Origin: Candidatus Jordarchaeia archaeon | GTDB lineage: Archaea > Asgardarchaeota > Jordiarchaeia > Jordiarchaeales > Jordiarchaeaceae | DNA length: 18,719 nt | Direction: 5' to 3' | Assembly: GCA_029856435.1 (NCBI GenBank) | Contig: JAHQXB010000149.1 | Coordinates: 1 to 18,719 of the forward strand | Shown: positions 1 through 18,719 of the stretch, piece by piece | Layout of the letters: each line of letters starts with the position of its first letter | Position numbering within the stretch: the stretch's first letter is position 1 | The notes under the pieces: model-generated | What the model saw: only the letters and a program-made list of their open reading frames with translations | What the model was told of the DNA's origin: nothing | The model's database searches: none | Program-made: the position numbers and the translations under genes

Positions 1-200
1 TTCCCCGGCAATCTAAAACTCCCTCCGATTATTAATGAGTAATTGTTTCTCAAAAATTGCCCAAAAAAGGAGCCCAAAACTTGAACGTCGAACCAAAAAA
101 GTTTACACCCCCCCACAACCTAGATTTAGGGACTTTCTCGCCAACAATTTTGCAACTCTCAAATTTGCGGAGAGGTTAAAAGGGGACTCATAATTAGGGT

Positions 201-755
201 TTAGGTGCCTCGTATCCTAGCCACTATGAGTTCTAAATAGGATCTTCTTTCGGTATTCTCTCTTGATAAACCTAATTTGTCCAGTATGGATAATAATTCT
301 TCTCTTTTGGCTTCGATTTGTTTAATATCTTCAATATCAGACTCTAACTCCAAGAAGTTACCTAAATCCTGTACACAATCAATGGAAGCAACTACCCTTC
401 CATTTATGTCAAACATCTCTCTAGATTTAACCACCCAAGCTAATGGGATAATCCCTATTCTTTGGAAAATATTCAGAATCGTCTCAAAATTGTCCACATA
501 AACAGATAACTCTTCCCTAGTTTTTGACAGGGAATCTATTTTTGGACCCTTATATGTTAATTGAACACCCTCCTGTGACGTGCGCAACCTTAACGCTTCA
601 TCAGTTTCCGCAAAATTCCTTGAAGGATGTTGCAAGTAGACATCCTTCTGAAAAACCGTCTTTACATATTTTGCGCCAAATTCTTGAACCAATTTTTCAA
701 TGATCCCCTTAGGATCATCTATGGGACACTTTACTTCAACCTCAATCATAGCCAT
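201..755 (-). CDS. cyaB: CYTH-domain protein / class IV adenylate cyclase (CyaB-like)
   Basis: N-terminal EVEVK (ExExK) motif, QKDVYL, LRLR, LTYKGPK, REE, K-x-R, D-x-V-x-x-LG-x-FLELE and C-terminal RRSYLEL, all typical of archaeal CYTH proteins. True substrate (cyclase vs triphosphatase) is uncertain. Confidence 0.85.
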   Translation of the reverse strand: MAMIEVEVKCPIDDPKGIIEKLVQEFGAKYVKTVFQKDVYLQHPSRNFAETDEALRLRTSQEGVQLTYKGPKIDSLSKTREELSVYVDNFETILNIFQRIGIIPLAWVVKSREMFDINGRVVASIDCVQDLGNFLELESDIEDIKQIEAKREELLSILDKLGLSRENTERRSYLELIVARIRGT

Positions 756-1452
756 TCACAGCCTTACCAGTAAATATGTGAACGCCCTTTTCACATTAAA
801 TCTTTATTTATCGATTTGTAATTCAAAAACCTGTAGAAGCAATATGGGACGACTTTACTGTAAGATTGATTTATTTTTAAAATTCTGCTTTTGCGGGCTC
901 TTTTGTGAATCCACAATTTTTAATATGCGTTATTGATCCATTGAAAATTCCCAAAAAGTAGTGAGAGGTTAAAGGATTTATCAAAAGAAATAAATTGTAA
1001 TGAAAAACAAAATCACGCCAAAAACCCAACTAAGGTGTATAAAAAGCAAATTGGGATTCTATACTCAGTTAAGAAGGGGAGCGCAGCCATGGGGGTATTT
1101 TAAGATGCATAAATAAATATTTATTTTGGGTACTGTGTTGTATAATTTTTATTTTCTAATTTCTTTATATATTTGATATATTTTTTTATAATTTTACATT
1201 GTTAATTTAAAAAATTTTCAACAATTTAAGGAATAAATTTAAAAAAAGTAAAATTATGCAAAAAAACAATTTTGGGAAAAAATAAAAAAGGGAGAACAAT
1301 CTTTTTCTGTGAATGTCCAATAGGTTCTGGCGCTAAATTTCCCTCAGGGCTCTAAACTAGTTAATACAGGAAAATTGAGTTTCATTTACTTATTCCCACA
1401 AGCCTCTTGACTGAAACGCTAAATACTTGATTTCTAGTTGAAGGTGGCCGCC

Positions 1453-2838
1453 ATGAAGAATAAAATCGTTGAAGATTATAGGAAGCTTTTTTATGCCGAC
1501 TCAGTAGCTGTGATTGGTGCAACCTCCGATTTTACAAAACTCGGCTACTATGCTATGTTTTCCATGTTAAATTACAATGGGAAAGTGTTTCTGGTTAATC
1601 CCCACTTTAAGGAACTGGAAGGAAGAAAGGTTTACCCCTCAATCAGCGATGTTCCAGAAGATGTTGATTTAGCTGTTATAGTTGTTCCAGCTAAACTAGT
1701 ACCCGGCATACTGAAGGAGTGTGCCAAGAAAGGAGTGAAGGGAGCCTCCATAATCACTGCCCTTTTCAAAGAGATCGGCGAAGAGGGAGAAAAACTTCAA
1801 GAGGAGATAAAGTCCATCGCAGAAGAAGCAGGCATTAAGATAATCGGCCCTAACACAATTGGCTTCGCAAATATACACAGAGGTTTAAACGCCTCATTTA
1901 ACCCCTTATTCGCATGTTTGAGGAAAGGAAACATAGCGGTTTTTTGTCAGAGCGGAGGGATCTCATCGATACTAGGAAATATGGCTCTAGATGAAAACAT
2001 CGGTATAAGTAAAATAGCTAGTTTAGGCAACCGAGTTAACGTTGACTTCCCAGAAATTTTAGAGTACCTGCTATACGATGACGAAACTGATGTAATAGCT
2101 CTACACATAGAAGGGCTCAGCAACCCAAGGTCTTTTCTCGAAATAGCTCGAAGAGTAGTAAAAGAAAAACCAATAGTGGCTTATAAGGTGGGAAAAACGG
2201 ATATAAACAAGGCCGCCTACTCACACACTGGAGCTCTAGCTGGAGATTACAAACTGTACAGCGCTATGTTTAAACAGGCAGGCATCATACAAGTTGATAG
2301 CCCAATTGAGCTTTTAGACGCAGCTAAAGCGTTGGCACTCCAACCTGTCCCTGCCGGAAACAGAGTCGCTGTGCTCAGCCAACAGGCAGGAGCTGGTCTA
2401 GTACTTATTGATTTTTGTGCCATGAACGGACTAACAGTACCCCCATTTACAGATGAAACCAAAAAAAAGTTTGAAAAGCTCCTACCCCCCTACACTATTA
2501 GAACTAATCCCGTTGATTTGGCCTTTGCACCCCTTCCTTGGGGCAGAGCGGAAGCTGCAAAATTGGCTCTAGAAGACAAAAACATTGACGCCCTCATATA
2601 CTTTCAATTATATTTTCCCATGATGGGATTTCCTTCAGAGGAACTAGTGGAGTTTAGTAAGAAGTACGGTAAGCCCATAGTAGCAGTTTTAAACGGCCCC
2701 CAAAATACATGTAAAGAAGATGCAGCCAAGCTGGAAAAGGGGGGGATACCGGTATATCCTACACCAGAAAGAGGAGCAAAGGCCTTGGCATATCTAGCAC
2801 AGTACGGGCGAATACTGAAACGATTCTCTAAAAGGTAA
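1453..2838 (+). CDS. acdA: ADP-forming acetate/acyl-CoA ligase alpha subunit (ACD, CoA-binding)
   Basis: VAVIGA CoA-binding start, VPEDVDLAVIVVP, IIGPNTIG, QSGG, SLGN, EG, catalytic-His motif SHTGALAG and NPVD. Start moved from TTG 1438 to ATG 1453, which follows an AAGGTGG SD-like site. Confidence 0.88.
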   Translation: MKNKIVEDYRKLFYADSVAVIGATSDFTKLGYYAMFSMLNYNGKVFLVNPHFKELEGRKVYPSISDVPEDVDLAVIVVPAKLVPGILKECAKKGVKGASIITALFKEIGEEGEKLQEEIKSIAEEAGIKIIGPNTIGFANIHRGLNASFNPLFACLRKGNIAVFCQSGGISSILGNMALDENIGISKIASLGNRVNVDFPEILEYLLYDDETDVIALHIEGLSNPRSFLEIARRVVKEKPIVAYKVGKTDINKAAYSHTGALAGDYKLYSAMFKQAGIIQVDSPIELLDAAKALALQPVPAGNRVAVLSQQAGAGLVLIDFCAMNGLTVPPFTDETKKKFEKLLPPYTIRTNPVDLAFAPLPWGRAEAAKLALEDKNIDALIYFQLYFPMMGFPSEELVEFSKKYGKPIVAVLNGPQNTCKEDAAKLEKGGIPVYPTPERGAKALAYLAQYGRILKRFSKR

Positions 2839-2911
2839 ATCCATCCCTTTGAAATATTGAAAAGGAGGGGTTTGAAAACTTTTTTGAGTTAAAAATATGT
2901 AGATTTGTAAG

Positions 2912-4021
2912 CTACTGTTCCCTCATTATTTCTCGGAGCGCCTCTACACATTTACGATTTTCTTCCATGCTACGCACAGTTATTCGTATGTATTCTCCTT
3001 CGAGACCCGCTTTTCCAGAGTATTTTCTTGTCAGTACCTGTTTGTCCGCAAGCTTCCATTCTAGGTCTGTTCCAGTAACATTAGGTTTCGTAATTTTTAC
3101 TAGGAGGAAGTTTGCCTGTGAAGGGAAAGCCTTTAACCCATTGATTGCCGAGATTTCCTTGTAAAGGTATTCTCTACCTTTTACTATTTCATTTCTCACT
3201 TTTTTGAGATATTCCTTATCGCTTAGTGCGGCTATGGCTGCCTGAACTGCGATGTAATTTACATTAAATGGAATTTTTATTTTTGTTAAATAATTTATTA
3301 TTTCCGGCGTTGCAATTGTGTAGCCAATTCTCAGAGCTGCTAGACCGAATGCTTTAGAGAGCGTTCTGGTAATTATCACGTTCTCATATTCTCTGGCAAG
3401 ATGAGTCAATTGTTTATCCGCAAATTCACCGTAAGCCTCATCGAGAACCACGAGAACATCTTGCCCCAAGATCTCCCTTATATCTTTCTCAGCTATCGTG
3501 TTGCCTACAGGATTGCAGGGACTATCTATAACAACAAGTTTGGTTCTCGGCGTTATGGCTTTAATTATTTCCTTAACATCCCAATAATAGTTTGGAAGAG
3601 TTTTAGGAACTACAATACTTTTACCCCCTGCAACATGTATCCTTATGGGGTAAAGGGGGTAGGTGGGATCTGAAAGAATCACCTCATCGCCCGGATTAAT
3701 GAACCCCCTAAAAATCATGTCCAGAATCTCTGTACTACCATTTCCAACTAAAATTCTCTCTTTATCAAACCCTGTGTAATTCGCTAAAGCTTCTCTAAGA
3801 TCTGTAAAATCTGAATCATAGTACCAACCTACTTTGTGAACAGCCTCTTCAACCGCCTCTACCACCCTAGGAGAAGGCTCAAATGGGCTTTCATTAGACA
3901 TCATTCTTATCCAGTCTTGACGTTGCTGGTAAAGAACCCTTAAAATTCCTCCTGGGCTATAAACATCTGCCGCATCAATATATTTCTTGAAAAATTTTTT
4001 AATATCACTCAATTTGCACAC
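2912..4021 (-). CDS. PLP-dependent class I/II aminotransferase, histidinol-phosphate aminotransferase (HisC)/CobD-like
   Basis: SNESPF, GNGSTE, DSPCNPVG, LDEAYGEF, PLP-lysine motif RTLSKAFGLAALRIGY, SQANFLLV and IRITV. Start may be TTG at 4012. Confidence 0.8.
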   Translation of the reverse strand: MCKLSDIKKFFKKYIDAADVYSPGGILRVLYQQRQDWIRMMSNESPFEPSPRVVEAVEEAVHKVGWYYDSDFTDLREALANYTGFDKERILVGNGSTEILDMIFRGFINPGDEVILSDPTYPLYPIRIHVAGGKSIVVPKTLPNYYWDVKEIIKAITPRTKLVVIDSPCNPVGNTIAEKDIREILGQDVLVVLDEAYGEFADKQLTHLAREYENVIITRTLSKAFGLAALRIGYTIATPEIINYLTKIKIPFNVNYIAVQAAIAALSDKEYLKKVRNEIVKGREYLYKEISAINGLKAFPSQANFLLVKITKPNVTGTDLEWKLADKQVLTRKYSGKAGLEGEYIRITVRSMEENRKCVEALREIMREQ

Positions 4022-4083
4022 CCCAAAACAAACTATTAACCCAAGCGAAAAATGACAGATATTTAAAGTATCGTAGCTTCTAA

Positions 4084-4839
4084 TTATACTTTTTGGAATA
4101 TAGCTGTTATATTCATCGCAGTGTAAGCTGCGGGTTTCGAGCCTTCAAACTTTCTCCATTGAGTTTCCACAAACTGTCTAATTTTTTTGGGGAGAAGGCT
4201 TCTTTTCCTAATCTTCATTTTGTGCAGGTTCCGGATAAATAGAGGCCAAACATCCCACCCCGAAAGCTTCACCAATTTAAGAGAGTATTTCTTACCAATT
4301 TTTTTCATGTCCTGAACAGAGTAGCTCCTCTCCCAAACCATCGGCCAATTATCAAAATAAATCAGGACAGTTTTATAGACGTTATACAGCGAATAAGTTT
4401 GAGGAGCGTCAATTACCAGATATCCCTGTTTTTTCAGCACACGAATTTGCTCCTTAATTAGTTTTTCAGGCTCCCGAAAATGCTCAATCAAGCCTTGAGA
4501 AAACACAAGATCAAAGGAGTTATCTTTAAAGGGAAGATTCTCTCCATCAGCCTGAATGCAGATTAGCGGCAGATAATTAGAGTAGAACTTTTTCTTAATC
4601 ATTTTCGCCGTTGCATAATCTAAAGCATAGGATTGCGCCCCATATTTTGACAGAAGCCAGCTATCTCTACCAGACCCAGCGCCAACCTCTAAAATTCTCA
4701 GCCCTGCCACATTATAGTTAAGTTGATTAAGAATTTGTTGCACAATATGGCTATGCGGCGTATAGCTTTTGTGCACTGCTCTAAACCAAACCTTCCAAAA
4801 ATTTTTGTCATCCATTTTTTTATTTCTTGAGGCTTCCAT
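4084..4839 (-). CDS. Class I SAM-dependent methyltransferase (Methyltransf_11-like)
   Basis: Motif I ILEVGAGSGR, DGENLPFKDNSFDLVFSQGLIEHF and EQIRVLKKQG. Start may be the second Met (MDDKNFW). Confidence 0.85.
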   Translation of the reverse strand: MEASRNKKMDDKNFWKVWFRAVHKSYTPHSHIVQQILNQLNYNVAGLRILEVGAGSGRDSWLLSKYGAQSYALDYATAKMIKKKFYSNYLPLICIQADGENLPFKDNSFDLVFSQGLIEHFREPEKLIKEQIRVLKKQGYLVIDAPQTYSLYNVYKTVLIYFDNWPMVWERSYSVQDMKKIGKKYSLKLVKLSGWDVWPLFIRNLHKMKIRKRSLLPKKIRQFVETQWRKFEGSKPAAYTAMNITAIFQKV

Positions 4840-5061
4840 TCCGGTTTCATCGTCTCCTAAAAATAACCATCATAAATTTACTCAAACCCACATCCACTAA
4901 CTAGTTTTAACTTATGATTTTTCAAATTTGCAGTTTCGGAAATAATTTTTGATAAGCTTTAACTCCAAATAGAGTAGGGGTGAGGGAAGCTTATGAATAG
5001 GCCACTCCTCAAACGCAGGTGATTTACGTGTCGGCATGTTTGTGATTCCAATGGAACCTAG

Positions 5062-5766
5062 TTATACTTCTTTTCTTGTGTATACTACTATACTTTTTGG
5101 CCAGAGATTATTCCAGAAATTCTCAATTTTTTTGAGTAGCTTGAGACGAAGGGAGAATACGAGTATTTTTTCCCAGAAAGCAGGGATTAAAGCTTTCTGG
5201 TTTTTTAGGCCGGATAGGCATTTTAACATCCAAAAAACGGAGTGGAAGGCATGTTCACGGCACACGTATAATATTTTCAAACCACTTTTTTGCAATTTTT
5301 GTAGTAATTCTTTTTTCGTATAAATCCTTACATGGCCTCCGGGAGTTCTGAAGTACTCATATGAAATTTTGCCGAATAATCTCTCTGTGTAGGGCGTTGG
5401 CACGCTGACCGCCATTTCCTCATGGTTTTTTAGAACTCTCACTAGTTCCCTCATCCCCTTCACATCTTTATACAAGTGTTCTAAGACTTCGGTGCAAATT
5501 ATTTTTGAAAAAGACTCGTCTTTAAAGGGTAGCTGAAGAACATCTCCAACAATTAGAACCACGTTTCCCTTTAATTCGCCCTTTTGCGCCATAAGATCAA
5601 GGACATATTTCAGCCTCTTTAACTCACTTAGTGAACTATCAACAGCTACAAATTTGGAATCATGCCACTTGCTTCCTTCCATAGTGTGTCGACCGGAGCC
5701 ACACCCAGCATCTAGAACTAGGTCATTTTCCAAAATTTGCAAAAGGTTTAATTTAACGGTAAGCAT
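5062..5766 (-). CDS. Class I SAM-dependent methyltransferase, translationally coupled to the upstream GT4
   Basis: VLDAGCGSGRH, GDVLQLPFKDESF, CTEVLEH and GGHVRIY. Start overlaps the GT4 stop by 14 nt. Confidence 0.87.
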   Translation of the reverse strand: MLTVKLNLLQILENDLVLDAGCGSGRHTMEGSKWHDSKFVAVDSSLSELKRLKYVLDLMAQKGELKGNVVLIVGDVLQLPFKDESFSKIICTEVLEHLYKDVKGMRELVRVLKNHEEMAVSVPTPYTERLFGKISYEYFRTPGGHVRIYTKKELLQKLQKSGLKILYVCREHAFHSVFWMLKCLSGLKNQKALIPAFWEKILVFSLRLKLLKKIENFWNNLWPKSIVVYTRKEV

Positions 5767-7009
5767 CTATGGTCTCCCTGTAAATTTTTAATACTTGTTC
5801 TGCAGCTTTTCTCCAAGTGAAAAGCTTTTCCGCCCTCTCTCTGCCTCTTTTTCCCATGTTTTCCCTCAATTCTCTGTCCTTCAAAATTTTAGCGGCTGCC
5901 TTTGCCAAAGCTCTCCAATCTCCAGGCTCTGCCAGTATTCCCGTCTTACCATCATCTACAACCTGTGGGAGGGCGCCTACTTTGAAAGCCACGACGGGAG
6001 TTCCGCAGGCCATGGCTTCAACTGCTGGGAAGCAGAATCCTTCAAAAAGTGATGGAATTATTATCAGATCCGTTGTTGCGTAGCGCTTGGATAGTTCTTC
6101 GAAGGTTAGAGGACCTGTGAATACTATGTCGTTTTCCAGGCCATATCTTTTTATGAGGGGAGGGGCGATACCCTCCTCCTTCCACTTATCAACTATTGTT
6201 AACTTAACATTCATTCTCAAATTATCTTTGAGATATCTCAAAGTTTTGAGAAGGAGGGGTAGCCCCTTAACCCGATTCTCACAGTTGCCAACAAAGGTTA
6301 CATCATATGCGTCATCAAGCTCTTTCTTGGGTTTTTCTCTTGTGTGGAATAATTCGGTGTCCACGCCATTATGGACTACACTTATTCTTTCTCGGGGTAT
6401 TTTGAAGTGTTTAACTATCTCTCTTGCCGAAAATTCTGAAACCGTTATTATTTTGTTGATCCTCTTTGCCACTATTTTCTGCATAAATTGTGGGTAGAAT
6501 AGTATCTGTTTTAACTTTGTTTTGGCATCCTCAGAAAGATACATTGCAATTTGTCTATCGATTGGCAGAGGGTGATGTATCGTAGCTACTAAGGGAATAT
6601 GTAAAGCTTTCATTAGTAGGAGTCCGTAGCCTAAACATTGATTATCATGAATAATGTCGAACTGGTAATCTTTAATTAATTCTTTTATCTTGAAGAAAGC
6701 TCGAATGCTGAAACTCATTATCTCAGGAAAATTTCCAAATTTTGCAGCCGTATATTCGTAGAAGGTCAAAAGGGATAAGTTTTCTGAGGTAACCCTGTCA
6801 CCATTTAGTTCGTTAAATCTAGGAGTTTTAATTTTGTGTACTGTAGCCCACTTCATTTTATAAGGATAGGGAGGCCCCACAATTACATGAACTTCGTTTC
6901 CCAGCTCCGCTAGTGCTTTTGAAAGGTTGTAGAGATAAACTCCTTGACCGCCACAGTACATGTTTCCTCTGTAGCTTAGCAGGCATATTCTCATTAGTTT
7001 ACCTCCCAT
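5753..7009 (-). CDS. GT4 (GT-B) glycosyltransferase
   Basis: N-terminal LLSYRGNMYCGGQGVY, HDNQCLGYG, TIHHP, HNGVD, RVKG and C-terminal PSLFEGFCFPAVEAMACGTPVV (E-x7-E). Overlaps both neighbours. Confidence 0.9.
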   Translation of the reverse strand: MGGKLMRICLLSYRGNMYCGGQGVYLYNLSKALAELGNEVHVIVGPPYPYKMKWATVHKIKTPRFNELNGDRVTSENLSLLTFYEYTAAKFGNFPEIMSFSIRAFFKIKELIKDYQFDIIHDNQCLGYGLLLMKALHIPLVATIHHPLPIDRQIAMYLSEDAKTKLKQILFYPQFMQKIVAKRINKIITVSEFSAREIVKHFKIPRERISVVHNGVDTELFHTREKPKKELDDAYDVTFVGNCENRVKGLPLLLKTLRYLKDNLRMNVKLTIVDKWKEEGIAPPLIKRYGLENDIVFTGPLTFEELSKRYATTDLIIIPSLFEGFCFPAVEAMACGTPVVAFKVGALPQVVDDGKTGILAEPGDWRALAKAAAKILKDRELRENMGKRGRERAEKLFTWRKAAEQVLKIYRETIDAYR

Positions 7010-8288
7010 TAATAGCTTCTTGGTACACGTTAAGATACTTATCCACAGCCTTTCTCACATTAAACTTTTCCTCAACGATTTGCCTGGCTCTCTCCCCCAT
7101 TTTCCTCTTGAGCTCTTTATCCGAGAGTAGTTCAGAAGTTTTTGCCGCCAGTTCGTTAATGTTTCCCTTTTCTACAAGAAATCCACTACGACCATTTTCA
7201 ATCTGCACGCCTACACCTCCCACATTATAAGCGACGACGGGCCTTTCTGAAGCCATAGCTTCAGTTATGGATAGACCAAAACCCTCCATCTTTGAGGGAA
7301 GAACAACCACATCTGCCATTTTGTAGACTTTGGGTATGTCCTTGTGGGGGACATGTCCCATAAAAATTGTATCATTTTCCAAATCTAATTTCTCCACTAG
7401 TTTCTGAATACTTGCTCTTCTCTGTCCCCTAATTTCTAGAACATTGTCGCTTAACGAGCCATTACCCACAAGAACCAGTTTAGCATTTCTATGTTGCTTT
7501 TTAATTATAGAGAATGCTTTTAGAAGCTCTTCATGACTTTTTACTGGATCTATTCTTGCAACACACAATACTATTTCTGAGTCTAAGGGAATTCCCTTCT
7601 CCTTTTTGAATTTGTAACCTTCCTTCTCATCTAAATAAAATCTGCTTGGTTCAACAAAGGGGTGAATGCAAACCAGTTTTTCTTCGGGCACACCTAAGAG
7701 CTTTGCATAATTTAGATAATCCTGAGTTGAAAAAATAACTTTGTCACACTTTTTCAGTTTAGCGGTTGCCTGCCTCCCTAACTTCTCTCCCATATTACTG
7801 GTAAATGGAACATGCCAAGTATAAACCACGGGAACAGAAAAATCAAGGTAATCAGGCGTTAGGTGCAGCTGCCAATCGTGAGGGTTGACTATATCAATTT
7901 TTTTACTGGAACAGATTTGATTAATTTTTGAAGCCATAACTTTGTTAAATTTTACAAACTCTTTGTAGCCCTCTCTACTCCATTTTCCCTCAACTCTTAA
8001 TCCGTGGATTTGTTCATAAAGTCTCTCCTTAAATAAGGAGTAACGATTCCAACTCTCCTTTTTATCACCTAAACCCACCCGGTACACCTTCACACCCTCA
8101 ACTTCTTCCACAGAGGGCGTGGAAGGCTTACCCAAGTGAACCTCGTAAACCTCAAATTTTCTCCTCAGAAATTCCTGAGAGAGATAATAAAGATAATAGG
8201 AAACGCCCCCCACATATGGATAAAAAGAATGACTGGCAAGACAAATTTTGCGGATGCCACCACTCCGGGAGCTTAATTCATTAGACAT
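6999..8288 (-). CDS. GT4 glycosyltransferase with trehalose-synthase-like (TreT/OtsA-like) motifs
   Basis: FYPYVGGV, HDWQL, WHVPF, VARIDPVK and PSKMEGFGLSITEAMASERPVVAYNVGGVGVQIENG. Product is unknown. Confidence 0.85.
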   Translation of the reverse strand: MSNELSSRSGGIRKICLASHSFYPYVGGVSYYLYYLSQEFLRRKFEVYEVHLGKPSTPSVEEVEGVKVYRVGLGDKKESWNRYSLFKERLYEQIHGLRVEGKWSREGYKEFVKFNKVMASKINQICSSKKIDIVNPHDWQLHLTPDYLDFSVPVVYTWHVPFTSNMGEKLGRQATAKLKKCDKVIFSTQDYLNYAKLLGVPEEKLVCIHPFVEPSRFYLDEKEGYKFKKEKGIPLDSEIVLCVARIDPVKSHEELLKAFSIIKKQHRNAKLVLVGNGSLSDNVLEIRGQRRASIQKLVEKLDLENDTIFMGHVPHKDIPKVYKMADVVVLPSKMEGFGLSITEAMASERPVVAYNVGGVGVQIENGRSGFLVEKGNINELAAKTSELLSDKELKRKMGERARQIVEEKFNVRKAVDKYLNVYQEAINGR

Positions 8289-8734
8289 TTATTTCTCCTC
8301 ATCCCAAATAGGTGATGACAGACTTTCTTAATTAAGTGTCTTGCTTAACCCTTCAGTCAACTTGAAGTTCCTAATTGGAATCGCCGATTCTTGTTTTTAT
8401 TGAGAGCGGGAACTATTGTTTTTCAGGGTTATTAAAATATTTTTTGTCTTATTACACATTTATCTGACAGTGAGATTAAAAGAGGAGCTTACTCCATTTC
8501 AAAGAGTGTAAATTTATGGGTTGACAAAGGAATTGATGAACAATTTAAACCTTTCGCGAAAGCGGTTATGCGGATTCGAAGGAAGTTTTTCATTTCAAGG
8601 TTCTAAATTGGAAAAGTAGTCTATAAAAGCTCGTTTTAAATAAGAAATTGAATAATTTAGAATCAGGGTTCTCTCAGGTTGGACAAATTTTTAAGAGATA
8701 ATAAATTATTATACTTCAACAAAATATATTTCAA

Positions 8735-9598
8735 ATGAAGGAGTGGAGAGAAGTGTATAGCGAGGAAGAAATAAAAAAGGCTGCAAAGGATATCCTTAAC
8801 TCCCAGAGAATTGTGGTCTTAACTGGAGCAGGTATCTCAACGGAGAGCGGAATACCTGATTTCAGAGGCACCGACGGTTTATGGAAAAAATATAATCCCG
8901 ACGATTTTACCTATTCGAAATTCCTATCGGATCCGGCGAAGTACTGGAAAATGTCTTTAGAGTTGGGCAAATTTTTTCTATCCTCACAACCAAAACCGAA
9001 CCCTGCCCATTTGGCACTTGCCAGACTTGAAGAGTTAGGTAAACTGAAATGCATTATAACTCAAAATGTGGACGGACTACATCAAGCTGCTGGAAATACC
9101 GACGTCATAGAATTTCACGGTAACCTTCGCAGAGTTGTATGCATAGCCTGCGAAGAGCGATACCCTCACGATTTAGCAATGGAAAAGGCCAGCAATGGAG
9201 AACTACCTCCCAGATGTGATAAGTGTGGAGGCATACTAAAACCTGATGCAGTCTTGTTTGAAGAACCAATACCCAGATATGCTCTGGACAGAGCGCTTGA
9301 AGAAGCTAGAAACTGTGACCTCATGATAGTGATTGGAACATCCGCCGTAGTGTATCCCGCCGCCGAGTTACCACGAATTGCGAAGGAACGTGATGGTTAC
9401 CGTATGGGATTCTTCGGATTTTATAGCCATTCTAGAGTATCTAATCACACTAAAGGCGCCAAAGTAATTGAAATAAATGCGGAACCCACACCACTTACCG
9501 GCATTGTTTCTGATTATCTAATTGAAGGAAAAGCTGGAGAGATACTTCCAAAAATAGTGAAGGAAGTGGAGAAACTATTAGGTTCACAGAAACCATAA
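8735..9598 (+). CDS. cobB: Sir2/CobB NAD-dependent protein deacylase
   Basis: TGAGISTESGIPDFRG, TQNVDGLHQAAG, FHG, Zn ribbon CIAC...CDKC, KPDAVLF, GTSAVVYPAA and EIN. It lacks the Y-x-x-R desuccinylase pair (KYWKMSLEL), which suggests a deacetylase. Confidence 0.92.
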   Translation: MKEWREVYSEEEIKKAAKDILNSQRIVVLTGAGISTESGIPDFRGTDGLWKKYNPDDFTYSKFLSDPAKYWKMSLELGKFFLSSQPKPNPAHLALARLEELGKLKCIITQNVDGLHQAAGNTDVIEFHGNLRRVVCIACEERYPHDLAMEKASNGELPPRCDKCGGILKPDAVLFEEPIPRYALDRALEEARNCDLMIVIGTSAVVYPAAELPRIAKERDGYRMGFFGFYSHSRVSNHTKGAKVIEINAEPTPLTGIVSDYLIEGKAGEILPKIVKEVEKLLGSQKP

Positions 9599-9705
9599 TT
9601 TTTAAGAAATATACGCCCCATTAAGTACACAGCCTCTTGAAAAAAGGAGACATTAATCCTATAAACCCCCTATCCTATTCTAATGGGAAAATGGGGGTGT
9701 GAATA

Positions 9706-10482
9706 TTGCCACGCATCAACTTGATACTAGCTTCCAGGTTCAGATCCTCGACTGAACGTGCTAGTATTCTTTTAGAAACTACGGACTTTGATGCACTCTT
9801 TTTGGGTTTTCCAGAAAATTTTGGAGAAAGTTTGAATCTTTACCGATTAGGAATTATAAGTGAGGAGGAGCTTTGGAACGACTATATAAATATGACAGGA
9901 TTATCAGGTCCTTTTGCAAATTCTTTAAGATATAGGCTAGAACCTCTAATCAAAAAATTACCCTTAATCGCACACGACCATGATTTTGAAATTTATGGAT
10001 TCGAAGATTTCCAATACCATATACGTTTAAGGGGGTTTGCTGAACAGCAACTTCTGCTGGAGTTCAAATCACGCGCAACAGGAAAGATAAATCCAGACGA
10101 GTGGCGTGCTCTACTTAGAGAAGAGTTAGAAACTACAAAACTTTTGGAGGAAAAAATTGTTAATAACCTTCAAGAAAAATGCGCGAAACATAACAATTCT
10201 GTTTTCATCTGCGCTGGACTTGTAAATAATATTAAGAGAAAACTTAGCCCCATCTTCAATGTCAAAGTCATCTGCTTAGAGCGTTACTGGAAATCTCCAC
10301 TAGAGGTTTTAAAAACACTCTTTATTCTAAAAGGATTTGATAACATTCCAGATAATATAGTCAAACTATGCATAAAACAGCACTTAGAGTACCTTGACTA
10401 TATACTCCTCTACGATAATATTGATACAGCCCACGAAGCTTGGGTCAGAGAACTTAAACCATATATGATCAAAAAAGGTTAG
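9706..10482 (+). CDS. Hypothetical protein (258 aa, alpha/beta)
   Basis: Long ORF with protein-like composition and a TTG start after a GGGGTGTGA SD-like site. No family recognised. Confidence 0.65.
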   Translation: MPRINLILASRFRSSTERASILLETTDFDALFLGFPENFGESLNLYRLGIISEEELWNDYINMTGLSGPFANSLRYRLEPLIKKLPLIAHDHDFEIYGFEDFQYHIRLRGFAEQQLLLEFKSRATGKINPDEWRALLREELETTKLLEEKIVNNLQEKCAKHNNSVFICAGLVNNIKRKLSPIFNVKVICLERYWKSPLEVLKTLFILKGFDNIPDNIVKLCIKQHLEYLDYILLYDNIDTAHEAWVRELKPYMIKKG

Positions 10483-10567
10483 ACTACATGTGAAAAACTA
10501 ATTTTTACTCTTGAAATCTCCAGAAACCAAAATAAAAAAGAGAGAGGTAGTTTTTTAGAGATGGTTT

Positions 10568-11833
10568 TTAGCTACTCTTTATAATGTATTCGGCGCATCT
10601 TCTAGCAAAGGCAATGTCCCCTCCAGCGTCTTCCCCGTTACATGTGTCTCCTGCAAGGTATAAACCCTTCATTGTGGCCGAAGCATCTGTTCTTTTATCT
10701 TTGGACTGAGTTGTAATTAGGGCTGCACCGTCTACAATATCAAGTATCATGGGCCTCACACATTTCACATTGCCTTTAGCCTCTGGAAACATTCTGTTAT
10801 ATAGTGTTTTGTATTCTCTGCAATTCCTTTTTTGCGGCTTAAATCTTTATTATGCTAGAAGGCTGTACAGAAAAAACTGTCAACAGCTGCTCTCCTAGCG
10901 GGGCCAAGCTTGGATTCATATTTGAGGTAAAGGTAGCGGTCATCCAAGGATCAGAGCACATGAAGGAATGGAAATCAGAAACCTTTTATGGAATCCGTAG
11001 TCGATAGATATCCCCACACTCAGCAGAATAGTCTTAGATTTAAGTCTCTTGGAAAGTTTTTCTTCTCCACCAAGCTAAACAAGTTTTGAACTGAAAACGC
11101 CACTATGTAACTTTGCTTCTATAGTTTCTTCCCTCGTTAACACTCCTTTGACTTCATTATTCTTCACAATAATTTTTTCCACTTAACCAACCCTCACTTC
11201 TCCATTAGACTCGGTTTCAGTTAGCTTATCTAGTATTGTCTTCCACCCGCCTATACCGTACGCTGCCCCATTACCGTTTTGACAAATACTAGAACTAGAT
11301 TGAAAAGTTCCCCGGTAGATGTCGCCGTCATATCTGCAGCAACCAGAAGTAGTTTGGTTAAAATTTCTTTTAAAAACCATTTAAGATTGCCACTCTTCAT
11401 ATTTTCTTCTGACCATTTCTCAACAGGGGTATCATAATACTCTTCTGACTTGCGTCAACATCTGTGTGAGCGCCGGTCCCAACTCTTCCCTATCCTTTTG
11501 GGTGAATATGGGTGTTGTTGAAAGCTTGTTATTAACAGGCAGGGGTAAATTTGTCCAACTATCTTTATAATACAATTTTTGCATTTCAGGTTCAACAATC
11601 TCCAATTTTTCGCTGATTCACTCGAAACCCTTGGCAGCAGCCTTATCTGCAAGCCTCAAAGCAGGAATACCAAAATCAACAATGTACCCCTTCTTATATT
11701 CGAAGGAATTACCCCTCTCTTCAACTCCAAGTTTCTCTTCCAAAACCAGCGTTTTAAATCCATCCTTCGCAAGGATAGCACCCGCAGACAAACCGGCAAC
11801 GCCGCCGCCTACAATAACCACATCCCAAGCCAT
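10568..11833 (-). pseudogene. Decayed phytoene-desaturase-family FAD-dependent oxidoreductase
   Basis: Intact N-terminal DVVIVGGGVAGLSAGAIL...LEE dinucleotide fold. Hand translation continues past TGA (11620-11618) as ISEKLEIVEPEMQ..., frameshifts to EEYYDTPVEKW..., frameshifts again to YGIGGWKTILDKL...GEVRVG*VEKIIVKNNEVKGV, and ends with GLYLAGD (ORF 10568-10792). Confidence 0.85.
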
Positions 11834-12215
11834 TCACAATCCTCCAAAAATTAAAATTTCTATTTTTTACATTGTAAATCACCTCCACCCTATTATATTT
11901 TCACCCCTAATGGCAGATTTTTACAAAAATGTTGACGAGAAAGCCTCCGACTACAGTCACAGAGAGGATCAAAGCAATCCCTTTAATATAAACTTAGCAT
12001 ATTTAGTTAGCTATGCCCCTTCCAATAAAGTTTTAGGGAGTAAAGCAGAATAAAAAAAATAAAAACCCTTTTTCATCCTAATTACAATTAATTTAATATT
12101 AAATCTATAAGACAAATAGCAGTAAAAAAAGGGTAACACTTAATTAGACAGATTTGTCGCACAATCATAGATTTTAAACAATTATATTATCAGTGGGCGA
12201 CCGGAGGCTCTCTCA

Positions 12216-13454
12216 ATGGAAGAGGTGGAATTAGATAAATTACCCGATTGGTTGCAGGATAATTTGGGTAAAAAATTGGAAGCGTTTAAGCGAGACGGAC
12301 AGAAATCCCGCGACAAAATCGCTGAACTCATAAATGATTTAAAAGACGCCTTCCAACGCTTAGGAAGCAAGGATGAGAGAGGAGTAAGCGAGCTTGCAAT
12401 GAAATCTGCCAACCGCTTCGTGGAAAAAGTGATTCCCCTAATTGAAAATTTTGGGATTCCAAACGAAATAACCTACAATAATTTGGAAACCTTGCAATAC
12501 AATCTGGAAAGGACTCTAAAAACAATTACTGAGCATGGTCAGAGATGGGTGCCCAAAATGGCCCCCCATTACAAGGCAGAAATCACTGAAATAGATATTT
12601 ACCTGAAAAAGTTGGGCGGAGAATACCAAGAACTGCAAAAGCTACTAGCAAAAAAACATCCCCACGTTAAGGATTACTACTCAATTTTTAGCATAATTGA
12701 AGAAATACAAAAAGAACAAAAAATTGCAAAAGAACTCCTAGAACAGAAATCAAAATTATCAGAAACACTCATTAAATTTGAAAAAGATAAAGAAGCGAAG
12801 CACAGCGAATTGAAAGAGATTAGAGAAGCCACCCTTGTGAGAAACATAACAGATGTAGAAAAGGAATTAAAGCAGGTAGAGGAAACCATACTTAGAGAGC
12901 TACGCTCCCTAGAGAAACCATTTAGAAAACTGGAAAAACTCGTTGCCGACGGAACAGTTAGCATTAGCGGGGAACAGAGACAAACTTTAAGAAACTATCT
13001 AGACATCCCCCTAAACACCTTCCTCTCCGAAGACCAAAACTGCTCCCAACTAAAATCCCTCCTCATCCGACTAAACGATGTTCTAGCAGCCGAAATGCTA
13101 GACCTCAAAGGCAGCAGACAAAAAAAGGCAATGGAACAAATCAGCAGAATCTTCCAAGAGAACATCTTATCCCTCCTCAAAAAGAAATATGTGGAGTTAG
13201 CCTCCGAAAAAGAAACATTAACAATACGCATAACTGAGAAGGGATTAACACAGAAACAGAAACATCTTGAAACCATAATGGAAGAACTCAACCAAAAAAG
13301 AGAAGACTTAAACACAGAAATATCCAGAATCGAAGCAGAACACCAAAAAAGTACCAGCCGAATAGAAAGCCACATCAAAAGACTAGAACAAAAAATAGAT
13401 AAATTAACAGGAACCAATATAAAAATCATCACACCCAACACAACCGAAACATAA
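12216..13454 (+). CDS. Uncharacterised long coiled-coil protein (412 aa)
   Basis: GGAGG SD before the ATG. E/K/L/Q-rich heptad-like helices throughout, with no Walker motifs or TM segment. Confidence 0.75.
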   Translation: MEEVELDKLPDWLQDNLGKKLEAFKRDGQKSRDKIAELINDLKDAFQRLGSKDERGVSELAMKSANRFVEKVIPLIENFGIPNEITYNNLETLQYNLERTLKTITEHGQRWVPKMAPHYKAEITEIDIYLKKLGGEYQELQKLLAKKHPHVKDYYSIFSIIEEIQKEQKIAKELLEQKSKLSETLIKFEKDKEAKHSELKEIREATLVRNITDVEKELKQVEETILRELRSLEKPFRKLEKLVADGTVSISGEQRQTLRNYLDIPLNTFLSEDQNCSQLKSLLIRLNDVLAAEMLDLKGSRQKKAMEQISRIFQENILSLLKKKYVELASEKETLTIRITEKGLTQKQKHLETIMEELNQKREDLNTEISRIEAEHQKSTSRIESHIKRLEQKIDKLTGTNIKIITPNTTET

Positions 13455-13553
13455 AAAAACAACCAGAAACACACAATAACAAAAATCAATAATAACAAGA
13501 ACAGAAGAAAAATTTTAATACAAACATTACCCACCCAGTCTCGAGGAATAATA

Positions 13554-13889
13554 ATGACCAAAAAAGAAACAGAAGACCAAGAAGACGAACTCACAGAACA
13601 CCTCCCACGCGAACGCTTCCAAACAGTTTTAGAATGGACCGGCTGGGGATCATTAGCCACCCTAATAGCCATCCTAGCAGCAATGATGCTAATCGAGGGA
13701 GTTGGCCTAAACTCAGAAACCTCCACCCTACTAATAATGTCTCTATACTTCTGGGGCTTATCTTGGGGCACAAACAAACTAGTTGAAGAAAACCCAGACG
13801 CTTGGAAACACTACTTCTTCTGGTGGACTGCAGCAGTAATACTAGGTGTAGCACTAAGCATAGCAGGAGTAGCCATTATACCAACATAA
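13554..13889 (+). CDS. Small membrane protein, about 3 TM helices, acidic N-terminus
   Basis: Three hydrophobic stretches (WGSLATLIAILAAMMLI, LLIMSLYFWGLSWG, YFFWWTAAVILGVALSIAGVAII). Codon usage matches its neighbours. Confidence 0.7.
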   Translation: MTKKETEDQEDELTEHLPRERFQTVLEWTGWGSLATLIAILAAMMLIEGVGLNSETSTLLIMSLYFWGLSWGTNKLVEENPDAWKHYFFWWTAAVILGVALSIAGVAIIPT

Positions 13890-13975
13890 AACAAAAAGGC
13901 AGTAAACACATTACAGGAAGTCCAAATAGGTTACGTATTTTAAAAACAGAAGCCTCCAAGAGAGGTGACACAAAA

Positions 13976-14329
13976 ATGGCAGACATCAAATCCGAACTAA
14001 TCGTCACAAAAATAGAACCTACAGACCTAAACAAAATACAAAAATACCAACTAACCTCCGAAAAAGAACAGTTAAACATCACAATAGAACTCCCCAAAGA
14101 ACTAACACCCCTAAAAGAAAACGATAAAGTCTACATCCAAATCAGCGACAAACCCCTAGAAACAAAAAACACCAAAATCGCTCTAGAAGGAAAAATAAGC
14201 CGAAAAACAAAAACAGAAGACAAATACATCTACCAAGCATCATTCGGCGGACTACAAATGAAAATAGAAACAAAAAAAGAAGAAAAAATACTCCAAACAA
14301 CACGAACCATCTACCTCAACATCACTTAA
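13976..14329 (+). CDS. rpo8: DNA-directed RNA polymerase subunit Rpo8 (RpoG; eukaryotic RPB8 homolog), 117 aa
   Basis: ATG at 13976 after an AGGTGA SD; the ORF track's 13802 start is over-extended. Beta-rich OB-fold-sized protein with ASFGGLQMKI, matching the RPB8/Rpo8 signature SFGGL(L)M. Confidence 0.78.
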   Translation: MADIKSELIVTKIEPTDLNKIQKYQLTSEKEQLNITIELPKELTPLKENDKVYIQISDKPLETKNTKIALEGKISRKTKTEDKYIYQASFGGLQMKIETKKEEKILQTTRTIYLNIT

Positions 14330-14370
14330 AAAACACAAAAACCCAGCAACCCATAGTACATCAGCCCTAG

Positions 14371-14384
14371 GAAAAATTTAAGTA
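14371..14384 (+). promoter_or_regulatory. BRE/TATA promoter of tRNA-Gly
   Basis: GAAAAA followed by TTTAAGTA, ending 27 nt before the tRNA 5' end. Confidence 0.65.
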
Positions 14385-14410
14385 TTAGTACAAGACGAAA
14401 TATCAAAAGT

Positions 14411-14518
14411 GCGGCTGTAGTCTAGCCTGGTTTAGGACCCAGGCCTTCCAAGCCTGTTACCCGGGTTCGAATGAAAAAGGAAGGAAGCTTCTTTCCGAAA
14501 TTCCCGGCAGCCGCACCA
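14411..14518 (+). tRNA. tRNA-Gly(TCC) with a 30-nt intron at 59/60; CCA encoded
   Basis: Acceptor GCGGCTG/CAGCCGC, D-stem GTCT/GGAC, anticodon stem CAGGC/GCCTG with TCC at 14447-14449, T-stem CCGGG/CCCGG. Spliced length is 78 nt. Confidence 0.95.
14472..14501 (+). other. tRNA-Gly intron, position 59/60, strict BHB
   Basis: Outer helix GGG/CCC, central helix TTCG/CGAA, bulges AA^T and AT^T, inner helix GAAA/TTTC. Confidence 0.92.
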
Positions 14519-14663
14519 AACCTACTTTTACTAAGCATAAGAATAGGAGTAAAGACAGAAATGTTTCAAGTAGGGCCTAGATCTGATTGAAAATAAACTG
14601 TTAATGAACTTGTAGAAAAAACAAAAATAGGGATGTTATGTGGTGCCGTCGGCCGGATTTGAA

Positions 14664-14693
14664 GTCGCCTTCTGCCAGGGACTCTGACAGCAT
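14664..14693 (-). other. tRNA-Phe intron 3 (30 nt), position 53/54, relaxed BHB
   Basis: Central helix CGCT/GGCG, bulges GG^A and AC^T, inner stem CTGTCAG/CTGGCAG. Confidence 0.88.
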
Positions 14694-14716
14694 CCAGCGA
14701 CAATCGGATCTTCAGT

Positions 14717-14747
14717 TTCGCCTTCCGTCAGAAAACTCTGACAGCAT
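14717..14747 (-). other. tRNA-Phe intron 2 (31 nt), position 30/31, BHB
   Basis: Outer helix AG/CT, central helix CGTC/GGCG, bulges GG^A and AA^A, inner stem CTGTCAGA/TCTGACGG. Confidence 0.88.
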
Positions 14748-14769
14748 CCGACGCTCTCCCGGGCTAAGC

Positions 14770-14793
14770 TTGTCGCTATTTTTTGCGAATAGT
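14770..14793 (-). other. tRNA-Phe intron 1 (24 nt), position 9/10, relaxed BHB
   Basis: Central helix GTCG (exon 4-7)/CGAC, bulges TA^A and AA^G, inner stem CTATT/AATAG, no outer helix. Confidence 0.85.
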
Positions 14794-14848
14794 TACGACG
14801 GCACCTGGGAGAATTTGGGCGACGGCAAAAACAAGTTTTTTTCACAAC

Positions 14849-14862
14849 TTATTAAATCTTTT
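14849..14862 (-). promoter_or_regulatory. Putative BRE/TATA promoter of tRNA-Phe
   Basis: On the minus strand, AAAAGA followed by TTTAATAA (14856-14849), just downstream of the tRNA-Val 3' end. Confidence 0.5.
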
Positions 14863-14877
14863 GTTTTTTTCTTGGGT

Positions 14878-14985
14878 TGGTGGGCGAGGCAGGATTGTCA
14901 GATATAGTGTCCAGAGCACTATACCTTTTGAACCTGCGACCTCCGCCACGTCAAGGCGGTGTCATGGCCGCTAGACTACTCGCCC
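14878..14985 (-). tRNA. tRNA-Val(GAC) with a 32-nt intron at 59/60; CCA encoded
   Basis: Acceptor GGGCGAG/CTCGCCC, anticodon stem CCGCC/GGCGG with loop TTGACGT, T-stem GCAGG/CCTGC. Spliced length is 76 nt. Confidence 0.94.
14895..14926 (-). other. tRNA-Val intron, position 59/60, BHB with a U-C mismatch in the central helix
   Basis: Central helix TTCA/TGAC, bulges AA^A and AA^T, 9-bp inner stem GGTATAGTG/CACTATATC. Confidence 0.9.
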
Positions 14986-15008
14986 TTTTTAGTGTTAACC
15001 TTTGTATC

Positions 15009-15030
15009 GTTTAAAATAATTAAGTTTTTC
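15009..15030 (-). promoter_or_regulatory. Putative BRE/TATA promoter of tRNA-Val
   Basis: Minus strand GAAAAACTTAATTATTTTAAAC, ending about 24 nt upstream of the tRNA. Confidence 0.5.
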
Positions 15031-15139
15031 GTGTGTGGGTTCTTGAAAGAGTAGGGGTTGAAGTGATTGCTGAATTTTTTGATAGGGGGATATATTTGTT
15101 TCGTGTTTTTTGTAGTAGTGTTTGGTGGACTCAGCGGGA

Positions 15140-15166
15140 GTTTCACCTTTTGAGTTTTCTCTTGGT
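15140..15166 (-). other. tRNA-Ala T-loop intron (27 nt), position 59/60, strict BHB
   Basis: Outer helix GGG/CCC, central helix TTCA/TGAA, bulges AA^A and AC^T, inner CC/GG plus a GAG-AAAA-CTC hairpin. Confidence 0.92.
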
Positions 15167-15203
15167 TTTGAACCCGCGGCCTCCTGGCTGCAAACCAGGC
15201 GCT

Positions 15204-15225
15204 CTTGGCTTCCTTTTTTGGGAAT
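15204..15225 (-). other. tRNA-Ala D-arm intron (22 nt), best register 22/23, relaxed BHB
   Basis: Central helix TGGA/GCCA (3 bp plus A-G), bulges AG^A twice, inner stem TTCC/GGAA. A flanking AAGA repeat makes the register formally ambiguous, but the mature sequence is the same. Confidence 0.82.
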
Positions 15226-15276
15226 CTTCCACTGAGCTATGAGCCCACCTATCCATGTTAGAAGTGTTGGGTGGTA

Positions 15277-15291
15277 GTATTTTAGTTTTTC
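15277..15291 (-). promoter_or_regulatory. Putative BRE/TATA promoter of tRNA-Ala
   Basis: Minus strand GAAAAACTAAAATAC, about 31 nt upstream of the tRNA. Confidence 0.45.
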
Positions 15292-15327
15292 GAATGGTTT
15301 TTGTTTATTTTTTTGTGTGTGGCTTTT

Positions 15328-15879
15328 TTATTTTAGTATTACGTAGGTAGTGGTTTTTGTTATGCCTTTGATTTTTCTCATTTCGTCGAGAGTTGTGTTT
15401 AGGTCTGCGATGTTTTTGGTTCCTAAGAATGCGACGATGTCGTGTTTGCCGCTTATTTCGTAGACTTTTTTTACTGCGGGGATTTTTAGTAGTGCTTGGG
15501 CGACTTGTGATGTGTGATATCCGGTGCTTGAGATGAACATGACCATGGTTTGGATGTCTTTTGGGGGGTCTTGTTTGTTTTTGAGGTATATTTCGCTTAG
15601 GATGATTCTTGTTTCCGTGGAGTCGATGCCGTTTGTTTCTCTTATTAGGTCTATGTATCCGTTCAGTTGTTCGATTGTGTTGGCTTTTAGTATGGCTACT
15701 AGGTCAAATTCGCCGCTTACTTCGTTTATGCTGGTTACTCCTGGTAATTGTAGAATGTCTTTTATTATGGCGTCGGGGTTACTTCCTGCCGTTGTTTCCA
15801 TCATTACTAGAGCTTCGACCCCTTCGGGGGTGCGCAAACATAATTCTGAAGCTTCATTTTTTGGCATTGCTAATTCCAA
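15328..15879 (-). CDS. Lrp/AsnC ligand-binding (RAM) domain protein with two tandem domains and no HTH
   Basis: Two repeats: LPGVTSINEVSGEFDLVAIL...IDLIRETNGIDSTETRIIL and IPAVKKVYEISGKHDIVAFL...LDEMRKIKGITKTTTYVIL. Start is uncertain (TTG 15879 or ATG 15867). Confidence 0.85.
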   Translation of the reverse strand: MELAMPKNEASELCLRTPEGVEALVMMETTAGSNPDAIIKDILQLPGVTSINEVSGEFDLVAILKANTIEQLNGYIDLIRETNGIDSTETRIILSEIYLKNKQDPPKDIQTMVMFISSTGYHTSQVAQALLKIPAVKKVYEISGKHDIVAFLGTKNIADLNTTLDEMRKIKGITKTTTYVILK

Positions 15880-16083
15880 CCATTTCAGTCAATTAGTTGC
15901 CTCCTAATCTGTAAGGACAGCCCTAAATATAACACTTTTCTAAACATAGAACAAATTTGTGTTCTAATGTATAAAGTGGCATACTAGTTAGAGGGTGAAT
16001 TTTCACTATTAAAATGGCTTTGGAGCGGAGTGTTATGGACTGGGGGTTGTGTTTGGAGTTTTTTATTAAATCTGGTGCTGTTT

Positions 16084-18294
16084 TTAAAGGAGAAACATTG
16101 TGGATAGTATCCAGAGTATTTGGGCTGCTCCGTCGCCGGTGGCGACCCCTGCTAGTGCGTTTTGGTATTTCATTTCTTCTTTTTGGTATTGTTCTTTGTT
16201 TGCTTTGTTTATACGGTAGACGTAGTAGTTCAGTATTCCTCCCAAGAACATTGTGGTGGCTATGTATGGCGGTATTATTAAGCCTACCGCCAAGGAGATG
16301 GGGGACCAATCATATTTGGCTAGTGCTAGTCCAACTGCGAAACCGGCGATGAAGAATACTGCGGCGCCTATGGGGATTGCTCCTGCGCCTTGATCGCCAC
16401 CTATGAACCAGCTTTGCAAATAGAAGGGTTTGGATTGTTCGTAAAGGAATTGGAACCAAGTTGCTGTGGGGTCGGTTGGTGTAGTAGGTAGTCCTGCTCC
16501 TGTTCCTCCAAGCCAGAGGGTTCTCAGCTCTACCATGCTCATGAAGAATAGTCCTGTAACTGCGGCTGCTGGTGCAGGAAACTGGGCGGTGCCGAATCCT
16601 CCATATGAGTAGAGTAGCATTATGATGAATGCAGATATGAAGGCGCCGGGAACTATACCTATTAGCATTGATTTTGTGATTATTTTGTCTTTTACTTTTA
16701 GTTCTCGTCCTACTCTGACTCTTGCAATTAGTCTTGCTGCTGATTGTTGCCATGTTCCGAGTATTGTGGTGAAGATGACGATGCTGGGAAGGTTTACGGA
16801 GAATAGTAGGATTGCGGGTACGACTATGGAGTCGGTTAGGTAGTTGGCTGCGATTCCTGCTTCGCCCAGAACAACTGTGAGCCACCATCCGGAGAAGGGA
16901 AGGAGGGGGGTGGTGGCTAAAATTAAGTACCAGGGGACATCGAGAACTTTGATTCCTAAAATATTTTGGCTTAGGGGGTTGTTTGTGTTGAATATTAGCA
17001 TGGTGCCTACAGCAAAAAATGCTACAGATATAATCATTGGAAGTAGTTTCCGCCTATCTACTTGTATTGTTTCTTTGAATCTGGCGGTGGCCAATGTGGT
17101 TGATTGTTTAACTTTTGCTAATCTGCCCATTTTTTCTACTTCCAAGTAGGGGGCGGCTTGTTTGGCGTCGATTTTCCCTTCGGCTGCCGCCTTAATTATC
17201 TGCTCACGAATTTCTTTCATTTTTTTCTGGTCTTCGCGGTATTTTAAGAGATTCTTAATAACTAATTCCCAAGTTATGTAGGATACTAAAACGCCCATAG
17301 AGGTGTAGTAGATCATAGGTAGCATGAAGTGGGTTCCGTAGGTTGCTAGTCGGCTTCCGCCTTCCCAAACAATCCATACAATAATAGACCAAACAGCCCC
17401 CCCGAAAATTACTAATGCTCTTTTCCACCCTACAAAGTATCCTATAGCGCCTATGAGGGGCGAGTTTGCAATTCCTAGAAAGTTGGGGAGGGGACTAGAT
17501 GTCAACCATTGAATGAGGGTCTGCTGCCACTGAGGCAAAGTGCTTAACCACAACGTTTTGAAGGGATTAAGTACGGCTAGCCAACTTGGAGAAACCGAAA
17601 CCGTGGGTAGTTGGAATATATTCTGCTTTGAAGCTACACCCAAAGCGGTGAATATCCCTGTGTATGCTGCTCCCACTCCTATTCCTTTAAGGAGTGTGCG
17701 TTTTGCTTCTTCTACTTCTCCTAGTCCCTCAATGGTTCTGTAAACGGGAACTGCTCCTGGCCATGGTAACTTTAACAACTGTTCTTTTAGTGGGAACACT
17801 AAAAATAGTCCCAGTACTCCCGCAAAGAGGCCTATGGTAATTAGAAGTTCGGGAGTAATTAGGCTATCATACCAGATGTTGCCACTTAGATTTCCAAATA
17901 GGGAATTAACAAAGTAGAATACTGGGTCAAGCTTTCTCTGGCTAATTGTCCAGGAGTAGATGACTATTGCGGGTAAGCTGGCTATCACACCAACACCCAC
18001 TAGAATTGATCCCTCGGCAATGGTGGTAATTATAACATTTTCCTGAGGATTGTATTTTCCTCTAAGTGATAGAAGAATGTATCCCACTAAAACCGAACCG
18101 GCTATGAAGGTGACGCCGGTCTTTAAACTAGTATAGATTGCGAGAAAGACATATAGAGTGCCAACAATGAGGCCGTAAATGATGGCCCGCTTGGTAATGG
18201 GCGACTTAATTTCAGAATCCGTTTCTATGGAAGGATCATGCACAATTTTTCTGGGCAATAAGAATACCACGCACAATTTTTCTGGATATAACAA
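16084..18294 (-). CDS. OPT-family oligopeptide transporter
   Basis: ITKRAIIYG, YTSLKTG, ENVIITT, GVLGLFLVFPLKEQL..LPWPG, FPAPAA and ALAGVATGDG, with many TM helices. The likely start is GTG at 18243, given the TATA position. Confidence 0.85.
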   Translation of the reverse strand: MLYPEKLCVVFLLPRKIVHDPSIETDSEIKSPITKRAIIYGLIVGTLYVFLAIYTSLKTGVTFIAGSVLVGYILLSLRGKYNPQENVIITTIAEGSILVGVGVIASLPAIVIYSWTISQRKLDPVFYFVNSLFGNLSGNIWYDSLITPELLITIGLFAGVLGLFLVFPLKEQLLKLPWPGAVPVYRTIEGLGEVEEAKRTLLKGIGVGAAYTGIFTALGVASKQNIFQLPTVSVSPSWLAVLNPFKTLWLSTLPQWQQTLIQWLTSSPLPNFLGIANSPLIGAIGYFVGWKRALVIFGGAVWSIIVWIVWEGGSRLATYGTHFMLPMIYYTSMGVLVSYITWELVIKNLLKYREDQKKMKEIREQIIKAAAEGKIDAKQAAPYLEVEKMGRLAKVKQSTTLATARFKETIQVDRRKLLPMIISVAFFAVGTMLIFNTNNPLSQNILGIKVLDVPWYLILATTPLLPFSGWWLTVVLGEAGIAANYLTDSIVVPAILLFSVNLPSIVIFTTILGTWQQSAARLIARVRVGRELKVKDKIITKSMLIGIVPGAFISAFIIMLLYSYGGFGTAQFPAPAAAVTGLFFMSMVELRTLWLGGTGAGLPTTPTDPTATWFQFLYEQSKPFYLQSWFIGGDQGAGAIPIGAAVFFIAGFAVGLALAKYDWSPISLAVGLIIPPYIATTMFLGGILNYYVYRINKANKEQYQKEEMKYQNALAGVATGDGAAQILWILSTMFLL
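18240..18285. repeat. Exact 15-bp direct repeat GCACAATTTTTCTGG, two copies (18240-18254 and 18271-18285)
   Basis: Read directly from the sequence; 31-bp period. Confidence 0.9.
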
Positions 18295-18310
18295 ATCCTA
18301 CTTGCACACG

Positions 18311-18326
18311 TCTATAAAGGTTTTTC
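18311..18326 (-). promoter_or_regulatory. BRE/TATA promoter of the OPT gene
   Basis: Minus strand GAAAAACCTTTATAGA. Confidence 0.6.
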
Positions 18327-18719
18327 TTTGAGGAAATTTTTAGGGAGGAGGCGTCTAATAGTCAAAGCATGAAAAACAAACTAGGTGAGATGGGGGCAAT
18401 AGCTCAAAAAATGTTGAAAAAATTAAATCTAGGAAGAGTTTTCAAGTATGTCGAGACTCTTTTGCTTAGTCTTTTTTGTGGTAACCCACCGGTCCATATC
18501 ACCATCTATGAAAAACTTCTCGCGCCCTAGTGGAGGGTCACTGGAAACTGCTGAAGAAAGCCATAAGCAACACCCTCATCAGGAGCGCCTCAGAAATCCG
18601 CTACAAACTCACCCACCACATAGACAATGTACTGAAAGGAAACGCGGAAAGCTTGATGAAAGCCACACAAAAACAGTTCCAAACAACTGATACAAAAGCT
18701 TACTGAAGCACTATGTATA

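Follow-up and report, generated by a model that had tools for sequence, protein, structure and literature searches.

Do four clustered tRNA genes that together carry seven introns represent something peculiar to one archaeal locus, and how did introns come to occupy the same positions in several of them? The cluster lies at positions 14411-15246 of the window, that is, the whole analysed stretch of 18,719 nucleotides from a Candidatus Jordarchaeia archaeon, an Asgard of the Jordarchaeia/Freyarchaeia (genome G000). Excision of the seven introns turns all four genes into canonical cloverleaf tRNAs, recognised by ARAGORN with the correct anticodons (Table 1). A purpose-written path search gave a single solution for each gene, identical every time to the model of the first-pass annotation, whose coordinates, intron positions and lengths are thus all borne out, as is its observation that none of the four is interrupted at 37/38. 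Unspliced, none of them was found by ARAGORN, with intron mode on or off, or by Rfam at the gathering threshold; a relaxed Rfam threshold yielded weak partial matches for Val, Ala and Gly only, and zero for Phe. Each gene is single-copy and the sole copy found for its anticodon in this 97.8%-complete genome. Orthologs of tRNA-Gly(TCC) are present in the related genomes G006, G008, G009 and G010. It is very probable that the cluster consists of four functional, single-copy tRNA genes with bulge-helix-bulge (BHB) introns, whose transcripts are predicted to be spliced.

Table 1. Genes and introns of the tRNA cluster; positions are those of the window.
Feature	Position	Strand	Description
tRNA-Gly(TCC)	14411-14518	+	exons 14411-14471 and 14502-14518; CCA encoded; ARAGORN Gly(tcc) once spliced; unique path-search solution
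Gly intron	14472-14501	+	30 nt, 59/60; strict hBHBh': central helix 4 bp, outer 5 bp, inner 4 bp
tRNA-Phe(GAA)	14641-14802	-	four exons; CCA encoded; ARAGORN Phe(gaa) once spliced; single solution
Phe intron 1	14770-14793	-	24 nt, 9/10; HBh' type: central helix 4 bp, no outer helix, inner 5 bp
Phe intron 2	14717-14747	-	31 nt, 30/31; central helix 4 bp; paralog of Phe intron 3
Phe intron 3	14664-14693	-	30 nt, 53/54; central helix 4 bp; paralog of Phe intron 2
tRNA-Val(GAC)	14878-14985	-	CCA encoded; ARAGORN Val(gac) once spliced; single solution
Val intron	14895-14926	-	32 nt, 59/60; relaxed BHB: central pairs 3/4, outer 5 bp, inner 9 bp; ATAGTG...CACTAT family
tRNA-Ala(TGC)	15123-15246	-	G3:U70; CCA encoded; ARAGORN Ala(tgc) once spliced; single solution
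Ala intron 1	15204-15225	-	22 nt, 22/23; relaxed: central pairs 3/4, inner 4 bp
Ala intron 2	15140-15166	-	27 nt, 59/60; strict BHB (4/5/2)

The BHB criterion called for a pair of 3-nt bulges at the splice sites, a 4-bp helix between them and one or more flanking helices. The full 4-bp central helix with a flanking helix is formed by five of the seven introns, and the Val 59/60 and Ala 22/23 introns, with three of four central pairs, belong to a relaxed class. When excisions of the same lengths were slid along the four genes, only 3 of 663 (0.5%) satisfied the strict rule, and thus the motif occurs in these introns far above chance. Relaxed motifs such as those of Val 59/60 and Ala 22/23 often arise by chance too.

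Two EndA paralogs with 31% mutual identity are encoded in G000 (G000:C104 and C64), both having the N-terminal and catalytic domains (PF02778 and PF01974). One of them is closest to the catalytic chain of the crenarchaeal heterotetrameric enzymes of A. pernix and P. aerophilum. The splicing endonuclease is probably a two-paralog, (alpha-beta)2 enzyme of broad specificity, as predicted from its sequence relationships. Such an endonuclease would excise the BHB introns, and an RNA ligase would then join the exons. A preprint states that splicing data for these archaea do not exist (bioRxiv 10.64898/2026.10.13.758758); judging from the gene models and BHB geometry, we infer that the seven introns are removed from RNA.

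The RpoG neighbours of G000 are Candidatus Freyarchaeota and Jordarchaeia, and the coordinates of the congener G006 are those of the published complete Freyarchaeum genome. Despite the completeness of G000, ARAGORN sees only 2-4 tRNAs genome-wide and Rfam sees 6. We performed a census using a T-arm filter, in which genes had to encode CCA and show a BHB-like motif; it is blind to genes lacking the encoded CCA, to genes with acceptor-stem introns and to introns without a BHB-like motif. This partial census, which recovers roughly half of the tRNAs expected, contains 25 tRNA genes, all 25 interrupted, with 58 introns (2.32 per gene), 50 of them non-canonical. Position 59/60 is occupied in 14 of the 25 genes and 37/38 in 8, while 22/23 is used six times and 53/54 five times. 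Looser acceptor-stem criteria produced 59,279 additional seeds and nothing but false positives, and the census was kept at 25 genes.

In Freyarchaeia and Atabeyarchaeia, introns have been reported in 92-95% of tRNA genes (Valentin-Alvarado et al. 2024, PMC11291895), and for Freyrarchaeaceae and Jordiarchaeaceae the published number of intervening sequences is 2.2-2.4 per gene (Goswami et al. 2026, bioRxiv 10.64898/2026.10.13.758758). The intron load noted by the first-pass annotation is therefore the normal, already published state of the lineage, the very case that this annotation had named as its own refutation, and no special property of the cluster. The sharing of 59/60 by three genes and the lack of introns at 37/38 are likewise the expected pattern, since the census has 59/60 in 14 of 25 genes and 37/38 in only 8. 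As first stated, the observation repeats a published phenomenon, and its chief value is that of a checked example.

What could maintain introns in the T-arm? One suggestion, following Randau and Soll (2008) and also made in the first-pass annotation, is that such introns are retained for disrupting the att sites, located in tRNA 3' halves, at which viruses and plasmids integrate. This idea has been put forward before, chiefly with regard to split tRNA genes (PMC4033280), and several observations agree with it. No other position is interrupted as often in G000 as 59/60; the introns drift fast against fixed exons, so that any att site with an intron inside it would keep changing; integrated elements were undetected in Freyarchaeum (PMC11529989); and the only tRNA-adjacent integrase seen in the class, a single case in genome G002, is found roughly 1 kb 3' of a tRNA-Leu gene with an uninterrupted T-arm. 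However, the presumed selective agent leaves no sign. PF00589 integrases are absent from G000, with the reservation that SSV-type integrases may escape this domain model; the class has 0-2 per genome, and the copy of genus g1 is syntenic in four genomes with no tRNA gene within 1.5 kb. These numbers are too small for any contrast in integrase or att depletion between interrupted and intronless genes. BLAST of the gene ends returned other tRNA genes only, and att-like partial duplicates were not found. Moreover, Atabeyarchaeia are as intron-rich, yet have 18 integrated elements, and the att site described there is a non-tRNA AT-rich motif (PMC11529989); signs of mobile elements are scarce close to any tRNA gene and unlinked to intron gains (bioRxiv 10.64898/2026.10.13.758758). 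Finally, protection of att sites leaves the equally common D-arm and anticodon-arm introns unexplained. The likeness to the proposal of Randau and Soll is that the tRNA 3' half, the usual att target, is interrupted; the difference is that theirs was framed mainly for the split genes of Nanoarchaeum, whereas here integrase or att evidence was not found. We consider this explanation very improbable.

The 59/60 introns of Gly, Val and Ala are mutually unrelated in sequence, as first observed, with pairwise alignment scores from -0.12 to -0.20. This absence of common sequence is what one would expect had each gene recently and independently acquired an unrelated insert, and the preprint infers many recent terminal-branch gains in the class (bioRxiv 10.64898/2026.10.13.758758). 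The distribution of the introns among relatives argues against it. All five congeners having the gene share the Gly intron, as does a metagenomic lineage farther removed; its sequence is diverged and recognisably related. The Ala 59/60 intron is kept in G007, G008, G009 and G010, and the published table gives two introns for the 131-nt Ala gene of G006, their positions being unmapped here. The Val intron is present on either side of the deepest split of the genus, with 29 of 32 nucleotides identical. Recent independent insertion is thus highly improbable: Gly and Ala introns occur in every relative with a readable gene, and the Val intron in four of six lineages. Of the two origins left open by the first-pass annotation, independent gains or an old, diverged spread, the evidence favours the old one, in the form of vertical inheritance. 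Judging by this distribution, all three 59/60 introns, those of Gly, Ala and Val, are old and vertically inherited.

The other introns have similar histories. Exons are near-invariant over the five congeners while introns vary, and those of Phe and Ala are identical among the four closest. In the Gly gene of G006, the T-loop substitution G57A is matched by a change of CGAA to TGAA in the intron, that is, by a compensatory change. The Phe 9/10 intron is kept in G006, G008, G009 and G010. Position 22/23 of Ala is also used by the Ala(CGC) gene of G000 and by Ala genes of the sister family. In G007, Phe and Val genes were not found, probably owing to fragmentation of the assembly, and the Ala gene, with an ambiguous 3' end, carries introns at both 53/54 and 59/60; an initial reading, replacement of the latter by the former, was dropped when both introns were seen on inspection. 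Most of the seven introns are older than the genus, having descended vertically with rapid sequence drift while the exons and BHB pairing were conserved. Assembly artefacts or pseudogenes are hardly credible as an explanation: standard tRNA finders do miss them, but the same split genes occur in five independently assembled genomes, one of them closed and curated, and in JGI metagenome contigs, the exons are strongly constrained, the BHB helix shows compensatory change, and no other copies were found for these anticodons in a genome of such completeness.

The Phe introns at 30/31 and 53/54 are paralogs, and the first-pass annotation took them for a recent duplication. The pair is, however, present in all five congeners in which the gene is assembled, and it is homogenised within genomes. 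The two copies differ at a single site in G008 and likewise in G009, but comparison of these genomes with G006 gives 8-10 differing sites. In three columns the genomes differ from one another, and nevertheless both copies match in five of five genomes. In the metagenome contig L070 each copy has a different one of the two alternative states, from which it follows that conversion has run both ways elsewhere. We infer that the pair is kept alike by gene conversion between two paralogous introns within the Phe gene. In the more distant metagenomic lineage, the Phe gene has introns only at 30/31 and 59/60, that at 53/54 being absent. Most of the 20 matches in the metagenome search with the Phe exon pattern were unrelated, many being bacterial-type tRNA-Phe genes. 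Such concerted evolution of two introns in one gene indicates exchange between intron copies at the DNA level.

The Val 59/60 intron differs from the others in its presence among close relatives. It occurs in G000, G008, G009 and L070 and is precisely absent in G010 and G006. This would be precise loss in two lineages, with the direction of change deduced from the distribution; loss and re-gain are indistinguishable here because the tree gives little support for how the four closest species branch (69% bootstrap, conflicting site patterns, G010 weakly resolved). The family to which this intron belongs, ATAGTG...CACTAT, is also found at position 59/60 in the Tyr gene and, among relatives, in Phe. 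The pattern was found only in genus g1, at 59/60 of these three tRNA types, with zero control matches. The T-arms of Phe, Val and Tyr all have the form GCWGG-TTCAAAT-CCKGC, a near-identical context around the site. The Val-Tyr similarity at 59/60 is 0.44, the next best of 105 T-loop pairs being 0.23, and was reached by none of 150 shuffled sets. Identities within the family are only 61-73% over 32 nt, and a shared stem of 6-7 bp accounts for much of this. In the whole census only 2-3 of 1653 intron pairs are related, and a large-scale cross-isotype pattern is absent; a BLAST search with each of the 58 introns revealed no further copy in the genome that could have been a donor. One point speaks against copying from Phe to Tyr: a Tyr T-arm and intron derived from Phe by conversion should have brought along the Phe 53/54 intron, and the Tyr gene is without it.

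The presence of one family at 59/60 of Phe, Val and Tyr suggests copying of introns between sites of near-identical exon context. Our tentative proposal, to which we give somewhat less than an even chance, is that in Freyarchaeia short-tract ectopic conversion moves introns in and out at sites sharing exon context. The 59/60 intron would have moved among Phe, Val and Tyr and been lost precisely from Val twice, and the Phe intron at 30/31 would have seeded that at 53/54, followed by two-way conversion. Exact presence and absence of an intron in close relatives, together with a family spanning three isotypes, provide material for studying intron gain and loss.

The closest known system is the published set of tRNA genes of Freyarchaeia and Atabeyarchaeia (PMC11291895; bioRxiv 10.64898/2026.10.13.758758), which represents the same class and includes the very genome of G006. 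The likeness extends to near-universal interruption, more than two introns per gene, mainly non-canonical positions with hot spots in the T-arm and D-arm, enriched BHB motifs and two EndA paralogs; repeated gains and turnover have also been reported. There are three differences. Firstly, the cluster contributes a tRNA-Phe gene without an entry in the complete-genome table: the G006 ortholog is missing from the tRNA table of that paper. In relatives this gene has an additional 59/60 intron of the ATAGTG...CACTAT family, and the missing gene is one with four introns. A tRNA-Phe gene with three or four introns eludes ARAGORN and Rfam, and catalogues based on tRNAscan-SE may still undercount tRNA genes. 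The isotypes absent from the published complete Freyarchaeum table are Phe and, apparently, His, Glu and Cys. Secondly, concerted paralogous introns within one gene would not be counted by the between-tRNA-type test of the preprint (bioRxiv 10.64898/2026.10.13.758758). Finally, the Phe/Val/Tyr family, at the identities given above, falls below the 80% threshold of the preprint, where almost no cross-isotype families are reported.

The second comparison is with intron transposition in Thermoproteales (Sugahara 2008; Fujishima 2010, via PMC4033280 and PMC4090602). In both cases there are multiple non-canonical BHB introns per gene and a broad-specificity endonuclease, here a probable one; similar introns in different tRNA species, known from Thermoproteales, may be represented here by the single Phe/Val/Tyr family. 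The positions 22/23, 30/31, 53/54 and 59/60 have all been catalogued. However, about 28% of introns there belong to cross-isotype families, compared to the few related pairs in our census. Unlike the situation in Thermoproteales, the related copies here reside at the same tRNA position with near-identical T-arms, or inside one gene, which makes homology-guided conversion a better fit than free transposition.

Neither ARAGORN nor Rfam at the gathering threshold reports a tRNA anywhere in the unspliced window. At a relaxed Rfam threshold, weak partial matches to Val, Ala and Gly appear; tRNA-Phe has no match even then. Gene models were obtained by reading the sequence and testing the bulge-helix-bulge (BHB) geometry of every possible excision. 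All four spliced sequences are called by ARAGORN with the expected anticodons. A path search from the 5' to the 3' acceptor strand, in which jumps over BHB-like candidates were allowed and every cloverleaf arm was checked, gave a single solution for each gene, the same as the model from the excision test. The full set of four central pairs and a flanking helix is present in five of the seven introns; the Val 59/60 and Ala 22/23 introns have three of those four pairs each. Among 663 excisions of the same lengths slid along the four genes, three meet the strict BHB rule. All four genes encode CCA, tRNA-Ala has the G3:U70 pair, and each gene is the sole copy of its kind found in the genome. Judged by sequence, the four interrupted genes are real, well supported and functional. 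The first-pass annotation of four genes with seven introns was borne out in every detail by the excision test, the path search and ARAGORN, and sequence comparison agrees with its statement that the three 59/60 introns are mutually dissimilar.

Coordinates of tRNA genes and other features (G000, genome of the window; G006 and G007, congeners; G002, sister-family genome; L, extracted loci)
Feature	Location	Strand	Description
tRNA-Gly(TCC)	window 14411-14518	+	one intron, 30 nt, at 59/60
tRNA-Phe(GAA)	window 14641-14802	-	three introns: 24 nt at 9/10, 31 nt at 30/31, 30 nt at 53/54
tRNA-Val(GAC)	window 14878-14985	-	one intron, 32 nt, at 59/60
tRNA-Ala(TGC)	window 15123-15246	-	two introns: 22 nt at 22/23, 27 nt at 59/60
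89-aa ORF	window 14638-14907	+	almost certainly spurious; antisense to the Phe and Val genes, which it overlaps
tRNA-Trp(CCA)	G000:C39:710-773		64-nt canonical intron (coordinates are those of the intron)
EndA paralog	G000:C104:1178-1756		
EndA paralog	G000:C64:5764-6357		
tRNA-Phe(GAA) of G006	G006:C1:1547648-1547842 (L008:1710-1904)	+	four introns
tRNA-Ala(TGC) of G007	G007:C422:1-229 (L009)	-	
Integrase locus of G002	G002:C7:38561-40668 (L060)		sister-family genome

The window corresponds to contig C27 of a genome of 3.54 Mb, 97.8% complete. The RNA polymerase subunit G gene is directly upstream of tRNA-Gly, and its nearest relatives are in MAGs titled Candidatus Freyarchaeota and Candidatus Jordarchaeia. 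In the whole genome ARAGORN finds two to four tRNAs and Rfam six above threshold. Our census was seeded by acceptor stems followed by CCA, with genes kept only if ARAGORN accepts the spliced form. It is partial and requires a BHB-like motif, so its figures are indicative only: all 25 genes are interrupted, by 58 introns (2.32 per gene), and 17 have at least two. The commonest site is 59/60 (14 genes), followed by 37/38 (8), with 22/23 in 6, 29/30 plus 30/31 in 6, and 53/54 in 5. Given these frequencies, a cluster where three of four neighbouring genes have an intron at 59/60 and none at 37/38 is unremarkable. GATGATGA and CTGA motifs occur in the tRNA-Trp(CCA) intron, which may be a C/D-box guide RNA, as known for tRNA-Trp introns in other archaea.

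The GTDB class comprises 11 species genomes in two families, six of them (G000, G006-G010) in the genus of the window. G006 is the published complete Freyarchaeum genome, as its Val, Gly and Tyr coordinates match Supplementary Data 4 of Valentin-Alvarado et al. 2024 (PMC11291895). G006, G008, G009 and G010 share the Gly-Phe-Val cluster in synteny; Ala adjoins it in the latter three and is located elsewhere in G006. Exons are nearly invariant and introns variable, and the Phe and Ala exons are identical in the four closest genomes.

The Gly 59/60 intron is present in all five genomes compared, strongly drifted in sequence, and also in a more distant metagenomic lineage. In G006 the T-loop G57 is replaced by A and the pairing intron strand CGAA by TGAA, which compensates for it in the central BHB helix. 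Both Ala introns are conserved across G008-G010; G007 has the two plus an additional one at 53/54, and site 22/23 is also used by Ala genes of the sister family. The 59/60 intron of the G007 gene begins with TCCGCTGAG, a near-copy of the start of the 3' exon. The 3' acceptor strand of this gene was not found in L009 beyond TCCCGCT, so it may contain a further intron or be damaged. The Phe introns at 9/10, 30/31 and 53/54 occur in five of five genomes, with a fourth at 59/60 in G006 and in L070, a metagenome locus closest to G006 (84.5% identity).

The Val 59/60 intron occurs in G000, G008 and G009 and is precisely missing from G010 and G006. The L070 copy is identical to that of the window at 29 of 32 nt. 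Given this distribution, the intron most likely predates the genus and was either precisely lost at least twice or re-copied; support for the order in which the four closest species branched is too weak to separate loss from re-copying. In the window, then, the introns at 59/60 are old, inherited vertically and still subject to turnover; the independent gains proposed earlier are not supported.

The Phe introns at 30/31 and 53/54 are paralogous in every genome of the genus where the gene is assembled. Therefore their duplication is not recent, contrary to the first-pass annotation. In three metagenome loci of a more distant lineage (L066, L077, L081) Phe has introns at 30/31 and 59/60, and at neither 9/10 nor 53/54. 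The pattern is consistent with an origin of the 53/54 copy from its 30/31 counterpart prior to diversification of the genus. In G008, and likewise in G009, a single site distinguishes the two copies, versus 8-10 sites between orthologous copies of G008/G009 and G006. Three alignment columns vary across genomes yet agree between both copies in all five genomes, and the loops co-vary: both copies read TTCC in G008 and CCCC in G009. In L070 the alternative states are split, T..G in one copy and C..A in the other; this implies overwriting of one copy by the other elsewhere, in either direction. The pair evolves in concert, and gene conversion explains this best.

When the 58 census introns were compared all against all, three pairs stood out: the two Phe introns (0.58), the 59/60 introns of Val and Tyr(GTA) (0.44), and two Ala 22/23 introns (0.31). 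The score 0.44 was reached by none of 150 shuffled sets, and the next-best among 105 pairs of T-loop introns was 0.23. The shared stem ATAGTG...CACTAT after TTCRAA was searched for in the 11 genomes together with a control pattern. Matches occur only in the genus, all at tRNA 59/60: in Val and Tyr of G000, in Tyr of G008, G009 and G010, and in Phe of G006. The control pattern has no matches. Since Tyr of G006 and G007 lacks this intron, it was probably gained in the clade of four close species. The Val, Tyr and Phe hosts have nearly the same T-arm, GCWGG TTCAAAT CCKGC. The Tyr T-stem is GCAGG/CCTGC in G007, as in Val, and GCTGG/CCGGC in the intron-bearing genomes, as in Phe. This suggests that a conversion tract carried the intron into Tyr; however, the idea is weakened by the absence of the Phe 53/54 intron from Tyr. 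In two Tyr(GTA) loci, L042 (G010:C4) and L043 (G009:C135), the first 11 nt of the gene (CCCGCAGTAAC) are tandemly duplicated immediately upstream with a TTTA spacer. This duplication is absent from G000 and G008, and is reminiscent of the Phe leader (window 14820-14826), which holds a copy of the Phe acceptor strand.

The genome has two paralogous tRNA-intron endonucleases (192 and 197 residues; 31% identity), both with N-terminal and catalytic domains. One of them most resembles the heterotetramer catalytic chain from Aeropyrum and Pyrobaculum. The pair fits a predicted two-subunit architecture, the enzyme type that cuts relaxed motifs. The paralog on contig C64 is about 4 kb from tRNA-Ile(GAT).

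The suggestion that T-arm introns protect att sites from integration found no support. A search for the tyrosine-recombinase family PF00589, which has matches in all 14 control genomes, gave none in G000 and 0-2 per genome across the class. The genus has a single copy, whose surroundings are syntenic in four genomes and contain no tRNA gene within 1.5 kb; it therefore seems to be chromosomal, not a component of an integrated element. Just one integrase is close to a tRNA: a frameshifted tyrosine integrase in G002, located some 1 kb 3' of a tRNA-Leu(TAA) with a D-arm intron and an uninterrupted T-arm. This lone example lies at a contig end and may be an integrated element cut by that end. BLAST of tRNA gene ends detected no att-like duplicates. 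The protection idea is unlikely rather than refuted, since SSV-type integrases may escape PF00589. No integrated elements are described in Freyarchaeum; Atabeyarchaeia are as intron-rich as Freyarchaeia, yet have 18, and the att site described is an AT-rich motif, not a tRNA gene (PMC11529989). A preprint finds intron gains to have no association with mobile elements (bioRxiv 10.64898/2026.10.13.758758).

In the published table for the complete Freyarchaeum genome there are 38 tRNA genes, with tRNA-Phe not among them (Supplementary Data 4, PMC11291895); apparently His, Glu and Cys are also missing. The G006 tRNA-Phe, flanked by the listed Val(GAC) and Gly(TCC), looks to have been missed as too disrupted for tRNAscan-SE; such genes are invisible to the census of the preprint (10.64898/2026.10.13.758758). 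This unannotated gene, the precise intron loss, the two introns evolving in concert within a single gene and the family spanning three tRNA types are modest additions to the question of how introns arrive. The family, with 61-73% identity across tRNA types, falls under the 80% threshold at which the preprint finds almost no cross-isotype families in these archaea. The intron load itself, which had seemed of interest, is ordinary in relatives and already in print. In complete Atabeyarchaeia and Freyarchaeia genomes 92-95% of tRNA genes have introns, often non-canonical and often several per gene (Valentin-Alvarado et al. 2024, PMC11291895). Freyrarchaeaceae and Jordiarchaeaceae have 2.2-2.4 intervening sequences per gene, with BHB strongly enriched, in the T-arm above all, and many repeated gains (preprint, October 2026, 10.64898/2026.10.13.758758). 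Sites 22/23, 30/31, 53/54 and 59/60 all figure in the classical catalogue of non-canonical intron positions in archaea (PMC4090602). Our census figures agree with the published load, and the cluster is an ordinary member of a published phenomenon.

Follow-up and report, generated by a model that had tools for sequence, protein, structure and literature searches.

A tRNA-Phe(GAA) gene split by three introns with relaxed splicing motifs in an archaeon assigned to the Asgard class Jordarchaeia/Freyarchaeia

The window analysed here, a stretch of 18,719 nucleotides from a draft genome of a Candidatus Jordarchaeia archaeon, carries at 14641..14802 on the minus strand a real tRNA-Phe(GAA) gene that is split by three introns. 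The gene was first recognised in a sequence-only reading of the window, and that observation is confirmed. The analysis puts a probability of roughly 93% on the reading that this is the functional and sole tRNA-Phe(GAA) gene of a Jordarchaeia/Freyarchaeia Asgard archaeon, with introns that are spliced by the endonuclease EndA via relaxed motifs.

On the minus strand the gene starts with the 7-nucleotide 5' strand of the acceptor stem and ends with the complement of that strand, the discriminator A and an encoded CCA (14643-14641), for a total of 162 nucleotides. Exon 1 (14794..14802) consists of 9 nucleotides and supplies tRNA positions 1-9. Exon 2 (14748..14769) has 22 nucleotides and contains positions 10-30, that is the D arm and the 5' side of the anticodon stem. 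Exon 3 (14694..14716; 23 nucleotides) covers positions 31-53, with the GAA anticodon loop, the variable loop and the 5' side of the T stem, and exon 4 (14641..14663; 23 nucleotides) holds positions 54-73 and the CCA. The exons are separated by intron 1 of 24 nucleotides at site 9/10 (14770..14793), intron 2 of 31 nucleotides at site 30/31 (14717..14747) and intron 3 of 30 nucleotides at site 53/54 (14664..14693), all on the minus strand.

Removal of the introns, which account for 85 of the 162 nucleotides, leaves a product of 77 nucleotides with the encoded CCA. This 77-mer adopts a cloverleaf as its minimum-energy fold and is identified by Aragorn as tRNA-Phe(gaa). The anticodon GAA lies in a 7-nucleotide loop, A73 and G20 are present, the T loop is normal and the arms are standard. 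The spliced tRNA can be aligned with the tRNA-Phe from 20 other Asgard genomes. The earlier claim that removals of 24, 31 and 30 nucleotides yield a textbook archaeal tRNA-Phe agrees with both the Aragorn call and the fold, and the intron share and the length of the first exon had been counted correctly. From the sequence alone there is a one-base ambiguity at two of the boundaries, which could lie at 8/9 or 9/10 and at 30/31 or 31/32. The sites 9/10 and 30/31 were adopted because the bulge-helix-bulge geometry settles both, and the choice has no effect on the sequence of the spliced tRNA.

In this geometry, a stretch of four exon bases, ending two bases upstream of the cut, pairs with a stretch of four in the intron that ends two bases ahead of the 3' cut; each cut is located inside a 3-nucleotide bulge, and an inner helix forms within the intron. 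All three tRNA-Phe junctions show 4/4 central pairs and 3-nucleotide bulges. The central helix is built on tRNA positions 4-7 for intron 1, 25-28 for intron 2 and 48-51 for intron 3, and the inner helix (h') contains 5, 8 and 8 pairs, respectively. No more than 2 bp of the outer helix (h) can be paired, if any. The motifs are relaxed HBh' and not full hBHBh', because the outer helix forms at none of the three junctions. The introns had been described as three non-canonical introns of the bulge-helix-bulge type, and this description holds at every junction under a strict pairing rule (central pairs 4/4, 3-nucleotide bulges and no more than one of the first 5 inner pairs missing).

Three free deletions might make almost any GC-rich stretch look like a tRNA, and the deletions here were picked by eye under relaxed motif rules that are permissive. 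Against such a chance origin, only 3 of 377 same-length placements within the gene pass the strict rule. The pass rate of random genomic placements is about 0.2%, and when the introns were shuffled in place, none of 20000 trials passed at all three junctions jointly. A spliced alignment of the mature tRNA-Phe along the whole genome, with long insertions allowed, gives a single outlier, with a score of 193.9 at this locus and 93.7, which is background level, for the next best. In addition, orthologs with the same exons occur elsewhere, as described below. The strict-rule, ortholog and genome-wide controls together refute the chance reading.

The proteins encoded in the window are 97% identical to those of Candidatus Jordarchaeia MAGs and 83% identical to those of a complete Candidatus Freyarchaeota chromosome. 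Because of these identities, the host is assigned to the Asgard archaea, class Jordarchaeia/Freyarchaeia, and is placed outside the Thermoproteales. Four further species of the genus and one metagenome contig carry the same tRNA-Phe gene, again within an Ala-Val-Phe-Gly cluster, and the architecture is known from five species of this one genus. Pattern searches for tRNA-Phe in the sister family of the class (f2) and in a sixth species of the genus (G012) returned spurious matches or other tRNAs.

Among the four closest genomes, all 77 exon columns are invariant, whereas 19 of the 85 intron columns and 10 of the 16 trailer columns vary. In the Freyarchaeia ortholog 3 exon bases differ, two of which make up a compensatory change of the 27:43 pair, and the helix of intron 2 retains its pairing with the changed base of that pair. 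All 16 introns of the five orthologs have 4/4 central pairs and 3-nucleotide bulges. When the pairs were scored over the five orthologs, 93% of the pair cells were paired in register versus 30-62% when the partner was slid by 1 to 3 columns. Covariation was absent from the intron helices, since no pair had changed on both sides among these five sequences, a set too small and too similar for such a count, and shuffles did equally well. The signal in the intron helices is best described as conservation of pairing, not covariation.

The Freyarchaeia ortholog is located at 1547648-1547842 of the complete circular chromosome (L062:1710-1904), flanked by the listed genes for Val(GAC) and Gly(UCC). 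Its four introns measure 27, 29, 30 and 32 nucleotides, and the fourth, of 32 nucleotides, is situated at site 59/60 and has a perfect motif. The published table for this genome, the only complete one from the Freyarchaeia, lists 38 tRNAs, from which Phe is absent; Cys, His and Glu are likewise unlisted. A pattern search with exon 3 found no second Phe gene in the chromosome. The location of the missing Freyarchaeia tRNA-Phe, together with its fourth intron, seems to be new here. The sequence-only reading had warned that a genome with such a gene could wrongly appear to lack tRNA-Phe, and this is what has happened for the Freyarchaeia genome, where the published table has no Phe and the ortholog is present.

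Standard tools do not report the gene. With default settings, Aragorn makes no tRNA call in the window and reports two tRNAs for the entire 3.54-Mb genome. The Rfam tRNA model has no match in the window at its gathering score, a cut-off that is reached at six places in the genome; with E values up to 10 it gives partial matches on three neighbouring genes and leaves the Phe gene unmatched. The expectation that standard finders may miss this gene is therefore true for Aragorn and for the Rfam tRNA model. As the earlier reading had proposed, the genome was also searched for another tRNA-Phe(GAA). No copies of the exons were found elsewhere in the host genome, and the genome-wide spliced alignment described above yielded no second candidate. 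The tRNA-Phe(GAA) gene is single-copy in the assembly, which is a draft of 181 contigs with a completeness of 97.8% and an estimated contamination of 5.7%.

For a wider inventory, 35 compact tRNAs taken from two further Asgard genomes served as references in spliced alignments. The scan indicates about 40 interrupted tRNA loci in the host genome, many of them clustered on contigs C94, C110, C27, C102, C22 and C81; this list is rough, as the references are distant, the boundaries are noisy and the Phe gene itself was mis-split through a copy of its acceptor strand in the leader. For this genus, the decoding of phenylalanine depends on a single gene that escapes common tRNA finders, and where tRNAs seem to be missing from these Asgard genomes, the likely cause is a failure of detection, not biology.

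The locus could also be a decaying pseudogene, with a working tRNA-Phe gene on a contig that was not assembled or not binned. Bins often miss tRNA genes, the assembly is a draft, and the gene is not recognised by standard models. This explanation is highly improbable in view of the conservation pattern, with exons that are invariant in four species where the introns and flanks vary, and with a fifth species in which the stem change is compensatory. The gene also has a conserved promoter-like element of its own. Furthermore, the locus is also present in the complete circular Freyarchaeia genome, for which neither the exon-3 search nor the published table gives a second Phe gene.

If the gene is functional, at least one of its inserts might still be handled in another way, through other cut sites, by another route of removal or by retention in the RNA. 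The one-base ambiguity at two boundaries and the lack of an outer helix in all the motifs leave room for this, as does the report that intervening sequences in Asgard tRNA genes often have no canonical motif and that none of them has been proven to be spliced (10.64898/2026.10.13.758758). In addition, the fold predicted for the precursor with its leader extends the helix of intron 3 across its 3' bulge. However, the exact 4-bp helix and the 3-nucleotide bulges recur at each junction of each ortholog, and retention of any insert would wreck the D, anticodon or T arm. The sites 30/31, 53/54 and 59/60 are also spliced by EndA in other archaea (PMC4090602). We consider different handling of an insert to be very unlikely, and favour removal of all three introns by EndA. 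An exact search of public metagenome contigs for the ligated 9/10, 30/31 and 53/54 junctions gave no match, a result of little weight as mature tRNAs are seldom assembled. A search of metagenome contigs with exon 3 retrieved one contig (L146), which is unspliced and is the same as genome G001 at all sites checked in the Val-Phe region.

Motifs that lack the outer helix require a splicing endonuclease of broad specificity. The host genome contains two EndA paralogs of about 190 amino acids each. One resembles the catalytic subunit of Aeropyrum pernix EndA (E 3e-45), to which it aligns at both the catalytic His and the loop region. The other has a Ser at the position of the catalytic His in the alignment, which fits a structural subunit. 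There is one RtcB gene (G000 C93:302-1636, minus strand), and its match reads through one in-frame TGA. The predicted alpha/beta-type EndA and the RtcB of the host would suit splicing at relaxed motifs. According to PMC5829648, only the alpha-beta and epsilon types of EndA cut non-canonical introns. The comparison with the alpha2 beta2 enzyme of A. pernix (PDB codes 3p1z and 3ajv) is based on the end-to-end alignment of one host paralog with the catalytic subunit; the A. pernix enzyme is a heterotetramer with broad specificity, and the host pair is predicted to be of this type.

From these elements we infer the transcription start, the splicing and the order of the cuts as follows. The gene probably has its own TATA-type promoter, from which a precursor of about 190 nucleotides would be made. 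On folding of this precursor, each intron would form a relaxed HBh' motif with its exon, in which the exon bases just upstream of the cut pair with the 3' part of the intron in the 4-bp helix, two 3-nucleotide bulges carry the cut sites and an inner hairpin is formed within the intron. The two-subunit (alpha/beta type) EndA would cut at the bulges, and RtcB would ligate the four exons. RNase P would then trim the leader to give the 77-nucleotide tRNA with its encoded CCA.

The putative promoter is a TATA-like box at 14849..14856 on the minus strand (-54 to -47), which is conserved together with a preceding A-rich stretch and was assigned by position only. It would put the start of transcription near -24. 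Roughly at this point, at 14820..14826 on the minus strand (-24 to -18), the presumed 5' leader contains an exact 7-nucleotide copy of the 5' strand of the acceptor stem. The copy is present in 5/5 species, and in 28 other loci that were tested the best match to the acceptor strand was at most 5/7. Without the leader, the minimum-energy fold of the precursor does not contain the three motifs. When the leader is included, the leader copy is predicted to pair with the 3' acceptor strand and the motif of intron 1 forms; in the same fold the intron-3 helix is lengthened, as mentioned above. One speculation based on these folds is that the leader copy acts as a decoy on the 3' acceptor strand, which would release positions 4-7 for the intron-1 motif. 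The presence of this conserved acceptor-strand copy in the leader seems to be new here.

Introns 2 and 3 resemble each other closely. Within each of five genomes they differ at 1, 1, 3, 5 and 6 of about 30 positions, whereas orthologous introns show up to 11 differences, which exceeds the differences within a genome. Several of the substitutions that separate the species are found in the same column in intron 2 and intron 3. A local self-alignment with control loci was used to score internal repeats, as blastn-short was too strict. The Phe gene reaches a score of 38, compared with 20 or less for 43 other candidate tRNA loci and a 99th percentile of 33 for intergenic sequence. The two introns are situated in one gene, some 22 nucleotides apart, and their similarity persists across species. 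No other copies of introns 1-3 were found in the host genome, and the family does not span different tRNA genes.

The internal repeat and the changes in step suggest that an intron was copied within the gene and that the two copies then evolved in concert. Introns 2 and 3 would stem from one intron that was duplicated within the gene, and their likeness would be maintained by gene conversion or by re-copying. For the combined proposal, in which an intron was copied to another site of the gene that is preceded by similar exon sequence and was homogenised repeatedly, and in which the leader copy may be a decoy, we see the odds as even. The evolution of this intron pair in step between species seems to be new here. 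If the proposal is true, the pair is a trace, at the level of the sequence, of the spread of intron DNA in Asgard tRNA genes, and in any case it offers a small and well-defined system in which the copying of bulge-helix-bulge introns can be studied.

A preprint of October 2026 on 90 Asgard genomes regards the spread of intron DNA in Asgard tRNA genes as the central open problem and found no general route for it (10.64898/2026.10.13.758758). Its tally for these families is 2.2 intervening sequences for each tRNA gene, with as many as five in a single gene. By its own statement, its census is blind to genes that tRNAscan-SE does not detect. To judge by its main text, a within-gene pair such as introns 2 and 3 falls outside its test, because families of introns were required to span two isotypes. 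Earlier, introns, often non-canonical and multiple, were reported for 92-95% of the tRNA genes of one Freyarchaeia and two Atabeyarchaeia genomes, and Supplementary Data 4 of that study gives three introns for the tRNA-Phe(GAA) of each Atabeyarchaeia genome (Valentin-Alvarado et al. 2024, PMC11291895). As in these tRNA genes, the introns described here are short, occur several to a gene and occupy non-canonical sites, and the host is congeneric with the complete Freyarchaeia genome. In our comparison of tRNA-Phe from 20 other Asgard genomes, five families have no intron, five have one intron in the D arm and the Atabeyarchaeia have three. Two of the three Atabeyarchaeia introns are situated at 30/31 and 53/54, but their first intron is in the D arm, whereas that of the present gene is at 9/10.

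Multi-intron tRNAs with up to three introns per gene are well documented in the Thermoproteales, at non-canonical sites that include 30/31, 53/54 and 59/60 (Sugahara 2008; Fujishima 2010, reviewed in PMC4090602). HBh' motifs are known from the Crenarchaeota, and similar introns at different positions have been read there as the result of copying (PMC4090602). The present gene resembles these tRNAs in the number of its introns, in shared sites, in its motifs and in having similar introns at different positions. It differs in that it belongs to another phylum, and in that the similar introns lie within one gene, with none common to different tRNA genes. The sequence-only reading had suggested that triple-intron tRNAs might be extended beyond the Thermoproteales. 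The host is indeed an Asgard archaeon as judged by protein identity, but the extension is not new, because multi-intron tRNAs from Freyarchaeia and Atabeyarchaeia, including the triple-intron tRNA-Phe of the latter, have already been published. The present gene is thus a further example of a published phenomenon, with a few new details.

The Ala, Val, Phe and Gly tRNA genes form a conserved four-gene cluster. The tRNA-Val(GAC) gene (14878-14985, minus strand) has one 32-nucleotide intron in the T loop, at about 14895-14926, with 3/4 pairs in its central helix. This intron is present in the host genome and in G002 and G005, and is absent from the close relative G001, contig L146 and the Freyarchaeia genome, a distribution that reflects a recent gain or loss among very close relatives. 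The fourth intron of the Freyarchaeia tRNA-Phe was considered as a relative of the Val intron. No tRNA locus gave a better match, but with a score of 19 the likeness stays within the genomic background, which has a maximum of 28, and homology is not claimed. The tRNA-Ala(UGC) gene (15123-15246, minus strand) has one insert in the D loop and one in the T loop, and gives a partial match to the Rfam model below threshold (18.9 bits). The tRNA-Gly(UCC) gene (14411-14518, plus strand), with an intron of about 30 nucleotides in the T arm, converges on the Phe gene from the opposite strand.

A plus-strand frame of 89 amino acids (14638-14907) crosses the Phe gene in antisense and overlaps with the 3' end of the Val gene, and gene finders are likely to call it a hypothetical protein. 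Given its overlap with two tRNA genes and the lack of a match in Pfam, it was taken as spurious. Pfam also gave no match for two open frames of the window, at 16084-18294 (minus strand, 736 amino acids) and 9706-10482 (plus strand, 258 amino acids). Elsewhere in the genome, a candidate tRNA-His(GUG) gene with about four inserts is found at about 1900-2109 of contig C104 of G000 (L069). The gene for the catalytic EndA paralog (C104:1178-1756) is located a few hundred bases upstream of this candidate.

Follow-up and report, generated by a model that had tools for sequence, protein, structure and literature searches.

The stretch of DNA analyzed here, referred to as the window (18,719 nt; contig JAHQXB010000149.1 of a Candidatus Jordarchaeia archaeon, assembly GCA_029856435.1), belongs to a genome of 3.54 Mb in 181 contigs with 42% G+C and 97.8% completeness, which is a member of the Freyarchaeia lineage. 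On its minus strand lies a tRNA-Phe(GAA) gene of 162 nt (14641–14802) with an encoded CCA end, which is divided by three introns into four exons, all located exactly in the window sequence (14794–14802, 14748–14769, 14694–14716 and 14641–14663). Intron 1 (14770–14793, 24 nt) interrupts the tRNA at position 9/10 and is unrelated in sequence to the other two introns; its 3′ CGAC pairs with the exon sequence GTCG at positions 4–7. Intron 2 (14717–14747, 31 nt) is located at position 30/31 and intron 3 (14664–14693, 30 nt), its paralogue, at position 53/54, and both minus-strand sequences agree letter for letter with those quoted in an earlier note on this DNA. Each of these twin introns consists of a hairpin that is followed by GGCG and two further nucleotides, with the GGCG pairing to exon CGTC (positions 25–28) for intron 2 and to exon CGCT (positions 48–51) for intron 3. 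The twins are separated by exon 3 (14694–14716), which comprises 23 nt and tRNA positions 31–53. Without the three introns, a 77-nt sequence remains that folds into a cloverleaf and possesses the anticodon GAA, a T-loop and the CCA end.

Neither ARAGORN nor Rfam detected the tRNA-Phe gene at 14641–14802, and on the whole genome Rfam returned only seven tRNA matches at E ≤ 0.001, six of them above the family cut-off. We thus rely on a spliced-alignment scan, which employed the compact tRNAs of another Asgard genome as references and in which scores below about 60 are noise, combined with a check of the ARAGORN calls. The two procedures yielded no further tRNA-Phe(GAA) gene in this genome; an ARAGORN 'tRNA-Phe(AAA)' on contig C94 proved to be a mis-call of a different tRNA, and six loci from the scan were dropped as spurious. 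Since the gene in the window is the only tRNA-Phe(GAA) gene found, the supply of tRNA-Phe depends on the removal of all three introns. The gene is part of a tRNA cluster that further contains tRNA-Gly(TCC) (14411–14518, plus strand) with a 30-nt intron at 59/60, tRNA-Val(GAC) (14877–14985, minus strand) with a 32-nt T-loop intron and a probable tRNA-Ala(TGC) (15124–15245, minus strand) with D-loop and T-loop introns. In addition, the first seven nucleotides of the tRNA-Phe acceptor stem (GCCGTCG) recur 17 nt upstream of the gene (14820–14826, minus strand). No BHB could be drawn for this leader repeat, which could provide a competing pairing with the 3′ acceptor strand.

The usual rule for archaeal BHB introns is a central helix of 4 bp flanked by bulges of 3 nt, with the cut after the second bulge nucleotide, and the intron boundaries given above were set by this pairing register. 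Both introns follow the exon sequence CGYYGG (CGTCGG before intron 2 and CGCTGG before intron 3), and one and the same intron 3′ GGCG is able to form the central helix at either site with the exon tetramer YGYY as partner, as the earlier note had read it. The tetramer ends 2 nt ahead of the splice site at both introns. In 13 of 13 copies, orthologous as well as paralogous and taken from six genomes and contigs, the exon nucleotides −6 to −3 are paired with nucleotides n−5 to n−2 of the intron (GGCG), and in the alignment of these copies pairing is seen in 100% of the cells for the central helix, in 85% for the intron stem and in 90% for the whole proposed structure. Shifting the 3′ partner by one, two or three columns lowers the paired share of cells to 31–58%. 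The bulge at the 5′ site consists of the unpaired nucleotides G, G and A in both introns, with the intron hairpin next to it. Because the outer exon–exon helix is weak (2–3 bp by our reading of the pairing), we assign the sites of introns 2 and 3 to the relaxed HBh′ form and not to the strict hBHBh′ form. Intron 2 of the related genome G004 carries GACG instead, by which the U.G of its own central helix becomes U-A, a change that we read as visible site-specific tuning.

The genome harbors two EndA paralogues (tRNA_int_endo, PF01974) with open frames of 220 and 205 aa. This pair is consistent with a splicing endonuclease of the (alpha-beta)2 type, and the relaxed HBh′ sites fit the presence of the two paralogues. 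Introns 2 and 3 are predicted to be spliced from the pre-tRNA. A pre-tRNA fold in which intron 2 pairs with intron 3 was set aside with no conclusion drawn from it, as it is isoenergetic with the local hairpins in the source genome, G000 (−59.9 versus −59.7 kcal/mol), and does not represent the minimum in its relative G001.

Introns 2 and 3 begin with the same 13-mer and agree at 25 of 31 positions when aligned with one gap of 1 nt, in line with what had been noted before. The two differences within the stem preserve base pairing: intron 2 has U.G at pair 5-22/21 and U-A at pair 7-20/19, and intron 3 shows the reverse, with U-A at the former and U.G at the latter. Within a set of 40 introns drawn from about 20 tRNA genes of the source genome, which is a sample and not a complete census, introns 2 and 3 are the top-scoring of 780 pairs with an identity of 0.81 (median 0.46, 99th percentile 0.63), and none of 20,000 shuffles reached their likeness. 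These values identify the two introns as homologous copies inside one gene, and this part of the earlier proposal of an intragenic transposition holds. Neither blastn-short nor mismatch scans revealed a third copy in the 3.5-Mb genome, so that the only two copies found both reside in tRNA-Phe; on contig C65, a stretch that agrees with intron 2 at 16/17 positions is part of a long open reading frame and was discarded as a chance match. Among two-copy direct repeats with a spacing of 20–140 nt genome-wide, the Phe pair is likewise the only one in a tRNA-like context.

To follow the introns through the relatives of the source genome, we used exon 3 of tRNA-Phe as the search pattern for the locus, which is syntenic among the members of the genus. 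These relatives include the complete chromosome of Candidatus Freyarchaeota SRVP19_Freyarchaeia-1 (G005), a Freyarchaeota MAG (G001) and a Jordarchaeia MAG (G003). With the sister family f2 as the root, RpoB sequences fall into two clades, of which clade A comprises G000, G001, G003 and G004 with near-identical RpoB and clade B comprises G002 and G005; a metagenome contig, L040, probably belongs to clade B as well because its flanks are 83–86% identical to G005. Introns 2 and 3 are found together at the same positions in the four species-level genomes G001, G003, G004 and G005 and in two independent metagenome contigs, L040 and L041, and this shared architecture shows that the duplication is not an artefact of assembly. 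The tRNA-Phe gene of clade A carries introns 1, 2 and 3, and that of G005 (C1:~1547660–1547845, locus L005) and L040 (~5640–5810) carries four introns at 9/10, 30/31, 53/54 and 59/60. In G002 the locus is missing since the contig ends there. The 59/60 intron is common to G005, L040 and a metagenomic lineage, termed lineage X (L039, L042 and L043), and is absent from clade A. Lineage X contains only intron 2 and the 59/60 intron and is devoid of introns 1 and 3. Intron 2 is hence present in every lineage of the genus examined. The leader repeat GCCGTCG is kept in clades A and B, not in lineage X.

In a rooted Sir2 tree, lineage X stands beside clade B with 100/99 support; RpbG and a neighboring protein of 412 aa offered no detectable f2 homologue for rooting. 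Lineage X, which has intron 2 alone of the twins, would mark intron 3 as the derived one, and this claim was dropped after the Sir2 tree because the position of lineage X beside clade B makes a loss in this lineage equally parsimonious. According to the Sir2 tree, lineage X lost introns 1 and 3, and according to the alternative rooting these two introns were gained once in the ancestor of clades A and B, with three events required in each case. The presence and absence of the 30/31 and 53/54 introns mapped in this way is compatible with either intron 2 or intron 3 as the parent copy, loss and gain being equally parsimonious on these trees. Outside the genus, the tRNA-Phe genes of the other Asgard families examined possess only a D-arm intron, or in one case a D-arm and an anticodon-loop intron. 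Three genomes of family f13 (G041, G021 and G031, loci L006–L008), which are probably Atabeyarchaeia, carry a D-arm intron, a 30/31 intron and, by our reading of the exon–intron pairing, a 53/54 intron in tRNA-Phe, the latter two being mutually unrelated in sequence. A tRNA-Phe gene of the sister family f2 was found neither by BLAST nor by pattern search, and the five places considered as candidates all lie in coding sequence.

The comparison of the twins between genomes reveals that, in four of the genomes, the two copies resemble each other more than their orthologues. Within-genome identity of the paralogues amounts to 29/30 in G001, 29/30 in G003, 27/30 in G004 and 25/30 in G005, and the orthologues between these four genomes share 22–28 of 30 positions. 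Paralogues are more alike than orthologues in these four genomes, not in G000 or L040, where the copies have drifted apart (25/31 and 21/30, respectively); the exchange is thus not constant. G001 and G003 differ at two loop positions, and they do so in the same way in both copies. Both copies of G004 share the same three changes, one of which gives a C.A mismatch, and since this mismatch breaks the pairing in both copies, selection on pairing offers no explanation. The alignment of clade A contains five sites with a genome-specific state in both copies (three for G004, one for G001 and one for G003), from which the number of conversions can be taken as a rough minimum, as sequences of 30 nt hold few informative sites and the RpoB tree does not resolve the branching within clade A. 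The single position-specific site of clade A is the last intron nucleotide, which is A at 30/31 and C at 53/54 and is never exchanged. As the genomes of clade A are near-identical in RpoB, these exchanges are recent. A related picture emerges in clade B: intron 2 of G005 matches intron 3 of L040 at 26/30 positions versus 23/29 for intron 2 of L040, and the orthologues of G005 and L040 share 23/29 (intron 2) and 23/30 (intron 3) positions. Judged by few sites, intron 2 of G005 may be a mosaic, as it keeps a clade-specific 5′ base and has an interior like that of L040 intron 3.

A single origin followed by divergence would group the intron 2 copies apart from the intron 3 copies, and the opposite is seen. 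This is concerted evolution of the twins across the genus, and it calls for repeated exchange at the DNA level. The earlier proposal is modified by this in that homologous copies within the gene stand and a single transposition does not. We consider it likely that the locus is explained by one duplicated intron followed by recurrent local DNA exchange. According to this account, one BHB intron of about 30 nt would have given rise to a second copy before the two main clades of the genus diverged, and the copies would later have overwritten each other repeatedly by short-tract, non-reciprocal DNA exchange in both directions. This exchange may represent gene conversion, or else template switching, between two direct repeats of 30 nt with 23 nt between them, with tracts that would end before the 3′ junction so that the nucleotides nearest the 3′ splice site remain site-specific. 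Both introns would be cut by the two-paralogue endonuclease of the presumed (alpha-beta)2 type and the exons then ligated. Conversion as the mechanism and a local, DNA-level origin are what we infer from these patterns. Between 30-nt repeats at a distance of only 23 nt, conversion should face competition from events that delete the intervening exon.

The number of possible targets bears on where the copies come from. We estimate about 100 YGYY sites across the tRNAs of the genome and counted four such positions in the spliced sequence of tRNA-Phe. With so many sites on offer, an intermediate that diffuses freely would seldom end up as close as 23 nt to its origin, and the only two copies found in 3.5 Mb both lie in this gene. 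The copying mechanism is therefore probably local, and we favor a local DNA-level event also for the first copy, a reverse transcriptase gene not having been found either. The earlier note had suggested that the choice of target is set by BHB complementarity. This cannot be distinguished from survivorship, as only spliceable insertions persist, and the CGYYGG before both sites could serve equally as BHB complement or as microhomology for a DNA template switch.

The twins could alternatively result from repeated re-insertion, in which the intron of one site is recopied into the other, for example by reverse splicing, reverse transcription and recombination. Recurrent re-insertion at the same site would yield the same pattern as conversion, and within-genome copies would likewise look young; the GGCG/YGYY pairing suits both sites, with only the four YGYY positions in mature tRNA-Phe, and an excised intron is made beside its own tRNA, which could account for the local distribution. 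A reverse transcriptase gene (RVT_1), however, was not found in the 97.8%-complete genome, and a 2026 preprint by Goswami et al. (10.64898/2026.10.13.758758) describes neither a reverse-transcription nor a mobile-element signature for Asgard intron gains and only three credible RT genes across its genome panel. Re-insertion would further demand a precise removal of the resident copy in every round, and the last intron nucleotide, being site-specific in the four clade A genomes, fits an internal conversion tract better than the replacement of a whole intron. We thus regard repeated re-insertion as quite unlikely, and the reverse splicing of an excised intron with subsequent integration into DNA, which the earlier note had envisaged, finds no support here.

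An equally improbable scenario does without any transposition and assumes unrelated older introns at 30/31 and 53/54, one of which was later overwritten by microhomology-mediated conversion. It draws on the tRNA-Phe of family f13 with its unlike introns at 30/31 and, by the pairing reading, 53/54, and on the GG|A 5′ junction and the GGCGA 3′ end, which are common to both sites and could prime template switching. The restriction of tRNA-Phe introns to the D-arm or anticodon loop in the other Asgard families examined and the one lineage of the genus without a 53/54 intron speak against it. Convergence, by which the likeness would stem only from the demands of the hairpin and the GGCG helix against similar exon motifs, can claim that the 3′ GGCGA and the 5′ junction are under pairing constraint, but it is effectively refuted by unconstrained loop nucleotides that are identical within G001 and within G003 and different between them, by the other 39 sampled BHB introns, which are under the same constraint and show at most 0.72 identity with any partner, and by the non-pairing C.A state in both G004 copies. 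Hardly tenable, too, are an artefact of assembly and a miniature mobile element of hairpin form (MITE or IS200/IS605-type palindromic element) that landed twice: the unit is indeed a short palindrome, though an imperfect one, and occurs as a direct repeat, but independent assemblies agree, including a long-read-validated complete chromosome and JGI metagenome contigs, and the two genome copies, both in tRNA-Phe, do not form a dispersed family.

We compared the duplicated intron and its local exchange to systems already described. In polyploid haloarchaea and methanogens, repeated sequences evolve in concert through gene conversion. The twin introns resemble these cases in that the paralogous copies of one genome are closer to each other than orthologues of different genomes, and they are unlike them in the repeat length of only 30 nt, the distance of 23 nt and the essential exon that the repeats enclose. 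For the Thermoproteales, near-identical BHB introns at differing tRNA positions have been described (Fujishima 2010, Mol Biol Evol 27:2233, as summarized in PMC4090602 and PMC4033280) and read as a gain by copying, the BHB requirement being thought to define the possible targets. Highly similar introns at different tRNA positions are seen here as well, with 25/31 identical positions in the window and up to 29/30 in relatives. In the Thermoproteales, as these summaries present them, the copies are spread across tRNA genes and isotypes, whereas both copies reside 23 nt apart in one gene in our case; concerted evolution, seen here across species, finds no mention in the two summaries. What is new here are hence intragenic copies with concerted evolution, and tRNA-intron copying between genes was already known.

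Closer to the present genome, introns have been reported for 92–95% of the tRNA genes of Freyarchaeia and Atabeyarchaeia, and many of these are non-canonical and occur as multiple introns (Valentin-Alvarado et al. 2024, PMC11291895). The heavily interrupted tRNA genes described in the accessible text of that study represent the same phenomenon in the same lineage, G005 being the Freyarchaeia-1 chromosome. Between-isotype copying, mobile elements and reverse transcription were tested as sources of such introns by Goswami et al. (10.64898/2026.10.13.758758), whose census comprises 1,062 intervening sequences and who arrive at no general gain route; their test of copying needed a family spanning two isotypes, so that within-gene pairs went uncounted. 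In the available portions of neither work (PMC11291895; 10.64898/2026.10.13.758758) did we find a mention of the tRNA-Phe twin pair. The locus thus points to a local DNA-level process outside the scope of the published tests. It offers a clean and datable intron duplication, in which both copies are recognizable, the distribution is genus-wide, a complete reference genome is at hand and the exchange continues, and one intron sequence at two tRNA positions makes a tractable substrate for studying the specificity of the splicing endonuclease. It is also a rare sequence trace of how BHB introns multiply, which would gain in significance if local copying proves to be a common route of gain.

That tRNA introns of intron-rich Asgard archaea commonly arise locally in this manner, by a hairpin copied tens of nucleotides away within the same gene through DNA template switching and then subject to conversion, is a tentative and at present doubtful generalization. 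If true, it would explain the negative between-isotype tests and provide an RT-independent route of intron gain in the closest prokaryotic relatives of eukaryotes. Same-gene intron pairs of the sampled genes show no general excess of likeness over different-gene pairs (Mann–Whitney p=0.57), and we therefore do not claim intragenic copying as the main route of gain.

A further pair of introns in the same genus suggests that the event at tRNA-Phe is not unique. The tRNA-Asp(GTC) gene of the source genome (G000:C115:30609–30779, minus strand; loci L130 and L131) possesses introns at ~45/46 and 53/54 that are 7 nt apart and identical at 20/30 positions, making them the second-best same-gene pair in the sample. 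Across the genus, the tRNA-Asp introns share 20–23 of 30 positions in every comparison, be it orthologous or paralogous, and a run of 14 nt is common to the 45/46 intron of G000 and the 53/54 intron of G005; the tRNA-Asp of G002 lacks the 45/46 intron. This pair probably represents a second, older intragenic intron duplication. As a separate observation, the T-loop intron of tRNA-Val(GAC) in the window and the T-loop intron of a tRNA-Arg on contig C22 share 23/32 positions, the second-best pair overall, and possibly form a family spread between genes.

Apart from the tRNA genes, the window contains an amine-oxidase-like gene (10571–11833, minus strand) with 12 in-frame stops and 55% identity to the protein from lineage X used as query. 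The gene is intact in G001, G003 and G004, where it is 85% identical to the same query, and the version in the window may have decayed into a pseudogene or may be a gene disrupted by frameshifts or inserts. Elsewhere in the source genome, repeat arrays were noticed on contigs C173, C90, C165, C82, C8 and C40: C173 carries a long CRISPR-like array with a repeat of 30 nt and a spacing of 66–68 nt, and several contig ends bear arrays of a different repeat of about 50 nt with the motif TTTTCATCCTTTATC.

Follow-up and report, generated by a model that had tools for sequence, protein, structure and literature searches.

The 24 nt at positions 14770 to 14793 of the window (the whole 18,719-nt stretch of DNA analysed here, from a Candidatus Jordarchaeia archaeon) appear to be a real intron of a tRNA-Phe gene, located between bases 9 and 10, a junction position that is unusual although it has a precedent, with a splice signal that borrows a strand of the acceptor stem and that is seemingly dependent on the leader of the precursor. 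In the full explanation that we favour, and to which we give a probability of about 0.6, the insert is a genuine protein-spliced intron of the EndA type and the leader helps its relaxed signal to form. The parts of this explanation differ in strength. It is very probable that the intron is real and is spliced to give a 77-nt product; granted a real intron, the balance tips slightly towards assistance by the leader.

Results

A tRNA-Phe(GAA) gene with three introns

Neither ARAGORN nor Rfam found the tRNA-Phe in the raw window, where no tRNA was called. After deletion of 14770-14793 and 14664-14693, ARAGORN called a tRNA-Phe(GAA) with one intron left, and when 14717-14747 was deleted as well, so that all three inserts were gone, it reported an intron-free 77-nt tRNA-Phe(GAA) with a canonical cloverleaf. 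The arrangement of the gene and of its leader is given in Table 1. A BLAST search with the mature tRNA-Phe returned these exons as the sole match in the 3.54-Mb genome, which is 97.8% complete, and genome-wide only 3 tRNAs were called by ARAGORN and 6 above cut-off by Infernal. A single Phe locus in a near-complete genome, together with the few tRNAs called, points to a working gene belonging to an intron-rich tRNA set. Judged on the genome sequence, this locus is the working Phe gene and the host's tRNA genes are nearly all interrupted.

Table 1. Features of the tRNA-Phe(GAA) gene and of its leader (positions in the window)
Feature	Position	Strand	Basis or remark
TATA-like box TTTAATAA	14849..14856	minus	about 23 nt upstream of the leader copy; putative, from its spacing
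Leader copy of the 5' acceptor strand, GCCGTCG, at the putative transcription start	14820..14826	minus	
Leader stretch TTCTCCC, complementary to D-loop GGGAGAG (14755-14761)	14807..14813	minus	7 predicted pairs, no covariation
tRNA-Phe(GAA) gene, encoded CCA, four exons and three introns	14641..14802	minus	ARAGORN on the spliced form, BLAST, orthologues
Exon 1, tRNA bases 1-9 (acceptor 5' strand, U8, A9)	14794..14802	minus	
Central helix, 5' strand: acceptor G4-G7	14796..14799	minus	4/4 pairs with intron CGAC
Intron 1, 24 nt, position 9/10	14770..14793	minus	homology, motif register and presence in 5 genomes
Intron hairpin, inner helix CTATT/AATAG, variable loop	14776..14792	minus	
Central helix, 3' strand: intron CGAC	14772..14775	minus	same as the first four bases of the 3' acceptor strand
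Exon 2, bases 10-30	14748..14769	minus	G10 directly 3' of the 3' splice site of intron 1
Intron 2, 31 nt, position 30/31	14717..14747	minus	ARAGORN after removal
Intron 2 central helix: C25-C28 with GGCG		minus	read from sequence
Exon 3, bases 31-53	14694..14716	minus	
Intron 3, 30 nt, position 53/54, paralogue of intron 2	14664..14693	minus	
Exon 4, T-loop, 3' acceptor strand CGACGGC, A73, CCA	14641..14663	minus	

Position and splice signal of intron 1

In the tRNA-Phe of Atabeyarchaeia-1, of Atabeyarchaeia-2 and of the Asgard genome G040, the acceptor strand, U8, A9 and the D-arm follow one another without interruption; here the same run is broken by 24 nt. These uninterrupted relatives therefore fix the insertion point independently of the splice motif, the one-base ambiguity that is left in the placement being due to an A repeat. 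We then scanned the registers around this point. A 4/4 central helix combined with a 5-bp inner stem was found at 9/10 only, 8/9 and 10/11 failing, and the chance of such a motif at a boundary fixed beforehand was about 1e-4 (20,000 shuffles). An earlier note on this DNA, made from the letters of the sequence, had proposed an endonuclease-type intron at 9/10 with a central helix formed by acceptor G4-G7 and the intron's CGAC, and with a 5-bp inner stem. Its coordinates for the insert were correct, the feature being on the minus strand; both helices were recovered by the register scan, and the uninterrupted relatives, the motif register and the spliced 77-nt tRNA together argue for the intron that it proposed.

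The 5' splice site is in a 3-nt bulge, UA^A (U8-A9^A, the caret marking the cut after the second base), which sits between the central helix and the intron's own hairpin. According to the accessible text of a review of archaeal introns (PMC4090602), in the canonical geometry bases of the 5' exon pair with the 3' end of the intron and the cut is made after the second bulge base; the order of helix and bulge in intron 1 agrees with it. The 3' site, AA^G10, lies in a loop, and the outer helix scored 0 in the register scan. A strict hBHBh' test was negative because the 3' site has no adjoining outer helix of at least 2 bp. The signal of intron 1 is thus a relaxed HBh'-type motif and not a strict BHB. 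The letters that the earlier note had given for the two bulges are right, but AA^G is not a true bulge since no helix adjoins it, and the strict BHB implied by that description has to be given up. In the fold predicted with the leader, the 3' site falls in a 1x2 or 3x2 internal loop that is followed by pairs between the leader and the D-arm; closure of the signal, if any, would come from this pairing at a distance.

As the splice signal uses the 5' acceptor strand, signal and acceptor stem are mutually exclusive. Moreover, the CGAC of the intron is identical to the start of the 3' acceptor strand, and the intron therefore competes directly with the acceptor stem. No paralogue of intron 1 was found elsewhere in the source genome.

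Conservation of intron 1 within the genus

The tRNA-Phe gene is present in five of the six genus members, the sixth assembly being without the locus, and intron 1 is kept in all five. It is absent from the Asgard relatives that were compared outside the genus. In the sister family of the order, BLAST gave no match to tRNA-Phe with either the gene or the mature sequence, so that only more distant Asgard genomes set a limit to the time at which the intron was gained. The helix columns are conserved in the five orthologues with only two exceptions: one G-C to G-U change in the central helix, in genome G003, which keeps the pairing, and the loss of the sixth inner pair in the source genome (where the inner helix has 5 bp, against 6 bp in the four others). 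The remaining differences between species in intron 1 lie within the hairpin loop. Compensatory covariation was not found among the five orthologues because their sequences are too similar; the conservation seems compatible with the helices and neither supports nor refutes the structure. A 16-mer spanning the junction of exon 1 and intron 1 matched the Candidatus Freyarchaeota SRVP19_Freyarchaeia-1 chromosome and Jordarchaeia/Freyarchaeota MAGs, the other matches being mostly chance bacterial ones; this assigns the window to that genus of Asgard archaea. Contigs from four runs, two of them labelled metatranscriptomic and probably DNA, carried a relative's unspliced form with no joints, and are uninformative on expression.

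Introns 2 and 3 are copies of one another, and the exon words that precede the two insertion points are similar. Within any one genome the two copies are more alike than copies from different genomes, a pattern suggestive of repeated conversion. Breaks in public assemblies fall exactly on these repeats, and this may explain the missing locus in one genus member. In the complete Freyarchaeia genome, the tRNA-Phe gene is located at about 1547648-1547842 (G005:C1) and has an extra fourth intron at 59/60.

A copy of the acceptor strand in the leader

Both the leader copy GCCGTCG and the TTCTCCC stretch are invariant in the five species, the exact copy extending to 8 nt. The earlier note had pointed out that its motif requires an open acceptor stem, and predicted folding bears this out: without the leader, the probability of the acceptor stem was about 1 and that of the central helix about 0 in 5/5 Phe orthologues. 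When the transcript was made to start at the leader copy, the probability of the central helix rose to 0.87-1.0, again in 5/5, with the copy pairing to the 3' acceptor strand at a probability of about 1 and TTCTCCC clamping the D-loop. The full copy was needed in these predictions, Phe leaders of 20 nt or less giving a central-helix probability of 0. Shuffled leaders allowed a helix probability of at least 0.5 in 12 of 100 trials, and the folding effect is therefore only moderately specific. In folding of the nascent chain with the leader, the central helix was stable from 50 nt onward. After cleavage, the 5' fragment was predicted to bind the body with -18 kcal/mol when the leader was present and with -10.9 kcal/mol when it was absent; such a tether is important, since departure of the intron otherwise deprives the 9-nt exon of its partner.

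As a control, the longest complementarity between leader and 3' end was determined for 39 tRNA genes of the complete Freyarchaeia genome. It was 5 nt or less in 35 genes. The other four were Val-TAC (7 nt, a palindrome), tRNA-Sec (9 nt, with a mis-set published 5' boundary), Phe (8 nt) and Thr-CGT (9 nt), and a true leader match of 8-9 nt was thus found among the 39 genes in Phe and Thr-CGT only. The association between leader and intron is supported here by two independent gene lineages only, Phe and Thr.

The match of tRNA-Sec was rejected as a gene-boundary error rather than a leader copy. The published start of this gene (G005:C1:810355-810596) is set too far downstream. The true acceptor strand is probably a 9-nt strand located 27 nt upstream, which can pair perfectly with the 3' end and is followed by extra sequence. 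For tRNA-Val(TAC) (G005:C1:1698271-1698482), chance is the probable source of the 7-nt match between leader and 3' end, in which the palindrome CGTACG takes part.

An intron of the same build in tRNA-Thr(CGT)

Supplementary Data 4 of Valentin-Alvarado 2024 (PMC11291895) gives 38 tRNAs for the complete Freyarchaeia genome. tRNA-Phe is absent from these 38, although its gene is flanked by those of Val(GAC) and Gly(TCC), both of which are listed. In the same table the intron of tRNA-Thr(CGT) starts at gene position 9. Reading of the locus and of its orthologues placed this intron at 8/9 and showed that it is present in all six genus members. Its central helix is made of acceptor C3-G6 (bases 3-6) and intron CGAG, and is completed by an inner hairpin; an outer helix joins leader bases -3 to -1 and G1-C2 to G10-A14, and the bulge and loop bases differ between species. 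For the precursor with its leader, the predicted probability of the central helix was about 0.58-0.92 in five of six species, a behaviour like that of the Phe precursor. The Thr intron thus resembles that of tRNA-Phe in belonging to the same genus, in its acceptor-borrowing helix, in its inner hairpin and in a leader complementary to the 3' end, whereas it lies one base earlier and has a proper outer helix. Because of this outer helix the motif is strict, and it was found by tRNAscan-SE.

Processing enzymes

The source genome encodes two full-length EndA paralogues. The alpha-like one has the catalytic alpha subunit of A. pernix as its best match (E = 3e-45) and aligns without gaps through the Crenarchaea-specific loop, with K-P-K at the K44/R46 positions (lysine at both). 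In the A. pernix enzyme, these positions of the specificity loop are those of broad specificity. The genome therefore has what looks like an (alpha-beta)2- or epsilon2-type EndA with a specificity loop, assembly into a heteromer being putative. RNase P RNA is present, as is one rtcB gene (579 bits).

The rtcB gene was itself found to be interrupted by a 30-nt in-frame insert containing a TGA stop (G000:C93:1547-1576, minus strand), between the PD and HQGYG motifs. This insert has a full BHB motif, with a central helix CCCG/CGGG, an inner helix of 4 bp and an outer helix of at least 2 bp, and its removal restores the sequence of the solved RtcB structures. Comparison of the flanks showed that the DNA on either side matches in all six genus members.

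Discussion

How, then, could a splice signal form that excludes the very stem on which the tRNA is built? We propose that the 24-nt leader, whose first part repeats the 5' acceptor strand exactly, would occupy the 3' acceptor strand with this part, while the next stretch, TTCTCCC, would pair with the D-loop GGGAGAG. This pairing would free G4-G7 for the splice signal and would close the signal from outside; it would also keep the 9-nt first exon tethered to the body during cutting and joining. We infer that a broad-specificity EndA of the (alpha-beta)2 type would cut at the sites given above and that RtcB would join the exons. After ligation, the molecule would refold into the cloverleaf, and the leader would then be removed by RNase P. 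More tentatively, and at slightly less than even odds, we speculate that the leader copy serves in cis as a dedicated helper in the recognition, cutting and ligation of introns at the junction of acceptor and D-stem, standing in for the 5' strand so as to hold the 3' end and keep the mini-exon tethered. If this were true, maturation would have a fixed order, with splicing first and RNase P last, and the leader copy would be a precondition for the origin of junction introns.

An alternative that deserves to be weighed against assistance by the leader keeps the spliced intron and leaves the copy uninvolved: the signal would form co-transcriptionally, before the 3' acceptor strand exists, EndA would act then, and the copy would be a neutral duplication or have another role, for example as a promoter-proximal sequence or in RNase P handling. 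Nascent chains folded without the leader lend it some weight, the helix probability being 0.68-0.76 at 34-40 nt and about 0.6 at 130-150 nt, and so does the fact that some shuffled leaders permit the helix. However, between these lengths (50-100 nt) the value falls to 0.02-0.12, at full length it is 0, and the 9-nt exon would be without a stable tether after cutting. Moreover, an exact 8-nt copy is conserved in five species, and a comparable match accompanies only the two junction introns among the 39 genes. A further point on the other side is release. In the energy model the leader-bound fold persists after all introns have been removed and thus seems too stable to be released later; if the leader does act, its release before RNase P must rest on tertiary contacts or proteins. 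All in all we regard an idle leader copy as rather unlikely, and we retain a leader that assists the splicing of intron 1.

Other rivals concern the intron itself. EndA might cut the same intron in the 8/9 register (U8^A ... A^A), the register used in the sister tRNA-Thr. The earlier note was right that 8/9 would give the same product, since the A repeat makes the two identical, and right as well to favour 9/10: in the 8/9 register one of the four central-helix pairs is left and there is no inner helix, which makes this register improbable. It is still less probable that the 24 nt are retained, in a pseudogene or in a tRNA with an extra hairpin between acceptor and D stems, even though a 2026 census preprint (bioRxiv 10.64898/2026.10.13.758758) cautions that not every intervening sequence need be an intron. 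Indeed, this is the sole Phe tRNA locus found in a near-complete genome, its exons are intact and conserved across species, the motif lies exactly at the boundary, and retention of an intron segment resembling the 3' acceptor strand would do harm. Lastly, the upstream GCCGTCG could be the true 5' end, with the 24 nt between the two copies forming a fourth intron. Identical copies would yield the same mature sequence, and the apparent leader match of tRNA-Sec in the complete relative did prove to be, in all probability, the true 5' end; but when the registers between the copies were scanned, neither a 4-bp central helix nor an inner helix was obtained in any of them, and in three of the five species a micro-exon would be left or U8 would be lost. 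The motif being absent in every register, we rejected this fourth intron, which we hold to be hardly credible. A genuine intron at 9/10 remains the preferred reading of the insert.

Freyarchaeia-type genomes are known to carry introns in 92-95% of their tRNA genes, often non-canonical and multiple (PMC11291895). The intron survey has since been extended across 90 Asgard genomes (bioRxiv 10.64898/2026.10.13.758758): tRNA genes of Freyrarchaeaceae have a mean of more than two inserts, many of which are missed by tRNAscan-SE, and these are enriched at BHB boundaries. That census differs from the present analysis in that it starts from genes detected by tRNAscan-SE, classes acceptor-stem and junction inserts as 'other' and does not discuss leaders. 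The accessible text of the review cited above (PMC4090602) describes non-canonical and multiple tRNA introns in Thermoproteales, with relaxed motifs and a two-subunit EndA, and includes an 'extreme' acceptor-stem intron at 3/4. Intron 1 resembles such non-canonical archaeal introns with BHB or HBh' motifs: it is short and protein-spliced, a 4-bp helix joins the 5' exon to the intron's 3' end, the cut follows the second bulge base, the motif is relaxed, the gene has several introns, and the genome has two EndA paralogues with a specificity loop. It differs from them in its 9/10 position, in a helix that uses acceptor bases 4-7 and in the leader copy of that strand. Split and permuted tRNA genes (Nanoarchaeum, Caldivirga, C. 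merolae) offer another parallel, since there too the EndA signal is built, and the pieces are kept joined, by helices of flanking leader or trailer sequence rather than by the tRNA body alone. In those genes, however, one flank pairs with the other, be it across two transcripts or across permuted ends, whereas in tRNA-Phe a leader in cis would replace the gene's own 5' strand and would then be removed by RNase P.

The claim of novelty made in the earlier note is weakened by these comparisons. The published 8/9 intron of tRNA-Thr(CGT), of the same build, means that the position class was already tabulated, though not discussed. As for 9/10 itself, the positions given in the accessible review text run from 20/21 to 59/60, with 3/4 in addition, and neither 8/9 nor 9/10 is named there (PMC4090602); nor was 9/10 found in the searchable literature, in which text search on slashed positions is of limited reach. 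Nor did our literature search return a published account in which an acceptor-strand copy in the leader helps such introns. Three points thus did not turn up in the papers that could be searched: the 9/10 position, this tRNA-Phe gene, which the published table does not list, and such a helping leader copy. An essential tRNA gene has been invisible to ARAGORN and Infernal and absent from the curated table of a complete genome; as a consequence, calls of a 'missing tRNA' in Asgard genomes need care. The junction of acceptor and D-stem can moreover harbour endonuclease-type introns whose splice signal and the tRNA fold are mutually exclusive, a conflict that implies an ordered maturation pathway. 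Should the idea of the assisting leader hold, it would represent a new kind of cis folding helper.

Three further tRNA genes flank tRNA-Phe in the window: Gly(TCC) at 14411-14520 (plus strand), Val(GAC) at 14877-14983 (minus) and an Ala(TGC)-like gene at about 15150-15250 (minus). In none of the three does the leader repeat the acceptor strand. The first two have one T-loop intron each, as judged by ARAGORN after removal, and the third needed two removals. The Val(GAC) of the complete Freyarchaeia genome is listed with no intron (PMC11291895, Supplementary Data 4).
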